DNA of 64,000 bases from Asterias rubens (GCF_902459465.1 NC_047083.1:2728001-2792000); one strand, 5' to 3'; shown: positions 1 to 64,000, counted from the first letter of the stretch. Numbers and translations are program-made. Notes: generated from the sequence alone by a model not told the origin.

Positions 1-374
1 TATTTATAGTTTATTCTTATCTGGTATACCCTCCCGTTAAATGTAATACAATTGGTGAAAGGTTTTAATTGATTAATTTTTTGTTAAGCTCAGTTACTTG
101 AACTATGTCAATTATGTCTATATACTCGACAGCAAGATGTAAAATGCACGTTGCATAAAAGGAAAAAATAGGTACAGTGTACCACACAGCAGTCTCAAAT
201 AAAAAAAAGTCAATGTTTAAACTAAAACCGATTGTGTCTGTGATTATTTGACGAAATGCCACGACCTGGACTCGAACTAACCCATCCTCTACTGATCAGA
301 ACCAGGGCCTAATTTCATAGCGCTGCTAAACTGCACAAGTTGCTATTTCATAGCGTTGCTTAGTCTTGGTTACT

Positions 375-468
375 CGTAACGTAACAAAACGTAACGTAAC
401 ATAACGTAACGTAACGTAACGTAATGTACCGTAACGTAACATAACGCAACGTAAACGTAATGTAACGT
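375..468. repeat. (CGTAA)n pentamer microsatellite
   Basis: Imperfect run of GTAAC units. Confidence 0.9.
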
Positions 469-772
469 GATTACCAGACAGACGGCATCCTTTTCTTCTT
501 CATTTCATTTGGGTTGACGACTGTGGAAGCTGGAAATTGAACTTATAATTGCCTTGCGTATAGCTAACGGGCGATACGACGCACTGCCTGTAGTGAGGCT
601 GGGAAATAATCCATGCATAGGTCTTGGAACCAAGACTAAGCCACAAAAAGGCATTCTGACCTTCTGTTACCTTCATGAAAATGAATGACGCAAAACAATG
701 TAACTCCATGGTGAACGTACAAGCTGGCACGCTATTTTTCTTTTCTAACCTTCAAAATTAGGTTGTCTTTTA

Positions 773-1110
773 GGTGGCATGGTTGGCTTGTGCGTAAAGC
801 GCTCGCCTCTCACCAAGGTGACCCCGGTTCGACTCCCGGTCGGGGCCATTTGTGAGTTGAGTTGTGCGTTGGTTCTCTGCTGTGCCACGAGGGTTTTCCA
901 GACAATCCGGTTTTCCTCCCTTAGGAAAAAATTCAAACACTTTCAATCTTGGCTGTGCTCCGTGGTCATAATGGGTTGATGTGGCTGGCAGCTGAATGCG
1001 CCCTTGCATGCCTGCTTCTCGAACACGTTGTAGCCGCGTCCTTCGCAATTCAGCTCTAGCTGCGAGTAAGGACGATTAGTCCCCCAAATTATTATTATTA
1101 TTATAATAAG
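773..1110 (+). mobile_element. tRNA-derived SINE (family S1)
   Basis: B-box-like GGTTCGACTCCC at about 827 and an (ATT)n tail at about 1088-1108. A reverse-complement copy lies at about 10330-10660. Confidence 0.75.
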
Positions 1111-1411
1111 CCTAGCTATAGTTAGGCCTGCTATAGTGAGCACAGAAATTGGCTCCAGAGCTCGAGTCTGGTGCACTTAACAGCTCGGCCACGACACACA
1201 ACAAAAATAAAAATGTAAGACAAAAAGCGACAACAAAAGTTGTTATTTTACACTTACTGATAAGGTCTTTAATATTAGTGTTTATATTTCTCATACAATT
1301 AAATGGTTAACATATCAGACTACCATTAACAAGTTAAAAATAATGTACATAAATTAAGTCATCAATCTACACCAGTATGGCTTCTATATTTGGGGGAAAG
1401 CCAAAGGTGGG

Positions 1412-1590
1412 TGTTCAGGTTGGTATAGTGGCGTCTGGCCTCGCCTTTCACCTCGCGAACCCTGGTTCAAATCCCACCGGGGGCACTATGTGGATTGGCT
1501 TTTCAGTCCCTACCTGACTGCTTGGGTTTTCCCGGGAATAACTTTCTAGGGCTTTCCTCCCATGTCTAAAACCGAAACCTCTTCATCGTC
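1412..1590 (+). mobile_element. tRNA-derived SINE fragment
   Basis: A-box-like GGTATAGTGG, B-box-like GGTTCAAATCCC, and a body resembling family S1 (tatgtggattgg...gggttttccc...ttcctcc). Confidence 0.55.
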
Positions 1591-1719
1591 TTCTCTCTCA
1601 TGCGCGTCAAACGCGACGACTGATGCCACGCTCACCATGTTGGTGGGCAGTTAGGTTTACGTGTATTAACGCCGCATCGCCTAAAATGTGCACTTCACTG
1701 CATAACGCACAGCATAGAG

Positions 1720-1976
1720 TTATATATAAAAACGCACAGTGAATTGCCCACCAGTATGGCGCATTCAAGATTTTTCTGATGATGACGTCAGGTGAAATGG
1801 GTCATTAGACCCCTTGCATAACGTGAAAACAGTACACTGACGTGCACATTTTCACGCACATAGAACAGCTATCGTCCAATCATTTGCCTCCTTTGACCCC
1901 AGTGAGGGCACTTTTTAACCTCAGTGAGGGTGTCTTTTGAGCGTGTGACGTCCATCACATGCAAGGGGTCCAATGG
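1720..1976. mobile_element. Non-autonomous DNA element(s) with ATTAGACCCC/GGGGTCCAAT-type ends
   Basis: Inverted ends at about 1803 and 1976. Closely related sequence occurs in reverse at about 19735-19915. Confidence 0.5.
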
Positions 1977-2332
1977 GTTCAGCGACTTAGTTCGCTTTTC
2001 TGAGAGTCCGTTGCTTCACAACCAGAATCAATCAATAAATGAAATGAAGAGGAGTCAGTAGAAATTAACTCTTACAAAGTAACCGTGGACAAAATTCCAA
2101 CTTGATTTTGAAAAGTTGATACTAGCAGATCGTTATATTTGATATCCACACAAAATCTATCCTTTCGATTCGGTAAAGAGCTTTTAAAAATGTTTTGTAA
2201 TAAACCAGTATTAAACAAATTATGAATCAAGATTCAAGGTTAGTGCACCTTTAATCCCTCCCTTAGAGGGAGGGTTTCCTAATAAAGAAGTCACCAAAAA
2301 TATTGACAAAATAGGGGGGACTGCCACCATAG

Positions 2333-2405
2333 GGCTAGATAGCTCAGTTAGTAGAGCGCCGGCAAGTTAATCCGGAGGTCGTTGGTTCGATTCCCACTCT
2401 AGTCA
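2333..2405 (+). pseudogene. tRNA-like cloverleaf (tRNA pseudogene or SINE head; GTT at anticodon position)
   Basis: Acceptor stem GGCTAGA/TCTAGTC, D-arm GCTC-AGTTAGTA-GAGC and T-loop TTCGATT. Positions 32/33 are AA rather than YT, and there are stem mismatches, so it is unlikely to be a functional tRNA. Confidence 0.6.
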
Positions 2406-3289
2406 ACATTCTTTGTTCAACCCCAAAATCATTTAAAAGTAAATGATTTCAAAGATTCGATCTTAAAAGCTCAAATAAGGTGCCAGAGAGTGCTCCTTTA
2501 ATTTGTCCCTTAAAGGTGGAGTCCATCTATAGAGGAAGCTTCTACAAATTAACGACTTCCCAAAATCTTTCTGAACAAACGACTTACTGTTTAACGACAA
2601 TTCCCCACATCCTTGGGAATGACGTCAAAACAAAACCAAGCGTTTGTTTTGAGAAGCAACGTCGGGGTCATCAATTCTTGAACAAAATGACAATCGCTTC
2701 TTCTAGACTTGCTAAGTATACTTGGTGACACATACTTAAGATGTCAAAATTTTGTTCATGGATAATTGGGAGATGACAAAGGCACCCCTCCCTCCCCTTT
2801 TTGCTGCCGCACCCTTTCTTTCCTCAACACCCAAACAAGACAAGAACAATATGGTTGTGCTGTTCAGACTAGAATTGCCAACCCTTGCAAACACCCAGGG
2901 AATAGCCATTTGCCGCACCCTTTCCTCCACACCAAAACAAGACAAGAACAGTGCAGCTGCCCTGTTTTTTCCCCATTAAAGATAATACACAGTGAAGCAT
3001 TGTTATTCATTTGAAAAACACAAGACCAAAGTCTGGCCTGAAGTTAAATGGCCCTTGTGTTAAAATCATTGACCTATGGCTTGAAGTACAATGTTTTTTT
3101 CGAGCCCTGGCCCTTCTTTTCTGTCATGTAAAATATGTAGAAGTCAGCAATTTTGACGCCTTTAAAATTTACAAAAAACTTTTAGACACGCTATTATTGC
3201 CAGATCCTGCCTGGCATCCTTTATACCTAATGTCTACATGGTATTAAACCTCCTACTCTTGGGATTGTTTTCCAGCAAGTTGACCGACC

Positions 3290-3655
3290 ATTTGAAACCA
3301 TTCAACTGTATGGTGGCACAACTGTGCACAGAACTGACTGTGTACTGTGTAATATGCATTCACCACATGTTATCGTATTGCAGGCTGGTATAATTTATCT
3401 ATCATTTAAAACCACAGTGGATAATATTAAAAGGTCACACAGTAGAAAGGTTGACTTACCCGTCTGGGCTCATTTATCCAGAATTCAAAACCAAAGTGGA
3501 TGATTTTGAAAAGTCTGACAGTAGGAGGGTTGACTATGTAGTGTAGATGCATTCACAACTTAAGGTATCATTATTGCAGGTTGGCAGAGTTTATATCATT
3601 CAAAACCACAGGCAGTAATTATAATAAATGGTCACACAGTAGGAGGGTTAATTCC
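3290..3655. repeat. Degenerate tandem array of a dispersed repeat (aaaaccacag...gtaggagggttgact)
   Basis: Several diverged units. The same family occurs at 4454-4515, about 61150-61310 and about 61945-61995. Confidence 0.65.
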
Positions 3656-4276
3656 TTCAATGCTGATAAACGTTTATATATAGTATCATGACACTCGGTA
3701 ATAAATATTTTGATTGATATAAAAAAAAGGAAAATGAAAAGAAATAAATTTGATGATCTACAAATCCTCAGGTAAGTATTTACATCTTTAAATCATAACT
3801 ATCAATGAATCAAATGCGTTAACTTTGAATCGACAAAGCGCCCTCTAACGGAAATTGCTGCTAACTTTAAATTCAAATTCTTTTTAACCAATCCATCTAA
3901 ATAAAAAAACGGATGGTTGCCCTATGAGACAATTCTACTCGAGACACATAAAAAAAATGGAAAAAAAAAAAAAAATGTCCACTCAATCTGCGCCAATCTT
4001 CAAATTTGTACAGCGCACTCCATAGTCAGATGACATACTTAACGTAATACCTTTTTTTGAATACTAATTAATGTTAAAAATCGTGAAAATCCAGAAAGTT
4101 TACATACAGTTAGGGCACATACGATGACGATAACGCGTGACTTATTGAGACCACAAACCCACAACACTTGATGATGAAGAATATATTGGTAGAAATTACA
4201 CACTGTGAGAGACAAAAACAAAAATTCATATGTATTAAAAACATCAGAAAGTTGACAATCTGTAAAGATGAAATTG

Positions 4277-4453
4277 CATGCCTGATACTTCACGGAGGCA
4301 ACGGAAGCGATTGCCTCCATGCCCCCTGGTCATTGCCTTGGTGCCCTTGAAATGCTACAGCAGAAATTTACAATTTCATCATAGGGTGCCCTTTACCAAG
4401 GAGAAAATGACTTAGTGCCCTTTGCCCCCTAAAAACGAAAGCATACAGCCCTG
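4277..4453 (-). mobile_element. About 175-bp MITE with CAGGCCTG-like ends (gggcac-rich)
   Basis: Related copies at about 6975-7170, 13579-13755, 8860-9050, 15700-15790, 19930-20015 and 44050-44175. Confidence 0.7.
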
Positions 4454-4474
4454 ACAGTGGATTATATTAAATGG

Positions 4475-7400
4475 TCATAGAGTAGGAGGGTTAACTAACC
4501 TGTCTGGACTCATTTGGTTGATGTTATGTCGGCGCGCTGCCCTTTGTCGGTCAAATCTTGCTTCCATCTCTTCCAAAACCTTCGGTGTGTATCGAACGAC
4601 AAGCTTGACCCTGTCCTTGGCCGATTTCAAAAGTTCTACAGCTTTTTCATGTTGTTCTCCTTCAACGGACTATACCAAAAAATAATAACTAAAGGTAGTC
4701 AAGGCACTTTACAGATATAAAGATGTAAAACACGAAGCCATTAAACATGCCGATATAAAACATCTTTAAACAGAAAAAGGAACTTTGTGATCCTCTTAAA
4801 AACACGCGTAAACGTAACCACTAAAAAACTTAAACTATAGTGCTGCAAAAACAGGCCACAATACAATAGGCCTAATACAAGAAAACACAATTTAGAAATT
4901 AACTGACAGCTGTAAACCTGAACATAAGTTCTGAAACTTCTAAAGTACTGAAAACTAATGACCTGTCTCTAAAATGTACAATAATAAAAATAGAAAAATT
5001 ACTAAGAGTTAAATTAAATATACAAGAAATCAATCAATAAAACAAAAACCACACAAGATGATAATAAATGATAACAGAGCTCCGAGAAGTTTAAGACCGA
5101 AACCGCCTCCCAAATGAGACTACAAAAATCTATGTATAGATTATGGTTGAGTGCCTTGCTCACAGGCACAAGTGTCTTGACCACACTCTGCTGCTGACAA
5201 CACCGGAGCTTGGATCCGGTAATCTCAGCCATGACACGCAACAAATACATAATAAAAACAATATCAACAATAACAGTAATAGGTATTTATAAAGCGCCTT
5301 TACAAAGAGATCAAAGCGCTGAACAGAAAGACGAGAATCAAGAAGACAAAGATGAGCGTTACGAGAACAAAAATATTTAAAGGNNNNNNNNNNNNNNNNN
5401 NNNNNNNNNNNNNNNNNNNNNNNNNNNNNNNNNNNNNNNNNNNNNNNNNNNNNNNNNNNNNNNNNNNNNNNNNNNNNNNNNNNNNNNNNNNNNNNNNNNN
5501 NNNNNNNNNNNNNNNNNNNNNNNNNNNNNNNNNNNNNNNNNNNNNNNNNNNNNNNNNNNNNNNNNNNNNNNNNNNNNNNNNNNNNNNNNNNGTGATAAAA
5601 CATGTCTCTGTACGCTGCAGAGAAAAAAGACAACAAAATACAAATACATGTAGGTACCAAACAAAAATTCATGAATAAAATTTCTAAATAGGTGCGTCTT
5701 TAAAGCTATCTTAAACTTATCAATGGAATCGATGTAGAAGATAGGCGATAGAAGGAGCCTTTCTGATAATAATTTCTTACAATTCCGTTGACGGACAACA
5801 ACTGGTCTCCTCTCTTCAGCCCTCTGTGTCGGTCCGCCACGCCACCGGGGATGATTCTTGAGATGTAGATGGGTGAGTTCTGCTCCCGGCCCCCCATTAC
5901 GTTGAAGCCAAGCCCCTCATCTGTCTTGGGGAGTTCGACGACACGAGGATGGGCGTGGCCTTCACTTGCTGCGAAGGCTGCTACTGTTGCCTTTAGAAAA
6001 GGGGGTTGAAAAGTGCGACTACAAGTTAGGATCAGTTTCTGATTGTTATAGGGATAGTTAAATTGTTTGACAGTCTTTGCAACATTATAAACTTATTTTT
6101 TAAAGATTTAAACTTTGCCTGGGCCTCATTTTAAAACAGATGTGATAGGCTATGGAAAAAAACCCTGGAACCATTAGCGCAAAGGGTGAAAGCTTGCGAG
6201 TGCAAAAGCTTGCGGGTTCGAAGCCTGCTTACTTAATTTATCTTTGGTTTTGAAAGCACTACTCTAAAATATAGAGGGTTTCATTTATGCTTCTGTCTTC
6301 ATTTTCTTAATGAATTTGATCTAAGCTATAAAATATAATAATAAAAAAAAAAAAATCCCTGATAAAGCAGCACAAAGAGATCTTCCTACTTAAATGCAGG
6401 GTACTAGGCAAAGTGCCATGTTGACTTTTAAGGATTGATTTCTTCGTAACATCAAGACCAAACCAGCTCTCTTTCAGAGCCAACACTCCGTAAAAGAGAA
6501 TTATTACATGGTTGTTTATGTACCAGCAAGTTTACTACTATTTATAGTTTATTCTTAGGATTGACCGTTTGTTGATCATGAAAAAGTTTCTGTGTTTTCA
6601 GAGGAGTCCAGACTATCTTACTTTTGCCGTTGCATTCGCTCTTATCTCCGGATCACCCTGTATGTCCACCGTCTCGTAGACGTGCTCGTAAACTTCTCGC
6701 ACTGCGGTGAAGAACTCACTCTCCAGAACCTTTTGAAGTGCTATGAGTTTTGGCGAAGGTATATCACGAGCTAAAAGGCAGGAAAAACGAGGATGTCAGA
6801 AAAGTATAATCATAAAAACTTGGACTGAATTTCCCAATTAGAGCGAGGGACAATGACCTTCACATGTATTTTTTAGCCCTTCTAGAACAGACAGACTAAC
6901 CTGTGAGACAGACTAATTTACCCTCGAGCCTCAATTTCATCCCTCTGATGTGAATATAAACATTCTATAAGACAGTCAGGTCTGTGCTTCGTTTTTGAAA
7001 GGGCAAGGGCACCCAGGCATTTTCTCCTTGGTAAAGACACCCTACATGCCCCATGAGAAAATTGTAAACTTTTACTTGAGCATTTCAGGGGCACAAAGGC
7101 CATTAATGACCAGGGGGCATGGAGGCAATCGCCTTTGTTGCCTCCGTGGAGTAATGTACATGTTTCAGGCCTGCAGCCGATTTCACGAAACTTTACGCAA
7201 CTGCGTAAGTCCACTTGCGCACTGTTTATTGCGTAAGTTGCGCCATAAACGTTGCGCAAGTGGACTTACGCAGTTGCGTAAAGTTTCGTGAAATCTGAGT
7301 GATAAAGGTCTATTCCTTTTGACAACATTAGGTACAAGAATAATTTACCCTAGATCCTCAGTTTCATCTTTGAATGTAAAAAAAGTTTTGCCTGGATAAA

Positions 7401-10400
7401 CATTCTACAAGACAGTCGGGGTCTAAGCCACAAAACGTAGCAAGTCTGGTCTGGTGCAATCACAGAGGATGCAGGGACAGGACGCAATGACGGGATTACC
7501 CTATTACGCTAAGTCCCTGAGGCCCAAGTGTTTAAGGTCTAATTCACAACTTCCCAAGTTTTTAAGTGATACGGTGGAAGGGGGTTACTAAATTTAGATT
7601 GGTGCGGCTAAAACATGTATGTATTCCTAACTAAAACACTATGCAATAATGGTAGAATAAAACGGGAAAAAATATACCCTTGCTTAGTCCTCACAAACAA
7701 CATGCCTGCACGATGCAACAAAATTAGGAGGGATAACTTTTTAGTTGATCTACTCACCCTGTTGAAGATGTTGAAGAAGCGCAATAGCTCTTGAGACATC
7801 TGCAAAACACGAGAAATTACCGGTCGTTAACATTCTGATAAATTTTGAAACAGTTTTGGACGATCTTCCAAGATACTCGAGGTGATCCTTCAATGGCTCG
7901 TTATAAAGACCTGTCAAAATTTATAACTCCGAGAAAACTGTCACTGTTTCAATTCTCAATCTATCTTGAGATGACTTTTGTGGCAGGGGACGCAAGATAT
8001 TAATTTCCTTGAAGACTTTGCAGTGAACGATTTCCCTTGTATAGCAGAGCAAAATGTTACACAAAAGGTTTCACTTGCTACTCAACCAACCGAGATTTGC
8101 TAACTCAATGTCAGCATCCAGTGTGCACACAACAGGTTCAGTCTTTAGATGCAAAATTGCTGGACGAAATCCTTCCCCGACCTGTAAGAGTTGTCAAATC
8201 TCTAGCAGGAAAAGGAACTTATGAGGTAGATCAATGTCCAGCACCGACCGGACAGCAGAAATGTTGAGGCTTGACTCGATCCAAAACAAACCAGGGCCCA
8301 GTTTCATAGGGCTGCTGCTTAAGCACCAAAAAGAAGCTATGCACAACAAAATTATGCTTACCAGTCAAACTATCACGTCACAGTTTGTGACTGGTATCCT
8401 GCACGTTTCTGCTTAGCAGACAAATGTTGAGCAATATTTCATGCTTAAGCAGCTCTATGAAATTGGGCCCTGTTCTTTTCTGGCTCTGTGGTGACGACAC
8501 AGTGTCCCCCCAAATGACGCTGAAGTATCTCCTACATGTACTCCCAGAGAGGAAGTTTAAGACAAGGTGGGGTCAAGGAAACTCCTTGATGTTTCATCTC
8601 GAATTACCGAAGACAATCTTTGAGTTGCAAGACATCACTATCAATTTCAATAGACTGCGTAAGCCTCGAGAAAATTCATCAAAACAAAGAACATATATTT
8701 TTCCTGAAATTTTTATTTTTTTTATGAAGAAATGTGAACAATAAAAATATTCATTACAAATTCTGACCGACAAATATAAAGGCTTTTCATCCCACTGGAC
8801 CAGTAGAAATTTATATTGCTCTTAGCCCAACTTGGCGCCCTTTCAGAAATTGTCCATTCACAAGCATGGAACTTCATCATTGAGAGGAGGGAAAGGCCAT
8901 TTTCATTTTGTACAATCTTAAAGTCTATATAAAACTTTTGAAGGGCAACCAAGGCCAAGAGCAGGGCAACAGAGCCTGTGGCAGGTCTGTATTGAAAGTG
9001 CCCTTTGCAAAATAAAAATGGCCTTGTCCTCTCAAAGATGAAACTCATGGCCTATACTTAACAGGGTCAACATGGTCAACTGTTTGGTACATGTAGGAGA
9101 ATTAAAGGAACACGTTGCCTTGGATCGGACGAGTTGGTCTATAAAAAGCATTTGTAACCGTTTTTTATCAAAATTGCATATGGTTGGAAAGATGTCTTAA
9201 AAGTAGAATACAATGATCCACACAAGTTTGCCTCGAAATTGCGTAGTTTTCCTTTTACTGTGCGAACTAACAAGGTCGGCCATTTGTGGGAGTCAACAAA
9301 TTTGACTCCCATAAATTGCCGACCGTGTTAGTCGATGAGGTAAAAGGAAAACCGTGCAATTTCGAGGCATGTTTGTGTGGATCATTGTATTCTACTTTTA
9401 CAACATCTTTCTAACCATATCGATTTTATAACAAACGGTTACAAACGCTTTTCATAGACCAACTCGACCGATCCAAGGCACTGTGTTCCTTTAATGTCAA
9501 TCTACATGATGCAGGCTGCATCCTTCACCCCCTGGTCTGGTGGGGATAACACAAGACTTTGCACTAGAGGAAGCTTCATCAATCTAATGTGCGTCAAACT
9601 GCGTCTGGTTGTGTGAGATACATGCAGGCTTATAAATCATTCTATACAAGGGGGAATGCAGTTTTTTCCTGGTGAAGTTTTTATCAGGATTCAGCTCCCC
9701 ATGCACAAGCTGGCCAATTGGGCCGATACGTGCTAATTTCAGTCTGTCAAGATTTAGGCCAAATAAAAAAAATACCAGTTGATCGTTCCCACCCACACCC
9801 TTTTTGGGAGCCGCATCCTTTCTTTAACTATATCATGTACTATTTTTTATTTTCGATGTTTTAAATTAGTTTTTAAATCCATCCATTCGAAAGGACTGGC
9901 CTAAAGGCTTTTCCCGAATCTAACGAGATGCTCTCAAAATTAGTGAATGCCTACTACCAGCAAACCTTTTTAATGTAATAATCTGACCCTGTGGTTAACC
10001 TGGGTCCTCATGCAACAAACAGAACTAAAATAAGTTCAAAGAATTTGTGGCCTGTTCGATTTTAAACACTAAGCGTCCATCTTGGAAACAAAATAAAAAA
10101 TAAAAAGGCCCTCATCTTCCTCTTTTAGGAAAAATCCGGACGATCAACTGGTATTTTTTTTTATTTGGCCTTATTTGCGTTTATTGTAAAATCAACTCGA
10201 TTTTTTCACCAATAGGCCTAGTGGACCCAGTCGATACACAAAAAAACTAATTTTTTGTTTACAAAAATCATCCAAGATATAACCATTTATAATGCTCTAG
10301 AATGCACATTATCTATTCCAAACCTAGATACACCAAATAATAATAATAAAAATAACTCAAGGGGGGGCTTACTCGCAGCTAAGAGCTGAATTGCGAAGGA

Positions 10401-11918
10401 CACGGCTACAACGTGTTCGAGAAGCAGGCTTGCAAGGGCGTCTTTGGCTGCCAGCCACATCAACCCGTTATAACCACGGAGCACAGCCAAAGATCGAAAG
10501 TGTTTGATTTTTCCTGAGTGAAGGAAAACCCGGATGGTCTGGCAAACCCTCGTGGCACAGCAGAGAACCAACTCACAACTCAACTCACAATGGCCCTGGC
10601 TGGGAATCGAACCGGGGTCACCTTGGCGAGCGCTTTACGCACAAGCCAACCATTCCACAACATTCTAAAGACCTTGTTTCAATTCAGCATACCTTGGCCA
10701 AACTTATAGTCTGACAATTGATTGGATTTGGAATTGCACAGAACAAAAATTAATTAAGGCATGCTTTGGTTTGCCCAATCTTTGGGGACACAATTTCCTT
10801 CCTCCTGCTGCCAGAGGCCCAGTCACATCGCTAGAACTAGGTAAAACTGTATTGGGGTGACAAGGGGATGCACAGGTTGAAGTGGCCACTTCTGGCTCAT
10901 TAAAACTTAAGTTTTCGTTTGCACTATTTTCTAAAACACTGTCATCTTTTTTTCCCCCAAACTTTCTTTTATCCCATTGTGGAGGCCAAAACGAAGCCAA
11001 GAAAAATGATGGTGAATGTGATAGAGAAATATGATTGGTCCCATTCAGCTTTCACGTCAGCTGCTGGCCACGAACATGGCATGGTGTGCCAGAGTTTGTA
11101 GCACGCGTATCTCTGTGCACGCCACTAATCACCAGCCTTCCGAGTTTTGCCTCAAGTGGCTAGTACTGAAACTCTGGAGCCCCTCCCCCCCCCATGGAAA
11201 AGTGTCCGTCTTTGCGATTGTCTTCCATCTCCGCCTGCCCGGGGCCCCTGAGCCCGCGAGATGCCTGTTTTTGTGCCGTCAAAGAATGTTTGGAAAAGTT
11301 TCCGTATGGCATAACCACTTTTTTATTCGATATGATTATGAAATAATATCTAATTTACCTCAATGAGATATCCCTTTTAGTACAAAAGGGTGAACAAGTT
11401 GTGGCGCCATACGGAAAGTTATCCAAATGTTTGGTGTGGCTGTGCCGTCACAGAATGTTTGCCCTCCTGCCACCACCCCCCCCCCCATCCCATCCCGTGT
11501 GCAGAACGGCCCTGTGTCTGTGTGCATCCACACAACACGAGCTTGCCCGCCCTGGACACCCCGTACTACTCTACTACCATACAATTATCCCAATATGAAC
11601 CCCACCTATCTCGCCCCAAATTGAGTCAGGGCAGGCATTTTCTTTTCTTATGACAATGACATCAATCAATGACAATCAATTCATCATCATGACTTCGTTC
11701 GTCAAATTCGTAACTTCTTATTCTTAACTTTAATTGTAAAATACGATCTCAAAGTACACTTTTAGAAGGTAGAATTTAACCCAAAATACTTTCAAAGTTA
11801 AGCTCATATTGTGTGCTACCATAACAATAATTCAAATTGATAAAAATTCTGAGCAATTAATAACAAAATGAGGGATTTCCTTACCTCTTTCAAGCGTCAA
11901 CTCAGCAGTGGTCGCCAT
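4475..11918 (-). CDS. LIN7: Protein lin-7 homolog (L27 + PDZ), about 209 aa
   Basis: Exons 11918-11885, 7799-7758, 6770-6622, 5990-5781 and 4669-4475; all introns GT-AG and phases consistent. Translation [21 protein letters not shown]...[19 protein letters not shown]...[54 protein letters not shown]...[15 protein letters not shown] matches LIN7. The 3' end is uncertain: stop at 4475 by read-through, or a donor after 4500. Confidence 0.95.
5384..5591. other. Assembly gap (208 N) in LIN7 intron 4
   Basis: Run of N. The left flank ends TTAAAGG, like the start of the Kolobok-type MITEs in this window. Confidence 0.98.
7165..7297. mobile_element. Palindromic MITE (GATTTCACGAAAC...GTTTCGTGAAATC)
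   Basis: Long inverted arms gatttcacgaaactttacgcaactgcgtaagtccacttgcgca / tgcgcaagtggacttacgcagttgcgtaaagtttcgtgaaatc. Confidence 0.8.
9106..9490. mobile_element. Kolobok-type MITE family B (AGGAACAC...GTGTTCCT, TTAA TSD)
   Basis: TTAA at 9102-9105 and 9491-9494, with TIR of about 30 bp. RR..YY ends with a TTAA TSD is the Kolobok signature. Confidence 0.85.
10330..10660 (-). mobile_element. tRNA-derived SINE (family S1), reverse copy
   Basis: Reverse complement of 773-1110. Confidence 0.75.
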
Positions 11919-12391
11919 TTTGCTTGTGAGCTGTGACGTCATGATCATCTACGGCGCGCGTAGTTCGGAGGTCATTCGAGGGACTTTAAACTTTTTTGTA
12001 GGGGTGGTCATGTGGAATTAATGAATTTCACACAATCTTTGATTCACGAAATATTTGATGATCACATTAACTAAAAAGGTTTTCAAAATGTCGTTGATGA
12101 AATATTTCTAGCTGGTTGAAAGTTCTACTTTACATAATAAAATATCAACCCCCAAATTCCCAGGCGAAATTTGATCCCACACCCGGCAGGGCCCGCCCAC
12201 TCTGTCTCTCCTCGATGAACGAAATCTGAAATGGAAAAGTTAAAGACCGCCCTCTGTTGGTTCTTTGATATAATTTCGACAACATGGCGACCTCCATGGA
12301 TCTTCGATCCAAGTGAAGAAGTCGGCGAAAACACCTTAAAACTTTGTCAATAAGAGATTTATTTTTGCGGTAGCAAAAATATCTGCTTGAA
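11919..12391. promoter_or_regulatory. Probable bidirectional promoter region LIN7/SAMM50
   Basis: 473 nt between divergent start codons. CRE TGACGTCA at 11934-11941, GC box CCCGCCC at 12192-12198, and YY1-type AANATGGCG at 12281 and at the LIN7 ATG. Confidence 0.7.
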
Positions 12392-15300
12392 ATGGGAACA
12401 GTTCATGCAAAGGTAATGTAAATACGAATAATCATCTATTTATTCTATAAAAATAACCTGTATTATGTGAAAAGCAGACGAAATCAGACGAAATTAATAT
12501 TAATAAATCATCAGAATCAGATTCACTTCACCCTTCAGCGATCGAGTGAGTGAGAGTGGGTGCTTCCCCACTCAGACTCAGAGCATTTCTACCTCCATGC
12601 TCAGAGTCAGAGTGGCAGCGATGCAATTGCAATGCATTTATACCAATAGTATTGAATAATGAAAATTCAATGCTGATCTTTTGCAGTGCAAGGTTGGAAA
12701 GGGGTGGGAGAAGGGTTGGGTGTGACATTTTTCGTCATGTTCGTAGGGAAATGTTTTGTTGATTTCTGATTAATTGGTATTGATAAGGGATAACATTTTG
12801 TATGGCGCCAACACTTTTTCACCCTTTTTTACAAAAAGGGATATCTCACTGAGGTAAATTAGATACACTAGGCCTATATTATTTCATATCGAATGAAAAA
12901 GTGGTGGTGCCATATGGAAACTTTTCCTTGAAGGCCGCATAGAGAATAGAAATAGAATATATTGAGAAGCGAAAGAGCTGTCCTTTCTCTATGTATGATT
13001 GAGTTGATGAGGAACCTTGAATCTGACAAAAACTTCAATCAAGCACAGCAAGCATTTGAGTGAATTTTGTTTAATTGAAATAATTGAAATGGAACTGTAA
13101 AAAATTTTAATATGTAATTCATTCATGTACCAAAGAAATGGTGTAGTGTTGGCAGCTTTCATTAAAATTGAGATTTTTCTTTTAATTTTTGAAGGAGCCA
13201 GAGATTAACAATATGAATGAAGAGCATCGTTCCCATGACAACATGTCTGAAGACCATCATCGTAATCACCATGTCTTTCATGGTGATATAAAGGCAAGTG
13301 AAATTTTCAATTTATTAAATTGAATGTAATTCAGCTTATTCTACAGAGAATCGTAACCCTTCGTCTTCTTAACCAAAATAGGTTAAGGTTGAGAAAGTAC
13401 ACATTGAAGGCCTGGGGAGGACCAAAGATGACATGGTTACAAAACACGTCAATCAACTCTTCAAAGCGCAAACCTTCAAAGACGTCATCTTGAAGTCGGG
13501 TGTCGTGAAGCAAGAACTAGAGGAGCTAGGAGTGTTCCAAGGAGTCGGAGTGTTCATAGACACAAGCAAAGGTTAGTCCAGGCCTGTATGATTCGTTTTT
13601 TGAAAGGGAAAGGGCACCAAGGCGTTCTCATCTTAGTAAAGGGCACCCTATGAGTAAATTGTAAACTTCTATTGGAGCATTTCAAAGGCACCAAGGCAAT
13701 GACCAGGGGGCGTGGTGGCAGTTGCCTTCGTTGCCTCCATGAAGTATCAGGCCTGTTAGTTTTTCTGCTTCGAAAACCTTTGTAACTTCTCGCTAAAGGT
13801 TAATCGATGCTAAACGTTTTTTTCTTTAATCAAAATCAGCCAACAAAAGGCTACTCTAAAGCGCCTGTCTCAAAGGGTGTAACTTACTATTTCTTATCTT
13901 GTTATTTTGGTTCAGGCCCAGAGGCAAGACCAGATGGTTTGGACGTCACAGTCATTGTCAAAGAAATGCGGAGGATTACTGGCAATGCTCACACCTCTGT
14001 AGGAAACAACGAAGGCAGCTTGGTAAGAATAATAAATCTCCACCATTGATCTCTTTTATATTGACTGGATAGGACACATCTGGTGCATTGTACCACGTCT
14101 AGTGTAAGTGATCAACGGCGTGGCACGCTTTAGAGGGCTTACAAGTAAAAACATGCATGCGCAGAGGACTTGTTAGCAGTCGCCATTGATCTCTAGAGAT
14201 CAATGGCACACACCTATTAATGATTCAATGGTTATCCAAACACTAACAAACTACATGACTTCAGACGGAGCCGTTTCTCACAATGTTTTATACTATCAAC
14301 AGCTCTCCATTGCTCATTACCAAGTAAAGTTTTATGCTAACAATTATTTTGAGTAATTACCAATAGTGTCCAGTACCTAATAATAGTTCTTATTTTTCAC
14401 ACCATGCAAAGCTTTTAACATCACTTTGACAATGCTGTTGGAATAATTTGTCTGATCTTTTTCCCCTCCAGGTCTTGGGAGTCAAATGCCCTAATTTATT
14501 TGGGCGGGCTGAGAATCTCGCCGCTGAGTATTCAAGAGGCACTAAGCACTCCATCGGATTCAACACAACGTTTACTAAACCTCTGCGTGGAAACCAACAA
14601 AAGAGGTAAGGGAACTTTGCAACAATCAAACATGTGATATCCACAACACTACAACAACAAAAATGAGATCTGCCATTTTTACCGCGGGCCTTTTTTGTGT
14701 GAGATACAACGGTGAGAAAATAGAATTAGCTGTTGCAATCAACTTACCAACCAAAAAGAGCGAGTAAGAGTAAATATAAATAATGAATAATAAACTTGGG
14801 GGTACAACTATGGGTAAAATCTCTTTTGAAGAACGAGGTTAAAAATGCAAAAAATAGTTATTGGCCTGACGGTTTGACCCTAGCAGAGCCTTTCTCGAAG
14901 GTCATTACAAAACCGAGTTACAAAATTTTTTTGCACAGGGGTGACAAGTTTCTATTTTTCGCTGTTTCTCAAAATTATGGTTGGAATTTTTCTCCTGAGC
15001 TGCAGGTTCACAGTGAGTGCTTTTAGAACGTCTGGCGATTTCCCGTCGAGTTCCTACAAAGAAACCGACAATGGTGTCCTTCTTGATCTTGTGGTAAGTA
15101 GTCAGCTTTATTCATTCTGTATCTTCGTTCTGTATCTCCATTCCGTATTTTCATTCTGTATCTTCATTCTGTATCTTCATTCTGTATCTTCATTCTGTTT
15201 CTTCATGCTGTATCTTCATTCTGTATCTTCATTCTGCATCTTCACTCTGTATCTTCATTCTGTACATTCATTCTGTATCTTCATTCTATATCTTCATTCT

Positions 15301-18300
15301 GTACATTCATTCTTGTCTTCGTTCTATATCTTCATTCTCTATCTCCATTCTGTATGCTTCATTCAGTCTGTGCAAAACTACTGTTCACTGTAAACCAAAT
15401 ACTTCATCAGGGATCGATTCCACATAGAGCTAAGATTGATCTTAACTGTGTATTAATCTTAACTTCTAAGCCAAGTGCAGGCCTTGAACTTCACTCAAAT
15501 TTTTGACTCCCATAAATGGCCGACCGTGTTAGTTCGCAAAGTCAAAGGAAAACCACGCAATTTCGAGGCAAATGTGTGTGGACCATTGTATTCTACTTTT
15601 AAAATATCTTTCTAATCATATATATGCATTTTATAATAAATGGTTTCAAACGCTTTGCGAATACCAACTCGACCGATCCAAGGCAACGTGTTCCTTTAAA
15701 CTGTATTGGAACTTTGCAAAGGGCACCACAACAAAAGCACAGGGCACCACTGCAATTGCTGTGGTTGCCTTCGGCTATTTCAAGGCCTGAAAGTGTGATG
15801 TCACAATATAACAAAACGTGTAAAACTTTGCCAGTATTGAATTTTTCGTCATCAAGGCAGTCATAACATACTTCTCACTTTGTTTGATTTTGTTGTGTTT
15901 TTTGTAGCTACCAAGCTTTCTTGGTGAGCATAGCTTCAAATGGGAAGGCAACTGGAGAGATATTTCTTGTTTGTCACGGACGGCGTCCTTTGCTGTACGG
16001 GAGATGTCAGGGCACTCTGTGAAGTCATCAGTCAAGGTAAAGGTCACAAAGGTCATACCATGCCGGGGATGCCCATTCCTAAGGAGTCTAATTAACAGAG
16101 GGGATTACATGGAGACTAGAGCAAGCTAGTCGAAATTATGAAACCAAAATTAATAATAATAATCAACCGTTCTTATAAAGCGCATTACACATGGAGTGTC
16201 AAAGCGCTGTTTAAAGTCAAAAAAGAAAAACAAACAAAGTTAGATAAACTTTAACAAGTGAGTTTTGAGATGGCGTTTGAATAAATCCAGAGTTTGTGCG
16301 TCTTTGGGGAGTTTGTTCCAAAGAGTAGGAGAAGACGTGGAAAATGCACGTTGGCCGTAAAACTTGCTTCGTGGTAGTGAAGTTAACAACGATCCACTAA
16401 ATTATATTTGTGAAAATGTTTTACTCATTTCTCAAAAAACTACAGCACCTCAGCAAGTAATATTTTAAGGGAAGCTTTCTACCGTCATTATCTTTAAACT
16501 GTGTAACTTTAATGTAAATCTGTGGATATTGTGTTTTGTGTCCTACAAAAAGTAGTACCCAAACCCTTGGAGCTTTCCAGTAATGTGATTGTTTATGTTG
16601 ACTTACTCTACAGCATTTATATACGAGGGATACGCGTAACGAGCGCATCTACCCAACCCAGGGTTACCTCCTTCAGCTATCCCAGGAGCTTGCCGGGTTT
16701 AAAGCTCTCGGTGGGGACGTCCAGTTCCTGAAGGGAGAGGCAGAGCTACAAATGAACAGGAAGTTCTTCTCGGATTGCGTAAGAAAAATCTCGATTTCAA
16801 AGACCAGCTTTATTTGAATTTTCGTTTTACCCATATACACTCATGTGTGTTAGTATTACATACTCAGTACTATACTCAGTTCTTTCCAAAGCTCTGTAAA
16901 AAAAAATCCCAGGCAAATCACTCGGTTGGGATTCGAACCCACAACCTTAGCAATTCTAGAGCAGTGTCTTACCAACTAGACCACCGAGATTGCCCGGTAG
17001 CTAGAGGCTATACTTTAGCAGTGGTTAAACCGGCAGTAAAACCAAAATTAATTTTCTTTATCCCTGATGCAAATTTCCATATATTAAAACAGTTTTATTT
17101 GATTGGTTTGATTTAGGTTCTCTCCTGCTCACTCCAAGCCGGTCTGATGAAACCATTTAACTACACAGAAACAAGAATAAACGACAGGTTCTTTATCGGT
17201 GGGCCGACGTCAGTCAGAGGGTTTAACTTTCGAGGACTGGGTCCCCACACAGATGGTAAGTTAACTATATAAAAGATAAACCTAATCTATTTTCTGGTTA
17301 CTTAACTAGTTAAATGGATAAAAAACTACTATAGTGGTTGGTTAACAAGTTTTAGTGGTTTACATAAACCCATTGTTGAATAAGCGAGGGGTTGGGATGT
17401 CATGCAGATTTTGGATTGTCTTTTTAATTTAAGATTTGATCTGAAGAGTGTTTACTTCTGGCTTTTCCATTTTACTCAGCTTTACCTCATGAAATGGAAT
17501 AGTCCACAATTCACCTCTTGATTATATTCTGCACACACTGCGCTCAAACGCATCCAATATTTGTATTTAGTGCATCATTTGTGTTTTGATGAGCAAACTT
17601 AATCTCTGGTTGGTAAGACACTGCTCTAGAATTGCAAAGGTTGTGGGTTCGAATCCCACCCGAGAAATATGCCTGTGACTTTTCTTACAGAGCTCGAGAA
17701 AGTACTGAGTATACAGTACTATTACACATGGGTGTATATGGGTAAAACAATAACTAATAAACTCAATCACAGGTATACTGATCGAAACGCTGAGTTGAAA
17801 ACAACGGTTTTTTTTCAGAACCACCCGAACTCATTTAGAGATTACCATTTTCATGATAATACTGCAAACCTTACTATATCAAAATAAATCTCAACGAGCC
17901 AGTTTTTAATTTAAAACACTAGTTTCTTTATGTCATTTTTTCTTCTACTTTTTCTTGTAGGGGATTCAGTCGGGGGCGAGGCCTACTGGGCAACCGGGCT
18001 CCACCTCTACACCCCTCTCCCGTTTATGCCCGGTAGGGGTGGACTGGGCGACCTCATACGAACCCATGTTTTCCTAAATGCGGGGAATCTATGTAATCTT
18101 AATCTAGGTAAGTTTGATGATTTTCTACAGAATCTGTTTTCAAAACTGCAGTTCTTTTACCTTTATCTCCCTAAAGAACTTTTCCTCAACCAATTTTTTG
18201 TGTGAAAATTTTCCAACAGAAGAACAAAATATCCACCAACACCTAGAACAACTGAGAGAGAATTTCCGATGGAGCTACGGAGCAGGTATCATTCTGAGAC

Positions 18301-18874
18301 TAGGGAGAATCGCACGATTTGAGCTCAACTATGTCATACCCAAAACGGCACAGCCGATGGATAGGTGAGTACAGCAATGAGACATTTAAGACTTTCATCG
18401 GAAAAGACGTTGCTCGCTCGCGTTTATCGAGAACGAGGAAGTCTATGCAAGAGGCGTATTCAGGAAATGCGGCAGTATTGCTCCCAGAAGGGGATACAAA
18501 CATTGGTTTATCGCCTATGATTATGTAATAGATGTTAAACTTGCATTTGGATAAAGAATATTAATTTGGTTTTTACCCATACACCGATGTGTGTAAGCAC
18601 TGTATACTGAGTCTTTTCCCAATTCCTGTGATTATGGTTTGCACAAAACAATCAATTAGGAATCAGTAACTCAACGACAATACTTATTCTAGTCATTGTG
18701 AAATCAGCAGTTAGCCTGGCCGGAATCGAACCCACATCCTTGTGACTGCAAATTCTTTGGTTTAACCACTTGACTAATTTATCAGATAATACTAATTTAC
18801 ATTTTTTTCTTTTTTTTGCATTTGACAGTGTGAATGCTGGTCTGCAATTTGGCGTAGGTCTAAGCTTCTTGTAA
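12392..18874 (+). CDS. SAMM50: Sorting and assembly machinery component 50 (Omp85 beta-barrel), 469 aa
   Basis: Exons 12392-12412, 13195-13293, 13382-13571, 13916-14022, 14472-14605, 15006-15093, 15908-16036, 16614-16778, 17117-17255, 17961-18107, 18220-18364 and 18829-18874 (1410 nt). Motifs [15 protein letters not shown] (POTRA), [28 protein letters not shown] and the C-terminal beta-signal [10 protein letters not shown]. Intron 2 is GC-AG. Confidence 0.97.
15111..15370. repeat. 13-mer minisatellite (TTCATTCTGTATC)n in SAMM50 intron 6
   Basis: About 20 imperfect units. Confidence 0.9.
16150..16395 (-). mobile_element. L2-clade LINE 3' end
   Basis: Minus strand reads [18 protein letters not shown]...[10 protein letters not shown], followed by a 3' UTR and (TTA)n tail; typical L2 ORF2 C-terminus. 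Confidence 0.75.
16815..17085. mobile_element. Internally deleted copy of the tRNA-headed palindromic element
   Basis: Left arm plus right terminus (aaccaaaattaat...gatgcaaattt) of the 32693-33093 element. Confidence 0.8.
17606..17748. mobile_element. Right-arm fragment of the tRNA-headed palindromic element
   Basis: ggttggtaagacactgctctagaattgc...gggttcgaatcccacccgag...atgggtaaaac; inverted relative to 16824-16980. Confidence 0.8.
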
Positions 18875-19347
18875 GCTTCTTGTAAGGACAATAATTGTCT
18901 TGCCACCCTCACCCACCAGACCCAAGTAGCTGTGACTTATCAATGTGGCTCTCTATTGGCAGAAATGGTCCAACCAACAACAAAAGGCAGTGGGGAAGAG
19001 AGAGAGCGCAGAAATACATCTGGGCCCAATTTCATAAAGTTGCCAAAAGGCACTATTTACCAAGAGTGTCCAGTGCCACTGGACACTCTTTGTAAATAGG
19101 TCAATAATCAAAATAATTGTTAGCATAAAAACTTTTACTTGGTAACGAGCAATGGAGAGCTGTTGATAGTATAAAACATTTTGAGAAAGGGCTCCCTCTG
19201 GAGTAACAAAGTTTTTTTTGAAAGAGGTAATTTCTCACTCAAATAATACAAACCTTCAGGTAAAGCCTAAGGCATCTGAAAACACGCACATGTGTGCAAG
19301 AAGGGTGTTTTTTCTTCCATTATTCTCTCGCAACTTTGACGACCAAT

Positions 19348-19489
19348 GGGAGACTTTGGAACGCTAGATGGCAGCAGACTTACCAGGTAAATGTCCATTG
19401 TTTACATAGTTCTGAGCCTGCGTACATTACCGAGAACAATGAATTTTACCTGGTAAGTCTGCTGCCACCGAGCGTCCCAAAAGTCTCCC
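19348..19489. mobile_element. 142-bp MITE (GGGAGACTTT...AAAGTCTCCC, AT TSD) nested in a Kolobok-type MITE
   Basis: AT at 19346-19347 and 19490-19491. A second 142-bp copy lies at 62698-62839. RR..YY ends with a 2-bp TSD resemble ISL2EU (inference). Confidence 0.75.
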
Positions 19490-21131
19490 ATTGAGCCCAA
19501 AGTTCACAGGTTCGTTATTTTATGCATATGTTGGGATACACCAAGTGAGAATACTGGTCTTTGAAAATTACCAAAGGTATCCATTGTACCTCCGCTAAGG
19601 ATTGTTTTACGTTATGATTGCATGATTTGATGTGATAATGTTATTGAATTTTAACCATCATTTTATCAAAATGAATCTGTTAAAAAAAAAAGAATCAGAG
19701 TTGAAATTTCCTCTGGTAATAAGGGGCACTTCTTTTGACCCGATTCACCCGACTTCATCATCAGAAAATCTTGCATGCGCCATATTGGTGGGCATTGTCA
19801 TTGTTCAGTGAAGTGCGCATTTTAGGCGACGTAGCGTTTACATGTAAGCCTATTGCCAACCAAAATGGCAAGTGTGGCACATTCGCCAACCGTGACATGC
19901 GTGCAAGGGGTCAATAGGGAAAATGTATCTTTGTGTTGGAACCTTTCAGAGGGCACTACAGCAAAAACTCAGGGCACCAAGGCAATTGAGGCTGGTGCTG
20001 TGGGTTATTTTCGAGTCCATATTTTACACCCTCGCGCCATCAAAAATACTGCAAATTACCACATGTGTATTTGGTGAAATGTTGTCAAATTTTGGCGTCT
20101 TTAAGACAACTTTGTTAACAGATTGATATATAAGGAAATAAAAATGATATTTGGAATGAAAACAGAGAAGTTTGAGTTGACTTTTTCTTTTATTTTTGTT
20201 CACTTTCATAAACCTACAAAGTTTTTGCATTATTGGATTCAAAATTTCAAGAAATTCTTCACTATCCCGACGGGTTTTGTAGGTCAGAAATTCTACTGAA
20301 ATAAAAACAATTGAAATTCTTCAATTTTTTTTATTGTTTAGGATGAAGTTTTTAAGTTTAAAAGTTACAGAATAAAGCAGTCAAAAATACAAAAATAATG
20401 TTAAAAAAATAGTTTTAAGAAACAGTTAGGACTAGTCCTATGAGATACTAAAAACTTAAGGCTAGTCCTAAGTTAGTAACTCGAGATAAGACATCACAAT
20501 ATGCTTAGCACTTTAAGATTGATTTTACACTTGAAATCAAATCGACACCAGGCTTCAACTGGATAATTTTTTAAATAATTGCAAAAACCACACCCAAACA
20601 CTTTTGCACACACCGTTGTGGGGACTTCTTATTGCTATTGCTGTTTTTCTAATTTATTGTTTAGCGCTTTGATCTGTGGTAAAGGTGCTTTATAATCACC
20701 TATATTATTATAAATTATTATTATTCCCTTTTCCAAACATCATGTTGTGGGGCCAAGTTTAACAAAGAAAAACGTTGCAGAAACCTTTGTCCTATTGTGT
20801 GTAAGTCCCCACAGCTCTGGGTATACCAACAAACACCTTTCGAACACTTAGAGCAAGTTCGAGTGTACACATTTAGTCGACTACTGACCAGCAACAAACT
20901 TGTGCAGTGATGCTCTCACTCAAACGACTTGTTTCGAAGCCTAATTAGTATTCAACAATCCATTGCATTCCCATTGCATTCTCCGGGCTTTACACATGCA
21001 ACAGTATATTGGGATCAGTGATGAAGAAACTATGGTCATGAGGCTGGTTCCAAGTGGTCGATCACGGTAGTCAACCAATGGTCAACCAGCCTGGGTTTGA
21101 ATAAAAACAAGTCGACCTTTAGTTATAACCG

Positions 21132-21924
21132 CAGTGCACACTCGAACTTGCTTTAAGTTGTCCCTTGTCAAAAGAATTCCCTCGTCCAAGTTGAACAAAG
21201 AAAAACGGAGACCGTTGTTCCATAGTGTAAAAGACCCCACAACGGCATGTTCCTATCCAACCACAGTGCACACTCGAACTTGCTTTAAGTTGTCCCTTGT
21301 CAAAAGAATTCCCTTGTCCAAGTTGAACAAAGAAAAACGGAGACCGTTGTTCCATAGTGTAAAAGACCCCACAACGGCATGTTCCTATCCAACCACAGTG
21401 CACACTCGAACTTGCTTTAAGTTGTCCCTTGTCAAAAGAATTCCCTTGTCCAAGTTGAACAAAGAAAAACAGAGTCCGTTGTTCCATAGTGTAAAAGACC
21501 CCACAACGGTATGTTCCTATCCAACCACAGTGCACACTCGAACTTGCTTTAAGTTGTCCCTTGTCAAAAGAATTCCCTTGTCCAAGTTGAACAAAGAAAA
21601 ACAGAGTCCGTTGTTCCATAGTGTAAAAGACCCCACAACGGTATGTTCCTATCCAACCACAGTGCACACTCGAACTTGCTTTAAGTTGTCCCTTGTCAAA
21701 AGAATTCCCTTGTCCAAGTTGAACAAAGAAAAACAGAGTCCGTTGTTCCATAGTGTAAAAGACCCCACAACGGTATGTTCCTATCCAACCACAGTGCACA
21801 CTCGAACTTGCTTTAAGTTGTCCCTTGTCAAAAGAATTCCCTCGTCCAAGTTGAACAAAGAAAAACAGAGACCGTTGTTCCATAGTGTAAAAGACCCCAC
21901 AACGGTATGTTCCAATCCAACCAT
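21132..21924. repeat. 132-bp tandem array, about 6 copies
   Basis: cagtgcacactcgaacttgc recurs every 132 nt (21132, 21264, ...). Copies are near-identical. Confidence 0.95.
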
Positions 21925-22335
21925 CACCAACTAACCAAATAAAAAATATTTTAATATAAAAATAATTTGTTTAAACTCAAAAACCACAGCTAGAAATTTA
22001 CAATGCACCTTTAAAGTTATTTCCACACACGATATTTTTCAATAAAAAATAAATTTTACCTCATCATTCCTTCATTTAATTGTACCAAAGCTGGTACCCG
22101 TTTCTGGTAACCAACATTATTTTGCTAGGCTAATTTTTGTGCTTGATCAGCTCAATAGGTTTTGTTCTTTTTTAAATGCTCCCTCATATATATTATTTGC
22201 AGCATAACAAAACAATTAAAACGTATAAGGCACCATTCCATCAAGACCGCAGCGCACAAAATAGAAATGAACAGAATAATAATAATATTAATAGTGTTTT
22301 CTTATATAGCACTCAGTGACACTCAGGCGCTTTAA

Positions 22336-22604
22336 AGGCAGTGGACACTTGGTGTAATTAAAAATAAACTCATTAGCATAAAACCTTACTTGGTAACGAG
22401 TAATGGGGAGCAGTTGATAGTCAAAAAACATTGTGCATCTGAAAGCACACAACTTCGTATGACAAGGGTGTTTTTTTCTTTCATATCTCGCAACTTCGAC
22501 GACCAATTGAGCTCAAATTTTTCACAGGTTTGTTATTTTATGCTGTTGAGATACACCAAGTTAGAAGACTGGTCTCTGACAATTACCAATAGTGTCCAGT
22601 GTCT
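22336..22604. mobile_element. Kolobok-type MITE family A (AGGCAGTGGACAC...GTGTCCACTGCCT, TTAA TSD)
   Basis: TTAA at 22332-22335 and 22605-22608; internally deleted copy. Confidence 0.85.
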
Positions 22605-22960
22605 TTAACATACAGTATTTTCCTGCAAAGTATGTAAGACTTGTCTTTAAGAATGAGATCTACTCCTTTTAAATAGCACCATATAATGTCTTACAAGGTG
22701 CTGTGTGGCGCAATATGCTGCCAATCAAACCAGGAACACTGGGGAGAACCTCTTCTCTTTTCGACAAGTGCACTGGGTTCTTTAACGTGCGTAACACAGA
22801 TAAACTAAGGAAGCTACACCGACAGCTTTTGGACCCATAGACTTCAGGCTTAAAGCCTTTCATTACGCATCTGAAAGCACAACAAATTGTGCGTCAAGTA
22901 TGGGTGTTTTTTATTTCACTCTTCTCTTGCAACTTTGATGAGAAGTCTCCCGATTCTTAA

Positions 22961-23342
22961 AGGAACACCTTGCCTTGGATCGGACGAGTTGGTCTACAAA
23001 AAGCGTTTGAAACCGTTTGTTATGAAATGCATATGGTTAGAAAGATGTTTTAAAAGTAGAATATAACGGTTCACACAAGTATCACTCCAAATTGCACGGT
23101 TTTCGTTTTACGTCGTAAACTAACACGGTCGGCCATTTATGCGAGTAAAAAATTTGACTCCCATAAATGGCCGACTGTGTTAGTTGATGAGGTAAAAAGA
23201 AAACGACGCAATTTCGAGGCATATTTTTGTAGATCATTGTATTCCACTCCTACAACATCTTTCTAACCGTGTCGATTTTATAACGAACGATACAGAATGC
23301 TTTTCAAAGACCAACTCGACCGATCCAAGGCAGCGTGTTCCT
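22961..23342. mobile_element. Kolobok-type MITE family B
   Basis: TTAA at 22957-22960 and 23343-23346; homologous to 9106-9490. Confidence 0.85.
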
Positions 23343-23509
23343 TTAAAATCTACAGCAATACAGTTCTCTAAAGAACAAAAGTCTACCTAGTGCGTAACTT
23401 ATTTGTATACACATGGTGTTACAACAATACAAATATTTATTGATACCTCATCATGCAAGCCCTCAAATCCCATATCATGTTGTTGTGCTTAGCTACTTTC
23501 GGTACTTAA

Positions 23510-23892
23510 AGGCAGTGGACACTATTGGTAATTACTCAAAATATTTATCATCATAAAACCTTTCTTGATTACGAGTAATGGGGAGAGATGGACGGTATAA
23601 AACATTGTGAAACAGAAACAGCTTCCTTTGAAGTGACATAGTTTTTGAGAAAGAAGTAACTTTCCACTAATTCGATTTCGAGACCTCAAGTTTAGAACTT
23701 GAGGTCTCGAAATCAAGCATCAGAAAGCACACAACTTCGTGTGACAAGGGTGTTTTTTTCTTTCATGATTATCTCGCAAATTCGACGACCGATTGAGCTC
23801 AAATTTTCACAGGTTTGTTATTCTATGCATATGTTAAGATACACCAACTATGAAGGCTAGTCTTTGACAATTACCAATAGTGTCCACTGTCT
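23510..23892. mobile_element. Kolobok-type MITE family A
   Basis: TTAA-AGGCAGTGGACACTATTGG ... CCAATAGTGTCCACTGTCT-TTAT. Confidence 0.85.
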
Positions 23893-24521
23893 TTATGAAA
23901 TCCGACTGCTGTGATGTGTTAAAGTTGGTTAAATATTTTAAGTGAGCTTCTCTACTAGCTGCAAGGTATTTTTTATGATAGTGATAAAATAAATCTTAGG
24001 CAAAAACTTTGTAATTATACAAAAATATAAAGCTATAATTTAAAGTTTGCTTAGCAAAAATAAAATCACAACCATGCAAGCAAAGCTCGTTATAAATTTA
24101 TGACATGATTATTTGTTTTTCATCTTAGTTTAATAAATATTTTGTATTTAATAAGTCTCGTCACCAGCAATCATCTTCGCTTCTCCCTATTAAGTAATTT
24201 AGTTTTAGAGAAAGAGATTTATTTCCTCCTGAAAATTTTGAATCTGAGAAAGGTATTAGGCATAGATTCTGTCTAAGGCATCTGAAAGCACACAATCCTA
24301 TGCAACACAGGTATCTTTTATGTCGTTTTTTTTTTCTTGCAACTACGATGACCAATTCAAGTTTCACAAGTTTGTCATTTTACGCAAAACGTTGGGATAC
24401 TTGTCTTTAGCCACGTTCCCAATGGATTTTTTTCCCCCCCGGCCATGCGGAAAGTTACCCTGAATGGCTTTGCATAGTGATTGGTGTAATTCTACCGTGC
24501 GTTCCCACCTGGGATTATATT

Positions 24522-24753
24522 CTGTGACGTTTGTAAAGCCTTTTACAGCGTGGTCGCAGTAGGTTTGCAGCGCAGAGCTGTTCCCATTGCACCTTAATAT
24601 TCCGCGACGTTTGTAAAGCCTTTTACAGCGTGGTGGTCGCAGTAGGTTTGCAGCGCAGAGCTGTTCCCATTGCACCTTAATATTCCGCGACGTTTGTAAA
24701 GCCTTTTACAGCGTGGTGGTCGCAGTAGGTTTGCAGCGCAGAGCTGTTCCCAT
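24522..24753. repeat. About 83-bp tandem repeat x3
   Basis: ccgcgacgtttgtaaagcc at 24602 and 24685. The first unit is 3 nt shorter. Confidence 0.9.
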
Positions 24754-25225
24754 TGGCCTTTAAGCGGCCTTTTTAAGTTACCATGGCTTTCAGAACTCTT
24801 CCGCGACCTCTTTAGGTCCGTTACTTTTACATCATGGTTGCGGTTAGTTGACATGGAGGGCAGTTCAACATGCACCCTCATTGGATTTAATTTGTCATTT
24901 TACAGAAAAGTCACAGTACTTTAACCAAAAAAAAAAAGACAAATGGGAAAGAGGCTTTTGACAACTACCAAAAGTGTATCCTGCCTTTAACAATCTTGAG
25001 AAATAGACCCTATTGAATATGAAGTCACCATTCAAATACCTGCCCTACAACATGGCGTCTGTGAGCATGTGCTTACATGTGCCATAGAATTCAAACCGGG
25101 ACCGCTGCATGCTGCGTGCTTGGTTGATAAACGCGTTTAGACGTGCATAAGGTTTGCCCTACAAGATGGCGACTTTCAAAGCAACAGAGGGGTTATTCGA
25201 AACGGTCTAATGAGTGAACGACTTA

Positions 25226-28200
25226 TTAAAACATTTCCACCTCCTTCCCCCGCATTTCTTCCCCGACAAGATCGGGAAGCTCCTTGTGTTCTTCCGAGGA
25301 CTCTTTGAAATACTCCACTTTAGTCAGGAACGCGTTCAACGTCGCCATGTACTCGTCCCGATGCTTATACATATGACTGACATGCGGCGAGTCCTGAAAA
25401 GACTTGCTGTGGATGTTCCGATGCCCCATCTTGTCTTGGAGGGACGCGATGGCGCGCTGGCTGGCGTCGGCCGTCGCGACTAAGTCGCTGTGAGAGTAAA
25501 AGAAGAGGGAAGGGGCAGGGACTGGATTGTGGAAGAAGACCTCGGAGCTCTTCTGGTAGTGTTGGGTGACCGGTTTGTGCATTGCTTTCAGATAAAGGTC
25601 TATACTCTTTTGCATCGTCTTCTGGAGAAGTCTGTTCTTTAAAAGAGCCTGTTAAAAAGAAGGGGACAGTTTGAGTAAAAAACTGATTAGATGGATGGAT
25701 ACATTGTAGATAGATAGATAAAAATATTATATGAGTTCAAATATATAGAAAAGACATAATTAGGCCTACTAAATTAATAACTCAACTGATTAGATAACAA
25801 CATTATTTATAATAAAAAAATTAAAAAAACATAGTGACAACATTAATAACGTAATTGATTTGCTTGATGGATAGATAGATAAACAGTTCATTTATTATTT
25901 CAAAAAATAGAAAAAAAAAAACCATCACAATCAGAAGATTGAATTATTATAATAATACCAAAACTTATATAGCGCCTTAGTCACATTGACACTCTAGGGC
26001 GCTGAACACAAGGCACTAGTCAAATACTAAGCAGGTACACTTGTGTGGACAAAAAAAAAGTAAAAAATAATCATCATAATAATAATAAGAGACATTTTTA
26101 TACACCGCTCTTACACGAGGTACCACAGCGCTTTACAAGAAAATAAGAAACTATATTATAACTAAACGAGAAAAAAGTCTTTAAATTAATCAACCTGTTA
26201 GTAATATATATGTAACTGGATAAAGCATCCAATTATACAATAAGTCAATACAAAATTCATTTGAAACTTACAACAAACTTAAAAACAATACAAAGTTATT
26301 AAGGAAAGAGACTTAAAAATGCACAGCTTGTCAACCAAGAGAAAGGGACATACATTGTGAAGGGTGATCAAATGGAAAGACAGGACAAGATGGTAAAATA
26401 GCAATGAAGCAATCAAACGGCAATTCTGGATGCAAACACAAGCCTCACAAAACACGATAATTATCACTGATGCCAATTTCGATTGTTATTTATTTGGCAA
26501 TTTCACACAAAAGTACAATATAATAAAAAACAGAAGGGGAGCGGATTAGGGAAGAGGGGAAGAGGGAGGGAGTTCAACACAATTAGTAAAGACTAATCCG
26601 ATCTAAGAAAGCCAGGATGTAGAACAAATAAAAAAATACATAATATTTGGAAAAAGGTAATAATATTTTATCGTGGCCAGGGCCTGACATACATGTTAAC
26701 ATGTGATTGTGATATGCGCTATACATAATGGTTCATTGTTATTTTATACATACTTTCAGAATATTTAATCATAATTTCTGAAAGAATTTTCAAAGGGAAA
26801 AACAAAATAATCAGAAAACTTAAGTAGGATTACTAATGCCTATTTAAAAATGATACAAAACAGGAAATGATTTAATCACGGTTTTACCTTTGACATTCCA
26901 ATGGCGACTTCGTTCAGATCTACCGGACTATCGTAAATCTGGCCGATGATTCGGCCGGTAATCTCCTGCGACTCAGACTGTACCCTCATCATCTGCTGAA
27001 GGACCTCACTGTACTGGTACCCACCCACTGAGAAGCTGTGAACGAGGATCTTACGATCACAGACTTCCGAACTCTGAAGAAATTTGACGACCTCTTTGGC
27101 GATGACTTGCGATCCTTTGGTTGGAAGCATGATCTGAAATTAAGATTTTGAAAAAAGAAACTTCAGGGTTGTTGGCTCACAAGAACAAGGAGTAAAAATA
27201 TAGAACTTAATATATCACATCAACAGTTTTAACAAGTTTTAAATTTTTTTTTAAATGAAATGAAATTCAGTATTTAGGGTGATGATTGAAAACAGTGTAC
27301 AAGACAAACATTGATTAATAATGTTTTATAATTTAAATGATCTTATTATTATCTTCCATTTTCTCCCGTTTTATCTTCCGTTTTATAAAGGCATCCCAGC
27401 CTACAAGCTTTGCTTTAATGGGCCATGCCTCCATATACAGTTTTCAGTCTTGTATGGAAATAAATGTTGATTGATTTGAATAATAGTCAAGCATTTATAC
27501 AGCATTCTTATGCAGAAATTATACCATGAACGTTTGACCAAAAAAATTAATTACAACAATATATCACCAATTAACAACACAAAGGAATGAGTAAGAAATA
27601 AATAGCTTACACATAGTAAGCAAAATAAGTCTGGATAAAGAAGGTGCGTTTTAAGCGATGTTTTGAATTTGGTTGGAGCAGCTGCACAAAACCTTCTGGA
27701 AGATGAAGAGTATTTAGTTTGTGGTTTTGTGAGAGTCCTTGTATCTGAGCTAGTATTGAGTGAGCAATTAGACTGTAACAGAGTGCGATTATGCTTGCAT
27801 GGAGTGACAAGTCCTATAAAAGTAAAAGGAGGAGAACTTTTATTCAAACATTTATATTGATGGTTAACAACTTGAAGATACGTTCGTGAATAGGAAGCCA
27901 GTAGAGTTGTTGAACTATTGTTGGAGTTGTTGACAATTCAAGTGATGGAACAAAGAAGCCAGGTACCTGCAATGGCTGAATTCTCACAGTCAAAACATCA
28001 CATCCTCGATTTGTGTAAAACTTGATAAAGTTGTCAAGGTGCCGCTGCTTGGCTAGAAGCCAACTTAGTACCAACACAAGAGGGCGCTGTTTGGACTGTT
28101 CTCCCTCGGGTAGTGTTGCCTTTTGTAGAGATAAGTTAGGGGTGATCTTTATAAGGGGCGGGGCTGGATTCCCTTGAGGAGGGGCAGTGCCGTACAGTCT

Positions 28201-29234
28201 CATACTGCTTGCCTGCCATGGTGCCTGCCAAATAAAAAGATGAATCACATGGAAATTTGGTTGGTAATCCTGTTTTTATCACGGCACAAATTTCGTGCTA
28301 AGCAAATTTTTGTGCTTAGCAGCTCTATGAAATTGGGCCCTGAGCACCTGTTGTGTGGGCTTCGGATTCTTTTGGATTACAGTAAGCTGTTTCCCATTTT
28401 GACCCAGTAACTGGGGCGCTGCACTCCTTATTTGGGAAAAGTTTCCGTATGGCGCCACCACTTTTTCATTCGATATAAAATAATATAGGAACTTATTTAC
28501 CTGATTGATATATCCCTTTTTGTAAAAATGAGTGAAAAAGTGGTGGTGCCATACGGAAAGTTATCCCTTAGTAGAAATGTACACTCTTACTCTAGTCTAG
28601 GGGCTAGTTGCGATAACTGACCCTCCTGCCGACGCCGGAGGCAGGAGGGTTACATTATCGCAACTAACTAGTCTAGCTAGCTGCTAGGGGCCAACTTCAA
28701 ACAAGCTTACCACCCTTAGCTTTACGTCCAAACTAATGGATCCTGCTGAGTAAACCAATGTAAACGTAAACGTAAACAATATTTATTAATATTATGAAGA
28801 AAAAAATCGACAAAAGGATTACAGCACCCCACGCTCACTGGACTGACTTGGTATAATTTCGCACCACGACAGCGCCATCATATGCAACTACGATACAACA
28901 ATTGCGAGATAATCAAATCTATTGATTGGGTTGAATTGATCATATATTCATCATCATGTAGTCATCGAGTTTGTTTGCACACAGTGGTGGTCGTGGTAGT
29001 TAGTCAACAGCTAGCTGCAGAACAGATGATGGAATAATAAAATGGGTGGGGTTTAAAAATAACCTTTAAAATTAAAATAAAATTTTATAAATATTAATTA
29101 CTTTTTACTGATGATGATACAATTAAAACCAGTAGGCCTACCCGTAATTAAACGATTTACTCAATCTTACTGACCTCTACCAGGCTACCTGAACTGGCCC
29201 TCCGAACTCCGGCACTTACTGCTATCCGTAGCAT
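25226..29234 (-). CDS. DUF829 / TMEM53-family alpha/beta-hydrolase-like protein (resembles Drosophila l(2)k09913, from recall), 313-328 aa
   Basis: Exons 29234-29175 (or 29234-29220), 28224-27967, 27133-26888 and 25648-25226; all junctions phase 0. Motifs RPLVLVLSWLLAKQRHL, HSFSVGG, QIYDSPVD, FFYSHSD and SPHVSH. The first exon is inferred from ATG context, in-frame donors and an MTS-like sequence. Confidence 0.88.
27630..27945 (-). mobile_element. L2-clade LINE 3' fragment in the DUF829 gene intron
   Basis: TPTIVQQLYWLPIHERI-FKLL...YKCLNKSSP...FCAAAP-TKFKTSLKTHL, a decayed L2 ORF2 C-terminus. Confidence 0.75.
28592..28676. mobile_element. Small hairpin element flanked by 9-bp direct repeats CTAGTCTAG
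   Basis: TAGTTGCGATAA/TTATCGCAACTA and ACCCTCCTGCC/GGCAGGAGGGT stems. Direct repeats at 28592-28600 and 28668-28676. Confidence 0.6.
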
Positions 29235-30199
29235 GTTTAGAATAGTAATCTGGGTGAATTATAAGGGGACAAAGTAATGTTTGCCCTAAAACTAAAAACT
29301 GTAGCACACCCGCCCCAGACACACACACCCGGCCGTCCGATCCGCCGTCGCTTTACGAGCGCCCTCTGTTGCTTTAAACCAGGAGAGGGTACCGGTATTT
29401 AAACTTGTACAAGTCTTTTATTGTTTTCAAACGTACAGTTATTCCATTCGTAGATTGTTTCCTATGTGATTAATATTTAAATAATACAATTCAAGAATAC
29501 AATTTTATCAACGGTGACTTGCATTTTATCTTGCAAGATCTGTTCTTTCGATAATGGCATGGCGGGTTTTAACAACGACTTGAACAAGTTTATTGTCTCT
29601 ATGCGCGTACATCGTAAGTTGGGTGGAGGGTAGCCTTTTTTCAACGCGTTGAAGCCGTAATCCATGTGGTCTTCCGTTCCAGTCGCTCCACTAATTACAC
29701 CAACGCAGGCCTTGACAAAAGGCTAGGTGGATGCTCTAGATACACAGTCCCCCCACACGAAAATACTTTGCTTAACAAAAAGAGTTTGTGCCTACAAGGC
29801 ATAAATAAAGTGAAAATTCATGTGCCAAAAAAACAAACAGATTAAAACAAATTGTTATTACAACAAATCACTAAACTAAATAATTATTTCATGTTAAAAA
29901 GTTGGTCTTCAGATTGTTTATTTTCCTTACAGGCATATTAATGCAGTTGGACTTTCGAAGGTTTCGAGAAATATTATAATTATTACTCTATACATTTTTT
30001 CTTCTACAAGAGAAATGTTTTCACAAGTGATAAACGAGAGTCCAATTTCATAGAGCTTTATAAGCACAACAACATTATGCTTACCAAAATTTAAGGTTAC
30101 CAGTCATAAACATGTACAATCTCAAGTATTCTGTGTATTTTTGTTAACCGCAGGAAGTTTTTAAGCAATGCAGCTCTATGAAAATGGGCCCAACAGACC

Positions 30200-30375
30200 A
30201 GCAGTCGATTTCACCAAACTCTTCCTAACTTAGGATAAATCTTAGGACTTTACGACGAGTTAAGTTCCGTATTCACAGACGTTAGGACGCATTGAACCCA
30301 TCCTAAGTTAGGATGGGTTACTCGTCCTAACTCAAGATAGGATTAATCCTAGCATTTCGTGAAATCGGTTGCAGG
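30200..30375. mobile_element. GATTTCAC-type palindromic MITE (cctaacttagg core)
   Basis: Ends gatttcacc/gtgaaatc; a reverse copy lies at about 42345-42520. Confidence 0.7.
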
Positions 30376-31611
30376 GCAGGCATCAGTAAAAAATTATATT
30401 TTTCATCATCAACATCTTCAGTTAAAAAATTAGCCTCATTTCATGGCTCTGCCTACCGCAAAACTCATCGCTTCTGGCTCACAGAGTTGTGGGCGAGGGC
30501 ACCCCCTAACCGAATGCAGAAATTCGCGGCAAGTATACAGCTGTGAAAATGGGTCCTAATGAACTGTGTACTGAAACATAATTGCCCAGAGTAAGTAAGG
30601 CCTGGTTCATACTCCATGCAAATGTGAATGCGATCCAAATTTTTACATCACAAAATTGGCAACGAATAACTCGCAACAGTTGCCTGCGAAAACGGCCATG
30701 TGACGTCAAAATTCACTTCCCTTCGCGTTTGCAGGAGGTATTAACCAGGCTTTAATAATGCTGACCTGGATTTTTTTCGTCAAAACAAAATACTACCCTG
30801 ATTTGAAACCCCTTCAAGCTACCCCAATGGGGGGATAGACCTTCATCTCCCAAGGTCCTCATCTTGAACCAAGAAACATTTCAGAATAATATGGAAAAAA
30901 GTACCTCCAAAAGTACCTCCATTGGTTCTACCCTGGCGTATGCCCTTATTGCAATGAGGAAACAAAGGCCCCTAATCAACGTCGAAATATTAACCACACT
31001 ACCCCACTGGGGGTATACTTCTACCTTGATGGAGCCCTCATCTCCCAATGTTATTTCATGACAAAACTACCTTGATTGGGATATACTTCTACCCTGGTGT
31101 TCCACTGCTGAAATATTATCCAAACTACCTCCATTGGCATATAAAGCACCTCAAAAGTTTTACCCTTATAGAAAACGCCATACCATGATCAAAATACCGT
31201 AAAAATTATTTTAAAAAATGATAATACACTGCTGTTTTTTAATACCATTATTTTTTAACCCTATAAAAAATCTTCGGGCCAGTGAAAACGTTTATTAACT
31301 TAAGGGGTTTCCCACACAAACATGCAGTTAATCTTACCCTCCTAGCTGTTTAAACATTAGATGGAACATCACATGCATCGTTTTTTACTTAAAAACAAAA
31401 AAGCAGGGGTGATTATCCCCTTAGAGTTTAATATATAAAGTGCGTTTCAAAGTTCCACGTATCAACAATATTACTATTATTGCCAAGACTTTAAAAAATA
31501 TAGATAAATATTAATTCTTTTACCTCTAGATGAGTTTCAACTGCGGGAAGTCAAAGTATTGCATAATAAATTTTACAATGTGGACAAAGCTTAAGGCTGG
31601 TCTAGAACTTC

Positions 31612-31816
31612 AATAGACCGATCCAGTAAGCCCCGCCCCATTACGTATTGACCAATCACAACCCATTACAGAACCAAAAGTCTGACAAATCAAGGTCCGA
31701 CATGCGTGCGCGTATGCTTGGCGCGCGCGGCAGAATTGTGCAGAAAGGCATTGGAGAGGCTCACGTGTTCTTGCTCACACGTGCGCCGTGGACGGAGCCT
31801 AATGGATCGGTCTATT
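31612..31816. mobile_element. MITE with AATAGACCGATCC...GGATCGGTCTATT ends
   Basis: 13-bp TIR; second copy at 35627-35837. Confidence 0.8.
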
Positions 31817-32148
31817 GAGAGAGAAGAAAATAAAATATTTTGAAATACTTCTGAGGGCGAAGCCAGCATAAATTTTGCTTAGCAATGTTTCACAACCCTC
31901 TTATGAAATTTCAGACTACACACTTTTTAAAATAGGGGAAAAAATATGCTAGCAAGTTTTTTCACGCTAAGTATATCTCCTAAATGGAAAAATAGTATTG
32001 CTTAGCGTGAACTTGCTAAGCATGATTTTGCAGTTACCAGCTATTTTTTACAAACAAACACACACACACACACACTGTACATTTTGGCTGGTAGTTTGTT
32101 GGATGGTGCTAAGCAAGCCTTATCGATGTTACTCCCTGTAGTTCGTGT

Positions 32149-35100
32149 TCAATCCACGTTATACATCCAGTCGTTCTGTACCCGACCGTACTGTGAACAA
32201 GCAAAAAATCAAAGAACAAAATTAAAGCATTTTTTTTAATGCAGGAAACTGCTCAAGGAGCCAAGTGACCTGGGCCCAATTTCATGGAGCTGCTTAAGCA
32301 CAAAACTTTGCTTAAGCAAAAAAATCCTTGCTTAGTAAAATTAGATTATCGGCCAAGACTACACTTAATTGTTGTGCTAATTAAACAATAGCTAAATACC
32401 AGTCACATGCAATGTTTATGGCATAAAATTTTGGCCAATAGCATGTGTAAAATAAGCAAGATATTTTCATGGTTAAGCAACTTTTTATTGCTTAAGCAAC
32501 TTCATGAAATTGGGCCCTAGGGGCAATTTCATAGTGCTGCTTAAGCGGAAAGTATTTATATTGTGCCTGCGACAAACATTTGCTGCAATGCGTTTTGGAA
32601 GTTAATTATAACTCACAACTAGTATCAAAGTCCCGACTATTTGAGGCAAAACTAGTCGAGTAGTAAATTTGACTAGTCTTAACATACCTGTATATTAATT
32701 TTGGTTTTTACCCATACACCGATGTGTGTTAGCACTGTATACTCAGTACTTTCCCGAGTCCTGTGAAAAAATATCACAGGCATGTTACTCGGGTGGGATT
32801 CGAACCCACGACCCTTGCAATTCTAGAGCAGTGTCTTACCAACTAGACTACCGAGGTTGCCCGGCAGCTAGAGGCAGTTCGAATCTCGGGCAACCTCGGT
32901 AGTCTAGTTGGTAAGACACTACTCTAGAATTGCAAGGGTCGTGGGTTCGAATCCCACCCGAGTAACATGCCTGTGATATTTTTTCACAGGACTCGGGAAA
33001 GTACTGAGTATACAGTGCTAACACACATCGGTGTATGGGTAAAAACCAAAATTAATATTCTTTATCCCCGATGCAAATTTAACATCTATTATACCTGTAT
33101 ATCATTTAGCTCGTTGTAAAACCTGGTGGCAAGCTTTGCTCCGTTCTTCATCGTCGGTATCTCTAGATCTTCATCTTTGTATAAAATGCTAGAAACAGGA
33201 CATACTACACACGCAGTACCAGCTCCAAAGATCTCATATATCTACATGAAATACAAAAGATAATAATGAATTGAAAGATGTTTCAGACTTAAAGGCAGTG
33301 GACACTATTGGTAATTACTCAAAATAGTTATTATCGTAAAACCTTACTTAGTTACGAGTAATGGGGAGAGGTTGATAGTGTAAAACATTGTGAGACACGG
33401 CTTCCTCTGAAGTGACATAGTTTTCGAGAAAGAAGTAATTTTCCGCGAATTTGATTTTGAGACCTCAGATTTAGAATTTGAGGTCACAAAATCAAGCATC
33501 TGAAAGTAAAGAAAGAAATTGGTTACAGAATTGGTACGAAACAAAAATCGTAAAGATCACAGATTTACATAAAACTTACACGGTCTAATGATGATAATAG
33601 TTGAAAACACCCCTTGAAATATTTCTGTCTGAAATGTCATATTTCTGTCTGAAATGTCATATTTTATGAGAAACGTTTGGAGTGTATTGCTCAGTGAGCA
33701 TTTTATTGACTTTTATTTTTGGCATCAATGCAATGCAAAGTTTGAAATAAGTTTTTCACTATTCTCTCGTGCCCCAGATGACCAATAGATCTCAAACTTC
33801 TACAGGTTTGTGGTTTACTTAAAGTGCTTACACTGCCAGCAACCAATTCTGTAATGTTCCTTTAAAAACTTCAGTGGGCTCAGTGAAGGCATAGTCCTTC
33901 ACCGTGGTCTGGCTAAGTCGCATGTTTAGACGCAGGGGAGTTAACTTACCCTATTCATTTGGTTTGCAGTTACATCATGTGTGTACTACTTGCCAGGTAG
34001 ATTCTGTTCTTAAGAGAACTGTCTTGCTCTATATTCAACTACTGCAGAGTAGATTTTCAGAATTCAGGAGGCTTCTCAGTTCTGAAAAGAACTGTCCTTC
34101 TTTTTAACTACTACATGGGCTGAAGTTAGAAAATCAGCCAGGACTACTACTTTAGCTTTTAGTGGATCTTTATTAACTTGATGTCAAAATTGGTCTCAAT
34201 GTTTCAACTAGCTTGCTCTAGTCATCGTCGGGAGACTTACCCTATTTTCTTTAACGCCTTTGACGAGATCCTTCATCGTGAACGGTCTCTCTGACACTTT
34301 GAATTCACCCTGTAAAGAAACAGCGGAAGTAATTTAATAAGATGATGACAAGACTTTTAGCAGACATGGGCCTCCACTTGGGCTGGAGGATTAATGCTTT
34401 TTAAAAGTCATTTAGACCGTGTCCGAATTGGTGGCTATGGCTGCGGCTACAACCGTTGCCTGGGGTGTTGCTAAGGGCATCCTATACTTCAATGCATAAT
34501 GTTGCGGCGATCCGGCCGTAGCCGCAGCCGCCAATTCGGATACGGCCTTCGTAAAAAAGACAGGGCCCAATTTCATAGAGCTGCTTTTTTAAAAGCACAA
34601 ACAAATAAGTAAAAGCACACCACGGCTGGCAAGTCGCAAATCCGTGTCAGCAGGAATTTGTTCCGAAAATATTTTCTGCTGAAGCAGCTCTATGGAATTG
34701 GGTCGATGTTTCTCTTACAGGCAGTGGACACTATTGGTAATTACTCAAAATAATTATTGGCATAAAACCTTTCTTGATGACGAGTAATGGGGAGAGGTTG
34801 ATGGTATAACACATTGTGAGAAACGGCTCCCTCTGAAGTGCCATAGTTTTCGAGAGAGAAGTATGGAAGAGTTTGCGGTAACACCATGTAATAACAATCT
34901 CTAAATGAGTTGGGGTGGTTCTGAAAAGAACCATCGGATTAACTCGACGTTTCGATCAGTATGCTCTGATCGTCTACTGGAGAGAGAAGTAATTTTCTAC
35001 GCATTTGATTTCGACACCTCAGATTTAGAATTTGAGGTCTCGAAATCAAGCATCTGAAAGCACACAACTTCGTGTGACAAGGGTGTTTTTTCTTTCATTG

Positions 35101-38100
35101 TTATCTCGCAACTTCAACGACCAATTGAGTTCAAATTTTCACAGGTTTGGTATTTTATGCATATGTTGAGATACACCAAGTGAGAAGACCGGTCTTTGAC
35201 AATAACCAATAGTGTCCACTGCCTTAAAAGGCACTTGACACTGTTGGTAATTACTCAAAAAAATTGCTATAATAAAAGCTTACTTGGTAACAAGCAATGG
35301 AGAGCTTGTATAAAACATGTATAAAACATTTTGAGAAAAGACTTCAGGCCTAAAGCCTTTTGTAAGCCATCTGAAAGCACACAAATTTGTGCAACAAAGG
35401 TGCTTTACTTTCATCTTGCAACTTCAATGACTGATAGAGTCCAAATATTCACAGATTTGTTATTTTATGCATATGTTGGGAAACACCTAGTGAGAACATT
35501 TTTACAGTAACAAAAATACTTACCCATTTCCGAGCAAGTTCCAGTAAACTTTTTCTTGTTACTCCAGGTAAAATTGTTCCATCCAATGCGGGGGTGACTA
35601 ATTCGTCTTCTAAATAAATAAAAGTTAATAGACCGATCCATTAAGCTCCGCCCCATTGCAGATTGACCAATCAAAACCCTGATTGTGCAACCAAAGGTCC
35701 AAATAATAAACAAATAAAGTCTGTCATGCGTGTGCATATTCTTGGCGCGCGCGGCAGAGTTGTGCAATATGGCATTGTAGAGGATCACGTGTTCTTGCTC
35801 ACACCGGCACAGTGGGCAGAGCCTAATGGATCGGTCTTTTGTTTTTAAAGAGTCTGGTTTCCTTATCACGCTACCAAGCATCAGCAGTTATTGTCCACAG
35901 GGAACACGGCTTGTTTTAGGGATTAATAAACTAAGAGCGCAAAGCATAAAAGCATGTGAGAACATAGCATGAAAGCTTGCGAGCGCAAAAACTTACAGGT
36001 ACAAAATCTGCTTAAATCCATTTATCTTTGGTTTTGGTACGGGGGTGTCATTTTCTTATGAATTTGGTCTTAGTTATACAATATATAAATTTTATTTTTT
36101 TTTTCTTCTGTTGGGGGGGGGGGGGTTGAACAAAGAATTGACAAGAGCGGGATTCGAATCAACAACCTACAGAAATGTGCCAGAGGTCGTTCGTTCGTAT
36201 CCCACTCCAGTTAATTCTATGTTCAACTCCAGAAGTAATTTTCCCTTATGGTTTATTTAGATAAAACATGAACAGAACAATTTTTTTTTTAATGAATTTT
36301 GGGGTGGGGTTAAAAAAAAAAAATGGATTTCCGATTTAATATTGGAGAAATCACATCCCTGTTTAACTGACCTCCTTGTTCGTTCTTCCAGTACATCATG
36401 ATGTTCATGGTGCCCACCTCCGTTACGTAATGTTCATCTTCGTACAGCCAAAGTATCTGCTGACATCCCTTGTTATTGATGGCACTCACTTGTGGCATTA
36501 TCGTAGGTCCATAATTACTGTAGAAGAGAAATAATCAAACAATGAGATTGTCAACTGTTGTTTTATGTTTTTTGGGGTCTGACTTTCCTCCTTCTCTAAT
36601 AATAATAATACTAATTACAAGTTGTTTATATAGCAGTGACCGTCTCAGCGCTTCACATTGGTCATTGGGCCAATAGCATTCCTTAAATTTTTCCCAGGGA
36701 AGTATACAACTCGCAGTCGTAGCGCTCCCAAGGCTTTTTCAAACACAATATCAACCTACCCTCACAAGTACCCATTTATGCTCATGGGTAGAGAGAAGCA
36801 ATTATAGTAATAAAGTAGCTTGCTCAAGGACACAAGTGTCACAACCGGGACCCGAACCCACACTCTGGGGTGGATTTCACAAAGGTAGTCCTAACTTAGG
36901 ACTAGTCCTAGCAGGCAATGCTAAGAGATAGGACCGGTTGTAAGTTAGGATGAGTTACTGGTCCTAACTTAGGACCAGTCCTATCTCTTAACATTGCCTA
37001 GGACTAGTCCTAAGTTAGGACTACCTTTGTGAAATCCACCCCTGGTGACCTAAGCACTAGAACTTGAATTAGACGCTCTTAACGTCCATGACACCCCCCC
37101 CCCCCACAAAAAAAAAACCCAAAAAAACTCACCTTCCGAGTTTAGCGTACCCAACTCCACCTTTCCACGCTCGTACGTGTTCCGTGTCTGCGTAAAGTCT
37201 GACCGGGTTGAACGTGCCTGTTGAGAAGTAGGGACCCACTGGACCGATGATGACAAATAGTTTAGCTTGTGTCGGTGGACTGACCCCTAAAGATGGCTGA
37301 ATGATTTAGAATTGAAACAAATATTATTTGTAAAAGTCAAAATCTGGACTTACCAAGGGACACCTGAGTAATAATAATAATAATAACAAGACATTTGTAA
37401 AGCGCCTAATGCAAAAGCCTCTAAGCGCATTAAAGAAACAATAAAATAAACAATTAGAGAAAGATACAAGATACAAATAGGCAATTTACAAAAAAGAAGC
37501 TTTAAACAAATGAGTTTTCAACAAGGATTTAAAACATTGTAAAGTATTAGCTTGGCGACTATGCACAGGAAGACTATTCCAAAGAAACGGTGCGGCGTAA
37601 GAAACAGATCTGTGGCCATAAAAAATGAACGAAGCTCTAGTAGCAGAAAGCAATGACTGTTGAGATGATCGTAAAGTCCGAGTAGTGGAATAATGAAAGC
37701 CTGTGCAAAGAGTGTGACTGGTTTCGTAGGCGCGCCTACTGATTACTTAGTCAATTGCTGTCAGATTTTTGGCCGATTTGACCCCAAAATTTTGATTTAA
37801 AATTCAATAGATATTTTGATGGGGGTTGAGAAAGTTACAAGCTTTCATTTGAGCCATTGCTCGAAAAAGTCCGCCAGTTATTAGTAGCAGTGAAATAAAG
37901 TGCTCAAAATTATTAATTTTTGTCATAGTTCTTGACCATGAATAGTATCGCTCAAAAATATCTATTTTTTAATGTTTGGGACCAAAAATCTGACATAGCA
38001 TCTTTAACACAGTACAATGATGTTAAAACGATAAATACAATACCGTTGGACCACTACACATTCCCACTGGTGAGTTTAATTACTGGCCTGACACTTAATT

Positions 38101-41100
38101 CCCTGTCCTCACACCTGGGGTCAAGGGTCAAGGGTCAATTTTGAGACCTGGCAGCCATGACCTTCATGCCCCTTCAAATAATCCCCACAGACGAGTCAGA
38201 TCCCCACAGACGAGTCAGATTTTCAAATGGAAGTGCCCTTACAGCATTCTCCCATAACAGTGGTCCACTGGACAAATGCTAGTTAAAATAACTAAAGGAC
38301 CAGTCAAAGTTCACTGCAGGTGGTCCTGCTGGCCAGTAAAGTGTTGGACAGTATCACCGTTTCATTTTTCACGTTTCAACTTTAAAATGTGGACCAGCGA
38401 AAAAAACTGGCGGACTTGTGAAAAGACGAGCTAACTGGCCAGTTAGCTGAAAAAGTTATGGGCAAATGACTGCCTCTACAAAAAATAAAATGACCTTGCG
38501 TCCTCTCCTTGGATAAAATCGAAACAATGTGTCACATCTACAAACCTCAGTGCCTATCATCGTCGGTCGTATATACAGCGAGCTCGTTGTCGAGTGTGGT
38601 ACCCAGTCACGGTCGACACGAATCAACTCCGACATACATTTCAGTAACTCATCTTTATCAAACGCCTGCAATAAACGACAAATTACAATAAATAAAACAG
38701 TTTGTAAGCGTAAAGCGTGAAAGCTTGCGAGCTCGAAAGCTTCCGAAGAGTGTGAAGCCTGCTTCAATACATTTACCTTTGGTTTTGAAACCCCTACTCT
38801 GTAATCTGGGGTGTTCTATAAAAGTATGGTTTAATCCTCATTTTCTATGAATTTGATCTTAGTTAAAAATAACTATCTCTAATGAAAAAAACTGAGAAAG
38901 ATTATAACTATTTTTTTAATTTTTATATTAATTTTTTTTTTTTTTGGGGTGGGGGTTAAAAACAAATCCAGGATTTTAGGTAAAAAAAAAAAAGGGAATG
39001 ACATCCCAGTGTTTATAGACCTTTATCATGTTTATCACGGTGTGGCCATCTTGATTTCACTCCATTATTCAAACTCATTGTAACCAAGCTGAGGCTGGAC
39101 GAAATAATAGTCTGGTGCCACGTTTGCGCACTGAATGTTGGCATTCATTACTGTTATTGGAAACGGGGAACATGACCAAGATGGTGACAGCGTGATAAAG
39201 GTTGACTACTCACGGGTAACGCACACCTGGCCGCTGATATTGACATTCTATCCATGTTAGAGTAGGGTCGGAAAAGTCGTATCGTATCGTCCACTCCGCG
39301 GTACGCTTTCATGCCTTCAAATAACTGCAATCATACAGAACGGTCAAAAACAAACTTGAGTGAATGTCAAGAAAAAAAAACCACAAGGAAAAGTGACTTG
39401 GAAATTTAAATAAGGGAATCACTGTGTGGTGAAGAGGTTTTCAACTAGTGGTTTAATCCTAACGAGGCCTGGTTCTTGAAAGTTTTACCGAGACGGAGGC
39501 AACTTCAAGGTGTGGGCTACAATTATTTTTTCCAGAGGCCATTGCCACCTATTCCTAGGGCTGAAACGGAGTTACCCCTTTTACAGTCCATACGGATGTA
39601 GGCTTGGGTATCATCAATCCGAAGCCTGGCCGGTAGAGCAGAAAACACTACCTCCGCAATTTTACGTAGCAAGTGTCACGATCGGGATTCGAACCAACAC
39701 TCTGCTGATCAAACACCAGAGCTTGAATCCAGTGCTCTTAACCGCTCGCCAATGACACCCCAAATTAAACATGAGTAGTTTTGTTTCTCTGCTCACGGGC
39801 TAGTTTGACTTCCCAAAAATTTGATATAATTTGCCAACTCTGGTTAGAAATAAAACCTCCTTACACTGCCTTACCTCAATGGCATAATGCAACGATGATG
39901 ATGCAGGATGAATAGACAAGTTGCCAAATGGGATTATCGTCGGGGCCGTCCATCCGCCATCTTTGGTCCAATCAACCACCAACATGTGATCCGTAAACTC
40001 CTTGCCAAAGACCAGGTTATTGGGATCGGGTTTCTGTTTGAGCTCGGTGGAAAGTTGTATTTGTAAGTCACTCGCCTAAAAGAGAAATAAACATTGATAA
40101 CAAAATCAATTTTTAAAAACTGTAAAAAAGGAGGAATATAAGAAGAGGAGCCAACCAAACAGCAATACACCTCTTGTTACAGGCACTGGATAAATATTAA
40201 ACTTGCGGGTCCAACCATAATTTACACATGGTTGTACCCCGTAAGTTTACTATTTATAGTGTTTTCCCTAATGCAAACAAAATTAGTAAGATAAAGAAAA
40301 GTTCAATGTACATTGAATATAATGATGTACACTAATACTGCGTACCTTAAAACTTGCAAGACTCCGCCTGGTCATGTGACTTATCCATGGTTGTTGAGCA
40401 ACCTACAATGAGAAAAATTAATTGGGTGTCATCTATTTGAACTCCACTTGGCTTCACAGAGAAAATGAAGACAGTCAGAGTATGCTGACTGAAACATCCA
40501 GTTGTTACACAGTCCAAGTCACTCACGTGCTAATGGCTGCAACAGTCATCAGAACGTGGAGGAACAACACCAGAGTGTGGGTTCGACTCCTGGGCTTGAC
40601 ATTTTGATTTGGCAAGACATACTATGCTTCTCATAAAGTGCTTTTCACTGCCAGGAAACACTTTTATTAACAAAAACCAATGTAATGTTGCTTTAATGGC
40701 CACATGTTTGGATCCTAGCAGAGTCTCAAAATAAAAGTCAACAAGGGTTCTGAAGCTTTTATTGTATCAGTGTCATTGCCGAGTGGTTAAGAGCATCAAA
40801 TTCAAGTTCTGGTGCTGATTCACCGGAGTGTGGGTTCGAATCCTGGTCGTGACACATGTGTCCTTGAGCAAGAGGCTTTACTATAATTGCTTCTCTTCAC
40901 CCAGCATGCTGGCATGCCCAGGGGTATAAATGGGTACCTGCGAGTAGGTTGATATTGTGTATGAAAAAGCCACAAGCGCCTTACAGGCAGCTCAGGGCTG
41001 TATACTCCCTAGGGAGTTGAGAAAGATTACAGGGATGTTATTGGCCCTATGACCAGGGCACTAATGTAAAGAGCATTGATACGGTCATTGTGAAATGCCC

Positions 41101-43527
41101 TATAAGAATTTGTTATTATTATTGTAATATTCTTAGTTGGGTTTGGGTCCTTCTTCCTCACGTATGTGCGGAGTAGTAGTAGTAAGTTAATCGGGAGGGC
41201 TTGAACTTGAAATTGACGTTGAATAAATAAAGTTCGCCACAGAACAAACAAATGACAAGTTGAACTCGAAAGTAAGTTGATGTCACGATAAATGATTTTA
41301 TTAAGAGTTCTCTTCTCGAACCCTCCTGTTCTCCAGTCTAGCTCAAACTAAACTCTTCCTTTTACATTCCTTTTCTTTATTCCAAACCTTGTTATTAATT
41401 ATCTTCTAAATCACAATATTCTTAATTCGCGCTTAGTAATTAGCTCACGCTTTGCAGTTGGTTTAGGATAGATCACTACATTATTATTATTATTATTATT
41501 ATTAATCTTGCTTGCCTTGAATTTTGCTTTCCAAAAAAAACTCTAAGGTCGGGTCGTTACCTCGAAAATTTCAAAAGTGCGCTTTTTATTGTCTTGCCAC
41601 GATAATTTATCTCAGAAAAACAAAAACCTGGATGGCCACTCCAAGCTTCCATAAATAGTTGTTAAATGACTGAGCAATGTACACGCCTCCATTTTCAACC
41701 AATCAAAATCCTACTTTGTGTGGGCTGGTCTCGAACCACACAAACACAACCCAGCCCCAAATCTCAAAGGTCATTTTGATAAAATATCAACAGAGATAAT
41801 TTTTGAGATCATTCATAATTTCTGGCAATGGTCATGGAAATGACAAAAGAACCAAAAGTAAACACACACCCACAGCAAACCCACCGAACTAACCAATGAG
41901 TTCACATTCTGTTGTCACTTGATCTAAGGGTCGAAGGTCAAGCATCACCAGCAGTGGAAAAGTACAGAGTCTGTTGATATGTGTTACACACATCATGTGT
42001 GTGGTGCGTTCATGCATTGTCATCTATTTTTTTTGAGAATATCTGGTTTAAAACATGTAGTTTCACTGGGGAAAAACGCATGAATTGAATTTACAATACA
42101 AGCAGGTAACTGCAGTGCAGGCAGTGGCCTTGCCTCCATTGCCCTGGTTATGCATTGGTGCCCCTTCAAATTAATGCTTTCAGTTTTACACACATCACAT
42201 GTGTATGCATTTGTCATACTATTTTGTTTTAGAAACAATGTATAAAAATGACTGGAATGGTTTGCCCTGGTCTTGGCCTTGGTGCCCCTTTACTTCAAGT
42301 ATTTTCCATAGTAGACTTTTTTAAAAAGACTTTCGCAATGGAGCCCGCAGCCTTTTTCACAAAGCGCTAGGATTAATCCTATCTTGAGTTAGGACGAGTA
42401 ACCCGTCCTAACTTAGGATGGGTTCAATGTGTTCTACGTCTTCTGATAGGGAACTTAGCTCGGCCTACATCCTAAGATCAATCCTAAGTTAGGAAGAGTT
42501 TGGTGAAATTGCTGGCTGTAGACTATAAAAAGGCTTTGCCCGCTCGATAGACAGGATGAAAAAGTTTTTCCATTGGACGCTGAGGCTGGCGTCTGCTTTT
42601 TAAAACCGTGTCACACATTAATTTCAAGCATAAACAAGCTTGTCCAAGAATTTTTATTTTGTTTCAATAATTAAAAACTAATTTGTGAACAATTATTATA
42701 AATAAAAGCTACATGTAAGACTTGAACAAAATATGTAATTTAATTGTTCACATTTCTTCATAATCATCATATATTCATAGATTTAATTTAAAACAAACAA
42801 TTGATTTCAGTGTTTTCTCGTTCTGGTACAATGTACATACACTGCAAGACTTGCAGTTTAATTTAGAGGAAATTCCAAGCTACACTACAGTTGCAATAAT
42901 CGTAACCTTCCATCCTCTCCTAGTCCCGATGTGGGACCTTCTTCCTGATTGTATCATACCGTACCACCACATTTTCAATCATATTTACAATAGAGGAATA
43001 TCTCATTTCATGATTTATGAAAGACACTGTTTTATTTTATACAAATGAAAAAGTCGTGGCAGGATACGAAAACATTTCTGGATGGAATGTAACGATTAAA
43101 TCACAACCAAATAAAAACTTGGCCCTATTTTTATTTATCATTTTTATGTTATTTATGGGTGCTACTGCTAGGCTAGGCTATTCTAATCTTTAAGTTTATC
43201 AAACGTTATTACAATTAACAATAGATTTAATAATCCAAATAATTCGCCAATAAATCTTTTATATCTTAACGATACTCAAAGCATGAAAGTAAAATTCAGA
43301 AATGATTCCAGAAAAGCAAACCAACATTTTTAATTCGTGTGTGATTACCGATTGAACTGAAAAACTAACAAATTTACAAGTAAACTTTCTCTCTCTGCGA
43401 CCTCCAATCAACTATTTTTTTAGCGAGAAAAAACCTAAACACAGAGTCACAGACAGGTAGAGGACAAACTTACCCGACGTCCCTGTTTGTGTGAAACTTG
43501 ACACAGAACCTTGAAAACACCTGCCAT
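32149..43527 (-). CDS. BCAT: Branched-chain amino acid aminotransferase with mitochondrial-type presequence, 398 aa
   Basis: Exons 43527-43474, 40402-40346, 40075-39875, 39324-39214, 38665-38546, 37296-37133, 36517-36372, 35609-35524, 34309-34241, 33241-33095 and 32190-32149 (1197 nt). Motifs [34 protein letters not shown] lysine in AKLGSNYG, EVGTMN, ILPGVTR and [12 protein letters not shown]1 versus BCAT2 orthology is not resolvable. Confidence 0.96.
32275..32520. mobile_element. GGGCCCAATTTCAT-type MITE
   Basis: gggcccaatttcatggagctgcttaagc ... gcttaagcaacttcatgaaattgggccc. Related copies at about 8295-8470, 28260-28340, 30040-30190 and 34562-34703. Confidence 0.75.
32693..33093. mobile_element. 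401-bp palindromic element with two back-to-back tRNA-like heads; TAT..ATA ends, 6-bp TSD CCTGTA
   Basis: 172-bp arms (32692-32863 and 32887-33058) with 1 mismatch and a 23-nt spacer. CCTGTA at 32687-32692 and 33094-33099. Confidence 0.9.
34193..34236 (-). other. Decayed minimal hammerhead-ribozyme-like motif (Penelope-type)
   Basis: Minus strand reads GTCTC-CCGACGA-T-GACTAG agcaag CTAGTT-GAAA-CATT-GAGAC, i.e. stem I, a CUGANGA variant, stem II, GAAA and a decayed CGUC. Confidence 0.55.
34719..35224. mobile_element. Kolobok-type MITE family A carrying a 116-bp insert
   Basis: Family A termini. The insert at 34864-34979 is flanked by the 12-bp direct repeat GAGAGAGAAGTA. Confidence 0.8.
34864..34979 (-). 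mobile_element. Penelope-like retroelement terminal fragment with hammerhead-like core
   Basis: 12-bp TSD at 34852-34863 and 34980-34991. Minus strand reads GATCAG agcata CTGATC GAAACGTC GAG. A homologous tail lies at about 17778-17870. Confidence 0.55.
36599..37083 (-). mobile_element. tRNA-derived SINE (family S2), interrupted by a MITE
   Basis: Reverse complement of 40772-41123, with the insertion at 36868-37041. Confidence 0.75.
36868..37041. mobile_element. Harbinger-like palindromic MITE (GGGTGGATTTCACAAAG ends, CTG TSD)
   Basis: CTG at 36865-36867 and 37042-37044; near-perfect palindrome. A second copy lies at 57404-57574. Confidence 0.85.
37370..37710 (-). mobile_element. L2-clade LINE 3' end
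   Basis: Minus strand reads RTLRSSQQ...[18 protein letters not shown]...[15 protein letters not shown], followed by a 3' UTR and (TTA)n tail. Confidence 0.8.
40772..41123 (+). mobile_element. tRNA-derived SINE (family S2)
   Basis: A box TTGCCGAGTGG, B box GGTTCGAATCC, body gtgtccttgagcaag...ataaatgggtacc and an (ATT)n tail. A partial reverse copy lies at about 39545-39745. Confidence 0.8.
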
Positions 43528-44319
43528 ATTTCCTGACGATTTTTTTGCAAAAACAATGTTGTTTTTTGTTCACAAATGAGGGTGAAAACAGAAGATTTTC
43601 AGGTAGACTTTCGACCGAACTCTACCGAAGCTAAACGCTGACCATCACATATCGATTCTTGCATAAAAAATATAGACCCACATTGCACGTGCGAGGTCGG
43701 GGGGTCGATGTAATGTGTAATCGAGGTTGCTCGCAGTGTATAAAACTAAACATGAAAAGCAAGTCCTTTGATCAGACTAGTCCGCTCAATGACTTGATTA
43801 GACTAGCCACGTTTTTTTTCGGATGCAGTCGTTGATGGCGCTATAACACAATAACAGAGGTGTCTTGTGGTTGGGGTTGGGGTGGGGGGGTGTGATCCCA
43901 GATTGGCCAATGTTTACTCTTAGCTTGTATACTTTTAAACTTTTTATTGGGAACCAGGTTTGATAAATGCGTTTGTTTATAAGCCAACATTAATGCAGTG
44001 CAGCGATGATTTTTGAAGCAGGTTATTCCCTGCACCGTCCCCCAAACCCAAACCCCCATGTCCCCTGGTCTTGGCCCTGGTGCCCCTTCAAAATTGTCCC
44101 ATTCACTTTGATGGAAGTGCCCTTTGCAAAATGAAAATGGCCTTGCCCTTTGAAAGATGAAACTCCAAGCCTGCGCATGCGCGGAGCATGACAAAATAAC
44201 TCAGTAGTAAAAGTCAAAAATGTAAAATTTAAAATATCCTTGTTTATTTTAATTTAATTTAAAATTGCTGATGAAATGGGAAAAAATCTTGCAATATTGA
44301 CAGTTCACTCTCGTCTTAA

Positions 44320-44701
44320 AGACACTGGACACCATTGGCAGTTGTCAAAGACTAGTCTTCTCACTTGGTGTATCTCAACATTATGCATAAATTAACAAAT
44401 CTGTGAAAATTTGAGCTCAATTGGTCAAGAAATTGCAAGATAACTATTAAAATAACAAACACCCTTGACACTGTCACATGAAGTTGTGTGCTTTCAGATG
44501 CTTGATTTCGAGACCTCAACATCTAAGTCCGAGGTCACGAAATCAAATTCGTGGGAAATTACTTCTTTCTCAAAAACTACATTACTTCAGAGGGAGCTGT
44601 TCCTCACAATGTTTTTACTATCAACCTCTCCCCGTTACTCGTTACCAAGTAAGGTTTTATGCTAATCATTATTTTGAGTAATTACCAATAGTGTCCACTG
44701 C
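44320..44701. mobile_element. Kolobok-type MITE family A
   Basis: TTAA-AGACACTGGACAC ... AATAGTGTCCACTGC; reverse orientation. Confidence 0.8.
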
Positions 44702-44820
44702 AGCTCTATGTAATTGGTTCTGCTTATATAAAGAGTATATTCTGAAGTCCCAATTCTCATTTCTGCTTTGTGTGGTTTTTTTTTGCCTTGCTGTCCTCTT
44801 ATAAAAACATTCCTGTCACA

Positions 44821-45497
44821 AAAGAGGTCATTTGGTCACTGGCCCAATGATTATATAACAAGAGTTGACTGTACGTATGACAAAATGACAGTGACATGTC
44901 ATCAATGATCCGTTTCTGTATTTTAAAATGTCATGCACCCCTCTAGCCAAAGCCAAGTTCTCTGAAATTCTTTTAAAGAGGTCATTTGGGTAGCCACAGC
45001 GATTGGTTTTAACGAGAGTTGACTGTGCATGAATACGACAAAATGACAGTGACATGTCATGGCAACGACAAAATAAACCATGAATTGTTTCTGTATTTCA
45101 AAATGTCATTCACCTCTCATAGTCACAACCACTGACAAGTTCTCTACAAAAACCGTGTTTCAATCTGTACAAAGAGTTATTTTTGGCAGTCCTAGCGACC
45201 ATGTTAAAACGAGAGTTGATATGACAAATGAATGGCAGTGACATTTCAGGACAAAATTTAATCAATGATCCGTTTCTGTATTTAACAATGTCATGCACCT
45301 CTCGAGCCACTGACCAGCTCTCAAAATTCTTGTACCAGTAATACCATGTTAATTTGGGCAGCCCCAGCAACTGTCTTACAACGAGAGTTGAAATGACAAA
45401 ATGACAGTGACACGCCATGGCATTGACAAAATTTTTCATGATCCGTTTTCTGTGTTTAAAAATGTCATGCACCTCTCTAGCCACTGACAAGTTCTCT
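44821..45497. repeat. About 180-bp degenerate tandem array (4 units) overlapping the archaemetzincin C-terminus
   Basis: atgatccgtttctgt...aatgtcatgcacc...agccactgacaagttctct recurs at about 44905, 45085, 45265 and 45439. Confidence 0.85.
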
Positions 45498-47246
45498 CCA
45501 TTCCGGGAGATGGATAAAATTCTTGAAGCGTCCGACACACCTTAAAGAGCCCCTTGTACCGTTCCTTGACGTCAAACTTCAAGAAGCGTTGAAGCTTACG
45601 GAGACAGATTGGGCAGAGGAAAAAGGGCTGGCTCAGTGCCTGGGAGATCGACTTGCTCTCGTTCATGGAACACTCGAAGAACACGCAATGATTGAGACCA
45701 AAGAGATGAGAAGTTTCATGAGTTGCTACCTGTAATTTGGAGAAAAAAACAAGTGGATTCAAGTTTAGGCCTATTACATTAATTAATGTAAAAGTTACGT
45801 ACATCATGTGCAAGATTTGTTTGCAACAAGGACGACTATTTAGAATTATGTTCAATAAAAATTCATGAATTAATAAGAAAATTGTTTCCATAATAATGGA
45901 GATTTTTAAAATTATTTTGTTCATCAGCAGAATATCGAAAGATCTGTTTTTTTTCAGGGAACTTTCTGCAGATTCAGGGAGAATTGACAGCTCTTGTTCG
46001 AATTTATCACATGGGGTTCTGCTAACTAAACATGTTGGTACTCCATCTTGCCTGCGGTATACAAATTTCAAAATAACATTTTTTTTTTTTTTTTGTGAGA
46101 TTGCATCGTTTGAAATACATAGTTTAAACTGACGGCAAAACCTGGTTCATACTTCCTGCGAATGCGAAATGAATTTTTGACGTAACAAAATACGCAAAGA
46201 ATATTTCACAACAGTTGAACTGCATTCAAATCATTCGAAACATTCACTGCAAAAACAACCATGTCACATCAAACTTCGCAGGCAGTATAAACCGGGCTTC
46301 TTTAGGCCTACAGTATGTTTTGAATAATGAATTTCAGTCGTTGTTGTACTTGTAGTGTAACTGTTTGTGAAGATTATTGTAAAGTGCGTCGCAAAAATCC
46401 TCACAACAAATTTACCCGCAGTAATTTCCATAAAAGATCTCCGTCCACTCTAACAGATGAAGCCTCGTCTTCTTCGACATCACCATCGATGCCATGGACC
46501 GTTTCCAAATCTTCGTTAACCTTGTAGCTTAAAGGTTCGTACCGACCGAAACTGAGTACGGCGCAACGATGCACAAACGACGCCTCTCCTAAAACAAAGT
46601 TAAGTTCTTCGGTCGGATACAGATCCGTCCACGTCCAACCAAGTATGAAGTCTCTTTTCAGTGTACCAGTTAAAGAGTGTAGCTGCGAATACAAGTCCGA
46701 CACAAGAAATTGCTTTTTCTTTGTTTTCTTGTGGTACCGGCTGACGAGATTGCTGTCGTCTGTATTTATATCATGCAGATTTTCCAATCTGACGTCTAAA
46801 CCCGGGAAATAAGTTTGCAGAAAATGTACCAAGAATTCGATCAAGTCGAAACCAGGAACTCTAAAATTTGTCGTGACAGCGTCAGGGAAGTTTTCAAGAG
46901 GCCAAAAGTGGAGGGTTTTTGGCTTATCAAGAAGGTTTGCTCTGCTGAAAAGTCCCATGCTTAACTCCAATGATGCCTTCCACATTTTATAGGTCTGGCG
47001 TCCCATCTTAGGCACTGGTGATTTATGTTGAAATAGCTTCCCACGGGATCCAGTGTCTTCACATCCGCCATCATCTTCATTATCACTTGTTGTTGAAGTT
47101 GAGCTTGAATTTGAAAGACAATCGGCCGCAATCCTGAGCAGTTTTTGAGTTGGTTCGTCAAATTTACCCAAGTCATACACAAGATATCTGATATCTTTAC
47201 GACGTCTACCCTCTGGTGTATTGGAGCATAACAACGACAATGACAT
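45436..47246 (-). CDS. AMZ2: Archaemetzincin (AMZ1/AMZ2-like zinc metallopeptidase), 374 aa
   Basis: Exons 47246-46416 and 45729-45436, phase 0. Motifs TDLYP, NFVLGEAS, SFGRY and the archaemetzincin zinc motif HETSHLFGLNHCVFFECSMN...LCPICLRKL. The paralog assignment is tentative. Confidence 0.92.
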
Positions 47247-48198
47247 AGCTAATTAATTGTTCGGTACCGAACTAATTAATTAATCACAATTCACAACACG
47301 AACTGCACGGACGACGCACACCCACTTTCTCACCACAACAAACTAGACGTCCAACTAGTAACACAAACAATGCTTATAAATGCTGCCACCAATCGGCCAC
47401 AAAGTGCAAGTCTATTAATTGTGTAGCTTTTTTTTTAAAGGAATAGAAAGGTGCACCCAATAGCGTTCCCAGTGCCAATAATGCTTAATATTCAAAAATA
47501 TACTGCGACAAATACTTGGAAGTCTCACAGCTTTTTACAAAGGGACAGTTACTCATAAGCTTTTGAACTCTGGAACATTTTAAAATCCTCTGCCCAATAG
47601 TTTAATAATAAGTGAGTCCCCGGGCCCGTTCCAAGCCAAAAGGGGCAGCACCCCTATCGTATCTGAGTGTCGTTTTCCCCAAACATCCGAGAATCAATCT
47701 TGAACCCACAACTCTCGGCAATAACTTTTCAGGGGCCTTTGTCATCCAAAATACATCAAGTTGAAAGTCAACAACCCCCAGGTCCGAATTGGGCACATTT
47801 TGTTTTACACTCGGGGGCTTTAGCTCTCAAATCTGTTTTCTCCTTATTTTTTTTGTGGGCTGGATGGGGGGGGGGGGGGGGTGGCATCCATAATGCCCGC
47901 GATGTGTTGCCCGCATTTACAACTTGTTCAAAATCTAATCGCGCCCTTATTTGTTTGTATTTGATAGTTACTGCTATCCATGGAACCGGTCAGGGCATGT
48001 GAATGTGCCCCTCCAGTTTTAGGCTGAAGTGGAGGGAGAAACAGGGAGAAGTTTTAGGCTGATCGTGGAGAAAGGGAAAGCCCCAAAATACTAACACTAA
48101 GTCAATGCATTCATAAAACCATCTCAACTTAGTATGCAGCACCAGCGGCCATACGCCACCACTTTTTGTTCATAACAAAAAAAATGTTTCCTAAAATG

Positions 48199-48364
48199 GG
48201 GATTTATAAGTTAATCCAAAGGACCGAAGTAGGAACCAATCCATTATTTATGATTTAAAAACAACTCAAAAGCACTTAAAGTTCAAATCTAAAAGATTTA
48301 TTTTTTAATCTAAAAATGAATTGGTCCCTACATAAAAAATCCTTTGGATTAATTTTTTAATCCC
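48199..48364. repeat. Imperfect inverted repeat upstream of ACCS-like exon 1A
   Basis: gggattt...ttaatccaaagga...gtaggaaccaat pairs with attggtccctac...tcctttggattaa...aatccc. Confidence 0.7.
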
Positions 48365-49700
48365 TCCCATTTAAGAGTATAGGTGTTCAGTTTTGCATTC
48401 AGAGCTTTACGTGCCGGTAATAATAATAGTCTCCCCTCCGAGCAACTTTGTTCTGTGTGTGTTTCCCGGTTGCAAACAAACCAAAACCTAAATACTTATG
48501 AAAAAGCCCTTTTATACAGTTGTCAAACGGTCTTGATGTTCTACCATAGACCATTCCATTTATTTAAATAGGGGGGGATTTTCAATCCCAAATTATTGTT
48601 ATTTTGTTTAGCACATCCATCACAATTCGCATAAGACCCAGTACAAAATCTACCACAACACACACACACCCACACACTCCTACAGTCACATAGAGCTGTA
48701 ATGCGACGAACTTTTCAGAGGACCAGCGGGACAGTTACAATTTTCATTTATTATAGAAACCACGTCAAAGCATATGGCCAGCCATAGTTTCTGATCTTTG
48801 TTGAATTGATTGGCCAGCAAGGTCACCGGTGCAAAGGTAGATGTATAATATACTTCAGGGCTTTCGCCGTGGCAGTTTACCGTTGCGTTGATTACCGATA
48901 AGGCGTAACTTCACAGGGTGCAGGTAGTGGCGTATAAACTATAAAGCTCTACCCAAGTTTCTTCTACTACTTCTAGCAAGTATGGCGTCGTCCAACTTAT
49001 CGAAGAGAATTCAAGCAATGCTCAAATACGAGGACAAACTCATCATGCCGCCGAGTGGGGGTGTTCTGAGCGCCGATGAGTTCGACTGCTCCAGTAATAA
49101 AGACGTAAGTGTTTCGCTTCAACCATACAGCTAGTTAACCCATAGAGCTAGGTTTTGGGTGTCCGTACCTCAACTACCTGTTATTATCATGGATGTTATT
49201 ATGCACATCCAATGCATTAATACTCCATGCAAGGTGCATGATTGTAGAACTACTTCGTAGTCTGGTTTCCCAACAATTCCAGCGTGCTGGTCTGGATGGT
49301 TCCGGTTGACTACACGATCAAAAATGCACAAGGCTGTATGGAACGCCAAAGAGCCAAATAATCCGATCAACACATCGATCGGTCTTTTGCACCGATCGAA
49401 TTTCTTCCATCAATAGGTGGGTACTTTACGTCGATCGATTGGTCTTTTGCATCAATGGATCGGTTCTTTGATCGATTGGCGGCTACAGCTACAGTTGTAG
49501 CTAAGGGTATTGCTGTAGTATAATGACCGCATGATTGACGCATGATGACGCATGCCTGACGCGGAAATCGAGCCGTATATAGCTGTAACTGCAAGTTCGG
49601 ACACGGCCGTAAGGTGGTTTCAGGTACTTAAATTCGGATAATGACAATAATGTAAAATTACCGCCAATCTTATTTTTGTGCATTTTTTTACAGGGTGTAA
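48275..49700 (+). repeat. Tandem duplication copy A of the ACCS-like promoter, exon 1 and intron 1, plus 7 nt of exon 2
   Basis: Colinear with 49701-54221 once the 3-kb insert is removed. The junction ttacag-GGTGTAA|CTTAAAG lies at 49700/49701. Confidence 0.9.
48982..49104 (+). CDS. Duplicated first coding exon (1A) of the ACCS-like gene; alternative first exon or pseudo-exon
   Basis: Intact 41 codons MASSNLSKRIQAMLKYEDKLIMPPSGGVLSADEFDCSSNKD, a GTAAGT donor, and TATA-like TATAAA about 45 nt upstream. Confidence 0.7.
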
Positions 49701-50436
49701 CTTAAAGTTTAAATCTAAAAGATTTATATTTTAATCTAAAAATGAATTGGTCCCGACATAAAAATCCTTTGGATTAACTTTTTAATCCCTCCCATTTTAG
49801 AGTATAGGTGTTCAGTTTTGCATTTATAGCTTTACGTGCAGGTAATAATAATAGTCTCCCCTCCGAGCAACTTTGTTCTGTGTGTGTTTCCCGGTTGAAA
49901 AAAAACCCAAAGTACTTATGAAAAGGCCCTTTTTATACAGTTGTCAAACGGTCTTGATGTTCTACCATAGACCATTCCATTTATTTAAATAGGGGGGATT
50001 TTCAATCCCAAATTATTGTTATTTTGTTTAGCACATCCATCACAATTCGCATAAGACCCAGTACAAAATCTACCACACACACACACCATGGAGGACCTCC
50101 ATGGAGGACCTCCATGCACACACACACTCCCACAGTCACACAGACAGCTGTAATGCGACGAACTTTTCAGAGGACCAGCGGGACAGTTACAATTTTCATT
50201 TATTATAGAAACCACGTCAAAGCATATGTGATGGCCATCCATAGTTTCTGATCTTTGTTGAATTGATTGGCCAGCAAGGTCACGTGCAAAGGTAGATGTA
50301 GATATACTTCAGGGCTTTCGCCGGGGCAGTTTACCGTTGCGTTGATTACCGATCAGGCGTAACTTCACAGGGTGCAGTAGTGGCGCGTATAAACTATAAA
50401 GCTCTACTCAAGTTTCTTCTACTACTTCTAGCAAAT

Positions 50437-53400
50437 ATGGCGTCGTCCAACTTATCGAAGAGTATTCAAGCAATGCTCAAATACGAGGACAATCTAATTA
50501 TGTCGCCGAGTGGGGGTGTTCTGAGCGCCGAGGAGTTCGACTGCTCCAGTAAAACAGACGTAAGAGTTTCGCTTTAACCATAGGGCTAGTTAACCCATAG
50601 AGCTAAGTTTTGGGTGTCCGTATCTTTTATAGAGTGGTTCGTACCTCAACTACCTGTTATGCACATCCCATGGTGCATTAATACTCCATGCAAGGTGAAT
50701 GATTGTAGAACTACTTCGTAGTCTGGTTTCCCTACAATTCCAGCGTGCTGCATGGTCTGCTGGCCATCACCTGACCTGCATGGATGGTTGACTAGCTGCA
50801 CGATCAAAAGTGCACACGGCTGTAAGGAACGCCAAAGATGCAAATAATCCGATCAACACATCGATTATGGCGTGTCAAACGTTGCAATATTCGATAATGT
50901 ACAATATATGTGCGATGTTTCTCATAATACGCGATAATTGTCACATGTGCGATATTCATTTGATGTATGCAATAAATGTAATATATATGTGCGATAATTT
51001 GCAATATATGTGCGATAATTTGCAATATATATGCGATAATTGTTAATATATGTTTGATAATTTTGTAGTATATTATATGCGATCATCATCATTTATTTTG
51101 TATGCGATGTTTTGTGACGATATACATATGCGATAATTTAATATACATGTGCGATGTTCGTTCTTATATATGTGCGAAAACGGAATTGTGGGATATGGTA
51201 TGGCTTCCTGTACACTTGATCCCCGTATCCGTAATGTTTTGGATCGGGCCAGACTATACTGTGGACGGTATAGTATGGTTCCTATGGTTCAATGAGATGG
51301 GCGTAGGGTTTATGGGTTTAACTGATGGTCAGGGTACGAGACTCGAGCCGCGTATTTCCGAAATAGCAAGCCGCGTATTATTGGAAAATAGAATACAGTA
51401 CAGGGTGGTGACAAAAGTTGCGTTTTGCTCATGAAGATCTGTTTTATTCGAATGAATTCTAATACATGTATTAGCACAACTTAGAAATTGTTAATTGATA
51501 ATGTGTCAATTTCATAGCTTTACATGATTGGAAATATCAGACAGACCAGTAGCAGTAGGCTATCTTTGGGTGAAATGTTATCCCAAGATTTTCTAGTTTG
51601 CAAATTACTACAGTACCAAAATTCCGCCTGCAATTAATATCCAACGGTCTTTTGAAGACACCTCCGTTTGCAACGCTTAGCCTCCAGAGTTCGTCTCCAG
51701 CTAATGGCCGTAAGTTCACTGTCTTAACACGATAAGAGCCTACATGTTCAAGAAAGAGATTGTTTTCTCTTAACCACCAAGTAGAAATGTGGAATTTACA
51801 ATTTGCTCAGTGCTTCGTTTTTTTTTTAACTCTGTATTTATAATTGAATCTGAGGTTGATGGTTTAAGCAAACTGATTTAACGTAATATTTTGTGGCAGA
51901 AGTTAAGATTATATGTACATGTATATTGGCATAGTTTTGAGTATTATTTCATATGCTTTTTACCCGGTCTCTACGGCCATCTAATAGATTGCCGCAGAGA
52001 CCGGGTAACAGTCTGCGAGACAACCCGATGAAGTACACCGGCAAGAGAACCGGGTGCGTGTTAAGAGAGAGCATTTAGAGTGGCAACCCATGTTGACCGG
52101 GCAGTCTGGAAAACCTTTTCTTGGCCCCTTAATACGGAAGGGTACCCGTAGCAAGATTTTTCAATGAGAGAAACCTCCAGGATATAGAGGAAAGTTAATA
52201 TAACTGGCGGAACATTGATATAATTGTATCTACAGAGTTGAGTGAACAAACACTCAAGCGAAGGAAACATTAATTTGAATATTAATTCAACGTAATTTTA
52301 ACAGCTGACTTGAGGTTTGGATTGAAGTCAAAACGATACAAAAAGATAATAAAGTGTATGGACAAATAGTATTTCATGCAAGCCAGTGTTTAAATGGTAG
52401 AACAGTTAAAGTTAGTAAATTACCGAGCTATATCTGAAACACTCATGATTGATCATCTTTAATTGTTGTCAATAAAATTTAAAAGTTGTTGTGCTGTAAA
52501 AATTCAACTGTGTCTTGTTTGCAAAATCATTTTTCATATTTTTGGAATTTTAGTCACCACATTTATAGTTATGTCAGCCGCGAGCAAAAGGTGGTGACAC
52601 CCTTCGTTAAGACAAACATTTTCTTTTTATTGCAGAATCAATAATAGTTGACCAATTTAGCCAGCTCAAAATTTGATACGTCCAGTCTATCTTCCTTCAA
52701 GATTCTGGAATAAGAAAGCAACTTTTTGTCTTAACGAAGGGTACAAATTCTTTTCAAATCTTGTTTAAGTCCACCGCCTATGTAATTCGGCGGATGGTAC
52801 ATTGACAATGGCGTCAGAATAACTGTGGTGAATTAACCACTAATTAGTGAACCAAATTTAGCCAGCTCAAAAATTTGTTACGCCCACTATTTTAGTCTTG
52901 AAAGTTCTGTATTACAAATTAAATGTTTTGTTTTAACGAAGGGTATAAATTCTTTTCAAGTTATGGTTTTGTATTTAAACAGTGATGATTTTTTGACATA
53001 TTAAACAATTCCCCAAAAACACAAAAAAAAGAAAGATTTTTGCCTTTTTGTTTGTGGGGCATTTTTTTACGTTTTGTTAAGAGAAAACAATCTCTTCCTT
53101 GAACATGTAGGCTCTTATCAAAGACAGTGAACTTACGGTCGTTGTAGCTGGAGACGAATTCTGGATGCTAAATATTTCACCCAATTCACCCAAAGATAGC
53201 CTATTGCTACTGGTCTATCTGATATTTTCTATCATGTAAAGCTATGAAATTGGCATATTATCAATTAACAATTTCTAAGTTATGCTAATATTTCAGAATT
53301 CATTCAAATAAAACAGATCTTCACGAGCAAAATGCAATATTTTGTCACCTCCCTGTACTGTATGTGTTCTATTTTCCAATAATACGCGGCTGGCTGTTTC

Positions 53401-56400
53401 GGAAATACGCGGCTCGAGTCTCGTACCCTGACCATCAGTTAAACTCTACGCACATCTCATTGAACCATAGGAACCATACTATACCTTTCACAATTATAGT
53501 CTGGCCCGATCTAAAACATTACGGATACGGGGATCAAGTGGACAGGAAGCCATACTATATCCCACAATTCCGTTTTCACACATAATAAGAACGAACATCG
53601 CACATGTATATTAAATTATCGCATATGTATATCGTCACAAAACATCGCATACAAATGATCGTATAATATACTACAAAATTATCAAACAAATTATATTAAA
53701 AATTATTGCATATATATAGGAATTTATCGCACATATATTACAATTTATCGCACATATATTACAATTTATTGCATATAAATTATATTTATTGCATACATAA
53801 AACGAATATCGCACATATGTGACAATTATCGCATAGAAACATCGCACATACATTGTACATTATCGAATAATGCAACGTTTGACACGCCATAATCGATCGG
53901 TCTTTTGCACCGATCGATTTTCTTCCATCAATAGGTGGGTATTTACGTCAATCGACTGGTCTTTTGCATCAATGGATCGGTTCTTTGATCGATTGGCGGC
54001 TACAGCTACAGTTGTAGCTAAGGGTATTGCTGTAGTATAATGACCGCATGATTGACGCATGATGACGCATGCCTGACGCGGAAATCGAGCCGTATATATA
54101 TAGCTGTAACTGCAAGTTCGGACACGGCCGTAAGGTGGTTTCAGGTACTTAAATTCGGATAATGACAATAATGTAAAATTACCCCCAATCTTATTTTTGT
54201 ACATTTTTTTACAGGGTGTAATAAACATGAGCATATCTGAAAACAGATTGGTTTTCGATTTACTTCGAGAAAAGGTAAGCGTGTTAATTGAGATGTTATT
54301 ACAATTGCCAATCAGTTACAATTCTGACAATGAGGGCGTGCCAATATCGACGCCATGTGAACCCTTATTTAAAGGCATGATCATAGAGTGTTTTTGCCAA
54401 GGGTAATGCCGATTTATAATGCAAACAATCAAGAAAGATTCAACTAAAGTCAAATGTTAAAGTTTCAGCTGAGTAGTGGGTGCGTTCGTTTAGCTTCCCC
54501 GGTCGACCCCGGTGTGCGTCGTTTTTTTTCCAGGACGAGGGTGTGCAGATAATTACCCACGTTTGTACTGGAAAAAAACCCATCACACACCGGGGTCGAA
54601 CCCAGGGAAGCTAAACGAACGCACCCACAGTGTCTGCTTGCCGAGAAAACATCAAACAACTGTCAGTGTATTTCCACAAGAAATGTTTTTGCCAGAATTT
54701 GACATTTTATGAAAAGCAAGAACAAAGATAAGCTTCTTTTGCCATAAAAAAAAGGGATGAAAGTCACTCTTTCAGAGAGTGTAAAAGAGTCCATTTACAA
54801 GACAGTCATGTTATATAATATGCTTTTGGAACTTTGAAATAAAAAATAAATAATATATTAAGCCCTCAATTTCCCTGAAATTATCTTATGAAAAGAAACT
54901 AAAGTTTTCGAGTGGGGCTGTTTTGTCATGAAAGGGCTGAGCTGCCACTTGACCTCTTTGGTCGTACACTTGTGTTTGAAACAAGGGATTTCTATATCAG
55001 AAGTAACAATCACATAAGCCCTACAGGTGTGGACGCTGCAAACAGCATAATGATACTCCACAGGTGCAATGCCTTAAAGGCAGTGGACATTGGTAATTAC
55101 TCAAAATAATTATCAGCATAAAACCTTACTTGGTAACGAGTAATGGGGAGAGGTTGATGGTATAAAACATTGTGAGAAACAGCTCCCTCTGAAGTGGAGT
55201 AGTTTTCGAGAAAGAAGTCATTTTTCACGAATTTGATTTCGAGACCTCAAGTTTAGAATTTGAGGTCTCGAAATCAAGCATCAGAAAGCACACACATTCG
55301 TGAAGGTTTTTTCTTCTTTCATTGTTATCTCGCAAATTCGACGACCGATTGAGCTCAAATTTTCACAGGTTTGTTATTTTATGCATGTTATGTTGAGATA
55401 CACCAACTGTGAAGACTCGTCTTTGAGAATTACCAATAGTGTCCACTGTTTTTAAATCCAATGATAACTTCTTTCTTTGTCTATTTTAATACTCATCAGA
55501 TGCAGAAATGCACGGTGCAACCAGAGACTTGGGCCGATGACATGTTTATGTATTCCGAACTTGGAGGTGTTCCAGAGCTCAAAGAAGCCATCGCAAAATA
55601 CCTGAGAGTTACAACAAGAGCTGTTATGCCGGTCGATCCAACAAAAGTACGGCTGCCTGAGCCATTTAAAAACATATTTTTTTTGATGTTGTTGTTGACA
55701 TATTTGCTTCAAATGTAAAGCTTCGTTTTGCTATTATACCTTGGTCCTAACAAAACAAATTTTTTTTAATGTCAAATAATTAATATCTTAATCAGTATTA
55801 TTACTGTTTTGTCATTTGACTTTTGATTTTCTAACCAGATGGCGGTTTTGAACGGCGCTGACTCGGGATTAGAGGCCTTCGGGCATATCATCTGCGACGC
55901 TGGAGGTAAACTTTGTCGACAGTCTGAGATTTTAAGAGATTATAACGAAATGCATACCAGACATCATTTGCATTTTTGTAAAAGACCGTATGCTCATGAC
56001 GTCATTTCAGTAGGGCGCCCTCACTATATAGGTCAAAAGGAGTTTGTCCATCGTCACTGGGTGCGTTCGATTATCTTCCCCGGGTCGACCCCGGTGTGTG
56101 GCGTTTTCTTTTTCCAGGACGAACGTGTGCAGATAATAATCCACGTTCGTCCTGGAAAAAAAACCCGCCACACACCGGGGTCGACCCAGGGAAGCTAAAC
56201 GAACGCACCCATTGTTTTACCTCTAAGATGGCGGCTGTATGACGTCAATGTATAATTTCTATTTGGGGATGGTTGATTAGGGGGGGACGGGGAGGGGGGG
56301 GGGGCATGACCCGGCCTGTTACCAAAATGTATTATTTGTATTTCCTCAGAGGCCGTACTTGTACCTGCTCCATATTACTACGGCATCCACAGATCTCTCA

Positions 56401-59400
56401 AAGTACGATTTGATGTCGACGTTTTCCCGATACCCCTTTCTAGCGAGGTAAGTTTTCATCCGTCGCATCGCAAAACCCTATTTTCATAATTCCGTGTGAC
56501 ATTGTTGTTTAAGTTTTGACAACAGTCTTGGGGGATGACGCTTTTCTTGCGCCCGCAACAAACCGTCGGCAAATTAGCGCAGACATACGCACGGGTCACA
56601 ACAACTGAGAAATCGTGCGCCCTGTGATTGGTTCCCGACCGTCGAGGTCAGGTCGTACAAGTTTAGATGTTCTACTCTTGCGACTGTTAATTTTTTTCTA
56701 GCGGCGACAGTTTCAGATTTTCCTAAAATCATCGCAGTTACGCTCAGGTCGTAAACAATCGCCAACTGAAAAGTTCCCGGTGGTCTTAGCTCAGGCGCAG
56801 TGTCATCCTGAAAAGTCAGTCGCCGACTGTTTTTTGTTGACGCAAGGTCGGCCTGAGGCCGGTGTCGCATAAAATTATGTCCTCTATGCAATACTATCCG
56901 GAGGACAATATTGCATATAATAATGTCCGCCGGACGGTTTTGCATATGCAATCGTGTCCGCCCGGACGCTGCTGCATAATGCAATTGTGTCTGCCCGGAC
57001 ACATTTGCATATGCAGTTGTGTCCGCCCCGTGCAAAACCGTCCTTGCAGTAAATTTAACGCCCTTGGTCGACGGAACACGTTCGCCATTTTTTTACAAGC
57101 TAAGTGCATGTCATGAATGACATGGGAAGTGTTCGGCCGTTGGGGATTCGCTGCAATCATAAAATACATGAACGTAGGTTCAGTGCATGCTTGCACGCTC
57201 GCTTACGCGCTAACATACATGTACAGTCATGTACATGTCCACCGGACACGATTGCATATGCAAAAGTGTCCGGAGCGGACATGGCGGACACAACTGCATC
57301 TGACACTGGCTTTAAATGTTGAATCTGTGGTTTGTAAGGGTTTTGAAATAAGGAAGTCCTCGCTTCTCTTTCTTCGTGTTGGAGACGTCGCTTTAAGGCC
57401 CAGGGGTGGATTTCACAAAGGTAGTCCTAACTTAGGACTAGTCCTAAGTACTGCTAAGAGATAGGATCAGTCCTAAGTTAGGATGAGTTACTGGTCCTAA
57501 CTTAGGGCTGGTCCTATCTCTTAGCATTGCCTAGGACTAGTCCTAAGTTAGGACTACCTTTGTGAAATCCACCCCTGGACACATTTTATAATTGTCAAAG
57601 CAAAGACCAGTATTCTCAGTCGGTGTATCCCAACATAGTGCATAAAATAACACACATGTGAAAACTTGGGCCTCAATTATTGGTCGTCGAATTTGTAGAA
57701 CAGAATTGAGGAACAAAGATAAGTCTTTGACTCACAGGGGCTGGCCCCAGGTAAACGACGTCACTACGAGAGTGGTGAGTGGTCGTTCGTTTAGCTCTTG
57801 TCAGGGGCTCACCCGAGTGAGCACCGCGGGGTAGAAGGAACGCACCCAATACGAACCCACCCAATAATTGCCACTCGACCCAGATTTACTCCAATGGACT
57901 ACGACCCACGCATTTGACCCTTCAACTCTGACCCATCTGACCAGATGTCATCCAATTGCTACACCTTCCACATGCGTGGCTACATATGATGACCCAATAA
58001 AATCTGAAACTTTTCTTTGTTTAAAAGGCAGTGGAAACTATTGGTAATTACTCAAAATATTTATTAGCATAAAACCATTCTTGGTGACGAGTAATGGGGA
58101 GAGGTTGATGGTATAAAACATTGTGAGAAACGGCTCCCTCTGAAGTGCCTAGTTTATGAGAAAGAAGTAATTTTCCACAAATTTGATTTCGAGACTTTAG
58201 ATTTAGAACTTGATGTCTCGAAATTAATAACCATCTAAACGCACACAACTTCGTGTGACAAGTGTTTTTTCTTTCATTGTTATCTCGCAACTTCGATGAC
58301 CGATTGAGCTCAAATTTTCACAGGTTAGTTATTTTATGCATGTTGTGATACACCAACCTGTGAAGGCTAGTCTTTGACAATTACCAATAGTGTCCACTGC
58401 CTTTAAACAAGTGTTTCAAAATAAAGTCATTATTTTTTATTTTGTAGCCGAAATCTGGCGAAACCAAACCATTTGAACTGACTGTTGAGCGTGCTGAGCA
58501 GGCTTACAAGAAAGCAACACAAGAGGTAGGTTTTATATAGAAATATAATATAAAACCTATAGAAACTAGAAAAATATATGTTAATGTATAAATTATTATA
58601 ACTGTATTAAAACTCCCGATTTGAAAGTCAAATTTTAGGTGATGTGCGGCCCAATAACTACTTAACATCAGAATATAGTATTGTTTTTTTTCTTCTTTCT
58701 TATCGAAATAATATAGGGAATAGTTGTCAAGGGCCTCTTTCTTGTAAACCCCAACAATCCACTAGGAGACGTTTACAGCAGGCAACTGGTTCTAGATTTA
58801 CTCAAGTTTGCCAACAGGTAAGTAAGTAAGCTGCTCCAATAGCAACATCAGAAAATCTTAGGGCCATGTCAAACGGTAATTGTTACAGGGCACAATTGTT
58901 TCTGTGGGGCAACCATGCACTGTATGCAAACGGAACACTTTGGCACAAGAGACATTCTTTTCGCTGTAAAACTCACTATCCCCAAGAAAGTCATGAGAAA
59001 ACTGAATTGTTGAATCGATGTTCTTTATTGGAGATTGCCGGGAATTTGTTACCTTGTGTGACATGGCCTTTGTCACAATCTTCCAAGGTTTTTGGGTATA
59101 CGATTGCCTTGTCTCTTTCTTATCCTCTATATATGAGCAGTGGCTATGGCTGGCTTGCTGTAAAGGCCTATTCTCTAACGTTGCAGCAAACATCCAAAGC
59201 CGTAGCCGAAGTTGCTTGGTTTAAACAGGTCCTCTTTTTAACATCGACAGGCACGATCTTCACGTAGTCTTAGATGAGGTTTACATGAACTGCATTTTTG
59301 AAGAGGGTGTCGATCACTACAGCATCTTCCAGTTCAAAGAAGACGAGATACCAGACTTACAGAAAGTTCACTTCATCTGGACGTTCAGCAAGGTATTGAT

Positions 59401-62366
59401 TAGTCTCCATTCAAGTCGTATTGCATGTGGTTTAGATTAATTAAAATCACCATCACAATACGATTTCCACCTTTAAGTGCTAGTGTTTATGGAGCATGTA
59501 CACCATGTTTCAGCATGTTTGCGTTTTTCGTAAAGTGAGGAGTTGTTTCAAGTTTTAATAAATAATTTCCTCCATGGAAAAATATAAGAAGAAAAAAAGA
59601 AAGACATGTTTTGTCCTTGTTGAAGCTATACTTTAAAGTAATGTATATTTACATGCAGCTGTTCCACCTTTCTACCCTACTCCCTCCGTAGGATCTAGCA
59701 ATGGGTGGGATGCGAATCTCTGTGAACTACACTTGGAACAAGGACGTCCTTCAGTCCCTGAATGGCATTGCACATTTTCATTCGGTTCCAACAGGATGGC
59801 AGAACATGATGGCAAAGCTACTTTCAGATACAGGTGACGTTTGTTTAGAACTTTGGAGTGCGTTTTGGCGACCCCAACCAAAAACTGTTTCTGACGTCAT
59901 AACCAAAACGGTAACCGAGCTCTCAACTCGGTTATCGTTCAGTCTGAACAGCAGAACCAACGACCAACAACCGAAACAGTTTTTGGTTGGGGTCGCCAAC
60001 ACGCACTCCTAGACTCCACACAAGCTTGACTTGTTCACTTCAAACATCATCTGAAAGGTCTTTATAAATCCAAACAAATGCTACACCTGACCCTGTTTGA
60101 TCATTCCGATTCAAACGGGAAGTAACAATCCAATGTAAAAAAAAAAATCCTGAACCGCCCATTTGATTTATACATATCAAACATCATCTGAAATGTCATT
60201 AAGGGCCAAACAAACCATAAACAAAGTGTGACCCCATTTGGTCCCGACTTCCAGTTCAAACAGGAAGTCTGAAAAAAATACACATTGGATTTTTACAATC
60301 TTTTGCATGAAAATTGTCAAGTAATGCTACAAATTTATGACTTTCTAGATCCACGATGCAAGTACATGTAAATATTTCTCTATAAAATGAAGTCATAGTC
60401 TAAAAAACAATTGTCATGATTTATTTCAGACTGGTGTACCGATGTCTTTTTGCCGACATCGGTTAAAAGACTAAAGGAAGCTTTTGATCACTTCACCGCT
60501 GGACTGAAACAACTTGGCGTTCCCTTTCACGGTGGACCCGCAGGGCTCTATCTTTGGGCTGATTTTTCAAAGGTGTGTACCATACGTCGTTTGTGAGAGA
60601 AACATGACATTGTTTGCTTTAGGGCAAACCTCAACATTTATGTCTATTAAGTGGTGCCGCATTGCTTCATTTTTGGTCCATCTTTGGGCATTTTTGTTAC
60701 TTAACAAAAGTTAATTACATGTATATAGATAGGTATCATAATCTATATAATGGTGGACAGAATCGTTTGTTTGAAAAGCGATGAAAATAGAGACAAAAAA
60801 ACTTTTGGGATGACCTGCCATTAATCTCAACCCGTCTTCCCAGAACCATCTCTTTCTACAAGATATTACTTTTACATGAAACAACATTTGTTTTACTTTA
60901 AAATCTATCTTTATAAAATCTATCTTTATCTCAATGCTTCGTTTCACAGTTTCTTTCAGCCCCTACTGCAGAGGCCGAGATTGAGTTCCATCACAAGTTA
61001 ATCAAGGCAGGTGTCGAGTTCTCTCCGTCTCTACTCTGCCGAGGCAGTGAAAGAGGATGGTTCCGCGTGGTGTTTGCTCGCAAGCTGAACATTCTAGAAC
61101 TCGGTATGTATATTAATAATTATAATCCACACATGATCTACATTCAAGAACAATAATTTGGTTATCATTTTGAAACCACAGTGTCAGACAGAAGGAGCTG
61201 ACTGTGTACTTTGCAGATGTATTCAACACACGATATTATGCAGGCGGGCATAGTTTATCTATCCGTCAAAACCACAGTGAATGGAATTAGTGAGACAGTA
61301 TATGGGGGGCTGACTGCGTACTGTGCAAATACATTCACAAAGTGTTTTATATTTATTTTGTTTGTGCAAGTCGCTAGACACACAAGGTCGATAGACCACT
61401 CCAAGGTGTGGGCTACAATTATCAACAATTTTTTTGTGGGGGGCCGTTGCCATTTGGCTGAAACAGAGCATAGAGTAAGGACAGCTATGAACAGAGTTAC
61501 CCCCTTAAAGACAGTGGACACTATTGGTAATTGTTAAAGACTAGCCTTCACAGTTGGTGTCAAACCTGTGAAAATTTGAGCTCAATCGGTCATCGAAGTT
61601 GCGAGATAATAAGGAAATAAAAGAAAAAAAAACCTTGCAACACGAAGTTGTGTGTGTTTAGAGAGTTGGTTTCGAGACCTCAAGATCTAAACATGAGGTC
61701 CCGAAATCAAATTCGTGGATTATTACTTCTTTTTCGAAAACTATGGCACTGCAGAGGGAGCCGTTTCTCACAATGTTTTATACTATCAACCTCTCCCCAT
61801 TACTGGTCACAAAGAAAGGTTTTTTGTCAATAATTATTTTGAGTAACTACCAATAGTGTCCACTGCCTTTAACAGTCCATACGGATGATGTCCAGGCTGG
61901 CATAATGTCGATATCACAATGGATGATCATTTGAATGATCGGCAATAATGTAGGAGGGTTGACTGTGTACGGTCTATGGTTTGATACATTCAGCCCGTAT
62001 TAAAACCTTCAGCCTTTATTTAAAAAAATTCAGCCGTTATTAAAACTGTCATTCTTAATAAAGTCACCTGGAAATAGAATTTATTTTCTTCAAACATTAG
62101 AGTATATGTTCCTGAACAATGACATAATTTTTTTGAGTAATTGTTTTTAACCGTAAGCCTTTATTAAAACCAAGTTGTGGAGTGTTGGCGTCCGTAAGTC
62201 TATGTTACATTGTCTGCAATGCTTTGATGTCCGTACAACTCTACTATTTTGTTTTGTTATAGTTTTGCCGTTCGTTTTTATTGTTCATCATAAGTTAATT
62301 TAAAGTTTTGTTTGATTCTTTTTTAACACAGCTCTGGAACGAATCCAGCGAGCATTGCAGTCTTAA
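50437..62366 (+). CDS. ACCS: 1-aminocyclopropane-1-carboxylate synthase-like PLP enzyme (aminotransferase class I/II), 429 aa
   Basis: Exons 50437-50559, 54215-54274, 55500-55646, 55839-55905, 56350-56447, 58448-58525, 58717-58817, 59251-59392, 59692-59833, 60430-60572, 60950-61103 and 62332-62366 (1290 nt). Motifs GVINMSISENRL, VPAPYY, NPNNPLG, DEVY, WTFSK|D (PLP lysine), GMR and GWFRV. Confidence 0.9.
50866..53891. mobile_element. 3,026-bp non-autonomous foldback DNA transposon (TAT..ATA ends, ATCGAT TSD, 800-900-bp TIRs)
   Basis: TATGGCGTGTCAAACGTTGCA ... TGCAACGTTTGACACGCCATA, with ATCGAT at 50860-50865 and 53892-53897. A single ATCGAT occupies the paralogous empty site at 49374-49379. 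Confidence 0.92.
54478..54626. mobile_element. Palindromic MITE (GGGTGCGTTCG...CGAACGCACCC)
   Basis: Long TIRs; second copy at 56059-56210. Confidence 0.85.
55078..55451. mobile_element. Kolobok-type MITE family A
   Basis: TTAA at 55074-55077 and 55452-55455. Confidence 0.85.
56880..57300. repeat. Degenerate array of palindromic units (CCGGAC..TGCATATGCA..GTCCG), probably transposon-internal
   Basis: About 29-bp units at about 56925-57040 and 57240-57300. Confidence 0.6.
57404..57574. mobile_element. Harbinger-like palindromic MITE
   Basis: Same family as 36868-37041; CAG/CTG flanks. Confidence 0.85.
58026..58402. mobile_element. Kolobok-type MITE family A
   Basis: AGGCAGTGGAAAC ... GTGTCCACTGCCT-TTAA. 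Confidence 0.85.
61509..61868. mobile_element. Kolobok-type MITE family A
   Basis: TTAA at 61505-61508 and 61869-61872. Confidence 0.85.
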
Positions 62367-62697
62367 GCTTCACTCTGCCGTCAGTAGATGGATTTGGCGC
62401 GATACAAATAAATAAATAAACAAAAACTCAAAACAGAGCATCACTTGTGAAGGTGGTAATTGACTATGTAGCTGTTGCATAAATACTGGTAACGAGCAAT
62501 GGAGAGTTGTTGTTAGTATAAAACATCGTGAGAAACGGCTCCCTCTGAGGTAACGAAGTTTTCGAGAAAGAGGTAATTTCTCACACATAAAAATACAGGT
62601 CTGAAACCTTTAATCAGGCATATATAAAAGCACACACAATATTGTACAACATGGGTGTTTTTTCTTTCATTATCCTCTTGCAAATTTGATGACCAAT

Positions 62698-62839
62698 AGG
62701 AGACTTTCCAACGCTAGGTGGCAGCAGACATACCGGGTAAATTTCCATTGTTTACGTAGTTCTGAACATGCGCATAATTCTGAGAACAATGGATTTACCC
62801 GATAAGTCTGCTGCCCTCTATCGTCCCAGAAAGTCTCCC
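62698..62839. mobile_element. 142-bp GGGAGAC-type MITE nested in a Kolobok-type MITE fragment
   Basis: AT flanks; same position in the host as 19348-19489. Confidence 0.7.
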
Positions 62840-64000
62840 ATTGGCATTCACGTGATAAGAAGACCAAGGTAGCAAGCCCATATATTGGGCCCATATGGAC
62901 AAGATCTGGGCCGGGGCCAACCCATGTGGTAGCCTACCTATGTTCCCATTTGAGTCCCCTTTTAATCGAAGCAGTGTATTTTCCTAAAATGTTAAACTAC
63001 TTTATTCATTTTGTTATTATTAATCATCATTATCATCATGGGATATAAATAGTACAAGTGAATTTAAAAACATTTCTTGAGAACAAAAATAAAGCAAAAA
63101 GGTATTCAAAGCCACAGTGTGCAATGTGGTATACAGTATGTACATGTACGACGTCCGTGTCCGTGAGTTGCATTGTTATGACTGACACGCCTATTTCCGA
63201 CAGTTTCCGGTTCCAGACTAGCGCGGAGTATCCGCTCACAACCGGTTATAAACACTGGTCATTATCAAAGGTTTAAACACCCCCACGTGACGCGCTCACC
63301 ACCAATAGGAATAGCGAAACTGTCTGAGGTATTTATGAAAAACATAGCAGACAAGTGAGACTGGCGACGAACCCCCCCCCCCCCCCCCTCAAACGATTAC
63401 AAGCAGACAGGCACTACCTACTTCACAAAGATGACCCTGTCAAATAATGCCAAGGCCTGTAGCTTAGAGTCTTCATCAGTAAAAAGGTGAGGGATGAAAC
63501 CAAAGACATTTTCACGAATTAGATGCAGCTCTAAGTTTATCAATCACATTATCCGTCACTTCAAACAAGGTAATTTTTATCATCAAAATTTACCTAAATA
63601 TACCACTGAGGAAAAATGTTCGCCATCTATGGGTTGATGTGGAGCTGTTGATGAAGAGTATTCTCTAAAAGAACTGAGAATTGGTAAAGTTTTGTATTAA
63701 ACTGTAACCGAGAATGTTTAATGCCGCACAAAAAGGATTTCCCATCATGAGTGTGACGTCATTCAGCTAGCGAAGCTGGGCACGTCTTGTGATGGCTCTG
63801 TTTGGCACAGTATTTTGACCAAAATACGTCTAGACTCCAGACTATAGCTGCTACAATTTCCCAGTTCATTAGAATTGTGTTCGAAAGATGTGCGACAAAG
63901 GTATGTTCAATATGTAAACCTGTGGTCATTCGGTTTATTAATGTTCGGGCACCCGGTGAATAACCTAGCACTCCCTAGAATAGGAGACTTTCCAACACTA

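What the first reader, a model, noticed from the sequence alone, without database searches (positions are those of the whole stretch)
32687..33099. A transposon inserted between the G and T of a BCAT splice donor and rebuilt it
Seen (minus strand): exon 10 ends GAT A-TACAG|G, then TATAATAG...ATTAATA (401 bp), then TACAGG-TATGTTAAG. The 6-bp TSD (TACAGG) covers the last 5 exon nt plus the intron's first G. Removing the element and one TSD restores CAG|GTATGT. Because the element starts TAT, the donor became CAG|GTATAA and the original stronger donor now lies about 400 nt downstream behind a 172-bp hairpin. Knowledge: TAY..RTA ends with a 6-bp TSD is the Repbase IS3EU signature (recalled). Inference: element ends that mimic donor positions +2 to +4 allow tolerated insertion at splice sites and may create cryptic splicing.
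Basis: partly seen in the sequence, partly recalled or inferred. Interest (0 to 1): 0.75.

Follow-up and report, generated by a model that had tools for sequence, protein, structure and literature searches.

The report
Retroposon insertion duplicating a splice donor

Summary
The sequence is as described: the penultimate BCAT exon (minus strand) ends at 33095, about 400 inserted bases with a 172-bp perfect hairpin follow, and a second copy of the donor lies 407 nt downstream. The flanking repeat is 12 nt (ATATACAGGTAT), not 6, and covers donor positions -8 to +4. The donor was therefore duplicated by the target-site duplication, not rebuilt by the element's end.

The IS3EU reading fails. In 32 independent copies the family has one constant end and one variable end. 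It is built from a 258-bp tandem unit carrying a tRNA-like module. Half the copies carry an inverted 5' copy that lacks about 35 terminal bases. The modal duplication is exactly 12 bp, at a palindromic target AAC-N12-GTT. These are scars of target-primed reverse transcription of the Penelope-like (PLE) kind. No hammerhead ribozyme is present, and the mobilising enzyme was not found; the abundant resident PLE does not match.

RNA contigs from three studies join 33095 to 32190, which is the join that the upstream copy CAG|GTATAA gives. Whether those animals carry the insertion is unknown, and no empty allele was seen. Earlier notes of this scan reported sister tRNA-bearing, ribozyme-free PLE-type families elsewhere in this genome.

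The parts
33095..33241 (-). Penultimate coding exon of a BCAT (branched-chain aminotransferase) gene, ending ...NELNDIQ
   Evidence: Translation. phmmer against PDB BCAT1/BCAT2 chains, E 4.6e-16, aligned to residues 306-353 of 365. RNA contigs cover 33095-33242 with 0 mismatches.
33091..33102 (.). Upstream copy of the 12-bp target-site duplication (minus strand ATATACAGGTAT). It holds the donor in use, CAG|GT, with the intron's first G at 33094
   Evidence: (family D3). The joint 33095|32190 is seen in three runs.
33059..33093 (+). 35-nt 'tail': the 3' terminus of the element's tRNA-sense strand (ends ...CTATTATA at 33093). It is present at this end only
   Evidence: Unit positions 1-35. In 13 of 16 copies with an inverted part, the inverted part starts 29-49 nt in from this terminus.
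32887..33058 (+). Direct (sense) arm, with a tRNA-like module at about 32893-32966
   Evidence: Inverted repeat I1. 99.5% identical to unit positions 1-207. The Rfam tRNA model scores 48 bits on family units. ARAGORN did not call this arm, which has one substitution.
32864..32886 (.). Turn-around between the direct and the inverted copy (unit positions about 208-229)
   Evidence: The turn-around point differs between copies.
32692..32863 (-). Inverted, 5'-adjacent partial copy lacking the 35-nt tail; tRNA-like module at 32784-32857
   Evidence: 100% identical to unit positions 36-229.
32684..32695 (.). Downstream copy of the 12-bp target-site duplication
32682..32690 (-). Displaced original donor CAG|GTATGT (8/9 consensus matches), 2 nt from the base of the hairpin. 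No use of it was seen in the joints listed
32149..32190 (-). Coding part of the last exon ([13 protein letters not shown], then stop), joined to 33095 in RNA contigs

Best explanation
The block at 33093-32692 is a very young copy of a non-autonomous retroposon family. The family is built from a 258-bp unit that holds a degenerate tRNA-like module and no ribozyme.

It was inserted by target-primed reverse transcription at a 12-bp staggered double nick at a site fitting the family's target AAC-N12-GTT. One target 3' end primed at the RNA's 3' terminus and gave the copy with the 35-nt tail. The other primed about 35 nt further in and gave the tail-less inverted copy. The two cDNAs were joined, producing a foldback. 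This architecture is the one described for Penelope-like elements, so a PLE-type enzyme is the most likely mobiliser, though it was not identified.

The stagger spanned donor positions -8 to +4, so the fill-in duplicated CAG|GTAT. The upstream copy, now CAG|GTATAA, keeps the reading frame, and the mRNA join it would give is the one seen. The original CAG|GTATGT lies 407 nt downstream at the foot of a 172-bp hairpin.

Shown: the anatomy, the family structure, the 12-bp duplication, the target motif, and the mRNA join. Inferred: the RNA intermediate, the twin priming, PLE as the enzyme, and that the insertion-bearing allele is the one spliced correctly.
For: Family: at least 169 scored matches and 1209 first-look candidates in the genome. 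The 258-bp unit occurs as exact head-to-tail multimers.

Survey of 32 independent insertions:
- One end lies at unit position 1-3 in 28 of 32.
- The other end is either 5'-truncated at scattered positions (16 copies) or an inverted copy (16 copies).
- The inverted copy starts 29-49 nt from the tail in 13 of those 16.
- The exact flanking repeat is 12 nt in 17 copies, 13 nt in 2, 11 nt in 1 and 10 nt in 1; controls gave 3-8 nt.
- There is 1-3 nt of microhomology between tail and TSD in 12 of 18 copies.

Target: AAC|N12|GTT (C at -1 in 12/17, P 9e-6; G, T, T after the TSD in 10, 12 and 12 of 17).

[quoted passage not shown] In rotifer PLEs there is a 31-bp tail, an inverted pLTR 37 bp shorter, and 8-10-bp TSDs (PMC3846280).

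The copy is 99.5-100% identical to the unit. DNA-like contigs of run X2 cross both junctions without mismatch. The mRNA joint 33095|32190, with GT..AG ends, is seen in runs X4, X12 and X15 from three studies.
Against: No autonomous partner was found. The abundant young resident PLE (921-aa frame, over 100 GIY-YIG hits) shares only the terminal ATTATA with the unit's tail. Its own copies show 10-17-nt repeats without the AAC/GTT motif, though this is a small sample of 4 clear cases out of 9.

A strictly 12-bp TSD and a palindromic target are more usual for DDE enzymes. The tRNA-like module is followed by a T6 run, so a simple Pol III transcript would not contain the tail. No RNA intermediate was observed. 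11 of 32 copies gave no clear flanking repeat.

The genotype of the animals behind the RNA contigs is unknown: an empty allele would give the same mRNA. No empty allele or orthologous site was available.
Confidence: 0.65

Rival explanations
1. A tRNA-derived SINE mobilised by a LINE (not a PLE), inserted by ordinary target-primed reverse transcription, with L1-style twin priming producing the inversion.
For: The unit has a tRNA-like module with A- and B-box-like motifs (Rfam tRNA 48 bits). The family shows a constant 3' end, variable 5' truncation, microhomology at junctions, and a TSD in the LINE range. The resident PLE does not match the tail or the TSD pattern.
Against: The tRNA-like part is internal, 56 nt into the sense unit, and is followed by T6. 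There is no A-rich or simple-repeat tail. Exact 258-bp multimers, inversion in half of the copies, and a recurrent 35-nt tail asymmetry are described for PLEs and stated not to occur with LINE TPRT (PMC8557442). No LINE sharing the tail was identified.
Confidence: 0.2
2. One reading: a non-autonomous IS3EU (or other TIR or foldback) DNA transposon with a 6-bp TSD, cut and pasted between G and T of the donor.
For: The window copy begins TA.. and ends ..TA, and the core TACAGG is repeated. It has a long inverted repeat. The target motif is palindromic with a fixed stagger, as for DDE enzymes. IS3EU is indeed described with TA..TA termini and 6-bp TSDs (PMC10045372).
Against: The repeat is 12 nt here and in 17 of 32 copies. 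The second end is variable. 16 of 32 copies have no inverted repeat at all and are 5'-truncated head-to-tail multimers. The inverted repeat is not terminal, because of the 35-nt tail. A transposase needs two defined ends.
Confidence: 0.04
3. Not a transposition at all: an assembly artefact or a local duplication/inversion at a repeat.
For: Foldback and tandem repeats are prone to misassembly. The best DNA holders may be the assembly's own sample.
Against: Contigs of run X2 span both junctions (32328-32718 and 33067-33311) with no mismatch. The structure, the tail, the 12-bp repeat and the target motif recur at many unrelated loci.
Confidence: 0.02

Closest known systems
Penelope-like element insertions and their non-autonomous derivatives (solo or inverted pLTR structures; non-autonomous Chlamys such as MRC1)
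   Same: 5' truncation, head-to-tail partial tandems, an adjacent inverted 5'-truncated copy, a 30-40-nt tail at only one end, and short TSDs (PMC8557442, PMC3846280). All were seen here.
   Different: No sequence link to an autonomous PLE was found. The TSD is strictly 12 bp, with an AAC-N12-GTT target, which the papers read here do not mention for PLEs. The unit carries a tRNA-like module.
Animal non-LTR retrozymes (tandem 170-400-nt repeats with type I hammerhead ribozymes, thought to be mobilised by PLEs)
   Same: Small non-coding tandem units of similar size, dispersed with TSDs longer than 4 bp, in a genome rich in PLEs (PMC7229834; bioRxiv 10.64898/2026.07.22.740005).
   Different: The defining hammerhead is absent: no Rfam ribozyme hit at E up to 10 and no CUGANGA...GAAA core on either strand. 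No circular RNA was shown.
L1 twin priming (5' inversions of LINE-1 insertions)
   Same: Both target 3' ends prime on the RNA, giving an inverted 5' part plus a direct 3' part between TSDs, with microhomology at the junctions (own knowledge: Ostertag and Kazazian 2001).
   Different: Here the second priming site is nearly fixed, about 35 nt from the RNA end. Inversion affects half of the copies, and the TSD length is fixed.
IS3EU/GingerRoot DNA transposons
   Same: TA at the outermost bases of this one copy.
   Different: TSD of 12 bp, not 6. No pair of conserved termini, no terminal inverted repeats in half of the copies, and no transposase partner found (PMC10045372).

Membership tests
IS3EU/GingerRoot DNA transposon | TSD usually 6 bp (PMC10045372) | tested here: not met
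   The flanking repeat is 12 nt in the window and in 17 of 32 copies; 10-13 nt in 4 more.
IS3EU/GingerRoot DNA transposon | Conserved TA..TA termini / two defined ends (TIRs) in complete families | tested here: not met
   One end is constant (unit position 1-3 in 28 of 32). The other is variable (positions 29-250) and either inverted or direct.
IS3EU/GingerRoot DNA transposon | Autonomous copies encoding a DDE transposase with the same ends | not tested
   The unit has no coding capacity.
Penelope-like (PLE-type) non-autonomous retroposon | Constant 3' end with frequent 5' truncation | tested here: met
   16 direct copies are truncated at scattered unit positions; the tail end is constant.
Penelope-like (PLE-type) non-autonomous retroposon | Head-to-tail partial tandems (pLTR-like) | tested here: met
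   Exact 258-bp multimers lie inside single insertions flanked by one TSD.
Penelope-like (PLE-type) non-autonomous retroposon | Adjacent inverted 5'-truncated copy, and a 30-40-nt tail at one end only | tested here: met
   16 of 32 copies have an inverted copy. In 13 of those 16 it starts 29-49 nt from the tail. In the window it starts at unit position 36.
Penelope-like (PLE-type) non-autonomous retroposon | 3'-end similarity to an autonomous PLE of the same genome | tested here: inconclusive
   Only the one abundant PLE family could be read. It shares just the terminal ATTATA, and its TSDs differ. Other PLE families could not be fetched.
Animal non-LTR retrozyme | Type I hammerhead ribozyme in each repeat | tested here: not met
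   Rfam scan at E up to 10 over an array found tRNA and hairpin-type hits only. No CUGANGA core is present in the unit. The resident PLE does carry such a motif about 35 nt from its end.
tRNA-derived SINE (LINE-mobilised) | 5' tRNA-related Pol III head able to transcribe the whole element | tested here: inconclusive
   The tRNA model scores 48 bits, but with 4 broken stem pairs. The module is internal and is followed 10 nt later by T6.
tRNA-derived SINE (LINE-mobilised) | 3' tail shared with a partner LINE, or an A-rich/simple-repeat tail | tested here: inconclusive
   The tail ends ...CTATTATA without an A-rich or simple-repeat tail. No partner LINE was searched for.

The most novel reading that the evidence does not exclude
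The insertion belongs to a class of PLE-type, ribozyme-free, tRNA-like-bearing tandem retroposons. Their enzyme makes a symmetric double nick exactly 12 bp apart at AAC-N12-GTT and primes from both ends at once. Because such a long duplication can copy a whole splice-site core, these elements can land on splice donors without killing the gene.
Probability: 0.4. Interest if true: 0.55.

Novelty: new variant of a known kind. Interest (0 to 1): 0.42.

Why it matters
For the gene, this is a clean natural example of a long target-site duplication buffering a hit on a splice site. The donor core is copied, the in-frame copy stays at the exon edge, and the original, stronger copy is moved 407 nt away to the foot of a 172-bp hairpin. 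That gives a testable case of donor competition and of a large intronic dsRNA.

For mobile-element biology, the family adds a well-defined data set to the poorly understood Penelope-type integration. It offers one fixed tail, a second priming site about 35 nt in, an exact 12-bp stagger and a palindromic target. It also shows that tandem 'retrozyme-like' elements can spread without a hammerhead.

The correction also matters for annotation. Hairpin-shaped copies of such retroposons look like MITEs and are easily misfiled as DNA transposons.

Tried and rejected
- **Ribozymes:** the Rfam scan at a permissive threshold and a motif search on both strands of the unit found none.
- **Resident PLE as mobiliser:** there is no similarity beyond the terminal hexamer at word size 7. 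Its copies give 10-17-nt repeats and no AAC/GTT flanks. It was therefore not adopted as the partner.
- **More PLE and element copies:** TSD statistics rest on 32 loci, and other PLE or LINE families could not be read.
- **Empty site inside the assembly (haplotig or paralogue):** the exon flank is single-copy. The intron flank only hits an old dispersed repeat.
- **Pfam on single exons:** no hit, because the peptides are too short. This was replaced by the PDB sequence search.
- **Large RT or transposase frames in the window:** none of 130 aa or more looked relevant.
- **The search of earlier findings by sequence:** blank, which is uninformative.

Full report
**What is in the sequence.**

On the minus strand an exon ends ...AAT GAT ATA CAG at 33095. 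Its 49-residue translation aligns to residues 306-353 of human cytosolic and mitochondrial branched-chain aminotransferase chains (E 4.6e-16). The alignment stops at the equivalent ...DIQ. The remaining 13 codons ([13 protein letters not shown], stop) start at 32190 behind a pyrimidine-rich ...CAG acceptor.

Between the two exons lies a block with a 172-nt inverted repeat: 32692-32863 against 32887-33058, 99% complementary, 23 nt apart. As RNA it folds at -351.5 kcal/mol, with z -39.6 against shuffles.

The repeat that brackets the block is 12 nt, not 6. ATATACAGGTAT occurs at 33102-33091 and again at 32695-32684. The two copies are 407 nt apart.

**What the block is.**

The genome holds at least 169 scored matches, from 1209 first-look candidates. 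The repeating entity is not the 402-bp hairpin. It is a 258-bp unit found as exact head-to-tail multimers. Each unit carries a tRNA-like module on the strand I call sense. The Rfam tRNA model scores it at 48 bits, with two broken pairs in the acceptor stem and two in the anticodon stem. ARAGORN calls it 'Ser-AGA', 74 nt, without the long variable arm of a real tRNA-Ser. The module is followed 10 nt later by a T6 run. No ribozyme family matched even at E up to 10, and the hammerhead core is absent from both strands.

I compared 32 independent insertions:
- 28 have one end at unit position 1-3. This is the 3' terminus of the sense strand, ending ...CTATTATA.
- 16 are direct copies, 5'-truncated at scattered positions and often spanning more than one unit.
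- 16 carry an inverted copy at the 5' side, with a turn-around point that differs between loci.
- In 13 of those 16, the inverted copy begins 29-49 nt in from the terminus. About 35 nt of 'tail' is therefore present at one end only.

The window copy follows this pattern: tail 33059-33093, direct arm, turn-around, then an inverted arm starting at unit position 36.

The longest exact flanking repeat is 12 nt in 17 loci, 13 nt in 2, 11 nt in 1 and 10 nt in 1. Control windows displaced by 60 bp gave 3-8 nt. The repeat overlaps the tail by 1-3 nt in 12 of 18 cases, which is microhomology.

I rebuilt 17 empty sites and oriented them by the element. They give a palindromic target, AAC | 12 bp | GTT. 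C occurs at -1 in 12 of 17 (P 9e-6). G, T and T follow the duplication in 10, 12 and 12 of 17 (P 4e-4 to 6e-4). The duplicated segment starts A/T-rich.

**Classification.**

IS3EU families have TA..TA termini and usually 6-bp TSDs (PMC10045372). Both features were tested here and fail. A cut-and-paste enzyme also cannot explain one fixed end combined with a truncated or inverted other end.

A constant 3' end, 5' truncation and junction microhomology are the marks of target-primed reverse transcription. [quoted passage not shown]
- head-to-tail partial tandems;
- an adjacent inverted 5'-truncated copy;
- a 30-40-nt tail at one end only.

In rotifers there is a 31-bp tail, an inverted pLTR 37 bp shorter, and 8-10-bp TSDs (PMC3846280). 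Animal non-LTR retrozymes are tandem units of this size tied to PLEs, but they are defined by a hammerhead (PMC7229834; bioRxiv 10.64898/2026.07.22.740005). This family lacks one. So it works like a PLE-type non-autonomous retroposon but is not a retrozyme.

**The mobilising enzyme is open.**

The genome has a very young PLE. There are over 100 GIY-YIG matches, many in 921-aa open frames, and copies are 99.8% alike. It has a hammerhead-like CUGAAGA...GAAA motif about 35 nt from its 3' end. Its terminus shares only ATTATA with the unit's tail. Its 5'-truncated copies show repeats of 10-17 nt and no AAC/GTT flanks, with 4 clear cases out of 9. I therefore do not name it as the partner. A LINE partner remains a live rival.

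**Likely mechanism (inference).**

- Two nicks are made 12 bp apart, each 5' of GTT on its strand.
- The 3' end on one strand anneals by 0-3 nt to the RNA's ...UAUA terminus and primes the tailed copy.
- The 3' end on the other strand primes about 35 nt further in. In the window there are 4 nt of microhomology, ATAT.
- The two cDNAs are joined at a variable point, which gives the foldback.
- Multimers imply a multimeric or circular template. How that template is made without a ribozyme, and what the tRNA-like module does, is unknown.

**Consequence for the gene.**

In the window the GTT of the target motif is donor +5..+7 (GTATGTT). The stagger therefore spanned donor -8..+4, and the fill-in duplicated CAG|GTAT. 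The upstream copy is followed by element sequence and reads CAG|GTATAA, which matches the CAG|GTAAGT consensus at 6 of 9 positions and has lost +5 G. The original reads CAG|GTATGT (8 of 9) and lies 407 nt downstream, 2 nt from the base of the hairpin. Reading through gives Q-V-stop. Use of the downstream copy would add 407 nt to the mRNA.

Contigs of runs X4 (1592 nt), X12 (1501 nt) and X15 (poly(A) RNA, 260 nt) come from three studies. All join 33095 directly to 32190, with GT..AG ends. No joint from 32687 is among the 15 joints listed, but 622 others were not shown.

The caveat is that an empty allele would yield the same mRNA, and the genotype of those animals is unknown. DNA-like contigs of run X2 cross both junctions without mismatch (32328-32718 and 33067-33311), so the insertion is real in at least that sample, which may be the assembly's own. 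No empty allele was seen in the assembly. The exon flank is single-copy, and the intron flank 32556-32678 is an old dispersed repeat. The pre-insertion state is therefore inferred from the duplication alone.

**Age.**

The arms differ by one base. The copy is 99.5-100% identical to the unit, and many loci are 100% identical. The insertion is recent and the family is probably still active, so a presence/absence polymorphism is plausible.

**Relation to earlier notes of this scan.**

Other agents described sister families in this genome, which they call sea-star-like; I did not verify that. One of those families has a 312-base unit. They read them as Penelope-type, tRNA-bearing, ribozyme-free tandem retroposons. 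I had reached the same working idea before the look-up and tested it independently on this 258-bp family. The agreement is not independent proof. New here are the 12-bp mode, the palindromic target, the mismatch with the abundant PLE, and the splice-donor consequence.

**Verdict.**

The IS3EU and 'rebuilt by the element's end' interpretation is replaced by a PLE-type retroposon whose 12-bp target duplication copied the donor. Interest is moderate: a neat, testable case and a useful data set on Penelope-type integration, but of a kind already noted in this genome.

Noticed in passing
window 16817-18631: A cluster of older copies (82-90% identical) of parts of the same 258-bp unit, in both orientations. 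This suggests an older subfamily or nested insertions.
   Followed up: no
window 33269-33400: The intron upstream of the exon starts with a very high-copy dispersed repeat. Summed contig word depth is in the millions in all DNA-like runs, and many contigs end at 33288/33289.
   Followed up: no
window 32556-32678: An old interspersed repeat (75-83% identical to at least 39 other loci) ends about 6 nt from the downstream TSD copy. The target intron was already repeat-derived.
   Followed up: no
L043:1017-4385 (G000:C2:24071316-24074684) and many other loci: A very young Penelope-like element with a 921-aa open frame: over 100 GIY-YIG matches and copies 99.8% alike. It has tandem 135-190-bp repeats upstream of the ORF and a hammerhead-like CUGAAGA...GAAA motif about 35 nt from the 3' end.
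   Followed up: partly
L062 and L056 (G000:C2:10862800-10866300; G000:C10:7493600-7497000): Two further insertions of the family sit on donor-like strings: GTAAGT inside the duplication in L062, and GTAAGG directly after it in L056. Whether these are real splice sites was not checked. The motif's GT after the duplication could bias hits towards donors.
   Followed up: no
G000:C21:5544377-5544901: Two copies of the resident PLE's 3' region lie tail-to-tail 2 bp apart, the second lacking its last 77 nt. This arrangement differs from the tails-outward foldbacks of the 258-bp family.
   Followed up: no
window 32893-32966 versus 32784-32857: ARAGORN calls the tRNA-like module in only one of the two arms. 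The single arm difference (C to T in the anticodon-arm region of the direct copy) is enough to lose the call, which shows how marginal the cloverleaf is.
   Followed up: partly
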